A DNA stretch of 64,000 nucleotides from a phage: the sequence record PZ402300.1, one strand, 5' to 3'. How positions within the stretch are numbered: position 1 is the first letter of the stretch; each line of letters begins with the position of its first letter. Shown piece by piece: positions 1 to 64,000 of the stretch. Below the pieces are notes generated by a model. That model worked only from the letters and a program-made list of their open reading frames with translations. It had not been told where the DNA came from and did no database searches. A program made the position numbers and the translations under genes.

Positions 1-690
1 ATGAGTGAACTTACTAAGCAGCAGATTATTAATGCCTTACCAGCTAACTTCAAAAACAGTGTAACCCAGGAGTTGGTAGACACAATTAACAACATAACCC
101 AAGACCAACTGGTTGCTGAGTCCTTCCGTGAAAACTTTATCTCCTACTCTGGTGTAATGAAGGAAGGTAAGTTTAAGACTCAGGACTACATGAATGCAGT
201 TCAGTATGTGACTTACAAACACATGGGCTACTCAAATAAGGAAGCCTACTTCAAAACATTCCCTAACCGACAAGCAGAACTTGTAGCACGAGGAACCAGT
301 GAGAAAGATATTAGTGCTTATGTATCTGCTTACCACAGAGGTAAGCTAGTTAACCTCATCATGGAACAAAGTTTGGTTCCAGTGTGGATTGTGAACCAGG
401 ACAACTATCAGAAGGCAATCAACGTTCAGGTTGAACTGATGACTACAGCAGCAAGCGAGAAGGTAAGATGCGATGCAGCTAACTCTATCCTTACTCACTT
501 AGCTAAACCAAAAGATCAGGTAACAAATATCAATCTGGACTTGAGAGAAAACTCTGGATTGACTGACCTCAAGGCAACACTTGCTGCATTAGCTGAACAG
601 CAGATTAATGCAATCAATAGTGGTGTACCTACTAAAGAGGTTGCTGGTTCTAAACTAGTACGTGCAGATGAGGACATTACAGATGTCTGA
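1..690 (+). CDS. hypothetical protein immediately upstream of terminase large subunit; possible small terminase subunit (may extend upstream of window)
   Basis: 229-aa ORF starting at position 1; 3' end overlaps the terminase start by 8 nt; no diagnostic motif seen. Confidence 0.3.
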   Translation: MSELTKQQIINALPANFKNSVTQELVDTINNITQDQLVAESFRENFISYSGVMKEGKFKTQDYMNAVQYVTYKHMGYSNKEAYFKTFPNRQAELVARGTSEKDISAYVSAYHRGKLVNLIMEQSLVPVWIVNQDNYQKAINVQVELMTTAASEKVRCDAANSILTHLAKPKDQVTNINLDLRENSGLTDLKATLAALAEQQINAINSGVPTKEVAGSKLVRADEDITDV

Positions 691-2272
691 GTTAATTAAA
701 CAGGAACTTGATGAATGGCTAGACCAGGTGGATTACTCCCACCTTAATTCTTCTAACTATGTTCCTAGTCAGTTTGCTCTTACCTTTGCCAACTTTATTA
801 AGTTGGTTAATGGTAAAGAAGGTGAATCCAACAAAACACCACCAGTTCACCTGAAGATGCTGGATAAAATGATTAGCCCGAACCAGTATGTAGTTAATCT
901 GTGCTTCCGTGGAGCAGGTAAGACTGCTGTGTTCATGGAATACTTTACTTTGTTCCTGGCAGTATTCGGTCACTTACCAAGCCTGGGTAAAGTAGAAGGA
1001 ATGATTTACGTATCCGACTCAATGGATAACGGTGCTAAGTCTGCTCGTAAGAACATTGAGTTCCGTTACAAGAATAGTGAGTTCCTCCAGCAATGGATAC
1101 CTGAAGCTACCTTTACGGATAACCTACTGGAGTTTCGTAATGTAGAAGGGCATCGTCTAGGTGTTAAGCTGTTCGGTGCTAAAACAGGTCTTCGTGGTAC
1201 GAAGATATATGGTAAGCGTCCTACACTCTGTGTACTGGATGACTTGATTAGCGATGGTGATGCTAACTCCAAGACTAGCATGGAAGCTATTAAGGATACC
1301 GTCTATAAAGGTGTTAACCATGCTCTTGACCCAACCCGTCGTAAAGTAATATTCAATGGTACTCCCTTTAATAAGGAGGACATTATCATCGAAGCAGTAG
1401 AGTCTGGTGCATGGGATGTAAACGTATGGCCTGTATGTGAGAAGTTCCCTTGTAGTAGAGAAGAATTTCAGGGTGCATGGGACGACCGTTTCTCTTACGA
1501 CTATATCAAAGCTCAATACGATATGGCAGTTAAGACTGGTAAGCTGGCAGGCTTCTATCAGGAACTTATGCTACGTATTAGTTCTGAGGATGAGAGACTG
1601 GTTCAGGATAGCGAAATTAGGTGGTATAGCAGACAACAGCTATTAAGGATGAAGTCCTGCTATAACTATTACATTACAACCGACTTTGCTACTTCGGAGA
1701 AACAGACCAGTGACTACAGTGTCATATCAGTTTGGGCTTATAGTTCTAATGGAGATTGGTTCTGGGTTGATGGTGTGGCTAATCGTCAGCTTATGGATAA
1801 AAACTTTGATGACCTGTTCCGTCTGGTTCAAGAATACCAACCACAAAATGTTGGGGTCGAAATCACAGGTCAACAAGGTGGGTTCATTTCACTTCTTCAG
1901 AAGGAAATGATTAACCGTAATGTCTTCTTTAACTTTGCATCCTCCGAGGGTGGTAAGCCGGGTATCCGTCCTGTAACCTCTAAACTGTCACGTTTTAATC
2001 TGGTAGTTCCATGGTTCAAAGCTGGTAAGATGTACTTCCCGGAAGAGTTGAGAGATTCAACTATTATGGGTTTGTTCATGGGCCAAATTAAACTAGCTAC
2101 CATTAATGGAATCAAAGGTAAGGATGACTGTATTGATACTATCTCCATGCTGGGTTATCTCAATCCCTGGAAACCACAAGCAGGTATTACTCTGGTGGAT
2201 AACAAAGGTGACCCAATGTGGGATGATGAAGAAGAAGATAGTGTTAACCCACTTCGTTCATACATTGTGTGA
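683..2272 (+). CDS. terminase large subunit
   Basis: Walker A-like CFRGAGKT near N-terminus; acidic-residue-rich C-terminal half; position at head of structural module; start moved to ATG 683 behind GAGGA. Confidence 0.7.
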   Translation: MSELIKQELDEWLDQVDYSHLNSSNYVPSQFALTFANFIKLVNGKEGESNKTPPVHLKMLDKMISPNQYVVNLCFRGAGKTAVFMEYFTLFLAVFGHLPSLGKVEGMIYVSDSMDNGAKSARKNIEFRYKNSEFLQQWIPEATFTDNLLEFRNVEGHRLGVKLFGAKTGLRGTKIYGKRPTLCVLDDLISDGDANSKTSMEAIKDTVYKGVNHALDPTRRKVIFNGTPFNKEDIIIEAVESGAWDVNVWPVCEKFPCSREEFQGAWDDRFSYDYIKAQYDMAVKTGKLAGFYQELMLRISSEDERLVQDSEIRWYSRQQLLRMKSCYNYYITTDFATSEKQTSDYSVISVWAYSSNGDWFWVDGVANRQLMDKNFDDLFRLVQEYQPQNVGVEITGQQGGFISLLQKEMINRNVFFNFASSEGGKPGIRPVTSKLSRFNLVVPWFKAGKMYFPEELRDSTIMGLFMGQIKLATINGIKGKDDCIDTISMLGYLNPWKPQAGITLVDNKGDPMWDDEEEDSVNPLRSYIV

Positions 2273-2278
2273 GGAACC

Positions 2279-2989
2279 ATGCAAAAATTATCGGAAGTAT
2301 ATCGTGGCTTGGCACTAAGTACCTTAAAAGGTACTGGTGCAGTCACTGATAACAGATTAGATATTGAACCGGATAGTAAGCCAGAAATATTGGCTGCTAT
2401 TAATGAGGGGCTGGTACGTCTGCATAGTCGTTTCCCTCTTAGGACTAATAACTGCATTGTGGAAATGAAGGAAGGTCGTACTGATTATCCCCTTCAATCC
2501 AAATATGCTTACTCCAGATTTACTAAGCCTACTCTTGAGATTCAATATCCATACATCATGGATGGGTTCATGAAACCTTTCCAGGATGATGTTATTAAAA
2601 TCTTAAATGTGTTTGATAACTCAGGGAATCGACGTAGACTGAACGACGATTCAGACCCTCATGCAATCTTCACCCCAAGACCGGATACTATTCAGTGTAT
2701 GCGACCTCGACACTTCGAGGCACTTAACGTAACTTATCAAGCTAAGCACCCAGTGCTTACGGGTGACGAAGAACAGGAAGTTGATTTAGCAGATACGCTA
2801 ATGACAGCACTTCATAACTGGGTGGGTTATCGTTACCACACTGGTTTGAATACTCCAGAGGCTAATGCTAAGGCAGCAGAGTATCTGCAAACGTATGAAA
2901 GCATCTGTGGTGAGGTTGTTGATTACGACCTGGCTAATGGAAGTATTTCAATTACCGAAACTAAATTTGAACAACGAGGATGGCGATGA
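2279..2989 (+). CDS. virion structural protein (hypothetical)
   Basis: 236-aa ORF with GAGGA upstream, between terminase and tail genes. Confidence 0.4.
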   Translation: MQKLSEVYRGLALSTLKGTGAVTDNRLDIEPDSKPEILAAINEGLVRLHSRFPLRTNNCIVEMKEGRTDYPLQSKYAYSRFTKPTLEIQYPYIMDGFMKPFQDDVIKILNVFDNSGNRRRLNDDSDPHAIFTPRPDTIQCMRPRHFEALNVTYQAKHPVLTGDEEQEVDLADTLMTALHNWVGYRYHTGLNTPEANAKAAEYLQTYESICGEVVDYDLANGSISITETKFEQRGWR

Positions 2990-5724
2990 ACGCACATACC
3001 CCCTTTGATGCAAATCAGGATTGGTCCAATCCTTACTGCCAGAACAGTTCCAATGACCCAATGGTAGATGCACTACTTGGTAATGCTTACCATGTGGTTC
3101 GAACTGTTTACTGTAACCTGGGTAACCTTAAACTCATTTATGATTTCTTGAATAAATATGGAATGGTGTTAGGTGTTCAATCAGAAACTGAACTGAAGGC
3201 CATGCCTACCCGTGCATCTTATGTACGACTATATGGTTTTGATAACACCAATAAGAGAGTTGTTACAGACTATCTGTATGTAGATGGTGATCGTACAGGT
3301 GTAATCCCGGATGACCCTTCCGCTACTGGTTCCTGGATTCTGGTTGCCACTTCTAATTCAGATAGTGGTGGAGATGATGGCGAAGGTAAAGCATCACCAC
3401 CATACATTCCATACTCATATAATAATGGTTCTGCTATTGGTGGTGAAACCACTATACCAGTACCTGCTGGTACGGTTGGCGTACCGATGATTGTAATTGA
3501 TGGCTATACCAACTTAGTTGGTTATGGTTTTACTTACGATGCATCTACACTAACTGTTTCTCTGGCTCAACCATTGGAACCTGGTGATGAAGTACATCTG
3601 TTCTTGACTGGTACTCCAGCAGTTCCTAATAACCCTAATGTGTCTGATTGGGTTCAGATCAACTGGTTGTACAACGGTGGGTATGCTTCAGGTGGTGAGC
3701 AAGTAATTGCTATTCCTTACACATTTGAGTCAGTACCGGCTATCTATAAGAATGGAGAACGTTACTACGCAGGTTTAGCAGATAAGTCTTATGCAGTTGA
3801 TGCTGCTAACCAACGTATCCTTTTAACGGAACCATTGGAAACTAACGACCGTCTGATTATCACGATTGGTGGTGAGTCTACTACTCTGGTCATGTCTGAC
3901 CGTACTGTACAAGAAGTAGCACGCTCAACCAATGTTAAGGATTCAGAAGTAATTCTTAGCTCTAATACTTCCCAATACCTCAATGGTATGAAGGTAGTGT
4001 ATGACGTAGTATCTCAAAAGAGTTATGGTTTACCTTCATTGCCTACTAACGTCTATATCAATAAAGTAGAGAATGGTCAGTTAACTTATTCACCAGGTAA
4101 TACTACTGTTGACCTGTTACCTGTTCCTGATTCCGGTAAAGAAGTAAAAGATTTACTAGCAAGCACTAATGGTGCGAACAGTGTAGTAACTACTTCTGGA
4201 GATACTGTACAAGAATATATTAATAATTATATTCGTGTATTTCCTACAGTTGCAGCCGTACAGTCAGCTACGAATGTTCATGTAGGTGATACTATTCGAG
4301 TTCGGGCTTATCATGCTGGTGTTCCTTTCTCTGGTGCAGAGTGGGTTAAAACTTCTGAGATAGCTGCAATCAATCAGCATCCTGTTAACTTACAACGCTT
4401 AGCATTCACCGATAATCAGGGGTATGTGTACACACTGGTACAAGACCCAATGGCTGGTATTAACATTGAACAGATTGGTGGTCGCCCTTACAATTCTGCT
4501 GATTTACCAGGTTGTGATACTTCTGCTTTGTGGCTAGCTTTGCTTAACTACAAGCGTACTATTCCAACAAGTCGCTTAACAATTAACTTACCAGCAAGGG
4601 AATACTACTCATCTAAGGGCATCCCTGTATATCAATGGACTACTGTACGTTCTTCTGGAAAGTTTGATACTCAATTCAGAATTGGTAAAGGTTTATGGAC
4701 TGAGGCTGAGATACCTCCTACTGGCTTTTCCGGTGCTAACACATTCTGGAGTACTAAATCTTTCCATTTCTCCATTGTGCATCCAGAAAATATTCATGCT
4801 TCTAATGTTAAACTAGAGGGCATTGATTTCGTTACTAATGCCGGGGAATCAACTGATTATGGGCTGTATTTCCCATACTTTAATGACGTTATTGTCAGCA
4901 ATGTTCGTAACATCGGGCAGGATATTGGCTTATACTACATCAATGGTTACTCCAGTATTTTCCATCGACACTTATCTACTGCACGGACTAATACTCCAAC
5001 TACTGCTGGTAGTTGGAGTGTTCGTTGCGTAGAACGTGTAGTTGGTGGTGGATGTGGTACAAGTATAATTTTTTCCCAATGTGGACATACCGACTATATT
5101 TTAGGTTGGTCTTTAACTGGCATGACTTATACCCACCTAGACACCTGTTATACAGAAGGCACTAAGTCTGAAGTTGTTGGTAACTTTATCGATTGCCCTG
5201 ATTTGGTAATTACCAGTTATGGTATCGAACGATTAACTTCAGCAAGAACAGCAGCATTAATTAAAATTACTAATGGTTCTGTAGTAATTAATGGTATTAA
5301 TGCTGCATACGCCGTTAATGCTAATAATAATACTTTCTTACATATTGATGGTAACTGTAAGTTTTCTGTTAATGGGTTAGATATGAAATATCTAGTCAAT
5401 GGTCCTACCACTGGCTTAATTTATACTAGCTCTAGTGCAGAAGGTTTCATCAGCCCGGTCGTTTACCCTACTACAGGTACATATGCAAACATCCTAGGTG
5501 CTAACACATTTATGCTGGGTACTGGTGGTAACGTTACCCCACAGACTGCAAGTGCTGCTGCTGCTAACTTCAACTCCCTAACTGATGCTATAAACACAGT
5601 TGGTAAGTTCCAGGGCAAAGGGATTTATGATCGTACACTGGGGTGTGTAGTGTACGCGTCTGATTCTACTCCTGAATCAGTATGGCGAAATGGTACTGGT
5701 GCTGTTGCTTATACCCCAGCTTAA
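2980..5724 (+). CDS. tail protein (tail fibre or tube-like), 914 aa
   Basis: Large Gly/Ser/Thr-rich ORF in tail module; followed by a hairpin at 5731-5748. Confidence 0.45.
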   Translation: MAMNAHTPFDANQDWSNPYCQNSSNDPMVDALLGNAYHVVRTVYCNLGNLKLIYDFLNKYGMVLGVQSETELKAMPTRASYVRLYGFDNTNKRVVTDYLYVDGDRTGVIPDDPSATGSWILVATSNSDSGGDDGEGKASPPYIPYSYNNGSAIGGETTIPVPAGTVGVPMIVIDGYTNLVGYGFTYDASTLTVSLAQPLEPGDEVHLFLTGTPAVPNNPNVSDWVQINWLYNGGYASGGEQVIAIPYTFESVPAIYKNGERYYAGLADKSYAVDAANQRILLTEPLETNDRLIITIGGESTTLVMSDRTVQEVARSTNVKDSEVILSSNTSQYLNGMKVVYDVVSQKSYGLPSLPTNVYINKVENGQLTYSPGNTTVDLLPVPDSGKEVKDLLASTNGANSVVTTSGDTVQEYINNYIRVFPTVAAVQSATNVHVGDTIRVRAYHAGVPFSGAEWVKTSEIAAINQHPVNLQRLAFTDNQGYVYTLVQDPMAGINIEQIGGRPYNSADLPGCDTSALWLALLNYKRTIPTSRLTINLPAREYYSSKGIPVYQWTTVRSSGKFDTQFRIGKGLWTEAEIPPTGFSGANTFWSTKSFHFSIVHPENIHASNVKLEGIDFVTNAGESTDYGLYFPYFNDVIVSNVRNIGQDIGLYYINGYSSIFHRHLSTARTNTPTTAGSWSVRCVERVVGGGCGTSIIFSQCGHTDYILGWSLTGMTYTHLDTCYTEGTKSEVVGNFIDCPDLVITSYGIERLTSARTAALIKITNGSVVINGINAAYAVNANNNTFLHIDGNCKFSVNGLDMKYLVNGPTTGLIYTSSSAEGFISPVVYPTTGTYANILGANTFMLGTGGNVTPQTASAAAANFNSLTDAINTVGKFQGKGIYDRTLGCVVYASDSTPESVWRNGTGAVAYTPA

Positions 5725-5730
5725 TACCAA

Positions 5731-5748
5731 GCCCCTCTCCGGAGGGGC
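5731..5748 (+). terminator. GC-rich hairpin after tail gene, terminator-like
   Basis: gcccctc-tccg-gaggggc inverted repeat immediately after stop codon; weak U-tract. Confidence 0.35.
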
Positions 5749-5774
5749 ATTACATAGAATAAAACGAGGTACGT

Positions 5775-7226
5775 ATGAAAGACATGTTTGCTCAAGGTGG
5801 TTCTGGTTCTGTTGGAATCAAAACCAATAAACAAGCTATAGCTAGACACTTTGGTGTTAAGCAATCTGATGTTGTTTATTTCTCTCCCGGTGTTCCCCTT
5901 ACCGGTTACAAAGTTATCTATGACAAAGAATCACAGAGGGCTTACTCATTACCCACCGACATTGGTTCAGGGGTGACTGCTGTAAGCCTTAGCAAACAGG
6001 CTGTCCTGGTTCATTCAGCAGGTACAGTTGATTTGGGGGAACTGGCTGCTACACGAAGAGAGTTTGTGAGCTTATCCGACTCGTTTGCTACTGGTTTGGT
6101 AGTAAATACCCGAAATGAGCTTTTGATGCATAATGGTATAGGATATACCTACTTAGGTGCTCTACCGGTAACAATTACCGCAGGAACTAACCCTGTTGGT
6201 AACTCTGATTGGAAACCGCAGACAGACCCTAATTTAAGGGGAGAGTTATCTACATATGGCATTGGCACTGGTTCTCAGATGGTGGATGGTTTGGCAGTAG
6301 AGTCACTTAACCTAACCTCACCACAGACTAACATAACCCCCCTTGGGCGACATGCGTTAGGTAAAAATGCTAGTGGTCTGGGTATGATGTATCGGGTAGT
6401 GGAATCAGCCGAAGCTTCAGCTGACGGTACTGTCGTCATAGACCGTACAGACGGCAATAAGTTGGTACTTAACATCACTGATTCAATTGATGTTCGGTTT
6501 TTTGCTAACGGTATGAGAACTGATCAGCAAATTCTACAGGCGGCATTAGACTATGCAGGTAGTGTTGCTGGATTCTGTGAAGTTAAGATAACTCCAAAAA
6601 ATTTAAATGGGGATCCATGGGTATTTTCCGGGCTTCATATTGGGCCAAAAACTATATTAAGTGGTGCAGGTGGCTGGCTTAAGTTTGCCGATAACATCTG
6701 TACCAATGCCTCTACATCATATTACCTCATCGAGAATTTTGACTCAGATGACGTGCACATAAGAAACCTCTACATAGACGGAAACCAGGTTAACAATACC
6801 CAGTATCTGGTGGCTGACATCCTTACATTTGGTGGCAATAGGTGTTCACTTACAAATGTATCTTTAGTTAATGCTCCCGATTCTGGATTAATGTTCGCTA
6901 CAACTAAGAACTGCTGGGTTAATGGCCTCTATGTAGAAAACACCCGTGACCTCGGAATCTATTTATCTGCTGGTGTAGTTGGTGGTACACGTAACTGTGC
7001 TATGTCCAATCTGGTGTTACGTAACTGCGCTCATGGAGCTATGGGGTTCAAACGCTATGTTGCTGATATTATTGTGGATAATGTTATAGCTACAAACTGC
7101 GGCAATGGAATAACGTTTGAAGGGTTTGAATCGGAAACCCCAGGCATGAACCCATCTAACATCACTATGAGTAACATACGCCTTCGTGATATTGGTTTCG
7201 GTTACAGAAGCGTAAGTGCGGCTTGA
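5775..7226 (+). CDS. tailspike-like protein with right-handed beta-helix repeats, N-terminal fragment truncated by a frameshifting duplication
   Basis: Repeated N-x-x-(V/I)-x-N/G-C motifs typical of pectate-lyase-like beta-helix; good RBS GAGGT; premature TGA created at 7224-7226. Confidence 0.6.
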   Translation: MKDMFAQGGSGSVGIKTNKQAIARHFGVKQSDVVYFSPGVPLTGYKVIYDKESQRAYSLPTDIGSGVTAVSLSKQAVLVHSAGTVDLGELAATRREFVSLSDSFATGLVVNTRNELLMHNGIGYTYLGALPVTITAGTNPVGNSDWKPQTDPNLRGELSTYGIGTGSQMVDGLAVESLNLTSPQTNITPLGRHALGKNASGLGMMYRVVESAEASADGTVVIDRTDGNKLVLNITDSIDVRFFANGMRTDQQILQAALDYAGSVAGFCEVKITPKNLNGDPWVFSGLHIGPKTILSGAGGWLKFADNICTNASTSYYLIENFDSDDVHIRNLYIDGNQVNNTQYLVADILTFGGNRCSLTNVSLVNAPDSGLMFATTKNCWVNGLYVENTRDLGIYLSAGVVGGTRNCAMSNLVLRNCAHGAMGFKRYVADIIVDNVIATNCGNGITFEGFESETPGMNPSNITMSNIRLRDIGFGYRSVSAA

Positions 7227-7300
7227 ACCCATCTAACATCACTATGAGTAACATACGCCTTCGTGATATTGGTTTCGGTTACAGAAGCGTAAGTGCGGCT
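7147..7300 (+). repeat. perfect 77-bp tandem direct duplication (7147-7223 and 7224-7300) inside the tailspike gene
   Basis: Two identical adjacent 77-nt copies read directly from the sequence; 77 is not a multiple of 3. Confidence 0.9.
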
Positions 7301-7936
7301 GAACGAGCTATCAGTTTCAACTACGCCAGTGGTATTCGTATCAATAACCTAAGTGTTCAGAATTGCTCTGGAGTTGGTATATTCTTTGGTGCTAATACCA
7401 ATACCGGCATTTTTATTAATGGTGCAAATTTAACTGGGTATGCTTCTAACCCACAAATAGCAACAAGTGGTGTACCGAACAATGATGGCATCCAATGCAA
7501 TGGTGCATCAGGATTTGAGCTTGTAAACGTTAACCTGGAAGGTTTCGCTAGATATGCTGCGTACTTCTTAAATTGCAGCAACGGTAGTGTGATCGGTGGT
7601 CGTTGGACTAATGCCCAGGCTAGCGGATATAATGCGTACAACGGCGCACGTGTAAATGCAGCCTGTAGTTTCACTAAGTTTACACCTGAGTTTATTAGTG
7701 GTGTTAGTGGCACGGATCTAGAGTGGTTTAACGGTGCAACGGGGATCACTAAAGATTTTATCTTAAACAATGCTACAGGACCGGCTAAGTATGGGTACGT
7801 CGCGGTATCTGGCCCTACCCCTGTAGCTACAGTAATACCCCGCTTCATAGGGCAAGAAGTATGGAGTATCAGCGCTAACTCATGGTGGAAGTCCCATGGC
7901 CTAACCTCCTCTGATTGGAAACAGATATCTAACTAA
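7223..7936 (+). pseudogene. C-terminal part of the same tailspike gene, out of frame because of the 77-bp duplication; only a TTG start in the ORF track
   Basis: Begins with the same 26 residues that end the upstream ORF; removing one repeat copy gives a single 694-aa ORF 5775-7936. Confidence 0.6.
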
Positions 7937-7937
7937 G

Positions 7938-7962
7938 CTAAGCCCCCAATTCGGGGGCTTTT
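7938..7962 (+). terminator. rho-independent terminator
   Basis: gccccc-aattc-gggggc hairpin followed by TTTT. Confidence 0.75.
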
Positions 7963-8179
7963 CTTATATAGAGTTTACTGTTTGCATTACCCTAACGGAT
8001 ACTGCTGTTAGGGTAATTACTTGCCCAAAGATATTAAGCATACCTAACTGAATACCATTCCCCATGGATTGATGCCAGACACTATGTCTGGATGTACCTC
8101 ATCATACTAAGTATTATCTAGGAGTCATCTTATGATATGACCCTATTGGGGACTCTAACTACACAACTACGGTAATATT

Positions 8180-8509
8180 ATGAATGAATCTGGTGAACTG
8201 CTCCTAGTCAGACTGGAGGAACGATTGAAGACTCTGTTTGAGAACCAGACAAGGGAAAGACAGGACCGTGAGAAACTGGAGGAAACTCTGGTAGAACTAC
8301 GGGATTCAATCAATGACATAGGTAATAGATTAAAGAATGTGGAGGATAGCTTAGCTAAGAATGAACCTACTATTGAAGAGTTCATTACCATTAAGCATAA
8401 AGTTGTTGGTGCTGGAATTTTCGGTAAGTGGGTGTGGGCTGGGGCAGGTGCAATTATTGGTGTATTGGCTGCTGCAAGACGGGAGATATTCGCATGGTTC
8501 GCAGGCTAA
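8180..8509 (+). CDS. coiled-coil protein with C-terminal transmembrane helix, first gene of lysis cluster
   Basis: Charged heptad-like N-terminal region, C-terminal hydrophobic GAGAIIGVLAAA segment. Confidence 0.4.
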   Translation: MNESGELLLVRLEERLKTLFENQTRERQDREKLEETLVELRDSINDIGNRLKNVEDSLAKNEPTIEEFITIKHKVVGAGIFGKWVWAGAGAIIGVLAAARREIFAWFAG

Positions 8510-8754
8510 AAAGAAAGGTAGAGTTAGTACCTAACTGGAAAAGATGCTGGAAATGGGCATCCATTCAGATTAGTACACTTGGTTTAATTATGTTTTCTGC
8601 CATAGATATCATACAGCCAATGATGACAGGATTACCTCGTCACATCCTGGAAGATATCCCCCATGGTTCCAATATTGCAATTGCACTGTTTGCCTTAAAT
8701 ATTGTAGGCAGATTAATACGTTTCCGACCAAAGGAAGATTCACATGAAAGCTAA
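8494..8754 (+). CDS. putative holin (two predicted TM helices)
   Basis: 86 aa with two hydrophobic segments; GGGAGA RBS before ATG 8494; directly precedes endolysin. Confidence 0.45.
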   Translation: MVRRLKRKVELVPNWKRCWKWASIQISTLGLIMFSAIDIIQPMMTGLPRHILEDIPHGSNIAIALFALNIVGRLIRFRPKEDSHES

Positions 8755-9379
8755 ACAGAAACTTGCTGCGAAAGGTGGTGCAGTGGGAGGAGTTGTCGCT
8801 GCTATCCTGGGGGCAGTGTTTTATATGGAAGGGGGTTATGTAAACAATCCTCGTGACCCAGGTGGGGAAACTAATCATGGTATTACTCAATCAGTTGCTA
8901 AGACTCATAAAGAAGTACTAGCTACTGAATACGGTTGGGATGGTTCTATGAAAGGTTTATCTAAAGAGATGGCTGCTGAGATATACATTGATGACTACGT
9001 ACTTAAGCCTAACTTCGTAGCCTTTGCTGATATATCTCCTGCTGTAACACACAAGCTGGTAGATGCTGGTGTTAACACTGGTGTAACCCGTCCTGCTAAG
9101 TGGTTGCAGTTATCTCTTAATGAGATGTCCCGTAATGGCAAAGACTACCCTAAAATACAGGTTGATGGTAAAGTCGGTACAAGTACTGTTAATGCATATA
9201 AAGCATTACAGAAAAAACGAGGCAAAGTTGCAGCATGTCAGGTAATGATTAAGTTACTTGATGCCAAACAACTGAACCACTACACCTCATTAAACATGCC
9301 AGACTTTACGTATGGTTGGGTAGCTAACCGAATAGGCAATGTGCCACTGGAGGCATGTAATGAAGATGCTAATCACTAA
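8744..9379 (+). CDS. endolysin, GH108-type N-acetylmuramidase with N-terminal signal-anchor (SAR-like) and C-terminal peptidoglycan-binding region
   Basis: EGGYVNNPRDPGGETNHGIT motif characteristic of GH108; hydrophobic N-terminus GGAVGGVVAAILGAVF. Confidence 0.7.
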   Translation: MKAKQKLAAKGGAVGGVVAAILGAVFYMEGGYVNNPRDPGGETNHGITQSVAKTHKEVLATEYGWDGSMKGLSKEMAAEIYIDDYVLKPNFVAFADISPAVTHKLVDAGVNTGVTRPAKWLQLSLNEMSRNGKDYPKIQVDGKVGTSTVNAYKALQKKRGKVAACQVMIKLLDAKQLNHYTSLNMPDFTYGWVANRIGNVPLEACNEDANH

Positions 9380-9866
9380 GGGTTGGCCTTATCTTCTGGT
9401 GGTGGTCCTAGGGGCCACCATTTACTTTTGGGGAAATTCCAATGGGCAGTCTACTGTTCAAAAGAAATGGGATGACCAAAAGGTTGAAGATCAGAAGGCA
9501 ATACAAAAAATACAGGACAAATACAATGCTCTCCAAAGAAACCATAGTTATGAAGTCGGGTTACTCACTTCCCGGTTGCAGACGGCTGAGAGTAATTACG
9601 CAAGCGAGCTTGCTCGCGTTAGCAGTGATTATGACAGCCGGATGCAACAGTCTGAAAGACGAGCATCGGTATATAAACGTCAAGCCGAAGCCGGAACCTT
9701 TGAGTGCAGAAGTCTTGCAAGCCATGCAGCCAGACTCGACAACAGTCTTGAAGAAGGCAGACGTTTGGTTGAAGAACTCAGGGCAACTGTTAGACTCCGT
9801 GACAGCCAACTAATTGAGTTGGGTAAACAGATTCAGGCTGACCGTAAACTTTTTGAACAGGAATAA
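9360..9866 (+). CDS. i-spanin (Rz-like)
   Basis: N-terminal TM helix followed by long charged coiled-coil region; GGAGG RBS before ATG 9360; follows endolysin. Confidence 0.55.
9550..9813 (+). CDS. o-spanin (Rz1-like lipoprotein) embedded in +1 frame inside the i-spanin gene; start uncertain (ORF track 9442)
   Basis: Lipobox-like LAVIMTAGC followed by Pro-rich sequence; fully embedded in another frame. Confidence 0.5.
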   Translation: MKSGYSLPGCRRLRVITQASLLALAVIMTAGCNSLKDEHRYINVKPKPEPLSAEVLQAMQPDSTTVLKKADVWLKNSGQLLDSVTAN

Positions 9867-9868
9867 CT

Positions 9869-12139
9869 ATGGAACACCAAGACACTTTTAAGCCTTTACC
9901 AGACCCGGCTCAATCAGAGAAGTTAACGGACTGGAAGAAGGAACCAAGTATCCAATTACTGAAAGGTGATTTGGAATCAGCTAAACCTGCTCACGATGCA
10001 ATCATGGCTCAGATTCGTGAGTGGAATGATTTGATGGAAGTTAAGGGTAAGGCTAAACCCCCAAAGGTTAAAGGACGTTCACAAGTCCAACCTAGACTGG
10101 TTCGCCGTCAGGCAGAGTGGCGTTATGCACCATTGTCTGAACCATTCCTCTCATCCAACAAACTCTTTAAGGTAACTCCCGTTACTTTTGAAGATGAGTT
10201 AGCTGCACGACAGAATGAACTAGTTCTTAACTACCAATTCCGTACCCAGCTTAATAAAGTAAAACTGGTAGATGATTACGTACACAGTGTAGTGGATGAT
10301 GGTACAGGTATTGCTCGTATTGGTTGGGAACGTAAGACTGTTAAGATTAAAACGGAAACTCCAGTATTCCAGCTGTATCCAATTGAGAACCAGGAACAAG
10401 CAGACATTCTTCAGCAGGCTCTTCAGCTTCAGGCAGAGAATCCTCGTGAATATGATGAAACAATGCCCGAAGATATTAAGGAAGCTGTTAACTACTTCAA
10501 TGAAACTGGAGAAGCTACCTATGCAATCCAGACTGGCGTTACTGAAGTAGAGGTAGAGAAGGCACTGGTTAACAGACCTACTGTTGAAATGCTTAACCCA
10601 AATAACGTAGTTATTGACCCAAGCTGTAATGGTGATTTGGACAAGGCTCTGTATGCAGTTATCTCATTTGAGACTTGCAAAGCAGACCTAATGAAGAACA
10701 AAGACCGTTACCACAATCTGGATAAGATTGACTGGGAAAGTTCCAGTCCTATGACTGATCCAGACCATGAAAGTAAAACTCCTGGTGATTTCCAGTTTAA
10801 GGATGCACTTCGTAAAAAAGTCATTGCTTATGAATACTGGGGATTCTATGACATCAATGATGACGGTTCACTTGAACCTATTGTTGCTACCTGGATTGGT
10901 TCTACTCTTATTCGTATGGAGAAGAACCCATTCCCTGACGGTAAGTTACCGTTGGTAGTTGTTCCCTATATGCCACGTAAACGTGAACTCTATGGTGAAG
11001 CTGATGCTGAACTGTTAGGGGATAACCAAGCAATTCTTGGTGCAACTATGCGTGGGATGATTGACCTGTTAGGTCGAAGTGCAAATGGTCAACGTGGTTA
11101 TCCTAAAGGGATGTTAGATACCCTTAACCGTCGTCGATATGACGATGGGCAGGATTATGAATACAACCCAATGCAGGGTAATCCTAGTCAGGCCATTATG
11201 GAGCACAAGTTCCCTGAGTTACCTCAGTCGGCAATAGTAATGACTCAGATGCAAAACCAGGAAGCAGAAGCACTAACAGGTGTTAAAGCATTTTCTGGTG
11301 GTGTAACTGGTGAAGCTTACGGTGATGTTGCTGCTGGTATTCGTGGTGTACTAGATGCAGCATCAAAACGTGAAATGGCAATCCTTCGTCGATTAGCTAA
11401 AGGCATGGCAGACATTGGTACTAAGATTTGTGCAATGAATGCTGTGTTCTTATCTGAGAAAGAAGTGGTACGTATTACTAATGAACAGTATGTAGAAATT
11501 AACCGAGAAGACCTTAAAGGTAATTTCGATATTGAAGTTGATATTAATACTGCTGAAATTGATAACCAGAAATCTCAGGATTTGAGCTTCATGGTTCAAA
11601 CATTAGGTAATACGGTTGATCAGACTATTACGTTATCTATTGTAGCTAAGATTGCAGAACTTAAACGTATGCCAGACCTCGCACATGAATTACGTACATG
11701 GAAACCACAACCAGACCTTATGGAAGAACAGCTTAAGCAGTTGGCAATTCAGAAAGCCCAGCTTGAGAATGAAGAGCTGAAAAGTAAGATTGCACTCAAT
11801 AATGCTAAGGCTAAAGAAGCTATTTCTAGTGGTGACCTTAAAGACCTGGATTATCTGGAACAGGAATCTGGTACTAAACATGCTCGTGATATGGAAAAAC
11901 AAAAAGCACAATCCCAAGGAAACCAGAACCTTCAGATAACTAAGGCGTTGACAACACCTACTAAAGAAGGTGAAACTACCCCCAACATATCTGCTGCTGT
12001 CGGATATAACGCTTTGACTAACGGGAACTCTTTACAGGAACGTGACTTAGCTGCACAGCAAGACCCGACTTATTCACTTAGTTCCCAGTATTATGACCCT
12101 AGCCAAGACCCAGCATCGGCTCTTGGTATGAACTTATAA
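9869..12139 (+). CDS. portal protein
   Basis: 756-aa ORF upstream of scaffold-like and capsid genes; size and position only. Confidence 0.55.
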
Positions 12140-12152
12140 GGCAGACCTTCAC

Positions 12153-12497
12153 ATGAGTAAAGAATCAACAATCGCAGGACTGGAACATCGACTGGAAGCT
12201 GCTAAAGGTGCAGTTGCACATGCAGAGGATGTACGTAAACTTCTGGAAAACCCACTGTTCCGTAAAGTAATCCTTCGTCAGTTCTGTGTGGAAGATTGTG
12301 CACGTTACGTGCAGGAGTCTGGTGACCCACTGCTTGAACCTAATAACCGTGCAGATGCACTTAACATGGCTCAAGCTGCTGGTCACTTACGTCGTTGGCT
12401 CGACCTCGCCATTCGTATGGGTGAGAATGAAGCTGACGTTATTCTACAGGTAGAAGAAGAACTTGATGCAGTTCGTGCTGAACCTGAAGACGAATAA
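12153..12497 (+). CDS. hypothetical protein (head module)
   Basis: 114-aa ORF between portal and scaffold-like gene. Confidence 0.4.
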   Translation: MSKESTIAGLEHRLEAAKGAVAHAEDVRKLLENPLFRKVILRQFCVEDCARYVQESGDPLLEPNNRADALNMAQAAGHLRRWLDLAIRMGENEADVILQVEEELDAVRAEPEDE

Positions 12498-12516
12498 TTA
12501 ACCGGAGATATTTCCT

Positions 12517-13737
12517 ATGACTACGGAAGCTGCAACCACAGCTTCCGACATTCTCGCAATGTCGGATGATGAGATTCTGAATATGGAAGCCCCAGCTATT
12601 ATTGCTGAGGAAGACACTTCCACTCAGAACAACCCAGAAACCAACGGCGTACAGACTCCTGATGAAGAAGTTGACCCCTCTGCTGTTGAAGACCTACCAA
12701 CCAAAGAAACTTCCCCTGAAACTGAACCAGTTGAAGATGATTCAGCAAATTCTTTAACTTCTGATAAAGTTGATGATAAAGTTGTTGACACAGAAGTTGA
12801 TAGTAACGGCAAGCCGATTACTAAAGCTGAACCTTCTACTACTGAACCAGGCCAGGAACAGAAAGAAGAAGGCAAACAGTCTGAAGGTCTGCCTGCTGAC
12901 TTCAACTATAAGGAAGGTTATGAGAAGTTGATGGCTCCTTTTAAAGCTAACGGCAAGATGATTACTCCCCGTTCTCCGGAGGAGGCCATTAGCCTGATGC
13001 AGATGGGTGCTAACTATACTCGTAAGATGCAAGAACTTCAGCCGTACCGTAAGGTAATGCTGATGCTACAGAACAACGGTTTAATGGATGAGGAAAAACT
13101 TTCTTTCCTGATTGACCTGGATAAGAAGAATCCTGAAGCCATTAAAAAGTTGTTGAAAGACTCTGGTACAGATCCTCTGGATTTTAATCCAGAAGAGGAA
13201 ATTAATTACCAGGGTGGCAAACACCGTGTTACAGACACCGAAGCAGATTTTGCAACCGAAATTGACGACTTAAAGTCTACTCAAGAAGGACAAGCTACAT
13301 TAGGTGTTATTAGCTCGACATGGGATGCTGCCAGTAAAGATGCTCTTTATCATAATCGTGGCTTACTCCAGACTATTCACGAACAGCGTGAGAATGGTAT
13401 TTATGACACCATTGCTAACGAAGTGAATCGTCTCCAGATGTTAGGCCAGATTCCGGTAGGTACTCCATTTATTCAGGCTTATAACCACGTTGGTAACCTC
13501 CTTGCACAGCAGGGTGCATTTAACCAAGTGGCTAAGCCTGAACCGGTACAAGCAGTTAAACCAGCAGTTCAGCCGGTAGTGCGTGTAGCACGACCTAAGC
13601 AGACTCTGGCTAATAACGAGCAAGCTAAAGCAGCTTCCCTTAATCGGGCTGCTACACGTAAAGCTACACCTATTGTAAACCCACTCGCTATGAGTGATGA
13701 AGATTTCGCTAAACTCCCAGTACCGGGTAGTCTTTAA
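12517..13737 (+). CDS. putative scaffolding protein
   Basis: Strongly acidic, low-complexity N-terminal half; directly upstream of major capsid protein gene. Confidence 0.4.
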   Translation: MTTEAATTASDILAMSDDEILNMEAPAIIAEEDTSTQNNPETNGVQTPDEEVDPSAVEDLPTKETSPETEPVEDDSANSLTSDKVDDKVVDTEVDSNGKPITKAEPSTTEPGQEQKEEGKQSEGLPADFNYKEGYEKLMAPFKANGKMITPRSPEEAISLMQMGANYTRKMQELQPYRKVMLMLQNNGLMDEEKLSFLIDLDKKNPEAIKKLLKDSGTDPLDFNPEEEINYQGGKHRVTDTEADFATEIDDLKSTQEGQATLGVISSTWDAASKDALYHNRGLLQTIHEQRENGIYDTIANEVNRLQMLGQIPVGTPFIQAYNHVGNLLAQQGAFNQVAKPEPVQAVKPAVQPVVRVARPKQTLANNEQAKAASLNRAATRKATPIVNPLAMSDEDFAKLPVPGSL

Positions 13738-13753
13738 ACAGGAATGAGATGAT

Positions 13754-14956
13754 ATGTTAAACTATAACGCTCCAATTGACGGTCAGAAATCTAGCATTGA
13801 TGGTGCTGGTTCCGACCAGATGAATACCTATTACTGGCTGAAGAAGGCTATTATTCAGTCCCGTAAAGACCAGTATTTCATGCCTCTGGCTAACACCGTT
13901 AACATGCCGAAGAACTACGGTAAGACTGTTAAGGTGTATGAATACGTTCCTCTGCTCGATGACAAGAACATTAACGACCAGGGTATTGATGCTAATGGTG
14001 CTACCATTGTTAATGGTAACCTGTACGGTTCTTCCAAAGACGTTGGTAACATCACTTCTAAACTGCCCCTGCTGTCAGAAAATGGTGGCCGTGTTAACCG
14101 TGTAGGCTTTACTCGTATTGCTCGTGAAGGCTCTATTCATAAGTTCGGTTTCTTCTACGAATTTACCCAAGAGTCCCTGGACTTTGATTCTGATGACCAA
14201 CTGAAAGAACACCTGTCTCGTGAACTGATGAACGGTGCTGTACAGTTGACTGAGGCAGTTCTCCAGAAAGACCTGCTGGCTGCTGCTGGTACTGTACTGT
14301 ATGCAGGTGCTGCTGTTTCTGATGCTACCATCACTGGTGAAGGTGATACCCCGTCTGTAGTTTCTTATAAGAACCTGATGCGTCTTGACCAGATTCTTAC
14401 TGAGAACCGTACTCCGACCCAGACTACTATCATCACTGGTTCTAAGCTGACAGATACCAAAGTACTTGGTGGTACTCGTGTAATGTACGTTGGTTCTGAA
14501 CTGGTTCCAGAACTGAAAGCGATGAAAGACCTGTTCGGTAACAAAGCATTCATCGAAGTTCAGCACTATGCTGATGCTGGTACTCTGATGAACGGTGAAA
14601 TCGGTTGTATTGATAAGTTCCGTATTATCCAGGTTCCTGAGATGCTTCACTGGGCAGGTGCTGGTAAAAAGGTTGGCACTAACCCAGGCTACCGTTCCTC
14701 TATGGTTAGTGGTGAAGAGCACTACGACGTATTCCCGATGCTGGTAGTTGGTGACGACTCCTTCTCTACCATTGGCTTCCAGACTGATGGTAAGTCTGTT
14801 AAGTTCACCATCATGACTAAGATGCCTGGTAAAGAAACTGCTGACCGTAATGACCCGTATGGTGAAACTGGATTCAGTTCTATCAAGTGGTACTATGGTA
14901 TTCTGGTTAAACGCCCAGAACGTCTGGCTCTGATTAAGACTGTTGCTCCTCTGTAA
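13754..14956 (+). CDS. major capsid protein
   Basis: 400-aa ORF after scaffold-like gene and followed by a strong terminator hairpin. Confidence 0.6.
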
Positions 14957-14966
14957 TAGTCATAAA

Positions 14967-14990
14967 TAAAACAAGGGGGACGTATGTCCC
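14967..14990 (+). terminator. terminator hairpin after capsid gene
   Basis: ggggga-cgtatg-tccccc hairpin followed by T-rich run. Confidence 0.6.
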
Positions 14991-15023
14991 CCTCTTAATA
15001 AAACTAAATGAACCACAGGAAAT

Positions 15024-15662
15024 ATGAACATGAGCATTAACGATAAACCGACCACTGACGTAGAAGTAAACGTACAGGGCAACGAAGATACCGTTAACGA
15101 TATTGCAATGCCTAGCGAACTTGAAGTTCTTAAGCAACGTGCAACGTTGATGAATATCAAGTTCTCTAACAACATTTCCGTTGAGAAGCTTCGCGAGAAG
15201 ATTGAAGCTGCACAAGTAAAAGATGAACCAGTAGTAGAAGCTGCTGTTAACCCATTGGGTGCTAATCAGGAATCTGGTGTTAAGAAGATGACCCTGGGTC
15301 AGAAGATTCGTGCAGAACAAACTCGACTGATTCGTGTACGTATCCAAAACCTTGACCCTAAAAAGAAAGACCTGCCAGGTGAGATTATCACCGTAGCTAA
15401 CGAATATATGGGTACTGTACGTAAGTTTGTTCCGTTTGGTGAAGTAACCGACAATGGTTATCATATTCCGTACTGTATCTACGAGTTCCTTAAAGAGCGT
15501 AAGTTCATCAACATTACGACTCGTAAAGGTAAGAATGGTTTACCGGATATCCGTGCAACCGAAGCACGTGAGTTCTCCATTGAAGTACTGCCTCCGTTGA
15601 CCGAAGCTGAATTAGCTCAGCTGGCTCAAGCACAGATTGCTGCTGGTAGCCTTAACGATTAA
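15024..15662 (+). CDS. hypothetical virion protein
   Basis: 212-aa ORF with AGGAA RBS. Confidence 0.4.
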   Translation: MNMSINDKPTTDVEVNVQGNEDTVNDIAMPSELEVLKQRATLMNIKFSNNISVEKLREKIEAAQVKDEPVVEAAVNPLGANQESGVKKMTLGQKIRAEQTRLIRVRIQNLDPKKKDLPGEIITVANEYMGTVRKFVPFGEVTDNGYHIPYCIYEFLKERKFINITTRKGKNGLPDIRATEAREFSIEVLPPLTEAELAQLAQAQIAAGSLND

Positions 15663-15682
15663 CGTATAAGCTACAGTTCAAC

Positions 15683-15720
15683 ACGGCTCACTGGGGTAAC
15701 TCCGTGGGCCGTTTCTTTTT
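15683..15720 (+). terminator. rho-independent terminator
   Basis: acggctcac/gtgggccgt imperfect stem followed by TTCTTTTT. Confidence 0.55.
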
Positions 15721-15738
15721 GAACCAAGAGGAATGATT

Positions 15739-16575
15739 ATGTCTTGTTCTGCTGAGGTAGAAGCTAACCGACTCCTAGAAGAGTTAACTAAGGGTGATGA
15801 CTTTACCCTTCCTGATATTGATATGTCTGGTCCTGAATGGGATATCCCTGGTGGGGATACTTCTCCAATCTTTGGTGCCATTACCAAAATAACCAATGAA
15901 TCTCTTACTACCCGTGAAGTAGGAGGTAGTGGTACGTTTGATGCATTAATGGAATCTGCACACAATCACCTTAAAGCTGAGTTTAAGGCTAACCGAATTA
16001 CAGGTGGTGAATATACCAAAGCCTATATTGCTATGATGGAATCATGCATGAGTAATGCTGTTCAGTTCTTACTTGGTCGTGACCAGGCATACTGGGCTGC
16101 TGCATTGGCACAGATTCAAGCAGTTACTGCTCGTGTTACATTGGCTACTTCTAAAGCTCAGTATGTGCTGGCTAAGATTCAAGCACTGTCTTCTAAGAGT
16201 GAATACGCTCTTACTAAGATGAAGATTGCTACTGAGTCCGAGACGTACTGTGCTGCACTGTTTAACGTCGACCAGATGTTACCCCAACAGCTTAAGCTGA
16301 TTACTGAACAGACCGAATCACAACGTGCACAGACACTGGATACTCGTACCGATGGTGCAGTAGTTAAGGGTTCTGTAGGCAAACAGAAAGAACTGTACTC
16401 CCAACAGATTACCTCTTACCAACGTGACGCAGAAGTTAAGGCATCTAAGTTGTTTACTGATGCATGGATTACTCAGAAGACTATTGATGAAGGCTTGAAT
16501 CCACCTAATGGTTTCACTAACGCAAGTATTGATACCATTTTGACCAAGTTGAAGTCTAACAACGGGCTGAACTAA
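15739..16575 (+). CDS. hypothetical virion protein
   Basis: ORF with AGAGGA RBS; start chosen at ATG 15739. Confidence 0.4.
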
Positions 16576-16576
16576 T

Positions 16577-19234
16577 ATGGGCTTATTCAGTGGGAAGACC
16601 AAAGTATACGTAGCATCCTCTGTCTATAACATGGCAGGGGATATACATAAACGTCCTAACTATATGAAGACCGTAGTTATTGGGAACATCATTTCCAATA
16701 CAGGATTCACTATGGCAGATACTATCTCTGATAGTTATCTGAATGGGCCTGGTATACGTATGCGACTGTTCTCCAGCTGGAGTAAGAACCACTATGATTC
16801 AGAAGTTGGTATGGCTGGTTCTTCATTGGGTGTACTAGCTAAGATTGACCCTACTGTAATAGAGGGTCAAATTACACCACCTGCTGGAGAGTCTGTCTAT
16901 GTTCAGGCAGCAGAGATTGGCTTTGCTGACTTTGAACAATGGTGTGACCAGTATCTTTATGAGAATGCCCCAAGTCGAATCATGGAACGATTCGATATAG
17001 ACATTAACGAAGATACCAATGAAATTACTATGACCTCCCTGGATGGAGGTTCTACTATTAAATTCACACCTACTAACTTTGAACCAGGTGCTTTGTATCT
17101 CTATGCTGATTACTCTTTCTATAAGTCTCCTACTACCAATCCACCAGTAGTAGGACCGACTACTGTCTATGATGATGAGGATGATTTACCATCCACTTTG
17201 CTATGGACTACCGTCTCAAGTGATACGACGGCTAATACAACCAATCTTACTAAGACCATACAGACTCATTCTGTTTACTCTGATGGTAGACCAGATGAAG
17301 ATAGTACTGTCACCGAACCAAGTGTGGATAACTGGAATTCCTACGTTAAGGTCTACCGTAGAGGATTCACTGAGAAACCTGATGATGTAACTGTAGTTGT
17401 ATCTGACAGGGTAATGACCCATAAAAAGTTTGGTGAGGTTCAATCCAGTACTACTGTAACTACTAATGTAGTTGATATAGGTGGTGGTGTTACTCGTACT
17501 GATACAATTACTACAACCACAGAGACACTGGTTCGTAAGTATTCATCCCAGACTACTCGTACCGATACTGAGATGACTTCTGTTGGTACACCTAAGATGC
17601 TTATTTATAAACATAACTCTGGTAATGTTGCACTGGATTCACTGTTTGAGACTGAGGCTACTGACAACCGATTCTACCCATTCATTCCAATAAGGAATGA
17701 TAAACGATGGGTAGAGAATGACCCAATCTACCCACACTGTAAGAAAGCTCTTTATAAAGCTACAGGTGGTAAGCTCAATGATGTAGTAACTGAGCTTAAG
17801 AAGAATAAGGATATAGGAGATATCCAATACATTTATGGCACATTCGGTGTATCTCTTAATTCCCCTGAGGATACTGCTAAGGAATACATCTATCGTTTCT
17901 TTCAGATGGCTACTGAAGCATTCCCACCTGACCCAACCTATCCGACTTTGGAAGCAGTGATTGCAGGTTATCAGGCAGCAAACGATGCAGTCGATGCATA
18001 CGTAAAATGGTGGAACAAGCCAGTAGGACAGCTTGCTGGAACACCTCCACCACCACTACCTGATTACCCAGTTATCCCCAAGAGGGAATTTAGAGTACAT
18101 AGTAGTAAACACTACAAGTACGATATGACCATTGGTTGGAACTACGTATCAGAAACCACACATTCTGGTAAAGCATGGTCTGGTGCTAAGCAGGGGCAAC
18201 TTCGATCCAGATATGCTGGAGATATAACTCTTACTCGCAAGAACATGAGGACAGTTCCTGGCTCCGGTTCTGCTAAGAAACTGGAGGTAACATACGCATT
18301 CTATTCAATGCAAGAGTATGAGTTACTTTGGCAGGATGGTAATAATTCCTACCGTAAACTCAGAATACTGGGTCTAAACCACAACAATAGGGTATATAAG
18401 AATAAGTCTGTACACATTGATGTTGCCGGGGCAATGGGTGATGCAGAAGAGAGTGGGTTCATTATTCCACTGCACACTAACATCTACCGATCCATGTCAC
18501 TGGTTCGTAGTACCCAATTATCCACTGCTTGCTCCTACTTAGTGATGAACTCATATAAGAAGGTTAAGAAGAAATGGTATCAGACCGGGGCATTTAAAAT
18601 TGTTGTTGTTGTGGTTGCTGTGGTTATCTCTGTATTTACAGCTGGTGCTGGTGGTGCAGGCATACTTGGGGCATATGGTGCAGTTGGTGCATCTCTGGGT
18701 TTTGTCGGATTAGCTGCTGTGATAGTTGGTGCTGTAGCAAACGCTATTGCTGGAATGATTCTGGTATCTATTATCACTGAAGTATCCGCCTCAATGTTCG
18801 GGGATAAGTTGGGATTTATTATTGCAGCTATTGCTTCAATGGTAGCTATGAATGTTGGTACTGCTATGTCTACAGGTACATCCCTATCTACCCTGGCAAG
18901 TGAAATGATGAATGCACAAAACATCATGCAGCTCACCAGTTCAGTAGGTAATGGTATTAGCCAGTATATTAATGCATCTACGGCTGCTACTATTCAGAAA
19001 GCAGAGAAAGTAATGCAGCAGTACAATACTGATATGATGGCAATCAATAAGCAGTATGAAGAAATGTTTGGTACTGCTGGACAGGGTGTAATTGACCCAA
19101 TGCAATTCGTGTCAATGGAGTCACTGGATTCATTCTTATCACGTACTCTCATGACTGGTTCAGATATAGCTGACCTGTCCCTAGATATGATAGGTAACTA
19201 CTCTGACATGACCCTTAATACTGACCTTGTTTAA
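16577..19234 (+). CDS. large virion protein with long hydrophobic Gly/Ala-rich segment (possible internal/ejection protein)
   Basis: 885 aa; residues ~670-760 are strongly hydrophobic and Gly/Ala/Val-rich. Confidence 0.45.
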   Translation: MGLFSGKTKVYVASSVYNMAGDIHKRPNYMKTVVIGNIISNTGFTMADTISDSYLNGPGIRMRLFSSWSKNHYDSEVGMAGSSLGVLAKIDPTVIEGQITPPAGESVYVQAAEIGFADFEQWCDQYLYENAPSRIMERFDIDINEDTNEITMTSLDGGSTIKFTPTNFEPGALYLYADYSFYKSPTTNPPVVGPTTVYDDEDDLPSTLLWTTVSSDTTANTTNLTKTIQTHSVYSDGRPDEDSTVTEPSVDNWNSYVKVYRRGFTEKPDDVTVVVSDRVMTHKKFGEVQSSTTVTTNVVDIGGGVTRTDTITTTTETLVRKYSSQTTRTDTEMTSVGTPKMLIYKHNSGNVALDSLFETEATDNRFYPFIPIRNDKRWVENDPIYPHCKKALYKATGGKLNDVVTELKKNKDIGDIQYIYGTFGVSLNSPEDTAKEYIYRFFQMATEAFPPDPTYPTLEAVIAGYQAANDAVDAYVKWWNKPVGQLAGTPPPPLPDYPVIPKREFRVHSSKHYKYDMTIGWNYVSETTHSGKAWSGAKQGQLRSRYAGDITLTRKNMRTVPGSGSAKKLEVTYAFYSMQEYELLWQDGNNSYRKLRILGLNHNNRVYKNKSVHIDVAGAMGDAEESGFIIPLHTNIYRSMSLVRSTQLSTACSYLVMNSYKKVKKKWYQTGAFKIVVVVVAVVISVFTAGAGGAGILGAYGAVGASLGFVGLAAVIVGAVANAIAGMILVSIITEVSASMFGDKLGFIIAAIASMVAMNVGTAMSTGTSLSTLASEMMNAQNIMQLTSSVGNGISQYINASTAATIQKAEKVMQQYNTDMMAINKQYEEMFGTAGQGVIDPMQFVSMESLDSFLSRTLMTGSDIADLSLDMIGNYSDMTLNTDLV

Positions 19235-19247
19235 CAGGAGAATCCCC

Positions 19248-19691
19248 ATGGATTTGTCATTCTTAACAGGCAACCAAACCCCACAGCCAGCTGCTATGTC
19301 TTGGATGTCTAATAACAATCAAAACTTTAATACCCCGGCTATGAACTATAATCCCGGTGCAGCTATTGGTATGGGTACGAATTTTGGAGCATCTGCCCCT
19401 AATACTTTCATGTCTGGCTCGGCTAGTCAGTTAGGCATGAACATACCTACCTTCCAATTAGGACTGGGTGCACTTGGTTCATTAGCTAATATCTACAGTG
19501 GTTTCCAGGCTAATAAGTTAGCCAAAGACCAGTTGAACTTTGCTAAGAGTGTTACTAACACTAACCTGAATAATCAGATTAAGTCTTATAACACTGCACT
19601 GGAAGACCGTGCTCGTAGCCGTGCTGTTGCAGAGAACCGTGACCAATCTACTGCTGATGCTTACATTGCAGCTAATAAATTAACCCGTTAA
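19248..19691 (+). CDS. hypothetical virion protein
   Basis: ORF with AGGAGA RBS; track start 19227 is TTG. Confidence 0.4.
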   Translation: MDLSFLTGNQTPQPAAMSWMSNNNQNFNTPAMNYNPGAAIGMGTNFGASAPNTFMSGSASQLGMNIPTFQLGLGALGSLANIYSGFQANKLAKDQLNFAKSVTNTNLNNQIKSYNTALEDRARSRAVAENRDQSTADAYIAANKLTR

Positions 19692-19703
19692 TAGGAAACC
19701 ATC

Positions 19704-21650
19704 ATGGCTCAAATTACATGGCGTAATGTTGATGCACCCAACTTCTCTGGAGTTGGTGACAGCATTCGCACATTTGGCAATATGATTGGTAACGCCACCT
19801 CCGGCTTAAGTGATGCACTGGGTAATTTCCAGAACGCTGCCAAGCAGGAGGCTGGCAATGCCGTCATGATGAATGCTATGCAGTATCAAGACCCTACTGA
19901 GTATCGTAATGCTCTGGCATCCGGTGCATTATTTCAGGGGGTTGATCCTTCATTGGTAAGCCAGCGTACTCTACAGAATCTGGATGAGCGAGCAGGTACT
20001 CTTCTGACTCAACAAGGTCAACAGGGAATCAATGACTACAATGCTTATCGTTTTGGTCGTTTACAGAATACTGACTCTGCATTAGATAATGCATCTCCAG
20101 CTATTCGTTTACTGTCTGAGGCTTATCAGTCTGGTGACCAGAACCGTATTAATGCTGCATTGAGTCAGACTCGTGAGGCACTGTCTGCACTTCCTGCTGA
20201 CCAACAACTGGATATGTTGAGTCGTCTGCAAGGTCAGGGTGGTCAGGCCATTAACCAAGCACAGAACCGTTTTGATTTGGGTGTGGCTCAGCGTAATGAT
20301 GCTGATTCACAAGCTGCATCCGGTATATTGACAGATATTTTCCGCAGTGCTTCTACGCCTATGGATGCTCTTACACTGGCAGAATCTGCCATGAAGAATG
20401 CTTCTCCTGGTGTACGTGCTGCAATTATGCGAGGTGTGAACCAGAGATTCCCAGGTACTTATGCCACGTCTGCTTCTGGCTCTGCTCCTGGTACTGCCGG
20501 TACTCGTTCTGGTTCTCCTTATGATGTAACCTACACTTTTGCTGCTACTGATAAGCCCATTACCGAGATGACTCTCGGTGAGGTTACTAATCATCAACAA
20601 ACTATGATTAATAACCCATCGCAAGGTCATTCTCCTGTAGGTGCATTCCAGATTAATAAAGCCACTCTGGAAGACTATGCTCCTAAGGTGCTTGGTTCAG
20701 ATTGGCGTAATCAGCAAATGACTCCTGAAGTACAGGACAAAATAGCTGAAGCAATCTTCAATGACCGTAAGAGTGGTAACCTTTCTAAGACTTGGGCTGC
20801 ATTGCCTGACCTGGGTGTAGGTGGTTATAAGGATATGCCTTGGAGTGAAGCACGTCAGTTAATTGCACAGGCAGAAGTAGGTGCATCCCTTGAACAGTTA
20901 CAGACCCAGCAAGTAGTCTCAAACATGGCAGGCAATACAGTTGCTGCTCGTCAGTCTGAAGATAATACTGGAACCATTACTGCTAACTATGCTCGTGCAT
21001 TACGTGATAACTCTACCATTGGTGAAGTAGCAGACCGTCTTCTTAAGGATGCTTTTAAAGGTTCTGAGAAAGGATGGATGATTGCTCGATTGAATGATGT
21101 TATGCAGGAATCTGGGCAGTCTCCTGCTGTAGCTGCTGAGATTCTTAAGCAGTCTACTACTAACGTACCGGAAAGAATGATTAGTCGGGCACTTGATGCA
21201 CTTAACCCGTTCATCTCCAATGAAGGTGGTAATGGTATTCGTATTGATGATACCGTTGCCAGAGAACTAGCACGTTCAGTACGACGTGGGGAAGGTATTG
21301 AAGCTACTGCTCGTGATAATGTTCTTACTCAGGTACAGGGTAATATTGCTAATGCCCAGAACCAGGTAAACCAAGCAGAAGCTTTGCTTGCTGATACCCG
21401 TCGTCGTGTAGCTGCTGGACAAAGTGGACTTGCTGCTACTATCCCTGCTCGTGAAGCTGAGTTAGCAAGAGCACGTGCTGCACTGGATGCTGCTGTTAAT
21501 ACTGTGGTAGCTAACCAGGGAAATCTGGTTCCACAGAACTTCCGTTCTAATGCTTCAGTAGAACGTGAGCGTAGTCGTGAAGATGAAGAACGAGCTAAAC
21601 GTTATCGAAAATTGGCAGAGGGTTTACCTCCCTATATGCAACCTCGATAA
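19704..21650 (+). CDS. hypothetical virion protein, 648 aa
   Basis: ORF with AGGAA RBS; precedes virion RNA polymerase gene. Confidence 0.4.
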   Translation: MAQITWRNVDAPNFSGVGDSIRTFGNMIGNATSGLSDALGNFQNAAKQEAGNAVMMNAMQYQDPTEYRNALASGALFQGVDPSLVSQRTLQNLDERAGTLLTQQGQQGINDYNAYRFGRLQNTDSALDNASPAIRLLSEAYQSGDQNRINAALSQTREALSALPADQQLDMLSRLQGQGGQAINQAQNRFDLGVAQRNDADSQAASGILTDIFRSASTPMDALTLAESAMKNASPGVRAAIMRGVNQRFPGTYATSASGSAPGTAGTRSGSPYDVTYTFAATDKPITEMTLGEVTNHQQTMINNPSQGHSPVGAFQINKATLEDYAPKVLGSDWRNQQMTPEVQDKIAEAIFNDRKSGNLSKTWAALPDLGVGGYKDMPWSEARQLIAQAEVGASLEQLQTQQVVSNMAGNTVAARQSEDNTGTITANYARALRDNSTIGEVADRLLKDAFKGSEKGWMIARLNDVMQESGQSPAVAAEILKQSTTNVPERMISRALDALNPFISNEGGNGIRIDDTVARELARSVRRGEGIEATARDNVLTQVQGNIANAQNQVNQAEALLADTRRRVAAGQSGLAATIPAREAELARARAALDAAVNTVVANQGNLVPQNFRSNASVERERSREDEERAKRYRKLAEGLPPYMQPR

Positions 21651-21666
21651 AATCTTACATACTAAT

Positions 21667-21692
21667 AAAGCCCCATCCGGGGCTTTTCTCTT
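21667..21692 (+). terminator. rho-independent terminator
   Basis: agcccc-atcc-ggggct hairpin followed by TTTTCTCTT. Confidence 0.75.
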
Positions 21693-21753
21693 ACATTCAC
21701 TTACTGTACAGTGAATCTTCTTATACGATATAAGTTTGAACAGGAATCATGCT

Positions 21754-24700
21754 ATGTCAACATTTGACCGTCTGGCAGGTTTCGCAGACAGCATCACTAC
21801 TGCTAAGCAAGTCGATGTCTCTACTGCAACCTCTCGGAAACAAGCTGAACAAGGGCAAAGCCCTTTCCAACTAACCCCACAGAACGCTTACCAATTACAG
21901 GCAGGTCGTGCTGGTGACTTAGGTGCTGGTGCATTTGACCCAGGTTCTATTCAGGCAGATTTTACTAATGCCTCCCCCCTTGAAATCGTAAACAAATATG
22001 GCAATGAGCAGGGAATGGACATTCTCAATGCTCGTGTCAATGCAGCTAATGCTGTTCGTCGTGATTTAACTAAGAGTCGTACATATGGTGAAGCACTTGG
22101 TGATACCCTTTTTGGTGTTGGTCTTGGTGTTGCTAATACCCTTGGGGGCATTGCTGCTCTTGGCACAGGTTTGGTCAATGATAATGCCGGGGCATCCATT
22201 GCTTCCGGTCTTGACTGGTTAAACAAAGGTGTACACAACCTACAGTCTGATGCACTGAATGCTCGTCGTAATGTAGTACAGAACCAGAACGTAATATCTG
22301 CACAGGAAAATGAGAAACTCTATAAGCAGGATGTTGCTAAAGGGGAAAGTGAACTCGTTGCTTCTCTGTCTCGCATTGGTCGTGATGCTTACGATTCCGT
22401 TGCTAACACTTTATCCAATGGTATGGCTGCTACAGATGGTCTGGCTGAGGGTGTTGGTTCTCTGTTTACAGGTGGTCCATTAATTCGTGGTGTATCTGCA
22501 CTTGGTAAAGTAATGGTAGGTGGGGATAAAGCTGTTAAGGGTATTACCTTAGCTGCTGAATTAGGTTCACGTCCTGCACGTACTGCATTAGCTACTGGTC
22601 GTGTTGCTGCACCTGCTATGGCAATTGGTGGTATGGAAGCTGGTGGTGCATACCAACAGACTGCTAATGAAATTATGGAAATGCCATTCAGTGAACTGGC
22701 TGCTAAATCTTCTGTATACCAACAGCATATTAAAGACGGTCTGCCTCCTGAAGAAGCTCGTCGTCAGACTGCATCTGAAACGGGTATTACTGCTGCTGGT
22801 TTAACTGCTCCGATTGCTGCTCTTACTGGCCCATTAGTATCCAAGTTTGAACTTAACCCACTTAAGGTAGGTTCACTGGCTGGTGCTGGTTCTAATATGC
22901 TACGTGAGACTGTAGAAGAAGGTATTCAGTCTGGTACAAGTCAGTTTGCACAGAACAAGGCAATTCAGGGTAATGTAGATGCTAATCGTGACCTGCTTAA
23001 AGGTGTTGGTGAACAAACCGGGCTTGGTGCATTGTATGGCTTTGGCTCTGCTGGAGTTGCTCAAGCTCCTGGTGCAACTGTTAAGGCTGCTGGTGCTGCC
23101 GTTGGTCCTGCTGTACGTACTACCCTGGCTGGTGCTTCTCTGGCTGGTAAGGCACTAGCAAAAGTAGCTTCTCCTATTACTAACATCCTGGTTCAACGTG
23201 GAGAAGAAGTAGCTAAACGTAACGAACAAGCATCCCCTGTATCAGACGCTACAGTTAATGCTGCTGCACAAGAAGCTACTGCTCAGGCAGAACAAGCGCA
23301 AGCAACTGTACAGGAAGCAGTAGATGCAATGGACATTTCTCCAGAAGAGAAAGCTGCTGCTACCCAATATGCTGCTGACTTAACTCAGGTAATGAAGTTT
23401 GACCCAGTAGAACTGGAACAAGCTAGTCCTGCAATCCGTGAAGCTGTTTCTGGTTCCACTAACCGTGTTGAAGCTATTCAGAAGATGGCTGACTTGGTTA
23501 ATACTGCTGAAGACCCTAATGTTCAAATGGAAGCTGCAATCCAGATGTATGACAACATCATGTCTATGGATAGCTTCATTAACCGTGACCCGGGTGCATT
23601 AGCTAATCTGGAACAAGGTTCTCCTGCTGCTAATATTGTTGACCAGTTCTCTGGTCTGATGGCTAACGTTCAGAATACACCAAAGGTACTTCGTGCATTC
23701 CGTGCTATTCATTCTATGATTCAGGAACAGGCTGAAGCAGGTAAACTGAAAGCTACTGAGGAAGCCAATCAAGCTCAGGCAAACAATATTGCTATGGCTG
23801 CTGATATGTCTCCAGAAGTACTGGATGCAGATTCAGTGAACATGGTTCTGAAACATGCAAGTGAAGGTAAGATTACACTGGGGAATCGTCAGCGTGCTGC
23901 CCTGCAATCTGCTGCTGCTCTATTGCAAGGAGCACGAGAATTTGACGCTAAAGCAGAAGAACTAGGCTTACGTCCTCAAGACATTGTTAGTAAACAGATT
24001 AAAACCGACGAATCTCGTTCTAATGAAGGCCAGTACTCTGCGTTGCAACATGCTAAACGCATTCGTTCTGCGTACAACTCTGGTAACTTCGATTTGGCTT
24101 CCGCTTATCTCGACGACTTTATGAAGTTCGCCCAGCACATGCAGAATAAGGTCGGAGCGTTGAATGAGCATCTGATTTCTGGGAATGCGGATAAAAATAA
24201 GTCTGTTCATTATCAGGCTCTTACTCCCTCGCGTGAATGGGTACGTAGTCGTACTGGCCTCGGTGTCAATCCGTATGATACCAAGTCGGTTAAGTTTGCC
24301 CAGCAAGTAGGACTGGAGGCCAAGACCGTAGCTGATATTGCTAACGCACTTGCTACGGCTTACCCGGAGCTTAATGTTTCTCATGTGAAAGTTACCCCAT
24401 TGGATTCACGTCTGGACAAACCTGCTGCCCAGGTAGTTAAAGAGTTCCGTCAGGGCAATCTTGATGCTGCTCAATCCCAACAGACCAATGAACCAGTGAA
24501 TCAGGTTGATGAAACTCCTGTTACGAAACAGGAACCAGTTACCCCTACTGTACAGACTAAACCCTCTGTTAGTGAAGCTGTTAAAACAGAATCCACTATT
24601 AAAGAGTCTAAACCACAGTCTGTAAAAGAACCTGAGAACCAGTCTGAAAAACAGGATGTTACCCTCACTAATGAGGATACCACTCAGGAAGTGGCTGAAA

Positions 24701-27700
24701 CTAAAACAGAAATGGAAACAGTGTTCCCTGTCTATAACAATGAAAAGACACCGAACCAGTTCATTAAAGCATTTTCTCTACCAGAAGAACCTAAGTCTCG
24801 TACCATTGGTTCTGAGTCTCCTCTGACCGATGTTAAGAAAGCACTGTCTTCTGCTGCTCGTTTCGAAGCATTCACTCAAAAAGAAAATAACGCCCTCACA
24901 AGTGATGTGATTAAGCGTTATCAGGACTTATTTGATTTTGGTGAAATTCTGAAGACTACCCTGTCTGACCGTCTGGCTAAGTTCCTTGCTAATAAGAATG
25001 TTGGTAAACGTTTTGCAGAAGGTACTGAGGCTAACCGTTGGGTAGGTGGTAAGTTACTTAACATCGTAGAAAAAGATGGTGACACCTTTAAGTTCAATGA
25101 CCAGTTGTTAGAGACTGCTGTACTTGCTGGTCTGCAATGGCGATTAACTGCTACACAGAATGCTGCTGTTAAAGACATGAAAGACGTAGCTGCTATTACT
25201 GGTGTAGAAGCATCTCTGCTACCAGAAGGCATTTTGGCTGATTTCGAAAATGCTCAGACATTGGTTGAAGCTACTAACTCACTGGCTCAAAAGATTGAAT
25301 CTTATTGGGGACTTAACCGTAATGCTGATGCACCACTTGGTTATACCAAGGGTATCCCAGTGGCAATGGCTACAGAGATTCTATCTTCTTTTATTGAGAT
25401 GGGTGTAGTTAAAGAGTCTATGCTGGATGTGTCTGAGATTGACCCAGAATCTAAAAAGACTGTTGGTCTGTATACCATTGATAAGTTAGAGGATAATGAT
25501 GCCATTAATAATTTCCCTACTGCTATTGAGGAAGCTGTCCTTGTAGAACCAGCAGAGAAACTGTACCTAGGTGATGATATTCCTTCCGTGGCTCCTACTC
25601 AGTTACGTAACCCTGCTGTCCGTAATACTCCAGAACAGAAAGCTGCTCTTAAAGCAGAACAGGCTACTGAGTTCTTTGTACATACTCCAATGGTTCAGTT
25701 CTATGAGGCGTTAGGTAAAGACCGTATCCTCGAACTGATGGGTGCAGGTACTCTGGATAAAGATTTACTTAATAAGAACCATGCTAAATCTTTGGAAGGC
25801 AAGAATCGTTCAGTAGAGGATTCTTATAACCAATTGTTCTCTGTTATTGAACAGGTAAGAGCACAGAGTGAAGACATTTCCACTGTGCCTATTCACTATG
25901 CATACAATATGACTCGTGTTGGTCGTATGCAGATGTTAGGTAAATATACCCCCCAATCAGCTAAGCTGGTTCGTGAGGCTATTTTACCTACCAAAGCTAC
26001 TCTGGATTTATCGAACCAGAACAACGAAGATTTCTCTGGCTTCCAGCTTGGACTGGCTCAGGCATTAGGTATCAAAGTTCATAAAATGACTCGTGAAACT
26101 ATGTCAGAGGAACTTACCAAAGCTCTGGAAGGTAAGCTGAAACCTGCTGTAGATATGATGGTTGAGTTTGATAAGTCTGGATACTTACCTACTGATGCAG
26201 TGGATATCTTAAGAACATCTCTGGGTAATGATAAATCCTTTGTGGCTCTCATGGCTCTTATGGAATATGCCCGTTACCTTAACAGTGATGACCGTGCCAA
26301 CTTTAATACTCCTTTGTACGTTGAAGCCGATGGGGTAACCAACGGACCAATCAACGCAATGGTATTAATGACTGGTGGTAAGTTCACTCCAAACTGGATT
26401 AAGAATACTGCCAAAGGTGGTTTGTTCTTTGGTAAAGCTGGTAAGACTATGAATGAGCATCATACGCAGGATGACAGTGTTGACCTGTATGAAGCATCTA
26501 CAAATAGTCTGCAATTCTATCTGAATGAATTACGTAATACTTACAGTAAAAATATTCCAGTTATAAACCAGATGGACCATCTCCAGAAGTTAATGAACTT
26601 GTTCATTAAAGACTTCAATCTTAAGGAAGACGGTACTCTGGACCTGAAGCGTGGTATCGCTAAAAACCCACTTACCATTACCATCTATGGTTCTGGTGCT
26701 CGTGGTATTGCAGGCAAGATGGTAAGTGCAATTACTGATACCATCTATGAACGCTTAAGCGACGTTCTGAAAGCCCGTGCTGTTGACCCTAACATTCCCC
26801 CAGCTATGGCGATGTTTGGTAAGGAGGCTGCGTCTGAGGCTGATGCTCAGGCTATGCTGGATACCTTCCTTACTTCTATGAAAGCGTTGACTGGGAATAT
26901 TCCAGCTAAGCGTAAAGGTAAGTTATTCATTAAGGAAGTAGACGGTGTTCTGACTGGTAAGTTAGACCCCCAGGAGTTTACTGTATCTGGTAATGCTCTT
27001 AAGAACTTACAAGAGAATATGCTGCATTTCTTTGTTGAGCCAATGAGGCAAAGTATCCGGTTCACTGTTGGTGAGGGGTTGATGCACTCTACTGAGAATT
27101 TGCAGAAAGCTACCCAGATTCAATCTCTGGTATTGCAGGATATGTTCCAACAAGCAGTACAGGCTAAGCTGGCAGAAAAAGAAAAAGACCCAACATGGAA
27201 GAAGGGTGATTTCTTAACGCAGAAAGAATTGAATGAAATCCAGAATAGCTTAGCTCCACTGGCTCCAATGATTAAGACTGGTTCCCAGACTTTCTACATT
27301 GCTGGAAGTGAGAATACTGACGTTGCTAACCAAGTATTGGCTACCAACTTAGATGACCGTATGCGTGTGCCAATGAGTATCTATGCTCCTTCGCAGGCAG
27401 GTGTTGCAGGTATTCCCTTTATGACCATCGGTACTGGTGATGGCATGATGATGCAGACCCTTTCTACTATGAAAGGTGCTCCGAAGAATACCCTGAAAAT
27501 CTTTGATGGTATGAACATTGGTATCAATGACATTACTGATGCAAGTCGTAAAGCTAATGAGGCTGTATATACTTCCTGGCAGGGTAATCCTATTAAGAAT
27601 GTATATGAGTCTTTCTCTAAGTTTGTTAAGAATGTTGATTTAAATAAGCTGTCCGATTCAGCAATAGATGCTATTGCAAAGTCTGCTTTAGACTTTGAGC

Positions 27701-30700
27701 AACGTGCTCATATTGCCAGGGTAGATGGTGATAGAGATTATAAAATTTCTATGATTAGAGATTCTGGTATTGCATTAATTGAGCGTAACCTACGTAACAT
27801 TGCTTTGGGTGTAGATATTCGTCACAAGGTAATGGACCAGGTACAGGTCACTGTTGACCAGATGGCTGCTGTTGGTGCTCCTTATGTGAACAACGGTAAA
27901 ATCTCTCTGGAAGGTCTGACTATAGACCAGCAAGTAGCCAAGCTGAACGAACTGTTTGATGCTGAATTAAACAAGCGTCGTGATGCAGTACGTGCTGCTA
28001 AAGCGGAACCAACGAAGGCAGAACCAGTGAAGGAAGTGCCGGTGAAAGTTGTACCAGCTATGGAGAAGGTAGGTCGTGTACTGAAGTCTGGTGTACGCCT
28101 GTTGTCTAATGCTGCTATTACTAAGCTGGCTAAAGAGATGTCTCCTGAACAGCAAGCAGTATTGAAAGAAATACAGAAATCTCTTGCTGCTAAAGACTAC
28201 AAGGTTGTTTACGGTACACCTTCTCAACTGGATGCCTACGCTATTGAGAAGAACATTACTCGCCCAGCACCAGAAGATATTGAAGCTGCTGAAGCAGGTA
28301 ATGCATATGGCTGGACTAACTTTGAAGATAAGACCATCTACTTAGTTACCCCTTCCTTAGAGACTTTGGTTCATGAATTAGTACATGCTTCTACTTTTGA
28401 ATCTGTACTGGCTCACTACGAAGGCACCCCTAATGAAGCTGTCCAGAACATTGAAGACCTGATGAACCAGTTCCGTGCTTTGGATGTTAAGGATGAATCC
28501 CCGGTAGTACGTGAAGCATATGCCGATGCACTGAATACCATTAATGGTCATTTGTCTAATGGCTTTATTGAACCAGCAATGGCTAAAGCTGCTGCACTGA
28601 ATGAGTACATGGCTTGGGGTTTAACCAACCGTGAACTTATTAGTAAGCAGAAGAAAACCACTGCACTTAAGACTATGGTTCAGGCTGTATATGAAGCAAT
28701 CAAACGTTTGGTATTCGGACGTAAGAAAGCTCCAGCTAATGCAGATGATATGTTCTCGGGCTTATTGTTTAACTCTGCTGTAGTTATGCGTGGGCAGGCT
28801 CCTACTGCTGCTGTAGCCAAAGACACTACCCTGTTCCATAACAAAGCATATGGTGACAATACTCGTCTGGAAGAGTTAGGGAAAACCTTCGATAAGTTGA
28901 TTACTGACTACATTGGTTCAGAACCAGTACAGCAAGTAATTCGTAAAGGTAAGTTTTCCGATGCAGTAGTGAATGCAACTAAAGTAACTCGTGATGTTCA
29001 GGCTCATGGCTTCACCATGAATATGCAGGAACAGCGTCTCTTTACTAACATTGTTGCTGCTCTCGCTACCGAGGCTGCTATTAACCCTGCTGCTCTGGCT
29101 CGTGCACAGGAATACTACACGCATGTTACTAAGAATCTGACTGTTGAAGCATTTATGTCTGACCCTGATAGTACTAACCCTGCTGACCGTTACTATGCAC
29201 AGCAGAAGTTCGATACCATCATGGGTGCTAACAACATTGAGTTTGATGCACAAGGTCGTTCTTCCTTACTGCCTACCTTTGTTGGTCTGGCAATGGTAAG
29301 CGAAGAGGTACGTAAGGTACTGGCTTATATTCCTGTTATGAAAGCAGATAAGAAATCAGGCAATACCGTTGATGCAATGCTGACTAATATCGGTACTGCT
29401 GCAATGGCTAGTTTGAATGCTCGTGTAGCAGGCGATACTAAAGCCACTAACGTACAAGAAGGTATGGATGCACTGGCTCAGACAATCATGCAGACCAGCC
29501 TTAATGCAGAGTCCTTCTATGATTCCGTTGCTACTCCTACCGGTAATGCTATTGACCGTGCTAACCAGTATCTGGTGGATTCTATTGATGTACTGTCTAC
29601 CCGTGCTTTAGAAGGTGCTCGTGAAGTTGCAGCTAATACCAAGAACCCATTGGTTAAAGGTGCTGCTCATGCTGCACAACTGGTAGCTGCTATTGCTACA
29701 GAGAAGAATGGTTCAATCGTAGCTGAGGGTGTTATGGCTGCAATGAACCAAGGTAAAGTATGGCAACCTTTCCATGACCTGGTTAATGACATAATCGGTC
29801 GTACTAAGAGCAATGCTTCTGTATACGATTTGATTAAAGCAGTACGTGCACAGGTACAAGCTGACCGTCAACAGTTCCGTGAACACCTACCTACCACTAT
29901 CGCATCCAAATTCAGCCGTAAGCTGACTAATGATGAGTGGAAAGCAATGCATACCGGTATGGGTAAAACTGACTTAGCTGTTCTGCGTGACACTATGTCT
30001 CTGGCTGAAATCCGTGACCTACTGACTGACCAAAAGATTGTTGACCGTGAGGTTAATAAACTGGAAGCAGATTTGCAGAAACAAGCAGGACGTAACTGGC
30101 CTCTGATTAATCGTAAATCTAAGCAACTGGCTCAGTACATGATTAATGGTACAGTCGGTAATAACCTGCTGCGTAATGCTACTGCAATTTCACGTTTGCT
30201 GGGTGAACGTAAGACTACACGTTCTGTTGTAGATGTAGCTCAGCTGGATAAACTGATTACTTTATATGCACTGGAAGCAATGAATAAGACTGACCGTGAG
30301 ATGTTATCTTCACTGGCTCAGACAGAAATTGAAGGTATGGACTTTGCTACATCTTACCTGGTTGGCCAGCGTAAAGATGAAATGGCTAAAGTCAAGTCTG
30401 ATAGTCGTGCAACTCTGAACCAGTACAAAGGGTATATTCCTGGTGAGACTAAACAGGGTGTTAACCTGATTGTTGCTGAAGATAGTCAGTTTGTTGATTT
30501 GATTGAGAAATCCTATGTACGTCTGGGGACTTATCAAGGTAGCTCTGCTAATCGTGGTCCAGCACGTAGTTACTACTTTGCACCAGTACAGGCACAGGCT
30601 CCATTCTCACAGGGTATCCTACAGAACGTTCGCAATACTGCTGGTGGTGTAGACCTCGGCACAGGCTTTACGATGGGAACCATGGTAGCCGGTCGTATTA

Positions 30701-32175
30701 CAGACAAACCTTCCGTAGACCGTATCACTAAAGCACTGGCTCGTGGTGAACGTGGTAATGAACCACTGCTGCCTGTATATGATGCTAATGGTAATGTGGT
30801 TGCTTACGAGCAATCCATTGACCCTAACATGCTGAAGCACATCGAGGGTGAGAACCATCTTGCTAGTGCAATCGGTGTATGGCGAGGTCGTCAGGTAGAA
30901 GAGGCTAAGGCTCAGCGTTTCAACGATATGTTGATTGAGAACCTGCATAGCATGTATGAGAACGACATTAAGATGTCTGCCTCTAATAAGTCCCAGTACG
31001 TTAACCTTCTTGGTTCTAAACTGGACCCAGTAACTGCTGATGCTCTTAAGCTGATGAACAGTGAAACACGTCAGAAAGCAGAAAGTCTGTTTGGCCCTGA
31101 TGAACTGTGGGTACGTCGTGACATGCTTAATGATGCTTTGGGTTATCGTGCAGCTTCTGTTGGTGATGCCTGGTCTGGTAATTCTCGATGGTCCCCAGAA
31201 ACACTGGATACCTTCAAGAAAGCTATGCTAGGTGTATTTGGTAACCGTGCTTATAAGTATGTAATGGGTGGTGAGAACCTGGTTCAGAACTTAGTTAAAG
31301 AAGCTAAAACCCTGATTGTAGTTAAGTCAGTGGTTGTACCTGCTGTTAACTTCTTAGCTAACCTTTACCAGATGGTTGCTCGTGGTGTACCTGTTAAGAA
31401 CATTGCTAAGAGCATTCCACAGAAGACTGCTGAGATTAACCAGTACCTGAAATCTCGTCTGCGTCAGGTAGATGCAGAAGCAGAATTACGTGCAGCTACG
31501 AATCCGAACCAGATTCGTAAACTTAAGGCTGAGATTCAGTCCATCACGGATAGTCATAAGCGTTTGAGTATCTGGCCTCTGTTAGAAGCTGGTGAGTTCT
31601 CTTCGATTGCAGATGCTGGTATTGGACGTGATGATATTCTGATTACTGAAGGTAAACTTCACGAATACATGGAAAAGCTGGCTGATAAGTTGCCTAAGTC
31701 TGTACGTAACGCAGGTCGTTATGCTCTTATCACTAAGGATACTGCTCTTTTCCAGGGTATCCAGAAGACGGTTGAGTACTCTGACTTTATTGCTAAAGCA
31801 ATCATCTATGATGAACTGACTCAGCGTAAAGGTAAGACTCGTGAAGAAGCACTTGGACGTGTAACGGAAGAGTTCATTAACTATGACCGTCTGCCAGGTC
31901 GCTTCCGTGGGTATATGGAAAGTGTTGGTCTTATGTGGTTCTACAACTTTAAGATTCGTTCTGCAAAAGTTGCAGTGTCCATGATTCGTAACAACCCAGT
32001 ACACGCTGCTATGGCTATGCTGGCCCCAACTCCTACCATGTTTGGTAACGTTGGTCTGCCTATTCAGGACAACATCTTTAGTATTGCTGCACAGGGCAAT
32101 CTCGGTTACTCATTCGGTTTCGGACAAGGCTTACGTGCTCATACCCTGAACCCATGGCTCAACCTCACTAACTAA
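21754..32175 (+). CDS. virion-encapsidated RNA polymerase (N4 vRNAP-like), ~3470 aa
   Basis: Giant ORF; internal T7-like motifs PLYVEADGVTNG (motif A-like), KRGIAKNPLTITIYGSG (motif B-like), FDGMN; AGGAA RBS before ATG 21754. Confidence 0.85.
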   Translation: MSTFDRLAGFADSITTAKQVDVSTATSRKQAEQGQSPFQLTPQNAYQLQAGRAGDLGAGAFDPGSIQADFTNASPLEIVNKYGNEQGMDILNARVNAANAVRRDLTKSRTYGEALGDTLFGVGLGVANTLGGIAALGTGLVNDNAGASIASGLDWLNKGVHNLQSDALNARRNVVQNQNVISAQENEKLYKQDVAKGESELVASLSRIGRDAYDSVANTLSNGMAATDGLAEGVGSLFTGGPLIRGVSALGKVMVGGDKAVKGITLAAELGSRPARTALATGRVAAPAMAIGGMEAGGAYQQTANEIMEMPFSELAAKSSVYQQHIKDGLPPEEARRQTASETGITAAGLTAPIAALTGPLVSKFELNPLKVGSLAGAGSNMLRETVEEGIQSGTSQFAQNKAIQGNVDANRDLLKGVGEQTGLGALYGFGSAGVAQAPGATVKAAGAAVGPAVRTTLAGASLAGKALAKVASPITNILVQRGEEVAKRNEQASPVSDATVNAAAQEATAQAEQAQATVQEAVDAMDISPEEKAAATQYAADLTQVMKFDPVELEQASPAIREAVSGSTNRVEAIQKMADLVNTAEDPNVQMEAAIQMYDNIMSMDSFINRDPGALANLEQGSPAANIVDQFSGLMANVQNTPKVLRAFRAIHSMIQEQAEAGKLKATEEANQAQANNIAMAADMSPEVLDADSVNMVLKHASEGKITLGNRQRAALQSAAALLQGAREFDAKAEELGLRPQDIVSKQIKTDESRSNEGQYSALQHAKRIRSAYNSGNFDLASAYLDDFMKFAQHMQNKVGALNEHLISGNADKNKSVHYQALTPSREWVRSRTGLGVNPYDTKSVKFAQQVGLEAKTVADIANALATAYPELNVSHVKVTPLDSRLDKPAAQVVKEFRQGNLDAAQSQQTNEPVNQVDETPVTKQEPVTPTVQTKPSVSEAVKTESTIKESKPQSVKEPENQSEKQDVTLTNEDTTQEVAETKTEMETVFPVYNNEKTPNQFIKAFSLPEEPKSRTIGSESPLTDVKKALSSAARFEAFTQKENNALTSDVIKRYQDLFDFGEILKTTLSDRLAKFLANKNVGKRFAEGTEANRWVGGKLLNIVEKDGDTFKFNDQLLETAVLAGLQWRLTATQNAAVKDMKDVAAITGVEASLLPEGILADFENAQTLVEATNSLAQKIESYWGLNRNADAPLGYTKGIPVAMATEILSSFIEMGVVKESMLDVSEIDPESKKTVGLYTIDKLEDNDAINNFPTAIEEAVLVEPAEKLYLGDDIPSVAPTQLRNPAVRNTPEQKAALKAEQATEFFVHTPMVQFYEALGKDRILELMGAGTLDKDLLNKNHAKSLEGKNRSVEDSYNQLFSVIEQVRAQSEDISTVPIHYAYNMTRVGRMQMLGKYTPQSAKLVREAILPTKATLDLSNQNNEDFSGFQLGLAQALGIKVHKMTRETMSEELTKALEGKLKPAVDMMVEFDKSGYLPTDAVDILRTSLGNDKSFVALMALMEYARYLNSDDRANFNTPLYVEADGVTNGPINAMVLMTGGKFTPNWIKNTAKGGLFFGKAGKTMNEHHTQDDSVDLYEASTNSLQFYLNELRNTYSKNIPVINQMDHLQKLMNLFIKDFNLKEDGTLDLKRGIAKNPLTITIYGSGARGIAGKMVSAITDTIYERLSDVLKARAVDPNIPPAMAMFGKEAASEADAQAMLDTFLTSMKALTGNIPAKRKGKLFIKEVDGVLTGKLDPQEFTVSGNALKNLQENMLHFFVEPMRQSIRFTVGEGLMHSTENLQKATQIQSLVLQDMFQQAVQAKLAEKEKDPTWKKGDFLTQKELNEIQNSLAPLAPMIKTGSQTFYIAGSENTDVANQVLATNLDDRMRVPMSIYAPSQAGVAGIPFMTIGTGDGMMMQTLSTMKGAPKNTLKIFDGMNIGINDITDASRKANEAVYTSWQGNPIKNVYESFSKFVKNVDLNKLSDSAIDAIAKSALDFEQRAHIARVDGDRDYKISMIRDSGIALIERNLRNIALGVDIRHKVMDQVQVTVDQMAAVGAPYVNNGKISLEGLTIDQQVAKLNELFDAELNKRRDAVRAAKAEPTKAEPVKEVPVKVVPAMEKVGRVLKSGVRLLSNAAITKLAKEMSPEQQAVLKEIQKSLAAKDYKVVYGTPSQLDAYAIEKNITRPAPEDIEAAEAGNAYGWTNFEDKTIYLVTPSLETLVHELVHASTFESVLAHYEGTPNEAVQNIEDLMNQFRALDVKDESPVVREAYADALNTINGHLSNGFIEPAMAKAAALNEYMAWGLTNRELISKQKKTTALKTMVQAVYEAIKRLVFGRKKAPANADDMFSGLLFNSAVVMRGQAPTAAVAKDTTLFHNKAYGDNTRLEELGKTFDKLITDYIGSEPVQQVIRKGKFSDAVVNATKVTRDVQAHGFTMNMQEQRLFTNIVAALATEAAINPAALARAQEYYTHVTKNLTVEAFMSDPDSTNPADRYYAQQKFDTIMGANNIEFDAQGRSSLLPTFVGLAMVSEEVRKVLAYIPVMKADKKSGNTVDAMLTNIGTAAMASLNARVAGDTKATNVQEGMDALAQTIMQTSLNAESFYDSVATPTGNAIDRANQYLVDSIDVLSTRALEGAREVAANTKNPLVKGAAHAAQLVAAIATEKNGSIVAEGVMAAMNQGKVWQPFHDLVNDIIGRTKSNASVYDLIKAVRAQVQADRQQFREHLPTTIASKFSRKLTNDEWKAMHTGMGKTDLAVLRDTMSLAEIRDLLTDQKIVDREVNKLEADLQKQAGRNWPLINRKSKQLAQYMINGTVGNNLLRNATAISRLLGERKTTRSVVDVAQLDKLITLYALEAMNKTDREMLSSLAQTEIEGMDFATSYLVGQRKDEMAKVKSDSRATLNQYKGYIPGETKQGVNLIVAEDSQFVDLIEKSYVRLGTYQGSSANRGPARSYYFAPVQAQAPFSQGILQNVRNTAGGVDLGTGFTMGTMVAGRITDKPSVDRITKALARGERGNEPLLPVYDANGNVVAYEQSIDPNMLKHIEGENHLASAIGVWRGRQVEEAKAQRFNDMLIENLHSMYENDIKMSASNKSQYVNLLGSKLDPVTADALKLMNSETRQKAESLFGPDELWVRRDMLNDALGYRAASVGDAWSGNSRWSPETLDTFKKAMLGVFGNRAYKYVMGGENLVQNLVKEAKTLIVVKSVVVPAVNFLANLYQMVARGVPVKNIAKSIPQKTAEINQYLKSRLRQVDAEAELRAATNPNQIRKLKAEIQSITDSHKRLSIWPLLEAGEFSSIADAGIGRDDILITEGKLHEYMEKLADKLPKSVRNAGRYALITKDTALFQGIQKTVEYSDFIAKAIIYDELTQRKGKTREEALGRVTEEFINYDRLPGRFRGYMESVGLMWFYNFKIRSAKVAVSMIRNNPVHAAMAMLAPTPTMFGNVGLPIQDNIFSIAAQGNLGYSFGFGQGLRAHTLNPWLNLTN

Positions 32176-32177
32176 AT

Positions 32178-32206
32178 GAAAAAGCCCCTCTAATGAGGGG
32201 CTTTAC
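32178..32206. terminator. bidirectional terminator between convergent late and early blocks
   Basis: gcccctc-taat-gaggggc hairpin flanked by A-run on one side and T-run on the other. Confidence 0.7.
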
Positions 32207-32207
32207 T

Positions 32208-32447
32208 TTAGAATCGAGAAATTCTCAATTCAAGTACACGGGCATATGCAGACATAGTATCTAATTGCGTGCGTAGTAATGCCTGGTCAAACTGGTCCAG
32301 TTTGGTAAATGTTTCATTTGTATTGATAAACACTGATAGATCATGAATTTTTTGATTCAGTGAACCCAATTCATCTAATACACGAAGTTGATGTGCTGCA
32401 AAAGATTTAGTCATGTGTTCCCCACATTTTAGGCTTACGCCCTTCAC
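32208..32447 (-). CDS. hypothetical protein
   Basis: 79-aa ORF; overlaps upstream ORF so start may be internal. Confidence 0.35.
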   Translation of the reverse strand: MKGVSLKCGEHMTKSFAAHQLRVLDELGSLNQKIHDLSVFINTNETFTKLDQFDQALLRTQLDTMSAYARVLELRISRF

Positions 32448-32640
32448 TTGGAAATTTACCAGTCTCTTTAATCTTCCGTAATGTTTCCTCTGATGGGAAC
32501 CACAGGAATGTGAAGTAAAGTTTCTTAGCTACGTAACGAGTTACTCCCAGTTTCTCTGAGATTTCATCAAATGAATATGTACGAACGGTATTGTTGAGAA
32601 TGGCCTCACGAACAACAGAAGTAATAGATACTTGTGTCAT
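32407..32640 (-). CDS. hypothetical protein
   Basis: 77-aa ORF. Confidence 0.35.
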   Translation of the reverse strand: MTQVSITSVVREAILNNTVRTYSFDEISEKLGVTRYVAKKLYFTFLWFPSEETLRKIKETGKFPSEGRKPKMWGTHD

Positions 32641-32763
32641 GCTATTTTCCTATAAATGAGAAAGCCCTCACTAGGAGGGCTTGTTTTGTTTTGGCTTCAT
32701 GAGCCTTACTACTTTGTCGGGTAGTTCAGTACCTTTCGGTAAAAACTACCTTACACCTTTGAA

Positions 32764-33144
32764 TCAGATTGTACAACCACCACCGTCACAGGTGTTGTTT
32801 TCTGCAAAGGAAGCCAATGCTTTAGCAGTCTCTTCTTTATCATGCAGTGCCTGACGTAGCAGGTAACCTTCTAATTCCCAAATCTTATTGAATGCATTTT
32901 CATATGCATACTGACGCCCCTTCTGCTCATCATAGATAGCTGGATCAACGCAGGCAGATACGCCTTCAACTTTGAATCCATTTTCCAGGATGATAATGCA
33001 ATAGGTTACCAGTCCCAGGTTAGCCAAATCATCTGCTGGAAGTGCAGAAGGGTCAACGAATGCAGACTTCACTGCATCAGCACCATTGAAATAGTAAACG
33101 CTCTTAATCTTAGCTTCGATTGCTTCTTTACTTACTGTTGCCAT
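32764..33144 (-). CDS. hypothetical protein
   Basis: ORF with GAGG RBS before ATG at 33144. Confidence 0.4.
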   Translation of the reverse strand: MATVSKEAIEAKIKSVYYFNGADAVKSAFVDPSALPADDLANLGLVTYCIIILENGFKVEGVSACVDPAIYDEQKGRQYAYENAFNKIWELEGYLLRQALHDKEETAKALASFAENNTCDGGGCTI

Positions 33145-33206
33145 TATTAACCTCATAGAGTGGTTTGAGTTTGTACTTAAACATGATTGTGTTTATTAAT
33201 ACTCAA

Positions 33207-33232
33207 ATAAAAAAATCCCTCCGAAGAGGGAC
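33207..33232 (-). terminator. rho-independent terminator downstream of tRNA region
   Basis: tccctc-cgaa-gaggga hairpin with poly-U on minus strand. Confidence 0.65.
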
Positions 33233-33470
33233 TTAGTAGCTTTAACGCAGCTAACGAGGCTAGGTCGTCAAACTACTATCACTAGTGTGCTAAGCGACGG
33301 TGGGTTGTTAGCCTGATAGTAGTAAGACGTAGGTTTGGATTTTTAAGTGTTACCTTCACTAGCGAAATTCCCATCGAGGGGAATAACAATACAATAGCAG
33401 CCACTGGACTGTCTTACCAGTGTTGTCTTTAGAGTGCGATGCAATCAGGACTATGTTACTGCTAAATGAG

Positions 33471-33544
33471 TACCCACTACTGGATTTGAACCAGTGACCT
33501 TCCGATTATTAGTCGGTTGCTTTCCCCGTCTAAGCTAAGTGGGC
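33471..33544 (-). tRNA. tRNA, 74 nt, no encoded CCA; anticodon loop CUAAUAA (anticodon read as AAU)
   Basis: 7-bp acceptor stem, D-arm GCUU/AAGC, T-arm ACUGG-UUCAAAU-CCAGU folded by hand. Confidence 0.6.
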
Positions 33545-33549
33545 ATAAA

Positions 33550-33625
33550 TGGTTACCCGGACAGGATTCGAACCTGTGTCCTAGTTGGTTTACTAGTGGG
33601 GCTTTACCACTAAGCCTACCGGGTA
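33550..33625 (-). tRNA. tRNA-like gene with encoded CCA; anticodon arm atypical, isotype undetermined
   Basis: Perfect acceptor stem UACCCGG/CCGGGUA, D-arm GGCU/AGCC, T-arm ACAGG-UUCGAAU-CCUGU; anticodon stem is palindromic CUAG with 8-nt loop UAAACCAA. Confidence 0.5.
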
Positions 33626-33828
33626 TTAATGAGTGAGTCATGCCAGGCTTTAACTGGCTCCTTCTTCGCAATCCTTACATACCCCTACATAATTATTGCG
33701 TTAAGCTTTTTTGTTTAAGTTTAAATGAAGGCGTTCTTGCTGACTCATAATTGGGTTGGGCGTTTGACGAATGACTAGTTCGTTACTACCCATTTGCCAT
33801 AAGTACCTGGCGACTTCGGATAACGGGG

Positions 33829-34000
33829 GATGGAATCGAACCACCAGTATTAAGTCTTATTCGTGCACCAAGCACGCTAGTAGATTACTCTACCGGAGGG
33901 AATCGAACCCTATCTACTTCACCAGACCCACCATAATTCTTCTAATTCAGAGTAGCACTGTTGCAGTCGTCACTGCTCATAGGTAAGGATTCGAACCTTA
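33829..34000 (-). other. three T-arm-like hairpins without identifiable acceptor stems (possible tRNA remnants)
   Basis: gatgg-aatcgaa-ccacc (33829-33845), gaggg-aatcgaa-cccta (33896-33912), taagg-attcgaa-cctta (33984-34000). Confidence 0.3.
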
Positions 34001-34062
34001 CAATACCGTTGGTTTGCAACGTCGCTGTACCTTTTCGCGTTCTATGCAATGCTACTTTGAAT

Positions 34063-34186
34063 TGGTTACCAGTGAGGGATTCGAACCCCCGGTTGGAGTC
34101 TATAGCTTACCGCAGCAGCCCTCCAATCTAGCGGTGTCACACTTAGCCCAAACTTGAACATGTCAAGCCATCTCGTGCAACTGGTA
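34063..34186 (-). ncRNA. tRNA-like element, 124 nt, with encoded CCA and exact 7-bp acceptor pairing
   Basis: T-arm GGGGG-UUCGAAU-CCCUC; acceptor ACUGGUA pairs perfectly with UACCAGU 107 nt away. Confidence 0.3.
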
Positions 34187-34188
34187 AT

Positions 34189-34254
34189 TGGTTCCGGCGT
34201 CTGGACTCGAACCAGAACACTCATGCCGTGCACGACACTAGTACCTACACCGGA
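34189..34254 (-). ncRNA. tRNA-like element, 66 nt including CCA, apparently lacking a canonical D-arm
   Basis: T-arm UCUGG-UUCGAGU-CCAGA; acceptor CGCCGGA pairs with UCCGGUG (one G-U). Confidence 0.3.
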
Positions 34255-34335
34255 ATTAATTGCCAGGGATTACACCTGGCTCCATCTGTTTTTATAGTCA
34301 CTCAGATATCGTCTGGACTTGTTGTGTTTGCATTC

Positions 34336-34434
34336 CACAACGGAAAGAGCACTGGAACTTGGGCTGGGTATTACCGCATGTCTTTCGACTTCGAACCAAG
34401 GCTGACATTACCCAATGCTCTTACCTGTTGTGTG
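34336..34434. repeat. direct repeat unit 1 (begins cacaacggaaag, ends cttacctgttgtgtg)
   Basis: Shares both terminal motifs with 34539-34624. Confidence 0.5.
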
Positions 34435-34538
34435 TTGTGGAGTGACGCACCATCTCACTCTTGAATGTTAACCCACTCCCAGCCCAGCAACACACGCTAC
34501 GGTTAAGATTATTGCGCGCGCTGTATGGTCTTGCTGGT

Positions 34539-34624
34539 CACAACGGAAAGGGCACTTAACAGAAGATAGGTCTGATTGCCTCGGATGATTTCTCAGTAGC
34601 CTAAATGCCCTTACCTGTTGTGTG
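34539..34624. repeat. direct repeat unit 2
   Basis: Same terminal motifs as 34336-34434. Confidence 0.5.
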
Positions 34625-35039
34625 CCCATTATTAATCACAGCGGGCCACTGCGCCGAATTTGTTTACAAGGAATCGGAAGACCCTGCTGACTTACAGGCT
34701 ATTACGCCACCATCAGAACAACATCATCGTTTGCATTTATGTTATTGGTTCGTTTCTAAAAAACCGCATAATCGCTTACGAAAACTATCAAAGAGTACAC
34801 TAAGCACAGGTAGCTATCCTGCCGTCTTCTCCATCTACACCGGCTACAGTGTAAACCTCCGCACGTTAGCTTAATGTACTCATTGATAGGATGTCATAAT
34901 AGGGGAGGGAGGACGAGTCCCTCTTTACCCTATGATTTAGTTTACATGTAAGACCTAACATTTCAATGCTGGATGGATAGCGTAATGAACTATCCGACAT
35001 TAATGGTTAATGTTGTGCTCAGCATGAGCGTTAGTTGAT

Positions 35040-35130
35040 AAGGGATCTGAAGCCTTATCCCAAAGATACTAACCTTTGGGATATAGCCTAAGATTCAGAA
35101 ATGGCCCCTATAGGGAGAGGCCATTGATTA
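35040..35130. promoter_or_regulatory. three consecutive stem-loops in long non-coding region (regulatory or origin-like)
   Basis: gataagg..ccttatc, tcccaaag..ctttggga, aatggcc..ggccatt inverted repeats back to back. Confidence 0.25.
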
Positions 35131-35600
35131 ACCCGAATGTTGCTTTACATTTGCTGTGATAACCCATTCTTAAAATAGTCTACCTGACGGATGGGCATCA
35201 ACCCTAGCGTCAGTGCCATACGGCAAAGATTAAGCTAAGAAAGGTTATGATAGGAGTTCCTATCTCAAAGGATTCTAACAGAACCCTTCACGATATTAAC
35301 TACTCAATGTGAAATTCTTTGATTCCTTCTACAGGTTCTACACCCAAGAAAAAGCTAATTTTTCCATTTAGTTTAGATTGAACCAATGGACTGGGGAGAG
35401 TATTCCAATCCACTGGTTCGGTTGTTGTTGTTACTCTGGCGGCTTGTCACCACCGTGTTTACCACTGCATTTCCACAGGATAATGACAGTGATGATAAAA
35501 GCTATGTATGGAGCCGACACGTCTATAATCCTGACCAGTAGTAGCATCAGGACTATAAACACTACCACACCTAGCAGCAGCTTCTGAGCCACCTACCAGA

Positions 35601-36041
35601 TTAACTACGTTTAAGGCCAGCGAACAGTGAAGGCTTAGTAGCAGGTTTCTCTGCTGGTTCTTCAGCCTTAACCTCTTCCTGCACAACTTCTTCTTGTGCT
35701 TCTGGTTCAGCTACTGCTTCTTCTTCAGGTTCCGGCGTAGAACTCTCGTTCGGACCACCAGTAGAGGTCTGGGCTTCTTCTACCTTTACCTCTTCTACCA
35801 CACCCCCAGTCTCTGGTTCTACCGGACGGTGTTTGGCTTCCTGTGGGTTCTTACGAGAACGGCGAGTTTTCTTCTCTACTCCCATGGGTGGAATATCTTC
35901 GTGAACCTCTTCGTTGATACCAACGGAGGCTGTACCGTCTGCATTGATGACAATATTAATGTCACCAGCAAGATTGATTTGATCATCGACATAAGCCTGT
36001 ACAGCAGCTTCTACTTCGGACTGGTTCAAAATGATTTGCAT
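35601..36041 (-). CDS. hypothetical protein with acidic low-complexity C-terminal tail
   Basis: 146-aa ORF; E/P/V-rich C-terminal half. Confidence 0.4.
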   Translation of the reverse strand: MQIILNQSEVEAAVQAYVDDQINLAGDINIVINADGTASVGINEEVHEDIPPMGVEKKTRRSRKNPQEAKHRPVEPETGGVVEEVKVEEAQTSTGGPNESSTPEPEEEAVAEPEAQEEVVQEEVKAEEPAEKPATKPSLFAGLKRS

Positions 36042-36042
36042 A

Positions 36043-36597
36043 TTACGCCTTTAATAACTTAATAAGGTTCTGGAAAGCTGGGAGATTTACACCAGCATGG
36101 ATTGCACCGATTGCATCAGCTAAGTGCTCATTCTTATTCAGAAGTTTGCCCTTCTTATCAGTGAGCCAGTTGGCTTCAGGATAGATGGCATGAGCAGCAC
36201 GAATCATCGTGTCCTTAGATGCAGTTTTATCACCGACCAGTGCAAGTTTGTTTTCAATTGGGGATACTTCAAAGATTGGACAACCCAATGCACGAAATGC
36301 ACCTATTAACCCTACGCATATGCCATAGGATTTCATACCATTAGCAGACTGAGAGCCTACCGGTACTTCTACGAATACTGCTTTAGCAGACCGTAACCAT
36401 TCCTCACAACCAAGAAACAAATCGTGAGCGGCTTGTATATCTTTGGAGTTGGTTCGAACTTGTTTGTTGTGGTCAACTTCAGTTTGAACCAGTTTAAGTT
36501 CGACCTGCTCGAAGACGCCGGACTCAATGTCCAGCATCCCACGAGCTAAACCCCAATTGCGGAGACTAATGTCTGCACCAACAATTGGGATTTTCAT
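36043..36597 (-). CDS. RuvC-like Holliday junction resolvase
   Basis: N-terminal IVGADISLRNWG, central VFVEVP, C-terminal EHLADAIGAI resemble RuvC catalytic motifs. Confidence 0.55.
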   Translation of the reverse strand: MKIPIVGADISLRNWGLARGMLDIESGVFEQVELKLVQTEVDHNKQVRTNSKDIQAAHDLFLGCEEWLRSAKAVFVEVPVGSQSANGMKSYGICVGLIGAFRALGCPIFEVSPIENKLALVGDKTASKDTMIRAAHAIYPEANWLTDKKGKLLNKNEHLADAIGAIHAGVNLPAFQNLIKLLKA

Positions 36598-37394
36598 TAA
36601 CGTTTACCGAACAGTGATTTACCACCAGCAGGAGTAGTACCTGTGCCAGCACCCGGTTTAGGAGGTAAGCCACCTTTACCATTACCACCAGCAGAACTCT
36701 TAGTCTTGTCACGAGTCTTGCCTTTGTTCTTTTCCAGCCATGCTGTAAAGAATACAGCCAGTTCTGGGGTCAGTTCTTTCTCAGCCTTCTCTGCTTCCTG
36801 AGCCTCGACGACTGTGACCAGCAGTTCCGGGTGAAACACTTTCTGAATCTCATTTACTTCACGAGTTTCACCGGAGTCAACGTAGCCGTTGTCACCTTTA
36901 ACCTGCTTGGATTCCAGAACCTTTTCCAGAGCGAAGGTGACAGTCTGTCCTACCAGGTCAACTGGAACCATGACAGATTTATTAACTTCTGCTTTAGCAT
37001 CGAAGTCATAGACTTTAACAATCTTCTCTTCGAAGTCTGCTTCAGGCAGTTCAGTACCGGTAGCCATCAGCATCATGTCGTTAATGACAGTGTAACCAGG
37101 CAGGAAGTATTCTTTACCGTTCTTCTCGTAAGTCGGCTTATTGCCTTTAGCATTACCAGAAGTGAAGTACACCTGAGCACGGAACTCACCGGCAGGTACG
37201 CCATCTGAGTTTTTCAGGTCATCAATGATTAACTGCATCCAGTCTGCACCAGAGTCAGCTTTGCCTACGTAAGCTACTTTTACATTACCGGTGTAGATAT
37301 CGGTTTCTTTTGCACCGAAGCCACCACCACCAAGGGAGTCTTTTACAGCTTCAACGTTTTTGGTTTTTTCTTTCAGATTACTGAACAATGACAT
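36597..37394 (-). CDS. putative single-stranded DNA-binding protein
   Basis: 265 aa with Gly-rich flexible C-terminal tail; sits in replication operon. Confidence 0.4.
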   Translation of the reverse strand: MSLFSNLKEKTKNVEAVKDSLGGGGFGAKETDIYTGNVKVAYVGKADSGADWMQLIIDDLKNSDGVPAGEFRAQVYFTSGNAKGNKPTYEKNGKEYFLPGYTVINDMMLMATGTELPEADFEEKIVKVYDFDAKAEVNKSVMVPVDLVGQTVTFALEKVLESKQVKGDNGYVDSGETREVNEIQKVFHPELLVTVVEAQEAEKAEKELTPELAVFFTAWLEKNKGKTRDKTKSSAGGNGKGGLPPKPGAGTGTTPAGGKSLFGKR

Positions 37395-37433
37395 ATGATT
37401 TTCCTAATAAGTGATTAACAACCAGGCAAACGC

Positions 37434-38186
37434 TTAAGCGTAGTATTCAGCCAGATGGTCTAAGAGTTTCTGGGCATCGTTGTCGATGTAAGTCTCGGAT
37501 TTATCGAACATACCCATTGGGGAACGAAGTCGTTTACCAACAGACTTCTTGGTTGGACGGGTCTGGAATACGTGCTTATATCCTAAGTCACGTTCTTCTT
37601 CCGTAATTTCTAACATCTTGTTCCCATACTTCTCCAGTTCTTTAATGTCTACACGTTCTGCGTAAACCACTGTAGAGAAGTAGGCTTCAAGCCCGTTATT
37701 CTTCAGAGAGCCTTTCACTGGGATGAACGTTTTCATCACACCAGCAGCTTCATCCAGTTCGTCTTTAGCATGAGCAGTAATAATTACTGGCTTACCAAAC
37801 TTAACGACTTTCTGTTGCAGCAGTATCTTAAAGAACTGTGCAAAATCACCCCAAGCCTTTTGTGTGTTTGCAGAAGGCAATACGTATTGAGATTCCAGCA
37901 TATCCATCATAAAGGTTGCTGAGTCAATGATGATACCATCGACATCATCTGCCATCTCCCCACCAGGAGATGCAACATCAAATGCTTCCCAAATCTGATA
38001 TGGGTCTTCGATGTTGTAGGTATTGAACTTATTACGGAAAGGCAGACGTTTACCTGCTTCAGTATTCAGATAGAGCCAGCGTTCCTGGTTCCGGATGTTA
38101 CGCAGTGATGCTGATTTACCACTCGCTGAGAATCCTGCAATCAGGATTAGCTGAGTGTTCATATCATTGGGAATTACTTCGGACAT
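37434..38186 (-). CDS. P-loop ATPase (recombination/replication-associated)
   Basis: Walker A AGFSASGKS near N-terminus. Confidence 0.5.
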   Translation of the reverse strand: MSEVIPNDMNTQLILIAGFSASGKSASLRNIRNQERWLYLNTEAGKRLPFRNKFNTYNIEDPYQIWEAFDVASPGGEMADDVDGIIIDSATFMMDMLESQYVLPSANTQKAWGDFAQFFKILLQQKVVKFGKPVIITAHAKDELDEAAGVMKTFIPVKGSLKNNGLEAYFSTVVYAERVDIKELEKYGNKMLEITEEERDLGYKHVFQTRPTKKSVGKRLRSPMGMFDKSETYIDNDAQKLLDHLAEYYA

Positions 38187-38242
38187 TATTTTTCCTCATT
38201 TAATTTAGGAGTCCTTCAAACCAAAGAAAGACTCCTGTTTGC

Positions 38243-40396
38243 TTACTTGCCAGCGAAGCGTTTAGCCACGGTGACCATTACGGTTGCATTCAATTCATCA
38301 TCTGGTAATGGATTAGCCAGTTTCTTATTGAATGAGTGGACGGCTTGCTGTACTCGGGCAAAATCCCAACCACTGTCAACCAATGCCAGTGCGTACTTAA
38401 TCATTTGATTATTACGATTACCGGTAGCAATACGACTAGCGAACCAACGCTCCAGATTATCCAACGACTGTACTTCCTTCATCTGGTTCTGGAACTGCTC
38501 GTTCTTACTAGTACGAGGAATAAAGTCACGCACGTCCAACAGATTTGCTTCAAGATTGTAATGATAAGAACCAGTCTCACAGGACATCCACTTCTTGGCT
38601 CGCTGGTTAGCAGATTCATCCGTTTCGAACGGTAGCCAAGACATAACGTTATTCATGAACTCTTTGTATTCCTCAGTGTCTAGGTGCAACTCATAGTTCA
38701 TTGGAATAATCAGTCGGAAGCGGTTCTCTTCATCAGAATGACGTTTAGTGGTATAGGTCATGAACTTATATTCCTTCATCAGTTCATGGCACGTATGCAG
38801 TGGCACTCCACCATCACAGTCAATAACAATCATGTTAAATCCTGGAATAACGTTCTCTTCAGAACGGTGTCCATTCTTCATGTGATGGTTTACCCAGTGC
38901 ATACCGGGAGCTTGGGTTAACACATGCAACTGGTCGAACGGTACACGTTCACCAATGTAGTCATAAGCAAAGCTATCACTATATGCCACTATCATCTCAT
39001 TGATGTCAGTTTCTTTCAGAGTCTCACCACGGAAGAACTCAATACCTTCGTTGAAGGTTTTCTTAATGATGATGTGCTGTTTGTAGCCCCATGCTGTAGC
39101 AAGGGTCATCATTTCATTACGAGCTGCATTGCCACTCTTATAGAACGGTAACGACTCCACCAAGTCAGCATGAGTTACTTCTTTACCTACAGAAGCAATG
39201 TACTTAGCCAGCTTCACATAAGCCTTCTCACGATTGAGGATTGTCTGAAATGCTGTTCCAGATTCTTCTACAAGTAGAATTGCTTGTTTAAGATGAGACA
39301 TCTCAATGAATGAACTTTGATCAACAAACGCCAGTGCACCTGCCAGCTTAAGTGCTTTGAAATAACGGTGGGAAATTTCAGCTTTACGAATATCTTCGTG
39401 GTCAGCCATAGCTTCTGCTTGTTTCTCACAATCAATTTTGTAAGCAATCAGAGCAATACCCACTGCATCTTCTACAACCATCTTAAAGCCGAATAAGTTT
39501 GGATCAGCCAGACTATGGAAATGGTTAGCCCACTTACCAAGAGTCTGTACGTTATCTTGTTTAATCAGGTTACGGTAGATTTCTTCCGGGGTTAGTGTTG
39601 CATGTGCTCTCTTGTCTAAGTGACCAATGGCAAACAGACAGCGACGTGCATACCCTATATCAAGAAAGCCATAGAACTGGTCCTCGGTCTGACCACCATC
39701 CAGTAGCTTACTTGGCGTACCAAACAGCAACAGGTTAGTTGGAGTTTTGCCATCCAATTCTTCGCCACGAATGCTTTCAGCAGTATTCTTGGTTAGTTTC
39801 TGTTTTACTTTTCCCTGGTCATATAACTCCAGGAACAAAGTTAGTACATCCATGTTAGCCAACAGGTTCGAACCAATTTCATCAATCTGAAGGTTAATTG
39901 AACCACACCCAGCCATTAACAGTTTATGGCGTAGCTGTTTAACTGCTGGTGGAGTACCGGAGTCAAATGTAAACGGATATGCTCCGGCACGTTTATACTC
40001 TGCTTCAACTTTATCAAACTCATCATTCTGGTCTGTACCCTGACGAGCAGCACGTTCGTTAGCAATCTTCCATAAACGGTCATTTGCAATGACGGGCATG
40101 GTGTCTTCCATAAAACGTTTACGGAATCCAGACATAAACCCGTCTTCAATGATATTTACTGAGTGACCTTTACCGAAACCAGATGTAGCCAACGCAATAG
40201 CGTAGATGTTTACCGGCAGGTCACCACGGTCTTTAGTTACAATGGTTGCACCCATGCAGGATGCCATTTTAGCCAAGAAGTAGGCTACTTCGACACGGAA
40301 GAATCCCCGGTCATTATTCTGGGTTTTATTGCAGAGCACATCTACGATTTCTTCAATCGCCGGATGATGCACTACTCCGGTAAGGTCAATACTCAT
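38243..40396 (-). CDS. putative DNA primase-like replication protein
   Basis: 717-aa ORF in replication operon; start chosen at ATG overlapping upstream stop (ATGA); assignment by size and context. Confidence 0.4.
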   Translation of the reverse strand: MSIDLTGVVHHPAIEEIVDVLCNKTQNNDRGFFRVEVAYFLAKMASCMGATIVTKDRGDLPVNIYAIALATSGFGKGHSVNIIEDGFMSGFRKRFMEDTMPVIANDRLWKIANERAARQGTDQNDEFDKVEAEYKRAGAYPFTFDSGTPPAVKQLRHKLLMAGCGSINLQIDEIGSNLLANMDVLTLFLELYDQGKVKQKLTKNTAESIRGEELDGKTPTNLLLFGTPSKLLDGGQTEDQFYGFLDIGYARRCLFAIGHLDKRAHATLTPEEIYRNLIKQDNVQTLGKWANHFHSLADPNLFGFKMVVEDAVGIALIAYKIDCEKQAEAMADHEDIRKAEISHRYFKALKLAGALAFVDQSSFIEMSHLKQAILLVEESGTAFQTILNREKAYVKLAKYIASVGKEVTHADLVESLPFYKSGNAARNEMMTLATAWGYKQHIIIKKTFNEGIEFFRGETLKETDINEMIVAYSDSFAYDYIGERVPFDQLHVLTQAPGMHWVNHHMKNGHRSEENVIPGFNMIVIDCDGGVPLHTCHELMKEYKFMTYTTKRHSDEENRFRLIIPMNYELHLDTEEYKEFMNNVMSWLPFETDESANQRAKKWMSCETGSYHYNLEANLLDVRDFIPRTSKNEQFQNQMKEVQSLDNLERWFASRIATGNRNNQMIKYALALVDSGWDFARVQQAVHSFNKKLANPLPDDELNATVMVTVAKRFAGK

Positions 40397-41373
40397 GATG
40401 GAAAATATCTCTCTCTTTGTTTGCAAATGGATGCTACAGGGCAGTACAGACAACGCTTAACCTGCCCCTCCACGACCTTGATAGCACCCTTGCCACCTTT
40501 TTCAGCCATGAAGATACGAGCAGATGCCATATCGTCAAAGTTTTTGGTACTTCTGGCTCCAGGTACATCTACCTTAGAAGCATCAGAGAAGTACTTGAAC
40601 TGTGGTTCTGTTCGCCACAACTCCTCGTCAGTACATTCAGGAATTTCTTCTTCAGGTGCATTCCAGTACTTCTCAATGAGGTGAATCTTCTCTTCTACCC
40701 AACGTTCAGTCTTATCGACAGATAGCAACGGAATATCCTTATGCATAATACGATTAGCAGGATAGTTCGGATTGCTATTAGCCATATGCTTCATGAAGTC
40801 AGTGAAGATGTAGTTAATACGAATTACATCCTCGGTAATGATGTCGTTGTGAATCCAACGATACAAGCTACCTTGTATCTTGTGTTCATCATCACGGGAA
40901 CCAGCAACCCAGGAATAGGTTGAGGTAGACTTAAAGTCTTGCAACAGACCTTCTGTTACGATGTCAAACTTACCACCGATAGTCCAACCCTTAACTACCC
41001 TGGTTCCACGTTGTTCAATGTAGATTGGGATAAGGTCAGGGTTAGCATCAAAGTCTGCTTTGGTTGGGTTAATTACTACTGCATCAATTACTCGCTGAGG
41101 ATACCCCAACTTTTTCAATGCAGTCTTATGACCTAGCTTCCAGGCTTTCTCGATAGAATCATGTAAACCAGTACCCATTGATGTGGAGACGAAATCCATA
41201 ACATCAATTGACTGGTCACTTAAATCTACACGATGTTTCATAACGATTTGCTTAATAGGCTTAAGCAATGTAGTAACAGACAGATACTTAGGATTGTCTA
41301 CGTAGTCATACTCGTCATGTAATAGCCATACAGCCAGAGCCAGTGAGACATCATGATTGTTGGTTATCTTCAT
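40393..41373 (-). CDS. putative PD-(D/E)XK-type nuclease with C-terminal Cys cluster
   Basis: C-terminal CxxC(x5)C motif (RCLYCPVASIC) typical of Fe-S containing RecB/Cas4-like nucleases. Confidence 0.4.
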   Translation of the reverse strand: MKITNNHDVSLALAVWLLHDEYDYVDNPKYLSVTTLLKPIKQIVMKHRVDLSDQSIDVMDFVSTSMGTGLHDSIEKAWKLGHKTALKKLGYPQRVIDAVVINPTKADFDANPDLIPIYIEQRGTRVVKGWTIGGKFDIVTEGLLQDFKSTSTYSWVAGSRDDEHKIQGSLYRWIHNDIITEDVIRINYIFTDFMKHMANSNPNYPANRIMHKDIPLLSVDKTERWVEEKIHLIEKYWNAPEEEIPECTDEELWRTEPQFKYFSDASKVDVPGARSTKNFDDMASARIFMAEKGGKGAIKVVEGQVKRCLYCPVASICKQRERYFPS

Positions 41374-41846
41374 CGGTAAATAATCCTGTATTTATGTACT
41401 TTACCCCAATGGATTGCTCCAATATTATCCGCATAATAGGTAAATGGTGGAGACGCCTCATGCTGGTCCTTGTACATAACCTCAATAAACGTGATCGGTT
41501 TAGTGAGTAGTGGTTTCTCATTGGAATAAATCCAATTACTCCACACAGAGTTAAGGACATTTTTGACTGTTGGCTCTTCTGCAATCTTCTCTTTAGCGAG
41601 AATACGATTAGCGTAATGAACCAATTTCTCACAGTCATAAACTGCGGTGTTTCCAGGTTTACCATTACCCATACGGGCAGCAGCATTTCGCCATAGAGCT
41701 TTAAAGGCACAACCTTCATCGAAGGTCATGCCCAGTGCTTGGATAATATCCTCACACTCTGCTTGGTATGGCTCTTGCTCTTCCCGTTGGGGATTCTTAA
41801 TTAGAACTACATAGTAGTTATTAAGACCACCGGAGAGCTTAGTCAT
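41370..41846 (-). CDS. hypothetical protein
   Basis: 158-aa ORF, 4-nt overlap coupling. Confidence 0.4.
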   Translation of the reverse strand: MTKLSGGLNNYYVVLIKNPQREEQEPYQAECEDIIQALGMTFDEGCAFKALWRNAAARMGNGKPGNTAVYDCEKLVHYANRILAKEKIAEEPTVKNVLNSVWSNWIYSNEKPLLTKPITFIEVMYKDQHEASPPFTYYADNIGAIHWGKVHKYRIIYR

Positions 41847-42151
41847 TATTCCCCCTTGGGAATCATGTTTGCCTGGAACTCTGGTTCAGACATCAGACCC
41901 AGGTTACTAAGAGACAGATAAACAATGTCTTTCAAATCAACTGAAGTGTCGAAACGTTGGTCCAGACTAATCTTCAGTGAGTGATTGGCACGAGCCAAAT
42001 CTTTATAGGTCACATAAGGTTCATCAGTGAGCAACATTGTGTTCATGGTAAGCAGGGAACCATCATCCACTTTAGGAAGCTGGAAAACTACCTGTGCTGC
42101 TACCATCCAATGATATTTTCTGACTACAGTTTCTTTAGTACTTTTGGTCAT
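41846..42151 (-). CDS. hypothetical protein
   Basis: 101-aa ORF, overlaps DNA polymerase stop by 4 nt. Confidence 0.35.
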   Translation of the reverse strand: MTKSTKETVVRKYHWMVAAQVVFQLPKVDDGSLLTMNTMLLTDEPYVTYKDLARANHSLKISLDQRFDTSVDLKDIVYLSLSNLGLMSEPEFQANMIPKGE

Positions 42152-44727
42152 GCGAATGCCTTTTGAATTATTTGACGAACTTCTTCTGGGGTAGCGTGAT
42201 TTGGAATTTCAATCTCGTTAGCCCACGTTGGGTAAAACAAGGATAGTTCCCCACCCAAACCAACTTCTGGATGAGCAATATCAGGATGGTCTTGCCAGTT
42301 AACGGCTTCAACCAAATGTTTGTTCGTGAACTGCAAGGTATCCATGTTGTCACGAATCATGAAGTACTGAGCATCGTGAATGTGAATACTAGGACGAATA
42401 TCTAACCTGAACTCACTGGCTCTGACTTTACGCATAAACTCTGAACCAGCACGGTTATTCAGTAGACACCAGCTTTGCCCTAAAGCATTACCAGCAGTTC
42501 TGCCTTCTGCTTCTGCTTCATACGGAGTCTTACATGTCCCACGTAATACCTGAGCCAGTAAAGGAGTACGCACTCTCAAACCGAATGCGGCAGTAACATA
42601 ACCAGTTTTGGCAGCTTCGTCTAGTTTAGCCTGAACCCACATGTCACTAACTACATAGAGGTCGTGATAACGTTTCTCTGTAGTCTTAGCCTTCTCTTCA
42701 GAGAAGCCACAGTTTTTCATTAAGCCCATATATGTACCACCATAAGTAAGCAAGAAGGTTGGAGCCTTCGAGTCACTACGTAATGATTTGTACTTATGCT
42801 GAATGGAGTTAATGGATTCTACTGTGTCTTCTATGTCTGGCATCTGCTCACCAAAGTAAGCATATGCACGGAGACTGTGTCCATCATAGCCATCGGTATA
42901 TACCTTAAGCTTCTGTGGGTCTTTAGTAGTTAAAGCTGAGATACGGTCTTCAAGGCTCGCAAAGTCCAGTCCACAAAAGATCCAACCTGGTGGTGCTTCG
43001 AAGCATTTCTTAATCTTCTTGGCGTATTTGGAACCAGACGGAATGGTTTGCAGATTTGGTTCAGAGGCGGATAATCTACCAGAAACCGTTCCCCCCAGAT
43101 TGAGGTTGCCGAATAGGTAGTGCCATCCATCCGGCCCAGGTTGGGCATTCCTGAAAGCTGGTATAAAGCTAGTGATAATCTTATCCACGAGCTTATAGTC
43201 GATAAGTGCATTGAGCAGTTCCTTAACATCTTCACTCTGCGTATGTGTTCGCAGTGCTTTAATAGTGTCACCGTCAGTAGCAGGTTGCTTGCTCTTAGTA
43301 AGACCAAGAACTGGTAAGCCAATATAATCAAATAACAGCTTCTGTAGTTGTGGACCGGAGTTAGGATTAAACTCGATATCACAATCAGCGAGTGTTACTT
43401 GTTTCTTTTTGAGCTTAGCATTCTTATCGTCTACCCATTCCTGACGAAGCATCAGGGTGAAGTTCTTCATGAGCTTAGACTCACGAATAGTTTTCAGAGC
43501 CTGGTTCCTGTCAGTTTCCATCTCCTTAGCTACCTGGTTAACGGTATCCATATTCATAGGCATACCGGTTAACTGCATCTGGATAATATCTTCACAGGCT
43601 GGCTTAAAGATGTTGTTGTAAACATCCAGTTGGTCATCAGCAATGAGAGTATCCCAGTGCTTCTCGTAGGTGTACCAGGTACACAGACCATCAATGAGGT
43701 TGTAGCGTAACAGTTGCTCATTAGGAATAAGACGAATGTCTTTAATATCATCCTGAGCATAGTTACCAGCATACTCCTGAGCCTGGTCTTTCAGACTAAG
43801 GTGATTACCAGCACAACTGTTAGTAGCCAGGTAGGTGATTAGCTTAGTACAGTCCCAATTACGTAGCATGATTTCCATGCCATGTAGTAAGCCTTCTGTA
43901 TCAATCAGGTTATCCATGAATAATTGATAGATAAGTACATACACGTCATAGCTAATGTTGTGATACATCTGCCGTTGGGTGTACTTAATGAAGAACTCAC
44001 GTAGAAGATTTCGAACAATATCATTTCTGTTGATACGCCCATATGGTGCTTCAGTAGCCCCAGGAATCGGCTCGTAGTCCACATTAAAGGCTATGCCTTG
44101 TGTCTTACTCCAACAGAATGTAATTGTCCCTATACCGGCGTTATAGTGCTTTAAACCGAATGCTTCAATGTCTATAGCCAATGGCTTATTCATCTCAAGC
44201 AACTGGTCTAGCCAGGCTTTAATCTTCTCTGGAGTATCCGGATAGGCTTCAAACTCAATGATTCCTTGACCTGGTTCTGCATACTGTCCACGAATGTGGT
44301 TAAGTAATGCATCCATACCCTGAGCAATCTTGGATTTTACTACAGGTGGGTCATAAAAGACCTGCCTGTAGCTAGGTGCATAGATAACCTTCTGCTTACC
44401 CCATACTGAGTCACAAACATAGCCGAGGTTAGCCTCTGCTTTAGCTTCTTTAGTCAGTATTTTGAAGTAATCAGAATCGGTACAGATAATGTACTGAGTC
44501 TCTGCATCATCCAGTACTTGTTGCAACTCCTGCTGTATGAACTCCTTAATTTCCCTTGCAGGAGTCTTCTTCTTGCCGGGGGCAGAATGAAGTTCAATGA
44601 AGATGAAATCTTCCATGCTTAGGTCATTAGGCAGCAGGTAGGTTTTAATCATCTCCTCCCTTCGGATTTGATGACCGAGGATAGCAATAGGATACTTACC
44701 CGTATCTTGAGAGGTGATGTAACGCAT
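42148..44727 (-). CDS. DNA polymerase, family A, with 3'-5' exonuclease domain
   Basis: Exo motif IDIEAFG; Pol A motif A DFASLEDRISA, motif B KAPTFLLTYG, motif C IHIHDAQ. Confidence 0.9.
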   Translation of the reverse strand: MRYITSQDTGKYPIAILGHQIRREEMIKTYLLPNDLSMEDFIFIELHSAPGKKKTPAREIKEFIQQELQQVLDDAETQYIICTDSDYFKILTKEAKAEANLGYVCDSVWGKQKVIYAPSYRQVFYDPPVVKSKIAQGMDALLNHIRGQYAEPGQGIIEFEAYPDTPEKIKAWLDQLLEMNKPLAIDIEAFGLKHYNAGIGTITFCWSKTQGIAFNVDYEPIPGATEAPYGRINRNDIVRNLLREFFIKYTQRQMYHNISYDVYVLIYQLFMDNLIDTEGLLHGMEIMLRNWDCTKLITYLATNSCAGNHLSLKDQAQEYAGNYAQDDIKDIRLIPNEQLLRYNLIDGLCTWYTYEKHWDTLIADDQLDVYNNIFKPACEDIIQMQLTGMPMNMDTVNQVAKEMETDRNQALKTIRESKLMKNFTLMLRQEWVDDKNAKLKKKQVTLADCDIEFNPNSGPQLQKLLFDYIGLPVLGLTKSKQPATDGDTIKALRTHTQSEDVKELLNALIDYKLVDKIITSFIPAFRNAQPGPDGWHYLFGNLNLGGTVSGRLSASEPNLQTIPSGSKYAKKIKKCFEAPPGWIFCGLDFASLEDRISALTTKDPQKLKVYTDGYDGHSLRAYAYFGEQMPDIEDTVESINSIQHKYKSLRSDSKAPTFLLTYGGTYMGLMKNCGFSEEKAKTTEKRYHDLYVVSDMWVQAKLDEAAKTGYVTAAFGLRVRTPLLAQVLRGTCKTPYEAEAEGRTAGNALGQSWCLLNNRAGSEFMRKVRASEFRLDIRPSIHIHDAQYFMIRDNMDTLQFTNKHLVEAVNWQDHPDIAHPEVGLGGELSLFYPTWANEIEIPNHATPEEVRQIIQKAFA

Positions 44728-44736
44728 AGCTTTACC

Positions 44737-45267
44737 TTAAAAAATCAGATGGGAAGCTGCATAGTACTCAATAGAGGGAAGAATCTTCTCATACTGTTTT
44801 ATTGCCATGGGATCCCCAGTAAGAGTCCAGGCTGCTTCACGAGTACGTGGCAGTTCCTTGTACTTACCAGTCTGGTCCTGAGCTATCAGGCATTCAGGCA
44901 AAGCATCACGTACATCCTGATAGGACATACAACCACGAACCAGGCGATAAACAGTCTGGTTCACAAGGTGTACTTCCATAATCAGACGACTGGAGGCTTT
45001 CAGATACTTGTCCATTGCAGGCCATAGTTCTGGATTAAGTGTTAATCGTTCACCGTAGGTTGGAGGTCTGGAAGCATTAGAACGCTGATAGAACTCCCCT
45101 TGATAAAGGAATCCAGCCGATACATCAATACCATTGATACGGTCGTTCTTATCAATGATACCGTTTAACACACTATCAAGACGAACCAGTTCCGCTAAGA
45201 ACAGGTGTTTGACTATCTCACTGCTATTGGCAACTTGACCAATAGTCGCTGAACCAATCTGAGGCAT
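44737..45267 (-). CDS. hypothetical protein
   Basis: 176-aa ORF. Confidence 0.4.
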   Translation of the reverse strand: MPQIGSATIGQVANSSEIVKHLFLAELVRLDSVLNGIIDKNDRINGIDVSAGFLYQGEFYQRSNASRPPTYGERLTLNPELWPAMDKYLKASSRLIMEVHLVNQTVYRLVRGCMSYQDVRDALPECLIAQDQTGKYKELPRTREAAWTLTGDPMAIKQYEKILPSIEYYAASHLIF

Positions 45268-45277
45268 ATATCCTCCC

Positions 45278-46588
45278 TTAGAAAGTTAGACCACCATACT
45301 TACTGGCAAGATTTCCATAGAACACTACTCGCTTACGGGCACGAGACACAGCGACGTAAAGCAGACGGGCAACCATATCGGGTTGGCGACAGCTTGAGAG
45401 GTCATTTGCATCAATGAAGATTGTGTCGTAAGTAGAGCCTTGTGATTTATGGACAGTACATGCATGAGTAGCACGTAGGTCTGGAATGGTTTCTTTAAGA
45501 CGAAAGTAAGGTTCCCAGTTCTTCTCTTTACCAAGCCACTTAACTAAACGGTTGAAGTATTCCGGGTCGGTAGGTACTGGAACTTCACTTACAATACCAC
45601 CATAACCAAGGTCCAGAGTACTGTCACGAACTTCTAGTTCCAGGTCACCCGTAACAGGAATCATGCGAGTACTACTATCCTGGTCGATAAGTTTTACGTC
45701 CTGCTCGATAGACAGACGATCATCCACACCTAAGTGAACAGCTGAGTTAGATACTAGTTGTTCACCGATGGAGTATTCACCCACGTAGCCATTGGCTTCA
45801 CGAATGTAGTTATTGTAATTAATAACCTGGTCATTTGTGTAAGCAACAATACGGCTATTGGTAGGTTGAGTGAAGTGACTGAGAACCAGTTTCTCCATCT
45901 CTTCCCCTTGTACCCAGTCAATGATGCCTGGAATACATTTAATAGGCAGGAAGCCTGTCTTACCTTCTACCGTATCACGCAATTGCTGGTGCAATGTTTT
46001 GAGTTCCGGTGCATCGGTACGCATCTGTTCAGTCAGATAGTGTGTTGGGATATTGCCTGCATATACTGGAGACTTATTCTCTTTAACAGGCAGAAGCTGA
46101 GAGGCATCGCCTACGAATACCAGTTTACACTGGTGAGTACCTTCACGAGCATACTTAAGTAACTGACGGTCAATCATGGATGCTTCGTCTACGAAGATGA
46201 TTTTGTTCTTCTTAATATTGAATGATTTAGACGGTACGACATTAGCCTCACCTGTCTTAAAGTCATTCTTAACAATCAGTCCCTGGAAGGAATGATAGGT
46301 AGATGTTGGACGCCCAGTAGCCTGAGCCAGAACTTCAGCAGCTTTGTTCGTGGTCGCAGTCATAACAACTTCGTTATACAGTGGCTTGGTTCCCATCAGA
46401 GAACAAGTTTCCATATATGCAGGCATAGTGTCATCAATGAGGTGCGACATCAGGAATGTCTTGCCAGTACCACCTGGGCCTGAAATTCCAAATTCGGTAG
46501 CATTAGGGTCGAGCAGGAAATCGAAGAACTCCTTCGCAACCGCTTCTTGCCCCTTGTTCAGCGGGGCTTTGGTAGGTTTGGAAAACAT
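45278..46588 (-). CDS. SF1 DNA helicase (Dda-like)
   Basis: Walker A GPGGTGKT; Walker B-like IIFVDEASM; C-terminal VHKSQGST. Confidence 0.8.
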   Translation of the reverse strand: MFSKPTKAPLNKGQEAVAKEFFDFLLDPNATEFGISGPGGTGKTFLMSHLIDDTMPAYMETCSLMGTKPLYNEVVMTATTNKAAEVLAQATGRPTSTYHSFQGLIVKNDFKTGEANVVPSKSFNIKKNKIIFVDEASMIDRQLLKYAREGTHQCKLVFVGDASQLLPVKENKSPVYAGNIPTHYLTEQMRTDAPELKTLHQQLRDTVEGKTGFLPIKCIPGIIDWVQGEEMEKLVLSHFTQPTNSRIVAYTNDQVINYNNYIREANGYVGEYSIGEQLVSNSAVHLGVDDRLSIEQDVKLIDQDSSTRMIPVTGDLELEVRDSTLDLGYGGIVSEVPVPTDPEYFNRLVKWLGKEKNWEPYFRLKETIPDLRATHACTVHKSQGSTYDTIFIDANDLSSCRQPDMVARLLYVAVSRARKRVVFYGNLASKYGGLTF

Positions 46589-46599
46589 TAAAATCTCCA

Positions 46600-46623
46600 G
46601 TAAAAAACCCTCCGTAGAGGGTT
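46600..46623 (-). terminator. rho-independent terminator
   Basis: aaccctc-cgta-gagggtt hairpin followed by poly-U on minus strand. Confidence 0.65.
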
Positions 46624-47080
46624 AGATGTAAGGGGTTAAATCCGGGGGAGTGTAGTCTTTCCCTTTCATAACTTTCTTATTCTCGTTGAAGACGGGTTCT
46701 CCATCTTCAAACTTAGAATAGTTTGAGCGATTGACTTCAGCCAATGCTCCAGGGACATTCATCCCAAGGAAAGTACCGACGCCAGTTGCTGTAACAATCT
46801 GGTCTGCCAGTGAGTCCAGTAGTTCTACTGAATCTTTGATAACAATATTGTTATCCTTTTTAAGCAGATTACCTACATGGTCAATTGCTGCCCGTAATGC
46901 ATCAATTTGTGAGGCACGTTCCAGGTTATTACTGGTAATAGCATTAAGCATTTCTGCTACTTCTTCCAGATGACAGCCAATCTGGGTACTAATATTTTTA
47001 CTTGTCGGATTTGGTACTGCTTTCCGGAACCAGGCTTCCGTATTTGCCAGCGTACAAACGGATGAACTTGTCATGCTCAC
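46622..47080 (-). CDS. hypothetical protein (possibly MazG-like nucleotide pyrophosphohydrolase)
   Basis: 152 aa; weak resemblance only; overlaps upstream ORF by 83 nt so start uncertain. Confidence 0.3.
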   Translation of the reverse strand: MSMTSSSVCTLANTEAWFRKAVPNPTSKNISTQIGCHLEEVAEMLNAITSNNLERASQIDALRAAIDHVGNLLKKDNNIVIKDSVELLDSLADQIVTATGVGTFLGMNVPGALAEVNRSNYSKFEDGEPVFNENKKVMKGKDYTPPDLTPYI

Positions 47081-47393
47081 TCTCTTGGTTAAGGTGGCGA
47101 TTGTTATATGCCTCCAGAATCAAGTCTCTTACATATGAGCGAATCTCATAAGCAGGACCAACTTGTTTTGATAGCCAATCAGCCACATGGGTTGGTAAAG
47201 GACGTAATACGTTTTCCATGAACGTCCGACGTGTATCGGCTGGTTCAATGTTTAGAGAACGCAATCGCAAAGTAACCGTAGTGGGGTGAACCCCCAACGT
47301 CTTAGCGATAGTTGCGAGGGACAAACCAACAGCATTCATACGAATGATGTCTTCATCAGTTGCTTTGCGATTACTTCTGAATACTTTAGACAT
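46998..47393 (-). CDS. putative DNA-binding protein (HTH)
   Basis: GLSLATIAKTLGVHPTTV helix-turn-helix-like segment. Confidence 0.4.
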   Translation of the reverse strand: MSKVFRSNRKATDEDIIRMNAVGLSLATIAKTLGVHPTTVTLRLRSLNIEPADTRRTFMENVLRPLPTHVADWLSKQVGPAYEIRSYVRDLILEAYNNRHLNQESEHDKFIRLYAGKYGSLVPESSTKSDK

Positions 47394-47455
47394 AGCTTAT
47401 TTCCTCTTCAAAGATAGCCTCACTTTATTATAAGTGAGGCTATTTGAACAGGCTA

Positions 47456-49504
47456 TTACTTAGCAGCTTTGACCAGCTTGGTAGCTAACTTAGCTTCTTC
47501 TTCAGTCAGACCCATTGCAGTGAATGACTTCTTAGCATGACGTTTGTAGTCTTGCAGGGCATGGCCTTTCTGATAGTCAGAGTACGTCATATCGTTCAGG
47601 ATGCTACGTAGATTATCAGCATGTTTACCAGACGGAGCTACTTTAGTGGCAGAAGCAGAGCGAGTAGGTTTAACTGTCTTATCCTGCTTAACAGCTTTAG
47701 GTGCAGGAATGCGAGTACTACGGATAGTAGCAATTGCATCCACCACATCGGAACTAACTCCTAAAGCAGCCCATGGCTTACGAGCCTTGCCTCGCATTTC
47801 CACAAGCAAATCAGCAGCAGCTAATTTATCTTCTGGTGTTGTTGCATTAAGGAACTCTTTAACCAGTTCCTGGATTTGTTCTTTCACAGTAGGAGCCTTC
47901 TTAATAACAGGTTTAAGGTCAGTAGCCTTCACTGGTTCAGCAGCTACAGCTTCATTTAGTGACTCTTCCATGTTCAGTGCTTCTTTACTAGCGACTGTAC
48001 GGAATTGTTCTACAGAACCAGATGTGAGATTAGTGTATTTGAGGTTAGTACCATAATGACCACCAACCATAATAAGTGTGGTAGGTGAGCTATGGTTCCC
48101 AACGATGGCATCATTAAGCAGTTTCTTACCTACTTCTGTCTTAGACAGGTAGATACCATTGTTAACGTTATTACGTTCCTCTTCCGGTAGTTCAGCAATA
48201 ATATGATATGCAGATACACGCATCTTATTGGTGCTGTACTGAGGAACAGCAAATACATCTTCCGGTGCTACTTTACCAAGGATGGTCACATTACCACCGA
48301 AGCCACGTAGATAGCTCATGGATGCTACGTGCAGACCGTTAGAACAATCCTGACGACGGTCAGGGTCTACCAGGTCTTCACGTACCTGCACTTTACAGCC
48401 TACCCATTGACGAATGTTACCCGAGTGACAGTCAACGAATACACGCTTACCGCCATTTACCTCTTTATACTTCAGACGTTTCAGGAATAGGATAGAACCA
48501 TCATCAGCAATAGGCAGTTCAGCAGTTTCCATGAATTTCATCAAGTCTTCCACTGAGTGCAGACGGTCTTTAATAACCGGAGCCAGACGCTCAAGGAACT
48601 TAGTAAAGCCCTTGTAGTCTTTCAGCTTGGCTGACTGACGTAAGTGACGATGCAGGTTCTCAACTCCGGGGATAACCCCATTGTTGGTAACAGCAACAAC
48701 TACTTCATCTTCCTTCACATCAGTGTGGAAGTTAGCATCATCAGTACTGATAGCACCCAATGCAGCTAGCTTCTCAGAAGCAGCAGCCAGCTTATCCTGG
48801 TTCGTAGTTTTAACTACTTCAATGTAAGGCAGTGGTGTTTGCTCACGACTGGTAAATACAATGTGTACTCCTTTGATGTGCTTAGCTTGTTTAACAAACT
48901 CACCCATTTCATCATCGGATACTGCACGGATTCCAATAGGCCATTCCCGTGCAAGGATGCGATTAGTATGGTCATAGCCCCAACCCAGTACGTCGTTAAT
49001 AAAACGAACCAGTGCAAGATGGTTATGGTCCTTATCCCAGCCAGTAACCCACATCAGATTGTCACGCCTGTCGTAGCAACCATTTGATATTGTTACTTCT
49101 GGTTCATTAGCCTGTACAGCCAGGAAGGTATCCATGGCTTTAGATACTAATGTCTTAGTAGGATTACCTAACTTAATATCTGAGACGATACGTGCAGGCG
49201 GAACACCTGTACCATCCTGGAAGAACTCTTTAAGTTTAGCTTTAGCTACCTTGAAGAAACGGACGAATCCGTTAGTGTTCTTCTCTGCTTCCAGATATTC
49301 AGTACGCAGGTTTATTTCCGGTGCAATGTTTACTTCTATTTGGTCTTTGGTAGTTCCCAGACCCTTGGTTTGTGCTTCAGATACGATGCGAGCAACCCGT
49401 GGGTCGCTCTGAGGATACACAACCGTGGAGCCATCAGGCTTCCACAGTGTAAGGTTACGACTGTCAACTGCCAGTGCAATGATAGAAATCAGTTCGATTT
49501 TCAT
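47456..49504 (-). CDS. hypothetical protein, possibly rIIB-like
   Basis: 682-aa ORF immediately downstream of rIIA-like gene; assignment by synteny only. Confidence 0.3.
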   Translation of the reverse strand: MKIELISIIALAVDSRNLTLWKPDGSTVVYPQSDPRVARIVSEAQTKGLGTTKDQIEVNIAPEINLRTEYLEAEKNTNGFVRFFKVAKAKLKEFFQDGTGVPPARIVSDIKLGNPTKTLVSKAMDTFLAVQANEPEVTISNGCYDRRDNLMWVTGWDKDHNHLALVRFINDVLGWGYDHTNRILAREWPIGIRAVSDDEMGEFVKQAKHIKGVHIVFTSREQTPLPYIEVVKTTNQDKLAAASEKLAALGAISTDDANFHTDVKEDEVVVAVTNNGVIPGVENLHRHLRQSAKLKDYKGFTKFLERLAPVIKDRLHSVEDLMKFMETAELPIADDGSILFLKRLKYKEVNGGKRVFVDCHSGNIRQWVGCKVQVREDLVDPDRRQDCSNGLHVASMSYLRGFGGNVTILGKVAPEDVFAVPQYSTNKMRVSAYHIIAELPEEERNNVNNGIYLSKTEVGKKLLNDAIVGNHSSPTTLIMVGGHYGTNLKYTNLTSGSVEQFRTVASKEALNMEESLNEAVAAEPVKATDLKPVIKKAPTVKEQIQELVKEFLNATTPEDKLAAADLLVEMRGKARKPWAALGVSSDVVDAIATIRSTRIPAPKAVKQDKTVKPTRSASATKVAPSGKHADNLRSILNDMTYSDYQKGHALQDYKRHAKKSFTAMGLTEEEAKLATKLVKAAK

Positions 49505-49508
49505 CAGA

Positions 49509-52076
49509 TTAGTTACCTTTCAGTTTATTTAGACGATTACGGTAGAGGGACTTAAACCCAGGAATATCCTCTGGATTCTTCTTGAGGTGTTTGACCAGAC
49601 TACCTAAGTCCAGCGTCTGTAGGATGTCATTTTTATTCCAGCTATAGCTGAATAATCCTTTGTAATCATTAAGTATTTGGAAATACTTATGATTGCGTGG
49701 ATTAACCATCATTGTATATGGCTCTAAGTCATCTACTGATTTAATACAACCCATTTCAACAAGTTTTTCTTTGTTGTCATGTGGGCGATTACGTAGAAAG
49801 TCGTATGCCCATTCATACTCTGGTTTAAAAATCAGATTCTGTAATGGTTTGAATGTTAGACCCAGTATGTCTAGAATTTCCCAGTATTCCCTGTCATCTA
49901 GTCCTACATATTCCAGAATACCAATACGGTGTTCAGTAACATATTTCTTAAATCCCTTACTGGAAATAACAGACATCAATTCGTTAAGACGAACGTCATC
50001 AATATGAATAGCACCTCGCCGTTTGGCCTTGTTAGCTTCGATTTGATTTCGGCAGACAACTGTCTCTGCTTTCATCTCATCGGATAACTCATACCATTTC
50101 CACATGGTTCCAATTCGAGCAGTCATTGGACTACCGGAACCAACCTGATTGGCTAGTACGTAGTACTTAGGCTGTTCTACCTCAACGAAACCATATTTCT
50201 CATGACGACTTGGGTCAGCAAATTCTTTCTGAATATACGGCTTGGGTTCCCAATCTCCATTTTTATTCCGCACCTGAGTAGCACCAAGAACTGCATTCAA
50301 TGAAATCAGAGCATTGGTTTTACCTCCTGCTTTGATTTTATTTACAGCTATTGTCTTAGCACGTTTCTCAGCAGCTATCCTAGCTTGCTCTCTGCGGAAG
50401 TTAGTTGGTTTGTCCCACTCATTATATTGAGTAAGGTCAATTACCCGATAACCCATAGCAGTGAACTTAGCTACAGCTTCTTCTGCTGCACCCTTCTTAG
50501 GACCAACGACGTGAACAAAAGCTGTACGCTCCAGGTCACCTCGGTTGTATTCCGGGAAGTATGAGAAAGAGTCTGCACAATCAGATAAACGTCGGGTAAC
50601 TACAACGTTCTTGGTAGTGAATATGCCAATACTCTGATGAGAGTTATGGAATATCCTAAAGTAGTCAGCGAGTTTACCCTTCTCCAAGTCAACACTGTTA
50701 CCCTGGTTCACTATGTAACCAGACCACTTAATACCAGTAGCTTTTAAAGCAGCAAGCTGGGGTAAGTGCAGATGACGATATATTAATTCATGGAATGGCG
50801 AGTATGTACTTTCTTCACGAGTATCCTTAAGTGCACGCATAGCTTTACCATAAAGCTTCTTAAGACCTGCATATTCAGGACGAGCTAATAATGCTTTATT
50901 AGATAAGTTACGCCAGTGCTTGATATGATGTTTACGTTGCTTAGCCCACAAGCTAGAGGACATATAGCGTTGAACAGTTCTGTCTGTAACAGCAAGTAGG
51001 AAAGACGGATATTCCCAAAAGCGGGTAGAGGATTCAGAAGCGTATTCTTCAACCTGTTTAATAGCTTCAGGAATCTTAGCTTTAATCTCTTTCTCCATAC
51101 GGTCTACTAAATCTACACACAGAGTAGTAATACCATCGTCAGTTAACTTCTGGTTAGACAGTGTTTCTCGGCTGGGAGCAATAGCTAGAGTATCTGGTGC
51201 AGCCTGAACTACTAAATTGTCAGCACCAATAATATTCATGAAGTTGAGGATAAGACCCACAGCCTCTTCACTAGCTGGGCTGGATACAATTGGGTACATT
51301 ACGTTACCGTAACGAACGAATATGTTACTGTTACCCATATATCTTTTATACCAGCTATCAGACATATCGTATGAACCAGGTTCAAATGACATGCCTAATG
51401 TATTCAGTAGAGTGTAGTCACCTTGTTGAATACTATTGCCTGCTTCTGTTTTAACAAGTTTAGGGATACTAAGCTCAGCTTTAATCTCACCGTTAAATAC
51501 AATTGATGTGATGTAATGCACGAAAGTATTTACATCATGCTTACCTAACTGGAATTTAACTTCCAGACCAGATTCCTCAGTAGGAATATTAGTAACAATA
51601 GGAACAATGCCAGGCTTACCATCATTCTCAATTGCAGCCTTAGCTACATTATATACCGACATTTTCCCTTGGTTCCATGAAGTAACCTGGAAGCTATCTG
51701 TATAAGCGAATGGGGATTTACATCCCAGACCAAAGCCACCAGTAACACTACTGTTAGACTTCTTAGTAGATGCACCATAGACACCATAAATGGAACCAAT
51801 GAGTTCATCGGGAATGCCATTACCGTAATCACGGAAGGTAATAAAGTTGTCTGTATCAATGGTGATACGAATAGGAGTATCAGTCTTGCCTGCTTCAATA
51901 TGAGCATCCCAACTGTTACAGATAGTTTCACGAACTACTGCCAGCGTAGGATTGTTATACAAGGAAGTACTTAATACGTGAAAGAATGTCGGATCATCAG
52001 AGATGCCAAAGGCAATCGTTTCTTTGCCACCCAGTGTCGCTGAGGTAGCTACTTCATTGGTGTCTGCAACTAACAT
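49509..52076 (-). CDS. rIIA: rIIA-like protein with N-terminal GHKL-type ATPase domain
   Basis: N-box-like ETICNSWDAH, G-boxes DYGNGIP and GGFGLGCKSPF in the N-terminal 130 aa. Confidence 0.55.
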   Translation of the reverse strand: MLVADTNEVATSATLGGKETIAFGISDDPTFFHVLSTSLYNNPTLAVVRETICNSWDAHIEAGKTDTPIRITIDTDNFITFRDYGNGIPDELIGSIYGVYGASTKKSNSSVTGGFGLGCKSPFAYTDSFQVTSWNQGKMSVYNVAKAAIENDGKPGIVPIVTNIPTEESGLEVKFQLGKHDVNTFVHYITSIVFNGEIKAELSIPKLVKTEAGNSIQQGDYTLLNTLGMSFEPGSYDMSDSWYKRYMGNSNIFVRYGNVMYPIVSSPASEEAVGLILNFMNIIGADNLVVQAAPDTLAIAPSRETLSNQKLTDDGITTLCVDLVDRMEKEIKAKIPEAIKQVEEYASESSTRFWEYPSFLLAVTDRTVQRYMSSSLWAKQRKHHIKHWRNLSNKALLARPEYAGLKKLYGKAMRALKDTREESTYSPFHELIYRHLHLPQLAALKATGIKWSGYIVNQGNSVDLEKGKLADYFRIFHNSHQSIGIFTTKNVVVTRRLSDCADSFSYFPEYNRGDLERTAFVHVVGPKKGAAEEAVAKFTAMGYRVIDLTQYNEWDKPTNFRREQARIAAEKRAKTIAVNKIKAGGKTNALISLNAVLGATQVRNKNGDWEPKPYIQKEFADPSRHEKYGFVEVEQPKYYVLANQVGSGSPMTARIGTMWKWYELSDEMKAETVVCRNQIEANKAKRRGAIHIDDVRLNELMSVISSKGFKKYVTEHRIGILEYVGLDDREYWEILDILGLTFKPLQNLIFKPEYEWAYDFLRNRPHDNKEKLVEMGCIKSVDDLEPYTMMVNPRNHKYFQILNDYKGLFSYSWNKNDILQTLDLGSLVKHLKKNPEDIPGFKSLYRNRLNKLKGN

Positions 52077-52103
52077 TTATTTACTCTCCAGATTAAATGT
52101 TGC

Positions 52104-52295
52104 TTACATTAGAACTTGTTTACACTTATTAAAAATAGCTTTACGAAGTTCAGCTTCTTCCTGTGGTTCATCATTAGGGTGGTAACCCAGTGGACTGTTT
52201 TGAAAAGCATTCATTAGGAATAAGACCTGATACTCAGTTAAGCCATTAATCTGAATGCTATACGTTTTCTCTGAGGCGATATTTACATTAGCCAT
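52104..52295 (-). CDS. hypothetical small protein
   Basis: Start chosen at internal ATG with AGGT RBS. Confidence 0.3.
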   Translation of the reverse strand: MANVNIASEKTYSIQINGLTEYQVLFLMNAFQNSPLGYHPNDEPQEEAELRKAIFNKCKQVLM

Positions 52296-52602
52296 TTCGT
52301 TTACCTGCCATTGCTTGAAGGACAAATACCACAGCGTCTGAAATTTGGTCATCAGTTGGTTCAACTAATTGACCGTTCTCATCATACATTTCTTTCAGAA
52401 GAGCATTCAGTTCAGCCATACCAGCCAGTATCATTTCCTTGCTTGGTTCCAACCATAACTTACGTTCTTCTGCTAGTGCAGCGATGCACATACATAGAGA
52501 AACAATGTTTGCAGGGCAAGCAGCAATATCACCTGTAACTGCAATCTCACTAAGCGGGACAGCCTTACCGGTTTTACTATGAATTACTTCAGGGTTAATC
52601 AT
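52288..52602 (-). CDS. hypothetical small protein
   Basis: Start chosen at internal ATG with GGAG RBS. Confidence 0.3.
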   Translation of the reverse strand: MINPEVIHSKTGKAVPLSEIAVTGDIAACPANIVSLCMCIAALAEERKLWLEPSKEMILAGMAELNALLKEMYDENGQLVEPTDDQISDAVVFVLQAMAGKRNG

Positions 52603-52807
52603 GGATTTGCTCCAGGTTATGGGCAGGAATAGGAAAGCATGGATAGTCACCGGTAGGGTCCAGTGTTACTGACACATGCAGTGTATTGGTCATTTGGGTT
52701 AACATCTGAGCAGCATTGAAATCATCCTGTATACAGGCATATACAATGTCACCCTTCTCACCCTCACACATTACGGGTGTGTCTTTGATACGGTATTTAG
52801 CAGGCAT
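52595..52807 (-). CDS. hypothetical small protein
   Basis: 70-aa ORF. Confidence 0.3.
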   Translation of the reverse strand: MPAKYRIKDTPVMCEGEKGDIVYACIQDDFNAAQMLTQMTNTLHVSVTLDPTGDYPCFPIPAHNLEQIHD

Positions 52808-52834
52808 ATGCCCTCCTGAAAGAGTTAATTGAAA

Positions 52835-52862
52835 CCAAAAAAAGACCTCCCGGGGGAGGTCT
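52835..52862 (-). terminator. rho-independent terminator
   Basis: gacctcc-cggg-ggaggtc hairpin with poly-U on minus strand. Confidence 0.7.
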
Positions 52863-52867
52863 TAGGT

Positions 52868-53107
52868 TTACTTACGAATTTGTTCTACATAGCGTATCAT
52901 TTGTTTTCTCGCTTCTTCTTGCTCACGAATTGCTTCGTAGTCACGAGCAAAGTAATAGACACACCATAAACCAATTTCACTTACAAAGAACAGAATACTT
53001 GCTCGAATGAACTGCATATCTGTTTCTACGACAAAGGCAATTTTGTATGCGTAGGTCAGTGTTAGTAAGGCACTAATTAGCATTGTGTATAGAGCTAGTT
53101 TTTTCAT
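52868..53107 (-). CDS. small membrane protein
   Basis: Two hydrophobic segments in 79 aa. Confidence 0.4.
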   Translation of the reverse strand: MKKLALYTMLISALLTLTYAYKIAFVVETDMQFIRASILFFVSEIGLWCVYYFARDYEAIREQEEARKQMIRYVEQIRK

Positions 53108-54048
53108 TCAGTAATAGTCTCGCCAGGGATTAATTTACGGAATTGGATAAAGTGAAGCAGGTTACCTGAGTACAGATTCCCTTCTTTATCCATGGATGTA
53201 ACACCTTGTTCCCATGTAACTGGGTTCATGTTATTCACATATTTCTCACCAAGGTTCATAGGCGTAGCTTGATGTTCCGTTGGAGAAGCATGAATAGGTT
53301 GGTTTTCCACTAACTTAGTAAATAAGCCAAGGTCTTCTTCAATAGTAGAAGGTCGTCCTTCAAAGTTGTTATATGAAGCACGGGCACAACGTGCAGCACT
53401 TACTTTAAGAAGTAGGCCATGCACTTCTGCATCACTTGGTTCATCGCGTGTAATTCGATTACGTTTGCAGAAATTGTAAGCCCCAACACGGTCAATATGA
53501 GCAATATACGGCATATGCCATTGTCCATACGGTAATGCCCTTGGTGTACTTTCTTCATGTGCCTTACGCATTGCTTGAGCCAGTTCACGAATCTCTGGTT
53601 GTGCATCTTTGTGGTCACGCAGTCCATAGAAATTAGCCCAGCTAGTTGAGGTTACCACCACACGGATATGTGTGAATGGTTCTAGAATACGGTTAACAAT
53701 CTGCTTATGTACTTGCCCACGACGTAGCTGTTCAGCATACACAGCAGCAGCAGATGCAGCGTTATCCCAGATAAACTTGGCATCCTCAATCTCCATAGGA
53801 GTGAGTTCTTTCTCTGCTTGCATACCTTTCTGGTTCTTGCCCCAGTGACTTGGCATCACTGGTTCATTACGAACCTGTTCGATAAGCTTAGAGGTGGGAA
53901 TAGCACGACTGCTTGAAGCGTTACGGTTAAATACACGGTGGGTCATAAACTCACTGTGAATGAATCTGGGATAAACCAATTCAAAGGTTGTGATACGGGT
54001 TCCTGTTTCTGGATGAACGGAATCTGCAATTACTGATGCCTTAATCAT
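53104..54048 (-). CDS. thyX: flavin-dependent thymidylate synthase (ThyX)
   Basis: ThyX signature RHR(x7)S in FMTHRVFNRNASSSRAIP. Confidence 0.75.
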   Translation of the reverse strand: MIKASVIADSVHPETGTRITTFELVYPRFIHSEFMTHRVFNRNASSSRAIPTSKLIEQVRNEPVMPSHWGKNQKGMQAEKELTPMEIEDAKFIWDNAASAAAVYAEQLRRGQVHKQIVNRILEPFTHIRVVVTSTSWANFYGLRDHKDAQPEIRELAQAMRKAHEESTPRALPYGQWHMPYIAHIDRVGAYNFCKRNRITRDEPSDAEVHGLLLKVSAARCARASYNNFEGRPSTIEEDLGLFTKLVENQPIHASPTEHQATPMNLGEKYVNNMNPVTWEQGVTSMDKEGNLYSGNLLHFIQFRKLIPGETITE

Positions 54049-54491
54049 TAGAATGACCTTAGATAGTTGGTGATACCACTTCTCGTCTCTGTGATTCTCT
54101 TAACCTGAACGTATACCAGCTTAAACTCACTACGGGGTAGTTCTTGTAATACTGCTACACCTTCAGTAAGGGCCACAGAACACGCTATAGCGGTTTCTTC
54201 TTTAAAGGAGTACAAGTCTTCATACATGAGGGCTTCATACTCTTTACGGAGCATACAGAGAGCATGTCTTGCTTTATCACTTACTTCTCGTGAACCAGCA
54301 GACATAGCTAAGCTGTATATGATAAAGACTTGTTCAAAAACAAAGTCCAGTAATCTATCAGGATTGTTAGTCCCCATGAATAGTTTTGTTGTGTAGGAAC
54401 GAGCTTTACGGTTGAGTTCATACTCATTCTCTATACCTTTCTTATAAAGAACATGTCTTTGTTCTCTTTTTCTTAGGAATGGGATACGCAT
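54048..54491 (-). CDS. hypothetical protein
   Basis: 147-aa ORF. Confidence 0.4.
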   Translation of the reverse strand: MRIPFLRKREQRHVLYKKGIENEYELNRKARSYTTKLFMGTNNPDRLLDFVFEQVFIIYSLAMSAGSREVSDKARHALCMLRKEYEALMYEDLYSFKEETAIACSVALTEGVAVLQELPRSEFKLVYVQVKRITETRSGITNYLRSF

Positions 54492-54874
54492 TAGTATTTA
54501 CTACCTCTTCTATACCAGGGGTAGTGGTGAGTAGTACTTTTACTCTTGAACAAGTCACGAGTAATGGGATTCTTTCGTAATTGCTCCAGGTATAGGTACA
54601 TGTGACCTTCTCCTGGATATGCCCAGAACTTATCTATGATTCGGTCTACCTTAGATTTCAGATGTGGTTCCGGGGGAATGTATGGATGAAAAGATCTGCT
54701 AGTAGTCCATCCTTTTTGAACAAGAACCTGCATTGCTGCATAAACATCAGGATCAATTCCATTATCTTCTACTAGGTCATGGATAGTTTTACCCAAAGTG
54801 AGTATTGCAGTTTGTTCTAGTTTACTTAAGTCCAGCCCATACAAGATAGACTTACCATTTCGTCTGTTTGTCAT
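54491..54874 (-). CDS. hypothetical protein
   Basis: Start moved to ATG 54874 (AGGT RBS) because upstream ATG lies inside a terminator hairpin. Confidence 0.35.
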   Translation of the reverse strand: MTNRRNGKSILYGLDLSKLEQTAILTLGKTIHDLVEDNGIDPDVYAAMQVLVQKGWTTSRSFHPYIPPEPHLKSKVDRIIDKFWAYPGEGHMYLYLEQLRKNPITRDLFKSKSTTHHYPWYRRGSKY

Positions 54875-54888
54875 AAGAGTACCTGTAA

Positions 54889-54915
54889 TTAAAAAGCCCA
54901 CGGGTTAGGTGGGCT
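54889..54915 (-). terminator. rho-independent terminator
   Basis: gcccac-gggttag-gtgggc hairpin with U-run on minus strand. Confidence 0.6.
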
Positions 54916-54990
54916 TGGGTTAGGAGATGGATAAGCAATGAGCTGGAAGTAACTTCCACAAGCACCACTATGTAATGATGCTTAGGTTAG

Positions 54991-55269
54991 TTACTCTTCT
55001 TTGCTGCCACCATTGGTTTGTACAACAGTTACATTTGTAACCTGGCTCTGGCCTTTGTTGGACAATGCCCAAATCAGTGCTACTACCCAGAATACTAGTG
55101 TCCAGCCTAATACGATATTGAGTACACCAATACCCCACTTAGAGGCATGACCTCGCGAAAAAGCAATGATAGTAGGGATAAGGTATACAGCTAATACAAA
55201 CAACATAACAAGGATTGCTGCTAAAGATTCCATGATGGTTCCTATGTGGGGTTGAGTTAGTTTCTTCAC
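54991..55269 (-). CDS. small membrane protein
   Basis: Two long hydrophobic segments. Confidence 0.4.
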   Translation of the reverse strand: MKKLTQPHIGTIMESLAAILVMLFVLAVYLIPTIIAFSRGHASKWGIGVLNIVLGWTLVFWVVALIWALSNKGQSQVTNVTVVQTNGGSKEE

Positions 55270-55306
55270 AGATAGCCCAACTATGTTGGGCTATTTAGGC
55301 AGCTAC

Positions 55307-55510
55307 TTACTCAGCATCTTTACTTGCAGGAGCAAGGGCTTTCTTCAGGTAACCACGCACAGAGCGATAGCTTTCTTTCACAGATACAGAACGACCATCA
55401 ATCAGATGGATTACAGCACCAGCCGGAGTTTCATCTACGTCTACTACGTTAGTTGCAACAATAGTTTTACGCATAGTGCTGTCGGTAGGGGTTACTTGAA
55501 ATACTGACAT
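55307..55510 (-). CDS. hypothetical small protein
   Basis: 67-aa ORF. Confidence 0.3.
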   Translation of the reverse strand: MSVFQVTPTDSTMRKTIVATNVVDVDETPAGAVIHLIDGRSVSVKESYRSVRGYLKKALAPASKDAE

Positions 55511-55519
55511 GTTGTTTCC

Positions 55520-56026
55520 TTATTTACTGCTTCTTGCAGCTACTGGTTTGTTTTCCTGGTTCATGTACTTGCCATTGTAATTAGCAGGTTCCTGAACCAG
55601 ATGAAATAATACTTGAGCTATCCCGGAACCAGCCGGGATATGTAATTTCTTACGACCATGATAGACCAGTTCAAGGGTAAGATACCCTTTCCATCCTGGT
55701 TCTATTACGGTATTGAACACTGATAGTGCACGTCTTGCCCATGTAGACTTATCGTGAACGATTGCTACACAGGAAGGAGACATGTTGAACTTCTCAATTG
55801 CTGAAGCCAATGTGAATTTACCGAAATGTCGTGATACTTGATTTCCATCAACGACCTTCACCATTGGAATCAAACCAAATAAGCGATAGAAGGTAATATC
55901 TTGTTTGATACGAATATCATAACCAGCTTCACCCAATCCATAGCTTACACCGTGCTCTGATACCTTACGGTCTGGGACGTCCAGCAACTGAGATGAACGA
56001 TATAGAGAATTACCATTAACAACCAT
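55520..56026 (-). CDS. dCTP deaminase / dUTPase-family protein
   Basis: GLGEAGYDIRI and EPGWKGYLTLEL motifs typical of dCTP deaminase family. Confidence 0.6.
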   Translation of the reverse strand: MVVNGNSLYRSSQLLDVPDRKVSEHGVSYGLGEAGYDIRIKQDITFYRLFGLIPMVKVVDGNQVSRHFGKFTLASAIEKFNMSPSCVAIVHDKSTWARRALSVFNTVIEPGWKGYLTLELVYHGRKKLHIPAGSGIAQVLFHLVQEPANYNGKYMNQENKPVAARSSK

Positions 56027-57213
56027 TATTTCATTCCTTTAGGGATATGAACTACCTCCCCAAAAGGTACGGTAGCATTGGGATTATTCAGAACACACCA
56101 GATGATAGGAATATCAAATGGCAATTCTTCCATAGGGTGAACATACATATCGGAGAATATGATTGCAGCGGTTGGCTTATTCTTAACAATCCATTCGCGT
56201 ACTGGTTCAAGGTTTGTACCACCACGACCAGTAATCTTAATCTCTTCAAAAGTATCTTCTTCAGTGATGTCTATCTCTTCCTGGATAACATCGTCGAAGG
56301 TGATTAGGGTCATCTTCTTAGGATTGAACTGGCTTTTAACGTAGGCAACCTCTGAGTTAAAACGCAGAGAGTCAGCACTACTGATGGAACCAGATACATC
56401 TTCAAAGTAGGCTAGGTGTCGCAAACGTCCTTCATCATCTTCCAAAGAAGGTAGATAGATATCAGTGTAACGACGGTTAGGTCTGGCCCACGTATAGTGA
56501 GTGTCATCAATGTCGGTAAAGAAGTTCATGAGTACTTCTTGCCATGGAACCACTGGTTTAAGGAATTGGGTAATAACCTCTTCCATACGACCAGCACCTT
56601 TACCAGGCATTGTTCCACCAGCCATTTTCTGGCTCTGCATTGCACGTACTACGTTGTTGACGACAGCACCCTGGGACTGCCCCGAAGTGGGGGATTTCAT
56701 GTCGCCAGCAAGACCTGCTCCAGCACCCCCTGACGGCTTCTGCCTTTTCTGAGGGTTTTTCATCAGGTCATCATAGATGTCTTCTTCGACCCACCCTTTA
56801 TATTGAGGGTCTTTGCAAATACCTTCATCAATACCAGTGAACTTGTAACCATCCTCCTCTAACTGAAGGTTAATGAAGTGATCACATGCCTGGTTCCAGA
56901 CTTCTGGGTCACGGCTTCCACGACGGATGTCATGTAGATATGCCACATGCCAGAGTTCGTGCATTAATACTGTTTCTCTTGCATCTGGACACATCCAGAT
57001 AAAGAAGTCTGGGTTGAAATGTAGTTCTATCCCATCAGTACATGCAGTGGGACAATCCTCACGTTTCCATGAGAATTTAAGACTACATAGTAATGAACCA
57101 AAAAAGGCTGCGCTGCGTCCCAGAAATGCCTGAGCCTGAATACGGTCATACTCACGCATGAGTTGTTCATCACTAAGAGTGTGCTGAGGAAATTGGTTCA
57201 TTGTTTTATCCAT
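56026..57213 (-). CDS. VWA-domain protein with HExxH metallopeptidase-like motif
   Basis: HELWHVAYLH motif; paired with downstream AAA ATPase. Confidence 0.45.
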   Translation of the reverse strand: MDKTMNQFPQHTLSDEQLMREYDRIQAQAFLGRSAAFFGSLLCSLKFSWKREDCPTACTDGIELHFNPDFFIWMCPDARETVLMHELWHVAYLHDIRRGSRDPEVWNQACDHFINLQLEEDGYKFTGIDEGICKDPQYKGWVEEDIYDDLMKNPQKRQKPSGGAGAGLAGDMKSPTSGQSQGAVVNNVVRAMQSQKMAGGTMPGKGAGRMEEVITQFLKPVVPWQEVLMNFFTDIDDTHYTWARPNRRYTDIYLPSLEDDEGRLRHLAYFEDVSGSISSADSLRFNSEVAYVKSQFNPKKMTLITFDDVIQEEIDITEEDTFEEIKITGRGGTNLEPVREWIVKNKPTAAIIFSDMYVHPMEELPFDIPIIWCVLNNPNATVPFGEVVHIPKGMK

Positions 57214-58258
57214 GAATGTAGCGAGAGATATTAGCAGCAGCCTTACGCCATTCAGAAGTAGCCTGAAGTTCTGGCAATGCTCTGCCTACTGTACGGAAGT
57301 ACAGAATCTTATGGGTGAACGTTTTAAAGCGTTCAATGTACTGAAGAACATCAGCGAAGTTCTCTTCAGTAGTCTTGTTAGCCAGATGGTTAACAGTAGC
57401 CCAGCATAGGTTGTTATCTTCCGGTAGTGCACAGCCTAATGGGTCTTTGACTACCTTTTCAATCGTAATGATACGATTGTACACCTGAGTAAACTGAACA
57501 AATTCTGTAGCCTTACCAGCAGTAACGTGTCCTGCGTAGTAAAGAGAATCTTCATCAGGCAGAGCACCTTCTGGCAGGTTCTTGAGGTCTTTGTTAACAA
57601 AGTCCCATGTACGAGGGCAACAGAACGTTTTATTCTTGTGGGCTGGGTCGAAGTCATGTAAATAACCTGGGTTAGCATGTAAGAATGCAACCAGACGTTC
57701 ATCCCATTGCTGAGGAATCATTACGTCTTCAACAAAGATGTCGAAGTTAAGTTCCATTTCAAAATGAACCACACGAGACTGCATTGCAGTACCTAGTGGG
57801 TTAACAATGGCACGGTCAGTGGCTTTGTTACCAGCACAGACAATCATCACATTAGGATGAAGTTTTTTCTGACCAGTCATGCGGTCCAGAATCAGTTTGT
57901 ATGCAGCAGCTACCACTTCTTTCTTAGCTGAGTTGAATTCGTCAAGGAACAAAATCCACCCGTTATATCCTTCTGGTACTTCATCTCCCTCAATGGGGAA
58001 TAAGTCAGCGAATGGAATAAACTCTGCACGGTCACCATTACGGAATGGCAGACCAGAAAGGTCTTCTGGGGCAGAAGTAGACAGACGATGATCTATCAGC
58101 TTCATACCAAATTCTTCTGCAATAGAACGAATGATTGCGGATTTACCCATGCCTGGAGATGAAGTCAGGAACGGTACGTTACCCGCTTTCAGAGCACGGA
58201 TAATAAAGTTGCGAGCTTGACGTGAATTACATACAGTCAAGGAGTCGATGTTTGCCAT
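57206..58258 (-). CDS. AAA+ ATPase (MoxR-like)
   Basis: Walker A SSPGMGKSAI, Walker B ILFLDEFN. Confidence 0.6.
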   Translation of the reverse strand: MANIDSLTVCNSRQARNFIIRALKAGNVPFLTSSPGMGKSAIIRSIAEEFGMKLIDHRLSTSAPEDLSGLPFRNGDRAEFIPFADLFPIEGDEVPEGYNGWILFLDEFNSAKKEVVAAAYKLILDRMTGQKKLHPNVMIVCAGNKATDRAIVNPLGTAMQSRVVHFEMELNFDIFVEDVMIPQQWDERLVAFLHANPGYLHDFDPAHKNKTFCCPRTWDFVNKDLKNLPEGALPDEDSLYYAGHVTAGKATEFVQFTQVYNRIITIEKVVKDPLGCALPEDNNLCWATVNHLANKTTEENFADVLQYIERFKTFTHKILYFRTVGRALPELQATSEWRKAAANISRYIHG

Positions 58259-58292
58259 TTACTTACTCTCCTAAAGCTAATGGAATTACTAA

Positions 58293-58619
58293 TTAAGATT
58301 TAATACATGGATATGCTGTATCAATTGCTAACAGAACCATGTCTGATGGTACTTTTACTGCATTAACCTTTCGGTCATACAGAATAATAGTGGCTACTTT
58401 GTCAAAGACATTTCCTAACTTTAAACTATCTGGTACGCAGTTCTTACCTGCCTCTACGCCCATAGTAACCATGCCCATGAAGTAACCCTGGTTCACAAAG
58501 TTTGCATTATTGGCTTTGTAGTCAGCAGCAGCGTCTAACAGAGTTTCACGGCTAGATGCTTGAGCATTGAATGACAGAACTGATAAAGCTACTACAGCAA
58601 CAGCAATTAAAGTTTTCAT
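58293..58619 (-). CDS. small secreted protein
   Basis: N-terminal signal peptide MKTLIAVAVVALSVLSFNAQA. Confidence 0.4.
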   Translation of the reverse strand: MKTLIAVAVVALSVLSFNAQASSRETLLDAAADYKANNANFVNQGYFMGMVTMGVEAGKNCVPDSLKLGNVFDKVATIILYDRKVNAVKVPSDMVLLAIDTAYPCIKS

Positions 58620-58805
58620 TTAGTTACCTTTTAACTCGTTGAGTTGAAGTACTCCGGTAGGGGTTAATGACCACCCAAGACCAGTATTGAACTGTACTAA
58701 GCCCAGCTTCTTAAGAGACTGTGCAGTTTTGTTATTACGGTTGCTGGTGGCAGAACCACCTTGAACCATACGAAGGAAGATTGCTTGGGACTGAGTTAAT
58801 TTCAA
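58620..58805 (-). CDS. hypothetical small protein
   Basis: 61-aa ORF. Confidence 0.3.
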   Translation of the reverse strand: MKLTQSQAIFLRMVQGGSATSNRNNKTAQSLKKLGLVQFNTGLGWSLTPTGVLQLNELKGN

Positions 58806-59011
58806 AGGTAATATCCTTCCAGGTTTATTGGTGTTACGAATGTACTTGCTGATAGACAGAAAGACTTACCAGTCTCTACTGCAACAGCAGCAGGTTTACC
58901 ATCAGGTAGGTGAATCTTTAGACATACCGTCTGGTTATAAATAAACCCATTAGCAGGCTCTACATCACCGAAAGTTACTTCATTACTTTCAGAACGATTT
59001 GTTACTTTCAC
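58802..59011 (-). CDS. hypothetical small protein
   Basis: 69-aa ORF, 4-nt overlaps. Confidence 0.3.
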   Translation of the reverse strand: MKVTNRSESNEVTFGDVEPANGFIYNQTVCLKIHLPDGKPAAVAVETGKSFCLSASTFVTPINLEGYYL

Positions 59012-59268
59012 TCATCTTCTCCTTCATCCGGTAGCGGTGACAAATCTACACCTAAATACTTCAGGCGTTTCTCTAAGTCATCTACCTTATTTTGATAAAA
59101 CGACAGTAGATCAGGAAGTATTCTTGTACGAGCTTGTGGTCCTAAATCCGTATCGTAGAAGGATACTTTCACCATATGTGGAGCTTTCTTCAAACTAGCT
59201 AATTGCTGACGGTTGTCGTTGTATTCTTCATACAATTTTTCAACCAAATGTATGTTATGAATATTCAT
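59008..59268 (-). CDS. hypothetical small protein
   Basis: 86-aa ORF. Confidence 0.3.
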   Translation of the reverse strand: MNIHNIHLVEKLYEEYNDNRQQLASLKKAPHMVKVSFYDTDLGPQARTRILPDLLSFYQNKVDDLEKRLKYLGVDLSPLPDEGEDE

Positions 59269-59486
59269 TTCTTCTCCGGTACGAACTGCATTACACAGTT
59301 TTGATTACGAGGGATATTAAGTTCACATTCATACTTGAGGGTTTGTGTTACAGAGTTTGGAGTATAACCAAAGTAGGTATTAGAAATAGCTACAAATCCT
59401 GCACCTATCAAACCACCGAGTAAGAATGAGAAGAATGCAATCTCTTTATACATTTCCTGGCTCCAGATGTAGAAAACCCCAGTCAA
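59265..59486 (-). CDS. small membrane protein
   Basis: One TM segment. Confidence 0.3.
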   Translation of the reverse strand: MTGVFYIWSQEMYKEIAFFSFLLGGLIGAGFVAISNTYFGYTPNSVTQTLKYECELNIPRNQNCVMQFVPEKK

Positions 59487-59514
59487 TGCTGGGGTTTACC
59501 TATCAGTTCATGCT

Positions 59515-59775
59515 TTATAGACCATGTGGTCGGCATAGACTACCCGAACCAAACGAACGGTGTCCAAGTCGGCCCAGGATTAGATTGCTTACTTCAGCAG
59601 CAGCACGACTGAACGCTTTAAAATCAAAGACTACGACACCAAAGAGTGGGGCTGCAATAGCAGCTACCATGACTGGCGTCAGGTCAATCAATGACATACC
59701 CAAGATTACATGGGCAGCGTAGGCAATTAAGCCCATTACAGCACCACAACCATATCCAATAGCAATTTTACGCAT
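59515..59775 (-). CDS. small membrane protein
   Basis: Two hydrophobic segments. Confidence 0.3.
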   Translation of the reverse strand: MRKIAIGYGCGAVMGLIAYAAHVILGMSLIDLTPVMVAAIAAPLFGVVVFDFKAFSRAAAEVSNLILGRLGHRSFGSGSLCRPHGL

Positions 59776-59830
59776 AGTTACCTTCTTAGTTAGTAGATTG
59801 ATACATATTCATATAACAGACAAACAATAG

Positions 59831-59862
59831 TCAAAAAAAGACCTCCCTTCAATAGGGAGGTC
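59831..59862 (-). terminator. rho-independent terminator
   Basis: gacctccc-tcaata-gggaggtc hairpin with poly-U on minus strand. Confidence 0.7.
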
Positions 59863-59912
59863 AAACTTGAGGGTTTCACTTCAGGGTTTATAACCCCAAA
59901 CAAAGAATACCC

Positions 59913-60809
59913 TTATTCTGCAACAGTAACAGGGATGGTTACATCGACAGTACCGTTGGTAACTACTACAGAAGTAGCATCACCAGCAGCTACTGGTTTA
60001 ACTGTCAGTACGTTACCGGCAATGGTAGCCGTAGCACGTCCAGACTCTGGAGCAGTCTTGATAGACAAAGCACCAGAAGAAGAACCAACAGGCATAGCAA
60101 CAATTGTTACGGTCTTACCATCAGTAGTATCGGCAGCAACAGACAGAGCCAGTGAAGCAGGAGTAGCTACCAGAGAGCTTGCTTCGTAGTAGCCTACAGC
60201 CAGCAAAGACTCATCTTCTACCGTGGTTCCATTAGCATCAGTAACAATCACCTTATAAGTACCGGCAGAGGCAGCTGTTACGTCTTTAAGAGTCAATGTT
60301 GCAGCAGCAGCGGATGGGTTAGTACTGGAGCTAATATCAGCGAATGCTGCACCAGCAGTATCAGCTTTGAACTGCCATTTATAAGTAAATGGTGCTTTAC
60401 CACCTGCTACATCAACATGCCAGTTAATATCTTCACCTTCGATAGCAGAGACTACACGAGGCAGTTTGGTAGCAATAGTCAGTCGTGGAGTAGCTTTCAT
60501 ATCAATAGAGATAGACTGCATATCTACGATATTGTTAGGCCAGAAGCCTTCTTCAGATGGGTCTTTAGCAGAGCGTTTATACAGCAGATCACGAACACCA
60601 TGGAAGATAACTAAGCTATCTGGGTAAGTGGCATCTGGGTGTATAAAAGTACCTACTTCTACGGAACCACCCGGGATAGAACCACTGGCATCCAGTACAG
60701 TTGCGACATTAGTGGTTTTGTTAAAACCTACTTTCAAAGTTGGCATATCAATTTCCTCATAAGTAAATGGCAGAGTTAGTATACATGACAGATAAAAAAA
60801 TAAACCCAC
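59913..60809 (-). CDS. Ig-like domain protein (candidate capsid decoration protein)
   Basis: Thr/Ala/Val-rich beta-strand repeats resembling bacterial Ig-like domains; good expression signals and terminator. Confidence 0.4.
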   Translation of the reverse strand: MGLFFYLSCILTLPFTYEEIDMPTLKVGFNKTTNVATVLDASGSIPGGSVEVGTFIHPDATYPDSLVIFHGVRDLLYKRSAKDPSEEGFWPNNIVDMQSISIDMKATPRLTIATKLPRVVSAIEGEDINWHVDVAGGKAPFTYKWQFKADTAGAAFADISSSTNPSAAAATLTLKDVTAASAGTYKVIVTDANGTTVEDESLLAVGYYEASSLVATPASLALSVAADTTDGKTVTIVAMPVGSSSGALSIKTAPESGRATATIAGNVLTVKPVAAGDATSVVVTNGTVDVTIPVTVAE

Positions 60810-60822
60810 CTAGTGGTGGGTT
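60793..60822 (-). terminator. rho-independent terminator
   Basis: aacccacc-tagt-ggtgggtt hairpin with poly-U on minus strand. Confidence 0.65.
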
Positions 60823-61036
60823 AGCTATTTACACAGTAAATAGCAAAAGCTATCCATCCTGTCATTACAAAGCAACCAAGTGAGTATGCCCCATAGTAGT
60901 AGTAAGCAAACTTAGACTTGTGGGCACGGACTATTGTAGTCAGAACCAGTACAGATAAAGCTATCAGTATTAACTGAAAGATTACTTCAAAAGTGATTAG
61001 CATAGTTGCTACCTCCAAGCAAAAAATATGCCTCAC
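60821..61036 (-). CDS. small membrane protein
   Basis: Two hydrophobic helices in 71 aa. Confidence 0.35.
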   Translation of the reverse strand: MRHIFCLEVATMLITFEVIFQLILIALSVLVLTTIVRAHKSKFAYYYYGAYSLGCFVMTGWIAFAIYCVNS

Positions 61037-61053
61037 TCCCGAAGGAATGAGGC
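61017..61053 (-). terminator. terminator after RNA polymerase gene
   Basis: gcctcactcc/ggaatgaggc imperfect hairpin with U-run on minus strand. Confidence 0.55.
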
Positions 61054-61060
61054 TAGTTTA

Positions 61061-61248
61061 TTAACTTAATGCATAATCTGTTTCAAGGATGTCCTGCCAG
61101 AGGCTGTCATCCAGCTTACCAGCAGAGAACTCTTGTCCCAGTACCTGAGTCAGGATGAATCCCAGTAAGTCACTCTTAGCAATGTCAGACAGAATCTGAT
61201 TGTACTGACGACGCAGGTCATTACCGTAGTTAGGATGGCATCTAAAAC
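61061..61248 (-). CDS. T7-like single-subunit RNA polymerase, exon 3 (C-terminal 62 codons)
   Basis: Spliced reading gives ...HD-CFRCHPNYGNDL...DILETDYALS, aligning with the T7 RNAP C-terminus HDSFGTIP...DILESDFAFA. Confidence 0.55.
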
Positions 61249-62216
61249 CATTAGTTAAACGAGTCGTTAGCTCGCCCTTACCTTCCATGATTAACATGGA
61301 AGCCATACGTAGCATCTGCTTCTTTACGAGCAAGCATTGCCTCCTCAAGTGTGTCATACGTACCCAGACCGATCTGTTTACGATTGACTGTGATGTGTGC
61401 CTGGAATCTACCAGAAGGTAATATTCTTACACCATTCACTTTGCTTGATGTATTACGTGATAAACCCATATTCATCTGGTTCTGTCTACTGGTTACATTT
61501 CTCAGATTAGACCAACGGTTGTCGTTTCTAATGTGATTGATGTGATCCACCTGGTTAGGTGTTTCCCCTGTTTCCATTATCCAGATTATTCGATGCAGTA
61601 AGTACTCTTTACGACCCAGACTAACAGATAAATAGCCTTCTTTGTGAGGATACCCCACAATTGTTCCGGCTAATCCACTAGCAGAGTCGTAACGATGAGT
61701 TACTAGCCCACTTTCTCTGTCATACCGTAAAACCTTCTTCAAAGATTCTTGGGTAATAGTATCCAAGTCTTTTATCAGGTTCTTACAGGTAGGACATAGG
61801 TGGCCTATTGGACTCTTTTTAGCATCATAGAAGTTGCAAACAAACTCACTAGAGCATTGCTTACAACTACAGATAGCTGTGTACTTACCAGTTTTACGTA
61901 ATATTTGGGAGTTATCTAACATATGGATTCCTTAGTAATTTTGCATACAATTTCAGATTGTATCCTAACCAAGGAAGTAAGTCTCCAGTTTTCACTGGAG
62001 TATCGGACTATATCATCACCCACTAATCAGTGGGGCAAGGCGCTTGGGTGGTCACTTGACTCACCTACTCTACTCACATACGAAATGTTTTCGATAGTCT
62101 CTGAACCTTCCCTCATGGAGGGCTTGGCTGCTGATTGGCATATCCATAGGACTTAGCTTTCCAGCAATTCACCTTGTTTTCGACACGGATTACTCCGTGA
62201 AGGATCATTTATGTTT
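61249..62216 (-). mobile_element. group I intron 2 with HNH-AP2 homing endonuclease ORF
   Basis: P gaattgctggaaag 62170-62156, Q aatcagcagcc 62136-62126, R gttcagagactatcg 62106-62092, S gatgatatagtccga 62017-62003; ends in G; boundaries +/- a few nt. Confidence 0.65.
61278..61922 (-). CDS. HNH homing endonuclease with AP2-like DNA-binding domain (intron-encoded)
   Basis: HNH motif DHINHIRNDNRWSNLR; AP2-like GVRILPSGRFQAHITVNRKQIGLGTYDTLEEA. Confidence 0.75.
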   Translation of the reverse strand: MLDNSQILRKTGKYTAICSCKQCSSEFVCNFYDAKKSPIGHLCPTCKNLIKDLDTITQESLKKVLRYDRESGLVTHRYDSASGLAGTIVGYPHKEGYLSVSLGRKEYLLHRIIWIMETGETPNQVDHINHIRNDNRWSNLRNVTSRQNQMNMGLSRNTSSKVNGVRILPSGRFQAHITVNRKQIGLGTYDTLEEAMLARKEADATYGFHVNHGR

Positions 62217-62824
62217 AATCATGTACAGTCATTACAGGGAATGGCTTCTTAGGTAAAGTATTGAGCATAGTCAGGATTACATCTGTATCAACCAATGCAA
62301 TGGTTTCTGAGTCCAGATAATCAAAGATACGGGTAGACAGAAAGCCTGATTTCTCATAGCTAGCCCACAGTGTATTAACCGTTTCATGACTAGCACCAGG
62401 GACAACTATGTATTCACCAGTTCCTTCACAGAGGGACTTAATATAGTTCACCTGGTTCACGTTGAAGTTACAACGACGCAGCATCTCACGTACCACCATC
62501 CCATCAATAGAGTGAGTGATGTTAGCAGAGAGCATACGGGTCTTCTCTTCAGTACCCTGAACCATACGAGTGATGTCGAATGGCTTACCTAAGAAGTTAA
62601 CAGTCTGTACTTCAGGAACCATGACCTTAATGACAGCATGGAAGTTGTCAGGAAGTACCCATACGTAACGGTTAGCATCAGGATTACCACATTGCAGTAA
62701 GAACTTGTTAAGTGCCCAAGGACCACTAGCAACAGTTTCCATTACATTCTCAAAAGTCTTGAGACGAATACCTTCACCGAATACTTCTTTAGGCTTGGCT
62801 TCTGAGCCGTAGAATGCAGTCATA
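62217..62824 (-). CDS. T7-like single-subunit RNA polymerase, exon 2 (motif B to catalytic HD)
   Basis: MTAFYGS aligns with T7 MTLAYGS; ends PVMTVHD aligning with T7 FALIHD; UAA stop sits at the junction. Confidence 0.65.
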
Positions 62825-63631
62825 CATTATGTTCAAGGGAGGTCGTTAGTCTCCCCCAGCAGCTTTACCTGCATCTCACTGTTACCAGTGAGTTCGGACT
62901 ATATCATCTAGACTGATAGTCTAGCCGGGCGCTTCGACCCACTTGGGCCTACTCTACTAAGTTCAGCTTTCGCTGCTTTTCGATAGTCTCTGCACCTTTT
63001 GGTTATTCAAAACAGCATCACACATATCAATAAAGTCATTGGTTGAGAGGTCACCCTTTGCTCGGTTTACACACCAAGCTAACCATTGAACATTACCAAT
63101 ACTGTATCCTTTACTTGGTTCTATCTGATCTAGTGATAGACACAAAGGATGCCCCGATTCAATTACTAAGGTTGCTCCAGTTAAAGCACATTTAAATTCC
63201 TGTGATTTAAGGATTTCAAATAAATACTCTACTGTACAATCTGGCATAGGCTTACCAAACTTTTTACACCGACTTCTTGCATCCTTTAGTCTATGGGAGA
63301 CTGCGGAATACCATTTACGGTGTTCTTTTGGTATTGCTTTACGAACTCCAGTTCCATTGTAACCTGGGTTCTTTTTACGCCATTCACGAGCTACAGCAGC
63401 CTTACAGGGTCTGCAACGATTCTCGTAATTAGTTTTGAATCCTGTGAGTGATTTTTTAGTCTCTGGGAATACTTCGATAGGAAGTAATTTTTTACATCGA
63501 CTACATGTTTTGAATTCTGACATAGAATGCTCCTTATTGAACTTTCTACGCTACCAACTTGGCTCATGATTGTCCACTAGGGATGTTCCATGAGTTCACC
63601 CGGTTTTAAGGCCGCCATGACTTAAAGGTTA
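62825..63631 (-). mobile_element. group I intron 1 with HNH homing endonuclease ORF
   Basis: P1: exon AGGCCGU pairs with GCGGCCU (63615-63609); P10 GUCAU/AUGAC; P gaactcatgg, Q caatcatgagcc, R 62996-62981, S 62908-62894; last nt G. Confidence 0.7.
62963..63523 (-). CDS. HNH-family homing endonuclease (intron-encoded)
   Basis: N-terminal CxxC...CxxC; C-terminal SLDQI..GY..GNVQWLAWCVNRAK motif; AAGGAG RBS. Confidence 0.65.
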   Translation of the reverse strand: MSEFKTCSRCKKLLPIEVFPETKKSLTGFKTNYENRCRPCKAAVAREWRKKNPGYNGTGVRKAIPKEHRKWYSAVSHRLKDARSRCKKFGKPMPDCTVEYLFEILKSQEFKCALTGATLVIESGHPLCLSLDQIEPSKGYSIGNVQWLAWCVNRAKGDLSTNDFIDMCDAVLNNQKVQRLSKSSES

Positions 63632-64000
63632 ACGGCCTGCTTAGTGTCACTACGCTTAATACGTGATGCTTCACCAAGGATGTCCAGCATCTTGTGATAG
63701 ATAACTGTATAGGCATCACGGCGTAATGGCTTACCATTCTCATCCATGTAGTTAACTACGTTACACAGTTCAGCAGCAGAGCGGTCACCAGTCAGACAGG
63801 CCAGTAACTGTAAGCCTGATGATGTAGCATCCAGAGCTACAGCATAACCAATAGGCTTACCTGCTTTCATATCTTTCCATGCATTTACACCTGCAAAGAA
63901 CAGAGCAGAATCCTCTGCTTCATCTACCAGATTAAGCAGGTTAGCTTCATTCTCATCGAACCAGGCAATACGTTCATCCCATGTCTTTTTATCTAAGCCA
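63632..64000 (-). CDS. T7-like single-subunit RNA polymerase, exon 1 (partial; continues beyond window end)
   Basis: LDATSSGLQLLA aligns with T7 FDGSCSGIQHFSA; RSDTKQAV aligns with T7 RSVTKRSV. Confidence 0.65.

What the first reader, a model, noticed from the sequence alone, without database searches (positions are those of the whole stretch)
61990..63000. The two intron cores are paralogous with compensatory changes
R (GUUCAGAGACUAUCG vs GGUGCAGAGACUAUCG) and S (GAUGAUAUAGUCCGA in both) are nearly identical. The P/Q helix differs by covarying substitutions (GCUGG/CAGC vs CAUGG/CAUG) and a hairpin between R and S changes from cccact..agtggg to ctagact..agtctag while keeping pairing. This supports functional RNA structure and a shared origin, while the endonuclease genes are of different types and in different positions.
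Basis: seen in the sequence. Interest (0 to 1): 0.6.

Follow-up and report, generated by a model that had tools for sequence, protein, structure and literature searches.

The report
Two independent introns in phage RNAP2
A phage RNA polymerase gene is interrupted by two self-splicing-type group I introns that share a fold and distant ancestry, but they arrived independently and are not copies of each other, which is ordinary biology for phages.

Summary
On the minus strand, the RNAP2 gene (T7-like RNA polymerase) of a G7C-like E. coli phage carries two group I introns: intron 1 (62216..61249) and intron 2 (63631..62825). Removing them gives a reading frame that matches an intron-less allele without gaps.

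The quoted R, S, P/Q (P4) and hairpin (P8) strings are all present. Over 45 shared base pairs, 27 are identical, 2 differ on one side, 16 differ on both sides, and none is broken. Across 13 related introns, 99.3% of pair cells are standard pairs, against 71% in shuffles.

"Paralogous" is only partly right:
- The two cores are 65-71% identical, and each has closer relatives elsewhere (78-81%). Some of these sit at the same RNAP2 site in other phage genera, and others are in DNA polymerase genes.
- In 0 of 500 bootstrap trees are the two introns sisters.
- All four presence/absence states exist in public data.
- In a Salmonella-associated contig both introns are 95-96% identical to the window's, while the exons are only 73-83% identical.

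These are therefore two separately mobile lineages of one phage intron subfamily. Their endonucleases belong to different families (HNH_3+AP2 in P9.1; a family with no Pfam match but an HNH-like fold in P6a). This is a new member of a known kind. Splicing and homing are inferred, not tested.

The parts
63632..64000 (-). RNAP2 exon 1 (runs off the window end). It ends ...AAG CAG GCC GU, inside T7-RNAP-like motif B (TKQAV|MTAFYGS).
   Evidence: Pfam RNA_pol PF00940 hit. Gap-free colinearity with the intron-less HK2 allele.
62825..63631 (-). Intron 2, a group I intron of 807 nt. The 5' splice site follows the U of a U.G pair in P1 (AGGCCGU/GCGGCCU). The last base is G. P10 is 7 bp (UAUGACU/AGUCAUG). 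There is no P2.
   Evidence: Orthologues sit at the same site in Burkholderia HN02, Achromobacter JWAlpha, and Vibrio pVco-5 and phi 1.
63553..63631 (-). Intron 2 5' core: internal guide sequence, P3 5' strand (63597-63603), P4 5' strand (P; 63588-63593), P5, P4 3' strand (Q; 63564-63569), P6 5' strand, P6a 5' strand.
62963..63523 (-). Intron 2 endonuclease ORF (186 aa), looped out of P6a. It has a CxxC...CxxC zinc finger and an HNH-like fold without the canonical His (SLDQ...N...N). Its last 13 codons (from 63003) overlap P6a', P6', R/P7 and P7.1.
62825..63003 (-). Intron 2 3' core: P6a', P6', R (62981-62996), P7, P7.1, P7.2 (62936-62949), P3' (62925-62931), P8 (62908-62924), S (62894-62908), P9 (62875-62892), P9.1, P9.2 (62837-62855), terminal G at 62825.
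62217..62824 (-). RNAP2 exon 2 (UAUGACU... to ...CAUGAUU).
61249..62216 (-). Intron 1, a group I intron of 968 nt. It is inserted after the first base of the codon that follows the catalytic HD of motif C (VHD|CF). P1 is GAUU/GAUC with a U.G pair, P10 is GUUU/AAAU, and the terminal G is at 61249.
   Evidence: Rfam RF00028 at 92.8 bits.. The same intron occurs in ZQ2 and Moonfish at 99%. The same site is occupied in ZC08, and a site 3 nt downstream in MIF8.
61983..62216 (-). Intron 1 contiguous core P1-P9: P2 62184-62199, P3 62170-62176 / 62036-62042, P4 62161-62166 / 62129-62134, R 62092-62106, P7.2 62047-62065, P8 62019-62034, S 62003-62017, P9 61983-62000.
61278..61922 (-). Intron 1 endonuclease ORF (214 aa, HNH_3 + AP2) in the loop of P9.1. 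Its stop codon lies in the P9.1 3' strand.
   Evidence: Pfam HNH_3 at 1e-15 and AP2 at 1.4e-4, the latter below its cut-off. phrog_99 at 1e-58. Orthologues in Moonfish, MIF8 and ZC08.
61249..61286 (-). Intron 1 3' end: P9.1 3' strand (61277-61286, pairing with 61973-61981), P9.2 hairpin with a CUAACGA loop (61259-61275), terminal G.
   Evidence: cofold and coordinates. The matching strands can be read in MIF8 (CUUCAUG/CAUGAAG) and ZC08 (CUACCUG/CAGGUAG).
61061..61248 (-). RNAP2 exon 3 (GUUUUAGAUGC... to the stop codon).

Best explanation
The window comes from a Gamaleyavirus-like (G7C-like, N4-family) coliphage. Its RNAP2 gene encodes the catalytic subunit of the T7-like middle-gene RNA polymerase and is interrupted twice by group I introns that have P7.1/P7.2 helices (the IA2-type architecture). 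Intron 2 sits in motif B and intron 1 in motif C.

Both introns fold into the canonical core: P3-P9, the P3/P7 pseudoknot, a U.G pair at the 5' splice site, a 3'-terminal G, and P10. They are expected to splice themselves out of the mRNA and restore one continuous RNAP2 reading frame. Each carries its own homing endonuclease gene, which would cut intron-less alleles in co-infecting relatives and copy the intron in by recombinational repair.

The two cores are homologous, members of one widespread phage intron subfamily. They belong to two separate lineages that diverged long before reaching this genome and invaded the gene independently. The compensatory changes between them are the normal signature of a conserved ribozyme fold, not of a local duplication.

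Shown here: sequence, structure, covariation, exon colinearity, presence/absence polymorphism, and introns more conserved than exons. Inferred: self-splicing, endonuclease activity and homing.
For: - **Intron identity.** Rfam RF00028 matches intron 1 over the full model at 92.8 bits. Intron 2's ORF-free relative in Aeromonas phage AS-gz scores 73.8 bits and is 79-80% identical to intron 2's core.
- **Splice junctions.** The predicted junctions give a frame colinear, without gaps, with the intron-less HK2 allele.
- **Helix comparison.** Across the two introns, 45 pairs: 27 identical, 2 changed on one side, 16 changed on both sides, 0 broken.
- **Family covariation.** In 13 introns, 99.3% of 559 pair cells are standard pairs, against 71% in shuffles and 30-37% with slid partners. 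29 of 43 pairs carry compensatory changes. P3, P4 and P6, which were aligned by sequence anchors alone, are 100% paired.
- **Close relatives.** They change helices only in pairing-preserving ways: P9 A-U to G-C, P9 G-C to G.U, P9.2 G-C to A-U.
- **Exon covariation.** Synonymous exon bases track intron presence so as to keep P1 and P10 paired: GCC versus GCT/GCA at the intron 2 site, and GAT T|GT TTT versus GAC T|GC TTC at the intron 1 site.
- **Separate lineages.**
  - Intron 1 against intron 2 is 65-71% identical. Intron 1 against MIF8 is 80%. Intron 2 against HN02, JWAlpha and AS-gz is 78-81%.
  - They are sisters in 0 of 500 bootstrap trees.
- **Same-site orthologues in other Schitoviridae genera**.
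- **Mobility.**
  - Alleles exist with neither intron (HK2), intron 1 only (Moonfish, ZQ2), intron 2 only (L015, L016, L020, L021) and both (window, L018).
  - In L018 the introns are 96.4% and 95.1% identical to the window's, while the exons are 78%, 73% and 83% identical.
- **Endonucleases.** They belong to different families. Intron 2's ORF differs from metagenome copies mostly at synonymous sites.
Against: - No experiment shows splicing or homing.
- Intron 2 falls below Rfam's gathering score on the native sequence (36 bits), because the ORF splits it.
- The alignments of the hairpin segments P5, P7.1, P7.2, P8 and P9 were fitted to per-sequence folds. Their pair counts therefore lean towards the structure.
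- The tree rests on about 200 columns and 13 sequences. Some internal nodes are weak, and the placement of pVco-5/phi 1 is ambiguous: they are 72% identical to intron 1 and 67% to intron 2, yet sit at the intron 2 site.
- Intron 2's endonuclease lacks the canonical catalytic His (D-Q instead of D-H), so its activity is uncertain.
- High exon identity right next to the junctions may reflect conserved catalytic motifs rather than co-conversion.
Confidence: 0.85

Rival explanations
1. True paralogues. One intron gave rise to the other by ectopic transposition or duplication within this gene or phage lineage, and the copies then diverged and swapped endonuclease genes.
For: - The two introns share a gene, a fold and idiosyncratic peripheral motifs: AGUAGAGUAGG, the P7.2 AAGU loop, and the P9.2 UAACGA loop.
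- Core similarity is z=10.8.
Against: - Each intron is closer to introns in other phage genera and in other genes (78-81%) than to its neighbour (65-71%).
- They are sisters in 0 of 500 bootstrap trees.
- Cross-clade identity is no higher for the pair sharing a genome (65%) than for other cross-clade pairs (58-68%).
- Each lineage occupies its own site across several Schitoviridae genera.
- Each occurs alone in close relatives.
- They differ in P2, P5, P7.2 and ORF position.
Confidence: 0.05
2. Decayed intron remnants or plain endonuclease insertions. On this view RNAP2 is a 'gene in pieces' whose fragments are translated separately, as database annotations and the JWAlpha and ZC08 papers assume, and the RNA similarity is a relic.
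For: - GenBank records annotate separate RNAP2 fragments.
- PMC3915230 asks whether the interrupted JWAlpha RNAP2 is still functional.
- PMC5418858 describes an endonuclease insertion in ZC08 RNAP2.
Against: - Every core helix is intact in both introns.
- The U.G pair, the terminal G and P10 are all present.
- Exon synonymous sites track P1/P10 pairing.
- The cores evolve more slowly than the ORFs, and only by pairing-preserving changes.
- The breaks fall inside catalytic motifs B and C, with in-frame stops immediately after the 5' splice sites. Separate fragments would split the active site.
Confidence: 0.07
3. The similarity reflects only the constraints common to all group I introns (convergence on R, S and P7), with no specific common ancestry.
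For: R, S and P7 are identical in all 13 compared introns, so they carry no lineage signal.
Against: The two introns share non-universal peripheral elements and junction sequences beyond the catalytic core: P7.1/P7.2 placement, AGUAGAGUAGG, GAAGCGC, and the P9.2 loop. Both fall within one BLAST-connected family of phage introns.
Confidence: 0.03

Closest known systems
T4-type phage group I introns (td, nrdB, nrdD/sunY; subgroup IA2) with homing endonucleases
   Same: The core is the same, with P7.1/P7.2 between P7 and P3'. The ORF is looped out of P6a (as in td and nrdB) or out of the P9 region (as in sunY). The introns sit in highly conserved sites of an essential enzyme gene, with in-frame stops just inside the intron and presence/absence polymorphism among relatives. 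The comparison with T4 rests on my own knowledge; the architecture here is shown.
   Different: The host gene is a T7-like RNA polymerase subunit of an N4-family podophage. The endonucleases are HNH-type (HNH_3+AP2, and a family with no Pfam match), not the GIY-YIG I-TevI/II. T4 sequences were not aligned here.
Group I introns in phage DNA polymerase genes (Felixounavirus, Pakpunavirus, Aeromonas T4-like, T7-like phages)
   Same: They belong to the same intron subfamily by sequence. pSJ21/VpaE1 cluster with intron 1 (70-75%). AS-gz and PaGz-1 cluster with intron 2 (79-80% and 65-71%).
   Different: The host gene and insertion site differ. Some are ORF-less (pSJ21, AS-gz), and others carry an endonuclease VII-type ORF in P6a (VpaE1, PaGz-1).
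Multi-intron phage genes (Staphylococcus phage Twort nrdE and orf142; SPO1-like DNA polymerase)
   Same: Several group I introns lie in one essential gene, each with or without its own endonuclease. Twort is cited via the reference list of PMC5418858.
   Different: The phage family and the gene are different.
Interrupted RNAP2 genes annotated in JWAlpha/JWDelta, ZC08, pVco-5, phi 1, HN02, MIF8, ZQ2 and Moonfish
   Same: These are the same two intron lineages at the same (or, for MIF8, a 3-nt shifted) sites.
   Different: They are annotated as split genes or endonuclease insertions, not as introns. None of these records carries both introns. The both-intron state was seen only in the window and in contig JANDFC010000012.1.

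Membership tests
Group I intron (Rfam RF00028) | Covariance-model match at or above the gathering score | tested here: met
   Intron 1 scores 92.8 bits against a cut-off of 50. Intron 2 scores 36 bits on the native, ORF-split sequence, so it is not met for intron 2 taken alone. Its ORF-free relative AS-gz scores 73.8 bits.
Group I intron (Rfam RF00028) | Conserved core helices P3, P4, P6, P7, P8 and P9 with the P3/P7 pseudoknot, supported by covariation | tested here: met
   All helices pair in both introns. At family level, 99.3% of cells are paired and 29 of 43 pairs show compensatory change.
Group I intron (Rfam RF00028) | U.G pair at the 5' splice site in P1, terminal G at the 3' end, and P10 with the 3' exon | tested here: met
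   Intron 1: GAUU/GAUC, G at 61249, P10 GUUU/AAAU. Intron 2: AGGCCGU/GCGGCCU, G at 62825, P10 of 7 bp. These are read. Exon bases covary with intron presence.
Group I intron (Rfam RF00028) | GTP-dependent self-splicing | not testable with these tools
   This needs in vitro transcription and splicing, or RT-PCR.
Subgroup IA2-type architecture | Extra helices P7.1 and P7.2 between P7 and P3' | tested here: met
   Both introns and all 11 relatives have two hairpins in this position. The definition of the subgroup is from my own knowledge.
Intragenomic paralogues (duplicate copies) | The two copies are each other's closest relatives | tested here: not met
   The two are 65-71% identical, against 78-81% to introns elsewhere. 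They are sisters in 0 of 500 bootstrap trees.
Mobile (homing) intron | Presence/absence polymorphism at an identical site among close relatives | tested here: met
   Four allelic states were found.
Mobile (homing) intron | Intron more conserved than the flanking host gene between diverged genomes | tested here: met
   L018: introns 96.4% and 95.1% identical, exons 78%, 73% and 83%.
Mobile (homing) intron | Endonuclease cleaves the intron-less allele near the insertion site | not testable with these tools
   This needs a cleavage assay or phage crosses.
HNH homing endonuclease (Pfam HNH_3) | HNH_3 domain above the cut-off (intron 1 ORF) | tested here: met
   57.5 bits against a cut-off of 24.8. 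AP2 at 22.5 bits is below its 33.3 cut-off.
HNH / beta-beta-alpha-Me nuclease (intron 2 ORF) | beta-beta-alpha-Me fold | tested here: inconclusive
   [not shown]
HNH / beta-beta-alpha-Me nuclease (intron 2 ORF) | Canonical D-H general-base histidine | tested here: not met
   The family has invariant S130, D132, N144 and N153, but Q or K follows D132.

The most novel reading that the evidence does not exclude
The two introns may be an actively spreading pair. Both moved recently between diverged Gamaleyavirus-like phages of E. coli and Salmonella (95-96% intron identity against 73-83% exon identity). Each targets a catalytic motif of the middle-gene RNA polymerase. Together they could act as weapons in co-infection, cutting the RNAP2 gene of intron-less competitors, as reported for a jumbo-phage RNAP intron. 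Intron 2's nuclease would then be a new HNH-fold homing endonuclease family that works without the canonical catalytic histidine.
Probability: 0.3. Interest if true: 0.6.

Novelty: new member of a known kind. Interest (0 to 1): 0.35.

Why it matters
- **Annotation.** RNAP2 in many N4-family phages is annotated as two or three gene fragments. That includes ZQ2, Moonfish, MIF8, ZC08, JWAlpha/JWDelta, HN02, pVco-5 and phi 1. One paper asked whether the JWAlpha gene still works. Recognising two group I intron lineages answers that question and lets the full-length polymerase be annotated.
- **A natural test system.** All four intron states occur in closely related coliphages, which makes intron homing and intron-mediated phage competition directly testable.
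- **For the finding as stated.** Compensatory changes between two group I introns are expected textbook behaviour, and the 'paralogue' reading is not borne out.

Tried and rejected
- **Plain MAFFT alignments of the ORF-less cores** misaligned P7.2, P3' and P9. I replaced them with an anchor- and fold-guided alignment, imported by filling gaps with N.
I used its ORF-free relative AS-gz instead.
- **Exact-sequence look-up of intron 2's ORF** found nothing.
- **The IMG/VR pattern scan** returned only JWAlpha itself.
- **PDB sequence searches for intron 2's ORF** gave no credible hit; PacI appeared at E=0.044 only.
- **The single-sequence AF2 model** was useless, with pLDDT 45.
- **A link between intron 1's HNH and the free-standing endonuclease between RNAP1 and RNAP2 in HK2** was tested. 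There is no similarity.
- **Remote homology between the two intron endonucleases** was tested by BLASTP and hhalign. None was found beyond a chance CxxC match.
- **Homogenisation (gene conversion) between the two introns in one genome** was considered and rejected. Their identity (65%) lies within the range of other cross-clade pairs (58-68%).
- **A whole-window Rfam scan at a relaxed threshold** found no further intron.
Full report
**What is there.** The region lies on the minus strand of a Gamaleyavirus-like (G7C-like, Schitoviridae/N4-family) coliphage. A megablast of 61000-64000 finds about 60 such phages at 90-96% identity, but only over about 1.2 kb of exon sequence, annotated 'RNA polymerase RNAP2'. 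Rfam finds a full-length group I intron at 62226..61983 (92.8 bits, E=1.5e-22). At a relaxed threshold it finds a second, broken match at 63147..62875 plus a fragment at 63593..63537.

Reading the sequence gives these parts:
- exon 1: ..63632
- intron 2: 63631..62825 (807 nt)
- exon 2: 62824..62217
- intron 1: 62216..61249 (968 nt)
- exon 3: 61248..61061

Joining the exons gives one open frame...RSDTKQAV|MTAFYGSE... and ...MTVHD|CFRCHPNYG.... This frame is colinear, without a single gap, with the uninterrupted 405-aa RNAP2 of phage HK2. From my own knowledge of T7 RNA polymerase, the two sites fall in motif B (RSVTKRSVMTLAYGS) and directly after the catalytic HD of motif C.

**Check of the observation.** R and S are nearly identical in both introns. 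The P/Q helix (P4) is UGCUGG/UCAGCA in intron 1 and UCAUGG/UCAUGA in intron 2. The hairpin between R and S is P8, CCCACU..AGUGGG versus CUAGACU..AGUCUAG. The span given (61990-63000) misses the 5' half of intron 2, which is where its P/Q elements lie (63564-63593).

**Structure.**
- *Splice-site features.* Both introns have a U.G pair at the 5' splice site, a terminal G, and a P10 pairing with the 3' exon.
- *The two introns compared.* Helix by helix there are 45 shared pairs: 27 identical, 2 changed on one side, 16 changed on both sides, none broken.
- *The family.* I assembled 13 ORF-less cores: the window's two introns, ZQ2, Moonfish, MIF8, ZC08, pSJ21, HN02, JWAlpha, pVco-5, phi 1, PaGz-1 and AS-gz. 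P3, P4, P6, P7 and P9 pair in essentially every sequence. The segments for P5, P7.1, P7.2, P8 and P9 each fold on their own into the expected hairpin.
- *Pair counts.* On the structural alignment A4, 99.3% of 559 pair cells are standard pairs. This compares with 71% in shuffles and 30-37% when the partners are slid. 29 of 43 pairs carry changes on both sides, and the covariation score is 0.729 against 0.156.
- *Caveat.* The hairpin segments were aligned using per-sequence folds, so those counts are biased towards the structure. P3, P4 and P6 were aligned by sequence anchors only, and they are still 100% paired, with three compensatory pairs each.
- *Close relatives.* Substitutions in the cores are few. 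Those in helices preserve pairing: P9 A-U to G-C in ZQ2, P9 G-C to G.U in Moonfish and L018, and P9.2 G-C to A-U in L015.

**Are they paralogues?** The ORF-less cores are 65% (alignment-based) to 71% (pairwise) identical, well above chance (z=10.8). Each intron nevertheless has closer relatives elsewhere.
- Intron 1 is 99% identical to the introns of ZQ2 and Moonfish. It is 80% identical to that of Erwinia phage MIF8, 73% to Pseudomonas phage ZC08, and 70-75% to Felixounavirus DNA polymerase introns.
- Intron 2 is 78-81% identical to introns of Burkholderia phage HN02, Achromobacter phage JWAlpha and Aeromonas phage AS-gz (DNA polymerase).
- A neighbour-joining tree separates two clades. In 0 of 500 bootstrap replicates are the window's two introns exclusive sisters.
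- Their identity is no higher than that of other cross-clade pairs (58-68%), so there is no sign of homogenisation within the genome.
- The architectures differ. Intron 1 has P2, a long P5 and a bulged 7-bp P7.2, and its ORF sits in the loop of P9.1. Intron 2 has no P2, a 3-bp P5 and a 5-bp P7.2, and its ORF sits in P6a.

What the two share beyond the universal core is a set of peripheral elements: UCGAAA after P7, AGUAGAGUAGG, the AAGU loop of P7.2, GAAGCGC, and a terminal P9.2 hairpin with a UAACGA loop. These mark a common phage intron subfamily with P7.1/P7.2 (IA2-type). 'Shared origin' therefore holds at subfamily level, while 'paralogous copies' does not.

**Same-site orthologues and mobility.**
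- *Intron 1 type.* It occupies the motif C site in ZC08, and a site 3 nt downstream in MIF8.
- *Intron 2 type.* It occupies the motif B site in HN02, JWAlpha, pVco-5 and phi 1.
- *Allelic states among Gamaleyavirus-like sequences.* All four exist:
  - neither intron (HK2 and most isolates);
  - intron 1 only (Moonfish, ZQ2);
  - intron 2 only (metagenome contigs L015, L016, L020, L021);
  - both (the window, and the 74.8-kb contig JANDFC010000012.1, L018).
- *Introns versus exons.* In L018 the introns are 96.4% and 95.1% identical to the window's. The exons are only 78%, 73% and 83% identical, and the spliced protein 76%. This is the classic signature of recent horizontal intron spread.
- *Exon bases that track the introns.* Alleles with intron 2 have GCC GU|U, which completes P1 (AGGCCGU/GCGGCCU), where others have GCU or GCA. 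Alleles with intron 1 have GAU U|GU UUU, which fits P1 (GAUU/GAUC) and P10 (GUUU/AAAU), where others have GAC U|GC UUC.

**Endonucleases.**
- *Intron 1's ORF (214 aa).* It is HNH_3 plus an AP2-like domain (Pfam; phrog_99 at 1e-58). Orthologues occur in Moonfish, MIF8 and ZC08.
- *Intron 2's ORF (186 aa).*
  - It has no Pfam or NCBIfam hit, but it matches phrog_1035 'endonuclease VII'.
  - It has 159 homologues, none with a Pfam domain.
  - The family conserves CxxC...CxxC and S-x-D...N...N but lacks the usual His after the Asp.
  - Against metagenome copies it shows 44-47 nucleotide differences but only 10-11 amino-acid differences, which suggests purifying selection.
- *The two compared.* They show no detectable similarity to each other. 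They are different families, probably of one fold superfamily.

**Literature.** In the searchable library I found no description of group I introns in N4-family RNAP2. [quoted passage not shown] The ZC08 paper describes a homing endonuclease inserted in RNAP2 (PMC5418858). Group I introns with homing endonucleases in conserved phage genes, including several in one gene, are well known.

**Verdict.** The 'paralogous' interpretation is only partly supported. These are two independently acquired, separately mobile members of one phage group I intron subfamily, each with its own endonuclease family. Splicing and homing are inferred, not tested. This is a new member of a known kind, with modest interest: it corrects annotation and offers a tidy natural system with all four intron states.

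Noticed in passing
L004 (Erwinia phage MIF8) 2480-3520, compared with window 62217/61248: The MIF8 intron is 80% identical in core to intron 1 and carries an orthologous HNH. It is inserted 3 nt downstream of the window and ZC08 site: HDA-F(U|UC) versus HD-C(U|GU). Its guide sequence is adapted accordingly (GCGUAA/UUGCGC).
   Followed up: partly
window 62963-63003 (-): The last 13 codons of intron 2's endonuclease (NNQKVQRLSKSSES) are encoded by P6a', P6', R/P7 and P7.1 of the ribozyme core. The peptide QKVQRLSK is conserved in HN02, JWAlpha, pVco-5 and phi 1, evidently because the RNA is conserved (dual coding).
   Followed up: partly
window 61277-61286 with 61973-61981 (-): The stop codon of intron 1's HNH ORF lies inside the 3' strand of P9.1. 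The equivalent helix reads CUUCAUG/CAUGAAG in MIF8 and CUACCUG/CAGGUAG in ZC08, and it also contains their stop codons.
   Followed up: partly
window 62217-62824 (exon 2), compared with L002, L003 and L001: Exon 2 is 95% identical to intron-less HK2 but only 80-82% identical to Moonfish and ZQ2, which share intron 1 at 99%. Exon and intron histories are therefore mosaic.
   Followed up: no
L008, L009 (Vibrio phages pVco-5, phi 1): These introns sit at the intron 2 site and carry an intron 2-type endonuclease in P6a. Yet they have a P2 and a long P5, and their cores are about as close to intron 1 (72%) as to intron 2 (67%). This suggests that core and endonuclease have been shuffled.
   Followed up: no
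L012 versus L013 (Felixounavirus DNA polymerase introns): pSJ21 and VpaE1 have identical intron cores. Only VpaE1 has a 524-nt insert with an endonuclease VII-type ORF in P6a, so ORF gain or loss is independent of the ribozyme.
   Followed up: no
window 61259-61275 and 62837-62855 (-); the same element occurs in all relatives: The terminal P9.2 hairpin has variable stems but a conserved loop (UAACGA/UUAACGAC) in both lineages. That implies a tertiary contact, but I did not identify the partner.
   Followed up: no
L018 6019-6507: The both-intron Salmonella-associated contig has an extra HNH_3 ORF (162 aa) just downstream of RNAP2. The window has only a 71-aa ORF in that position (60821-61036).
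   Followed up: no
window 33471-33625 (-): There are two adjacent tRNA genes (Rfam 64.8 and 42 bits).
   Followed up: no
[not shown]
   Followed up: no

What the first reader, a model, noticed from the sequence alone, without database searches (positions are those of the whole stretch)
62825..63631. Intron 1: complete P1/P10 pairing and core, endonuclease ORF between Q and R
Exon 1 ends ...AGGCCGU and the intron contains GCGGCCU 17 nt downstream, giving a 7-bp P1 with U-G at the cleavage site. GUCAU just 5' of that guide pairs with AUGAC at the start of exon 2 (P10). P and Q show complementary CUCAUGG/CAUGAG; R and S lie 3' of the endonuclease ORF, which places the ORF in a P6-region loop. In-frame stops follow the 5' splice site.
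Basis: seen in the sequence. Interest (0 to 1): 0.75.

Follow-up and report, generated by a model that had tools for sequence, protein, structure and literature searches.

The report
Self-splicing intron in phage RNA polymerase
The 807 bases are a genuine mobile group I intron carrying its own endonuclease gene, inserted in the catalytic core of the RNA polymerase gene of an N4-like coliphage; this is an ordinary kind of element, but databases and papers have so far treated it as a broken, "split" polymerase gene.

Summary
Confirmed. Window 63631..62825 (minus strand, 807 nt) is a group I intron of the IA (T4-like IA2) type. It sits in the RNAP2 gene (N4 gp16 homologue) of a G7C-like coliphage. 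The boundaries match the intron-less G7C gene exactly, with U before the 5' splice site and G as the last intron base. Splicing this intron and a second one (62216..61249) in silico gives a reading frame collinear with G7C gp16 and with solved N4 RNAP2 (PDB 6DT7_B). In a hand-curated alignment of eight homologues, 96.6% of cells pair and 50 of 78 pairs show compensatory changes, including 6 of 7 P1 pairs. Rfam misses the window copy at gathering score because a 186-aa endonuclease ORF sits in the P6a loop. A natural ORF-deleted orthologue scores 49.8 bits and an ORF-less paralogue 74.6 bits. One correction: the ORF's last 41 nt overlap P6a', P6', P7 and P7.1, so "R" is not 3' of the ORF. A covarying hairpin hides the ORF start codon. 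Patchy presence among close relatives, and 96% intron versus 73-83% exon identity, indicate recent mobility. New member of a known kind; relatives are annotated as split genes.

The parts
63632..64000 (-). RNAP2 exon 1 (5' end cut by the window edge). The last 7 nt, AGGCCGU (63638..63632), form the P1 5' strand. The 5' splice site follows U63632.
   Evidence: Pfam RNA_pol hit; alignment to G7C gp16 nt 61-424; P1 covariation in 6/7 pairs, with U.G in 8/8 sequences.
62825..63631 (-). Intron 1, 807 nt: a group I (IA-type) intron with an endonuclease ORF in the P6a loop.
63622..63624 (-). UAA stop in the exon-1 reading frame (intron nt 8-10), in the P1 loop.
63609..63621 (-). Internal guide sequence: GUCAUG (P10 guide, 63621..63616) followed by GCGGCCU (P1 3' strand, 63615..63609).
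   Evidence: for coordinates; helices 1 and 2.
63597..63603 (-). P3 5' strand CCGGGUG, which pairs with 62931..62925.
   Evidence: helix 3: 100% paired, 3 pairs with double changes.
63564..63593 (-). P4 5' strand (UCAUGG), P5 hairpin (63583..63573) and P4 3' strand (UCAUGA).
   Evidence: Rfam partial hit on model positions 60-142; helices 4 and 5; MFE fold.
63553..63563 (-). P6 5' strand (GCC, 63563..63561) and P6a 5' strand (UUGGU, 63557..63553).
   Evidence: helices 6 and 7: 7 of 8 pairs with double changes.
63521..63550 (-). Hairpin CGUAGAA...UUCUAUG that pairs the ORF start codon. The Shine-Dalgarno AAGGAG (63535..63530) lies in and next to the loop.
   Evidence: In the MFE folds of 7 homologues the AUG is paired in all, and the stem sequences differ.
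62963..63523 (-). Intron ORF, 186 aa. It has a CxxC...CxxC motif and an endonuclease VII-like/HNH-superfamily (beta-beta-alpha-Me) block, LSLDQIEP..GNVQW..VNRAKG.
   Evidence: PHROG 1035 'endonuclease VII', 1e-31; 159 homologous clusters; alignment A3; AF2 model plus Foldseek hits to HNH nucleases, all weak; no Pfam hit.
62983..63003 (-). P6a 3' strand (ACCAA, 63003..62999), P6 3' strand (GGU, 62996..62994), J6/7 and P7 5' strand (GACUAU, 62988..62983). All lie inside the ORF's last codons (K V Q R L S).
62936..62977 (-). P7.1 (62977..62960, which contains the ORF stop UGA at 62965..62963) and P7.2 (62949..62936).
   Evidence: helices 9-11; MFE fold.
62897..62931 (-). P3 3' strand (CGCCCGG), P8 hairpin (62924..62908), J8/7 and P7 3' strand (AUAGUC, 62902..62897).
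   Evidence: Rfam partial hit; helices 3, 8 and 12. All 5 P8 pairs show double changes; P7 is invariant.
62825..62892 (-). P9 (62892..62875), P9.1 (62872..62859), P9.2 (62857..62835) and the 3' tail GAACAUAAUG, which ends in the terminal G at 62825.
   Evidence: helices 13-15; terminal G in 8/8 homologues.
62217..62824 (-). RNAP2 exon 2. Its first 6 nt, UAUGAC, form P10 with the guide.
61249..62216 (-). Intron 2, 968 nt: a second group I intron with an HNH_3/AP2 ORF (61922..61278) 3' of P9. It is context, not the finding itself.
   Evidence: Rfam Intron_gpI 92.8 bits; Pfam; in-silico splice.
61061..61248 (-). RNAP2 exon 3, including the stop codon.

Best explanation
Window 63631..62825 (minus strand) is a mobile, self-splicing group I intron of the IA (T4-like IA2) architecture. 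It interrupts the RNAP2 gene, the N4 gp16-type large subunit of the phage's middle-gene RNA polymerase. The insertion lies inside the codon before Met of the conserved ..TKQAV|MTAFYGS.. stretch. From my knowledge of T7 RNA polymerase, this corresponds to motif B.

Proposed splicing mechanism:
1. In the pre-mRNA, the guide GUCAUG-GCGGCCU pairs first with the end of exon 1 (P1, with U.G at the cleavage site).
2. The P3-P8 and P4-P6 domains, with P7 between them, form the guanosine-binding core.
3. Exogenous G attacks after U63632.
4. The guide then aligns exon 2 (P10).
5. The terminal G62825 is exchanged into the site and the exons are ligated, restoring an uninterrupted RNAP2 mRNA.

The P6a loop carries a 186-aa endonuclease VII-like/HNH-superfamily endonuclease gene. 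Its start codon is held in a hairpin, and its last 41 nt double as P6a', P6', J6/7, P7 and part of P7.1. Translation of the endonuclease and folding of the ribozyme on the same RNA should therefore exclude each other. The endonuclease presumably cuts or nicks intron-less RNAP2 alleles of co-infecting phages, which spreads the intron by homing.

Shown here: boundaries, structure, covariation, frame restoration and the mobility signature. Inferred: catalysis, endonuclease activity and target, and the translational switch.
For: - Boundaries: intron-less G7C gp16 aligns up to 63630 and resumes at 62824. Only the 63631..62825 placement gives U(-1) and a terminal G.
- Frame restoration: removing this intron and intron 2 gives a frame that aligns without gaps to G7C gp16 (357/388 identical). 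It also aligns end to end with solved N4 RNAP2, 6DT7_B (E 2.7e-181).
- Rfam on the window copy: Intron_gpI 36.1 bits (E 2.4e-7) on the 3' half and 16.7 bits on P4-P6.
- Rfam on relatives: a natural 325-nt ORF-deleted orthologue at the same site (L018) scores 49.8 bits, E 1e-11, over the full model with the same P1. ORF-less paralogues sharing the core score 57-75 bits.
- Same-site homologues: found in Burkholderia, Achromobacter and Vibrio N4-like phages and in metagenomic contigs.
- Covariation: on the 8-sequence structural alignment 96.6% of cells pair, against 74.6% when shuffled. 50 of 78 pairs have double changes, against 8-13 when partners are slid. No shuffle of 500 reaches the observed values.
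- Unconstrained fold: the MFE fold of the ORF-deleted RNA recovers P1, P3, P4, P5, P7.1, P7.2, P8, P9, P9.1 and P9.2, with z = -4.05.
- Exon co-adaptation: intron-containing alleles carry a synonymous C at exon position -3 that completes P1. Intron-less G7C and Moonfish have A there.
- Core similarity: the core is 77-83% identical to a stretch of Aeromonas phage 25 gene 43B, which is annotated as split by a group IA2 intron.
- Mobility: all four presence/absence combinations of the two introns occur among close relatives. Between the window and L021 the exons are 73-83% identical, but intron 1 is 96.4% and intron 2 is 95.1%.
- Endonuclease: PHROG 'endonuclease VII' at 1e-31, and the best structural neighbours are mostly HNH nucleases.
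- Start-codon hairpin: present in all 7 homologues examined, with differing stem sequences.
Against: - No experimental splicing data exist for this or any orthologue.
- The window copy does not reach Rfam's gathering score (36.1 bits against 50). Even the ORF-deleted orthologue falls 0.2 bits short.
- The covariation alignment was built by hand around the proposed helices, so it leans towards that structure.
- P7 is invariant, so it has no covariation support.
- P5 is weak in the window copy (3 bp plus a C/U mismatch).
- The endonuclease has no Pfam match and no invariant histidine in its HNH-like block (D-Q where HNH enzymes have D-H). Its Foldseek hits are all above E 1e-3, so its activity is unproven.
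- Between distant genera the intron is only slightly more conserved than the exons.
Confidence: 0.93

Rival explanations
1. This is a genes-in-pieces arrangement. A free-standing endonuclease gene inserted into RNAP2, and the polymerase now works as separately translated fragments, as the GenBank annotations of JWAlpha, HN02, pVco-5, phi 1 and Moonfish imply.
For: - Relatives are annotated as separate 'RNA polymerase' CDSs flanking an 'endonuclease'.
- Exon 2 happens to begin at an AUG (M of MTAFYGS), one base after the 3' splice site.
- N4-type RNAPII is already a heterodimer of two fragments of a T7-like enzyme (PMC5418858).
- The same endonuclease family also occurs free-standing, in Agrobacterium phage OLIVR1.
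Against: - About 250 nt of non-coding flank folds into a complete group I core with compensatory changes.
- That core is kept even where the endonuclease gene has been deleted (L018).
- The insert splits the conserved KQAV|MTAFYGS stretch inside a codon.
- No Shine-Dalgarno precedes the exon-2 AUG: the sequence there is UUGAACAUAAUGUAUG.
- The splice sites obey the U / terminal G rule in 8 of 8 homologues.
Confidence: 0.03
2. This is a decayed group I intron. It still looks like a ribozyme but no longer splices efficiently, so this phage copy of RNAP2 is defective or depends on a helper.
For: - The window copy is below Rfam's gathering score.
- P5 is short.
- The origin of the window (isolate or metagenome) is unknown.
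Against: - Every core helix is intact in the window copy, and the ORF is full length.
- 96%-identical copies occur on at least 13 contigs from several samples, including a complete 74.8-kb phage contig.
- RNAP2 is needed for middle transcription in N4-type phages (established knowledge), so a non-splicing insert in its conserved core would be lethal.
Confidence: 0.035
3. The P1/P10 and P/Q complementarities arise by chance within an ordinary intergenic or mobile-gene insertion.
For: Short 5-7 nt complementarities are common in AT-rich phage DNA.
Against: The covariation statistics, the Rfam hits, the MFE z-score of -4.05 and the exact frame restoration.
Confidence: 0.005

Closest known systems
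Phage T4 td intron with I-TevI (group IA2), and its T4 relatives in nrdB and sunY/nrdD
   Same: - IA architecture with P7.1/P7.2 and P9.1/P9.2.
- The endonuclease ORF is looped out of the P6 region.
- The insertion is in a conserved catalytic segment of an essential enzyme gene.
- The ORF's translation start is sequestered in a hairpin (my knowledge of Gott et al. 1988 for T4; for this intron).
- The distribution among relatives is optional and patchy.
   Different: - The host gene is a single-subunit-type RNA polymerase subunit rather than a nucleotide-metabolism gene.
- The endonuclease is endonuclease VII-like/HNH-superfamily with a Cys4 motif, not GIY-YIG.
- The ORF's 3' end overlaps P6a', P6', P7 and P7.1.
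- No internal promoter was found, although only the sigma-70 type was tested.
- P2 is absent in the window copy.
Group IA2 intron in gene 43B (DNA polymerase) of Aeromonas phage 25 and related T4-like phages
   Same: It shares 77-83% nucleotide identity over the P7-P7.2-P3' core. The record annotates it as a group IA2 intron.
   Different: - The host gene (PolB) and the phage family (Straboviridae) differ.
- The similarity is limited to about 100 nt of the core.
- The exon context and guide sequence differ.
PhiPA3 gp210 intron in the virion RNA polymerase gene (Birkholz et al. 2024, PMC11620839)
   Same: It is a group I intron with an HNH-family endonuclease that interrupts a conserved catalytic region of a phage RNA polymerase gene. 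There the endonuclease was shown to nick the intron-less allele of a competing phage.
   Different: - That polymerase is a multisubunit (beta'-like) enzyme of a nucleus-forming jumbo phage; this one is a T7-like split single-subunit enzyme.
- The endonucleases are unrelated at the sequence level, as far as tested here.
- No functional data exist for this intron.
Intron 2 of the same gene (window 62216..61249)
   Same: - It has the same core sequence blocks: GAGACUAUCGAAAA, GUAGAGUAGG, GAUGAUAUAGUCCGA and the P9.2 loop CUAACGA.
- It is in the same host gene, in a catalytic motif, and is optional among relatives.
   Different: - Its ORF lies 3' of P9 rather than in P6a.
- It encodes a different endonuclease (HNH_3 plus AP2).
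- Rfam recognises it directly (92.8 bits), because the core is uninterrupted.

Membership tests
Group I intron (Rfam RF00028) | P1 helix between the 5' exon end and an internal guide, with a U.G wobble at the cleavage site | tested here: met
   AGGCCGU/GCGGCCU. U.G is present in 8/8 homologues and 6/7 P1 pairs show compensatory changes (helix 1). A synonymous exon change completes P1 in intron-bearing alleles.
Group I intron (Rfam RF00028) | Terminal guanosine (omega G) at the 3' splice site, and P10 pairing of the guide with the 3' exon | tested here: met
   G62825 is the last intron base, and G is terminal in 8/8 homologues. P10 is 6 bp in the window copy; across homologues 85% of cells pair and 3 pairs show double changes (helix 2).
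Group I intron (Rfam RF00028) | Conserved core: P3-P8 and P4-P5-P6 domains in canonical order | tested here: met
   P3, P4, P6, P6a and P8 are 97.5-100% paired, with compensatory changes in 16 of 26 pairs. The order matches the Rfam consensus alignment.
Group I intron (Rfam RF00028) | P7 helix forming the guanosine-binding site (pseudoknot with P3) | tested here: inconclusive
   GACUAU/AUAGUC can pair and matches the Rfam consensus AGACUA...GAUAUAGUC. All 6 pairs are invariant, so covariation cannot support or contradict the helix (helix 8).
Group I intron (Rfam RF00028) | Covariance-model score at or above the family's gathering score (50 bits) | tested here: inconclusive
   The window copy gives 36.1 and 16.7 bits as two partial hits, because the 561-nt ORF splits the core. 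The natural ORF-deleted orthologue L018 gives 49.8 bits, E 1e-11. The ORF-less paralogue L013 gives 74.6 bits. An ORF-deleted construct of the window copy could not be submitted to the tool.
Group I intron (Rfam RF00028) | Guanosine-dependent self-splicing | not testable with these tools
   This needs an in-vitro transcription and GTP-labelling assay, or RT-PCR from infected cells.
Subgroup IA (IA2, T4-like) | Extra P7.1/P7.2 helices between P7 and P3', and peripheral P9.1/P9.2 | tested here: met
   P7.1 (outer and inner parts), P7.2, P9.1 and P9.2 are all 94-100% paired with compensatory changes (helices 9-11, 14, 15). The core is 77-83% identical to an intron annotated as IA2 in Aeromonas phage 25. 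No subgroup-specific model was available, so the IA2 assignment rests on resemblance.
HNH / beta-beta-alpha-Me homing endonuclease | Sequence-profile match to an HNH or endonuclease VII family | tested here: inconclusive
   PHROG 1035 'endonuclease VII' matches at 1e-31, and four other endonuclease or HNH PHROGs also match. There is no Pfam match even at E 10 and no meaningful PDB sequence match.
HNH / beta-beta-alpha-Me homing endonuclease | beta-beta-alpha-metal fold | tested here: inconclusive
   The AF2 model has pLDDT 83, with strand-strand-helix at residues 129-158. Foldseek neighbours are mostly HNH nucleases (Cas9 HNH, PacI, Gme HNH, Hpy99I, McrA, T4 endonuclease VII), but all have E >= 2.8e-3 and TM <= 0.4 normalised to the query.
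HNH / beta-beta-alpha-Me homing endonuclease | Catalytic histidine of the D-H / HNH motif | tested here: not met
   The block reads LSLD-Q-I-[DE]-P. No histidine is invariant among 31 family members, whereas D132, N144 and N153 are invariant. The protein is therefore best described as an HNH-superfamily-like nuclease of unproven chemistry, not a canonical HNH enzyme.
HNH / beta-beta-alpha-Me homing endonuclease | Mobility: optional presence at a fixed site, with the intron more similar than its flanks | tested here: met
   All four presence/absence states of the two introns occur. Intron 1 is 96.4% identical between the window and L021, against 73-83% for the exons. Site-specific cleavage itself cannot be tested here.

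The most novel reading that the evidence does not exclude
The two mobile introns sit in the two catalytic motifs of the polymerase that drives the early-to-middle switch, and they may be more than passengers.

- Their endonucleases, one of them a histidine-less HNH-like enzyme, would disable the intron-less RNAP2 genes of co-infecting N4-like phages. That would be interference competition, as shown for PhiPA3 gp210.
- In intron 1, the start-codon hairpin and the 41-nt overlap between the ORF and P6a'-P7-P7.1 would form an RNA switch. The switch would make endonuclease translation and splicing mutually exclusive, tying polymerase supply to the intron's own expression.
Probability: 0.2. Interest if true: 0.55.

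Novelty: new member of a known kind. Interest (0 to 1): 0.36.

Why it matters
- It corrects an annotation error that recurs across Schitoviridae. RNAP2 in JWAlpha, JWDelta, HN02/04/05, pVco-5/7, phi 1, XC38, Moonfish and ZQ2 is deposited as two or three "RNA polymerase" fragments plus an endonuclease.
- The JWAlpha paper explicitly asked whether the interrupted gene is still functional (PMC3915230). Another paper used such an insertion to argue for how split polymerases evolved (PMC5418858). A self-splicing intron answers the first question and weakens the second argument.
- It shows that covariance-model scans at default thresholds miss ORF-bearing phage introns.
- It adds a T7-like (single-subunit-type) RNA polymerase to the list of intron targets.
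- It provides a tractable E. coli phage system: natural alleles with no intron, with either intron alone, and with both. This could be used to test intron homing and intron-mediated competition.

Tried and rejected
- Plain MAFFT alignment of the ORF-deleted introns (A1) misaligned P1, P2, P8 and P9.1 in the divergent Vibrio and L013 sequences. I replaced it with a hand-curated, N-padded alignment (A2).
- Pfam gave nothing for the ORF, even at E 10.
- The PDB sequence search gave only a spurious UHRF1 hit.
- An exact-sequence look-up of the ORF found no record.
- A third GATATAGTC motif at 1499-1507 (-) was checked as a possible hidden intron. It was rejected because it lies inside a long plus-strand ORF with no Rfam signal.
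- The whole-window permissive Rfam scan found no further introns.
- The sigma-70 promoter scan found nothing on the minus strand upstream of the ORF within the intron. N4-type promoters were not testable.
- Intron-versus-exon identity between distant genera was not decisive for horizontal transfer. The comparison among close relatives was decisive.
- Intein and group II intron readings were dismissed. There are in-frame stops and no protein-splicing motifs, and the RNA core is a group I core.

Full report
**Context.** The 3' end of the window is read on the minus strand. Megablast places it in G7C-like coliphages (Gamaleyavirus, Schitoviridae, N4-like) at about 93% identity. The interrupted gene is RNAP2, the N4 gp16-type subunit of the phage's middle RNA polymerase. 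Pfam RNA_pol hits exon 1. Most relatives cover the 3-kb query in about 1.2 kb, which means their gene is uninterrupted.

**Checking the observation.**
- Intron-less G7C gp16 aligns to 63993..63630 and resumes at 62824..62219. The 2-nt overlap (TA) allows three placements of the insert.
- Exon 1 ends AGGCCGU.
- GCGGCCU is at intron nt 17-23.
- GUCAUG at nt 11-16 pairs with exon 2 UAUGAC.
- UAA in the exon-1 frame lies at nt 8-10.

**Frame restoration.** A second insert, 62216..61249, carries a full Rfam Intron_gpI hit of 92.8 bits. Removing both inserts gives one reading frame that aligns without gaps to G7C gp16, 357/388 identical, with both junctions identical (TKQAV|MTAFYGS and TVHD|CFRCH). 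The same frame aligns end to end with the solved N4 RNAP2 chain 6DT7_B (E 2.7e-181). From my knowledge of T7 RNA polymerase, these two junctions correspond to motif B (K631...Y639 G640) and motif C (H811 D812).

**Rfam.** At gathering threshold Rfam misses intron 1. A permissive scan gives 36.1 bits (E 2.4e-7) on 62875-63147 and 16.7 bits on 63537-63593, which covers P4-P6. The reason is a 561-nt ORF between P6a and P6a'.

**Homologues.** Several sets of related inserts were found.
- A distant BLAST of the 807 nt finds a same-length insert (73% identity) in the RNAP2 gene of Burkholderia phages HN02/04/05. It finds partial matches in Achromobacter JWAlpha/JWDelta and in Vibrio pVco-5/7 and phi 1.
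- All of these are annotated as RNA polymerase, endonuclease, RNA polymerase, with no intron marked.
- An IMG/VR pattern scan added L012/L019 and L018 at the same site, plus ORF-less relatives in other genes.
- L018 is a natural 325-nt version in which nearly the whole ORF is deleted.
- The ORF-less paralogue L013 scores 74.6 bits, and L011 and L020 score 57-58 bits.

**Covariation.** MAFFT misaligned the length-variable hairpins. I therefore cut eight sequences into 39 structural fields, checked that the fields of each row concatenate back to the real sequence, and padded with N. On 78 pairs in 15 helices:
- 96.6% of cells form standard pairs, against 74.6 +/- 1.1% after shuffling.
- 50 pairs have changes on both sides, against 8-13 when partners are slid by 1-3 columns.
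- No shuffle of 500 reaches any observed measure.
- P1 has 6 of 7 covarying pairs and an invariant U.G. All 5 pairs of P8, all 5 of P6a and 6 of 7 of P9 covary.
- P7 is invariant and therefore uninformative.

The alignment was fitted to the structure, which inflates "cells paired". That cannot create double substitutions of this extent. An unconstrained MFE fold of the ORF-deleted window RNA independently recovers ten of the helices (z = -4.05).

**Architecture.** The window copy has no P2; the Vibrio copies have a covarying P2. P7.1/P7.2 and P9.1/P9.2 are present. The core is 77-83% identical to part of Aeromonas phage 25 gene 43B, which is annotated as split by a group IA2 intron. This makes it IA, T4-like.

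The G after P4' belongs to P6, not P4; its pairs G.U and U-A covary. The P7 5' strand (R) lies inside the ORF.

**The ORF.** It spans 63523..62963 and encodes 186 aa.
- It has no Pfam hit. It matches PHROG 1035 "endonuclease VII" at 1e-31.
- It belongs to a family of at least 159 clusters, many on 72-77-kb contigs.
- The family keeps CxxC...CxxC, D132, N144 and N153, but no invariant histidine. The HNH-like block reads LSLDQI[DE]P.
- An AF2 model (pLDDT 83) has mostly HNH nucleases as nearest PDB folds, all weakly.
- The invariant C-terminal KVQRLS is encoded by P6'-J6/7-P7, so the last 41 nt of the ORF are dual-coding.
- A hairpin pairs the AUG in all seven homologues examined, with different stem sequences. 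The Shine-Dalgarno lies in or next to the loop.

**Mobility.** Three lines of evidence support recent movement.
- G7C has neither intron. Moonfish and ZQ2 have only intron 2. L023 and L024 have only intron 1. The window and L021, a 74.8-kb phage contig in a Salmonella assembly, have both.
- Between the window and L021 the exons are 73-83% identical, but intron 1 is 96.4% and intron 2 is 95.1%.
- Intron-bearing alleles have C at exon position -3 (GCC), which pairs with the guide. Intron-less G7C and Moonfish have A there.

**Literature.**
- The JWAlpha paper noted the interrupted RNAP2 and asked whether it still functions (PMC3915230).
- The ZC08 paper treated a homing endonuclease in RNAP2 as a clue to polymerase splitting (PMC5418858).
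- Introns in N4-like phages were reported or suspected only in other genes (PMC5746245 and PMC3670811).
- A group I intron in a multisubunit phage RNA polymerase gene is known and gives a competitive advantage (PMC11620839).
- I found no paper in the searched library that describes this intron.

**Verdict.** This is a real, structurally complete and recently mobile group I intron: an ordinary kind of element in a new host gene, and systematically mis-annotated. Splicing, endonuclease activity and the proposed translation/splicing switch remain inferences.

Noticed in passing
window 61249-62216 (-): Second group I intron (968 nt) in the same gene, at the ..TVHD|CFRCH.. catalytic motif. Rfam scores 92.8 bits on 62226..61983. 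An HNH_3+AP2 endonuclease ORF (61922..61278) lies 3' of P9. Its 3' end carries the same P9.2 loop, CUAACGA, as intron 1.
   Followed up: partly
L001, L002, L003, L021, L023, L024: All four combinations of the two introns occur among close relatives: none in G7C, intron 2 only in Moonfish and ZQ2, intron 1 only in L023 and L024, and both in the window and L021. Between the window and L021 both introns are 95-96% identical while the exons are 73-83% identical.
   Followed up: yes
L018 2307-2631 (-): Natural 325-nt version of intron 1 at the same RNAP2 site. The endonuclease gene is reduced to its first 4 codons and its last ~20. The ribozyme core and the start-codon hairpin are retained.
   Followed up: yes
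L008 1864-2690 (Acinetobacter phage XC38): A related intron (827 nt, endonuclease 46% identical) is inserted 8 nt further downstream in the same motif (..VMTS|GYGS). In-silico splicing restores a 415-aa RNAP2. The record annotates three separate genes.
   Followed up: partly
window 63634 (exon position -3): Synonymous GCA to GCC difference: the four intron-bearing alleles examined have C, which pairs with the guide G in P1, and the intron-less G7C and Moonfish alleles have A. Only six alleles were compared.
   Followed up: partly
window 62963-63003 (-): Dual coding: the ORF's last 41 nt also form P6a', P6', J6/7, P7 and half of P7.1. The encoded KVQRLS is invariant in 31 of 31 family members, presumably because of the RNA constraint.
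   Followed up: partly
window 62966-63523 (-), residues 129-157: The endonuclease family has no invariant histidine. The HNH-like block has D-Q where canonical enzymes have D-H, yet it is strongly conserved. Its catalytic chemistry is unclear.
   Followed up: partly
L004-L007, L001, L003 (public records): RNAP2 of JWAlpha, HN02, pVco-5, phi 1, Moonfish and ZQ2 is deposited as separate 'RNA polymerase' fragments plus an endonuclease, with no intron feature.
   Followed up: yes
window 33471-33625 (-): Two adjacent tRNA genes (Rfam 64.8 and 42.0 bits).
   Followed up: no
window 61030-61053 (-): Terminator-like G+C-rich hairpin followed by a U run, immediately after the RNAP2 stop codon.
   Followed up: no
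window 1499-1507 (-): Third exact copy of the P7 motif GATATAGTC. It lies inside a long plus-strand ORF with no Rfam signal and is judged a chance match.
   Followed up: yes
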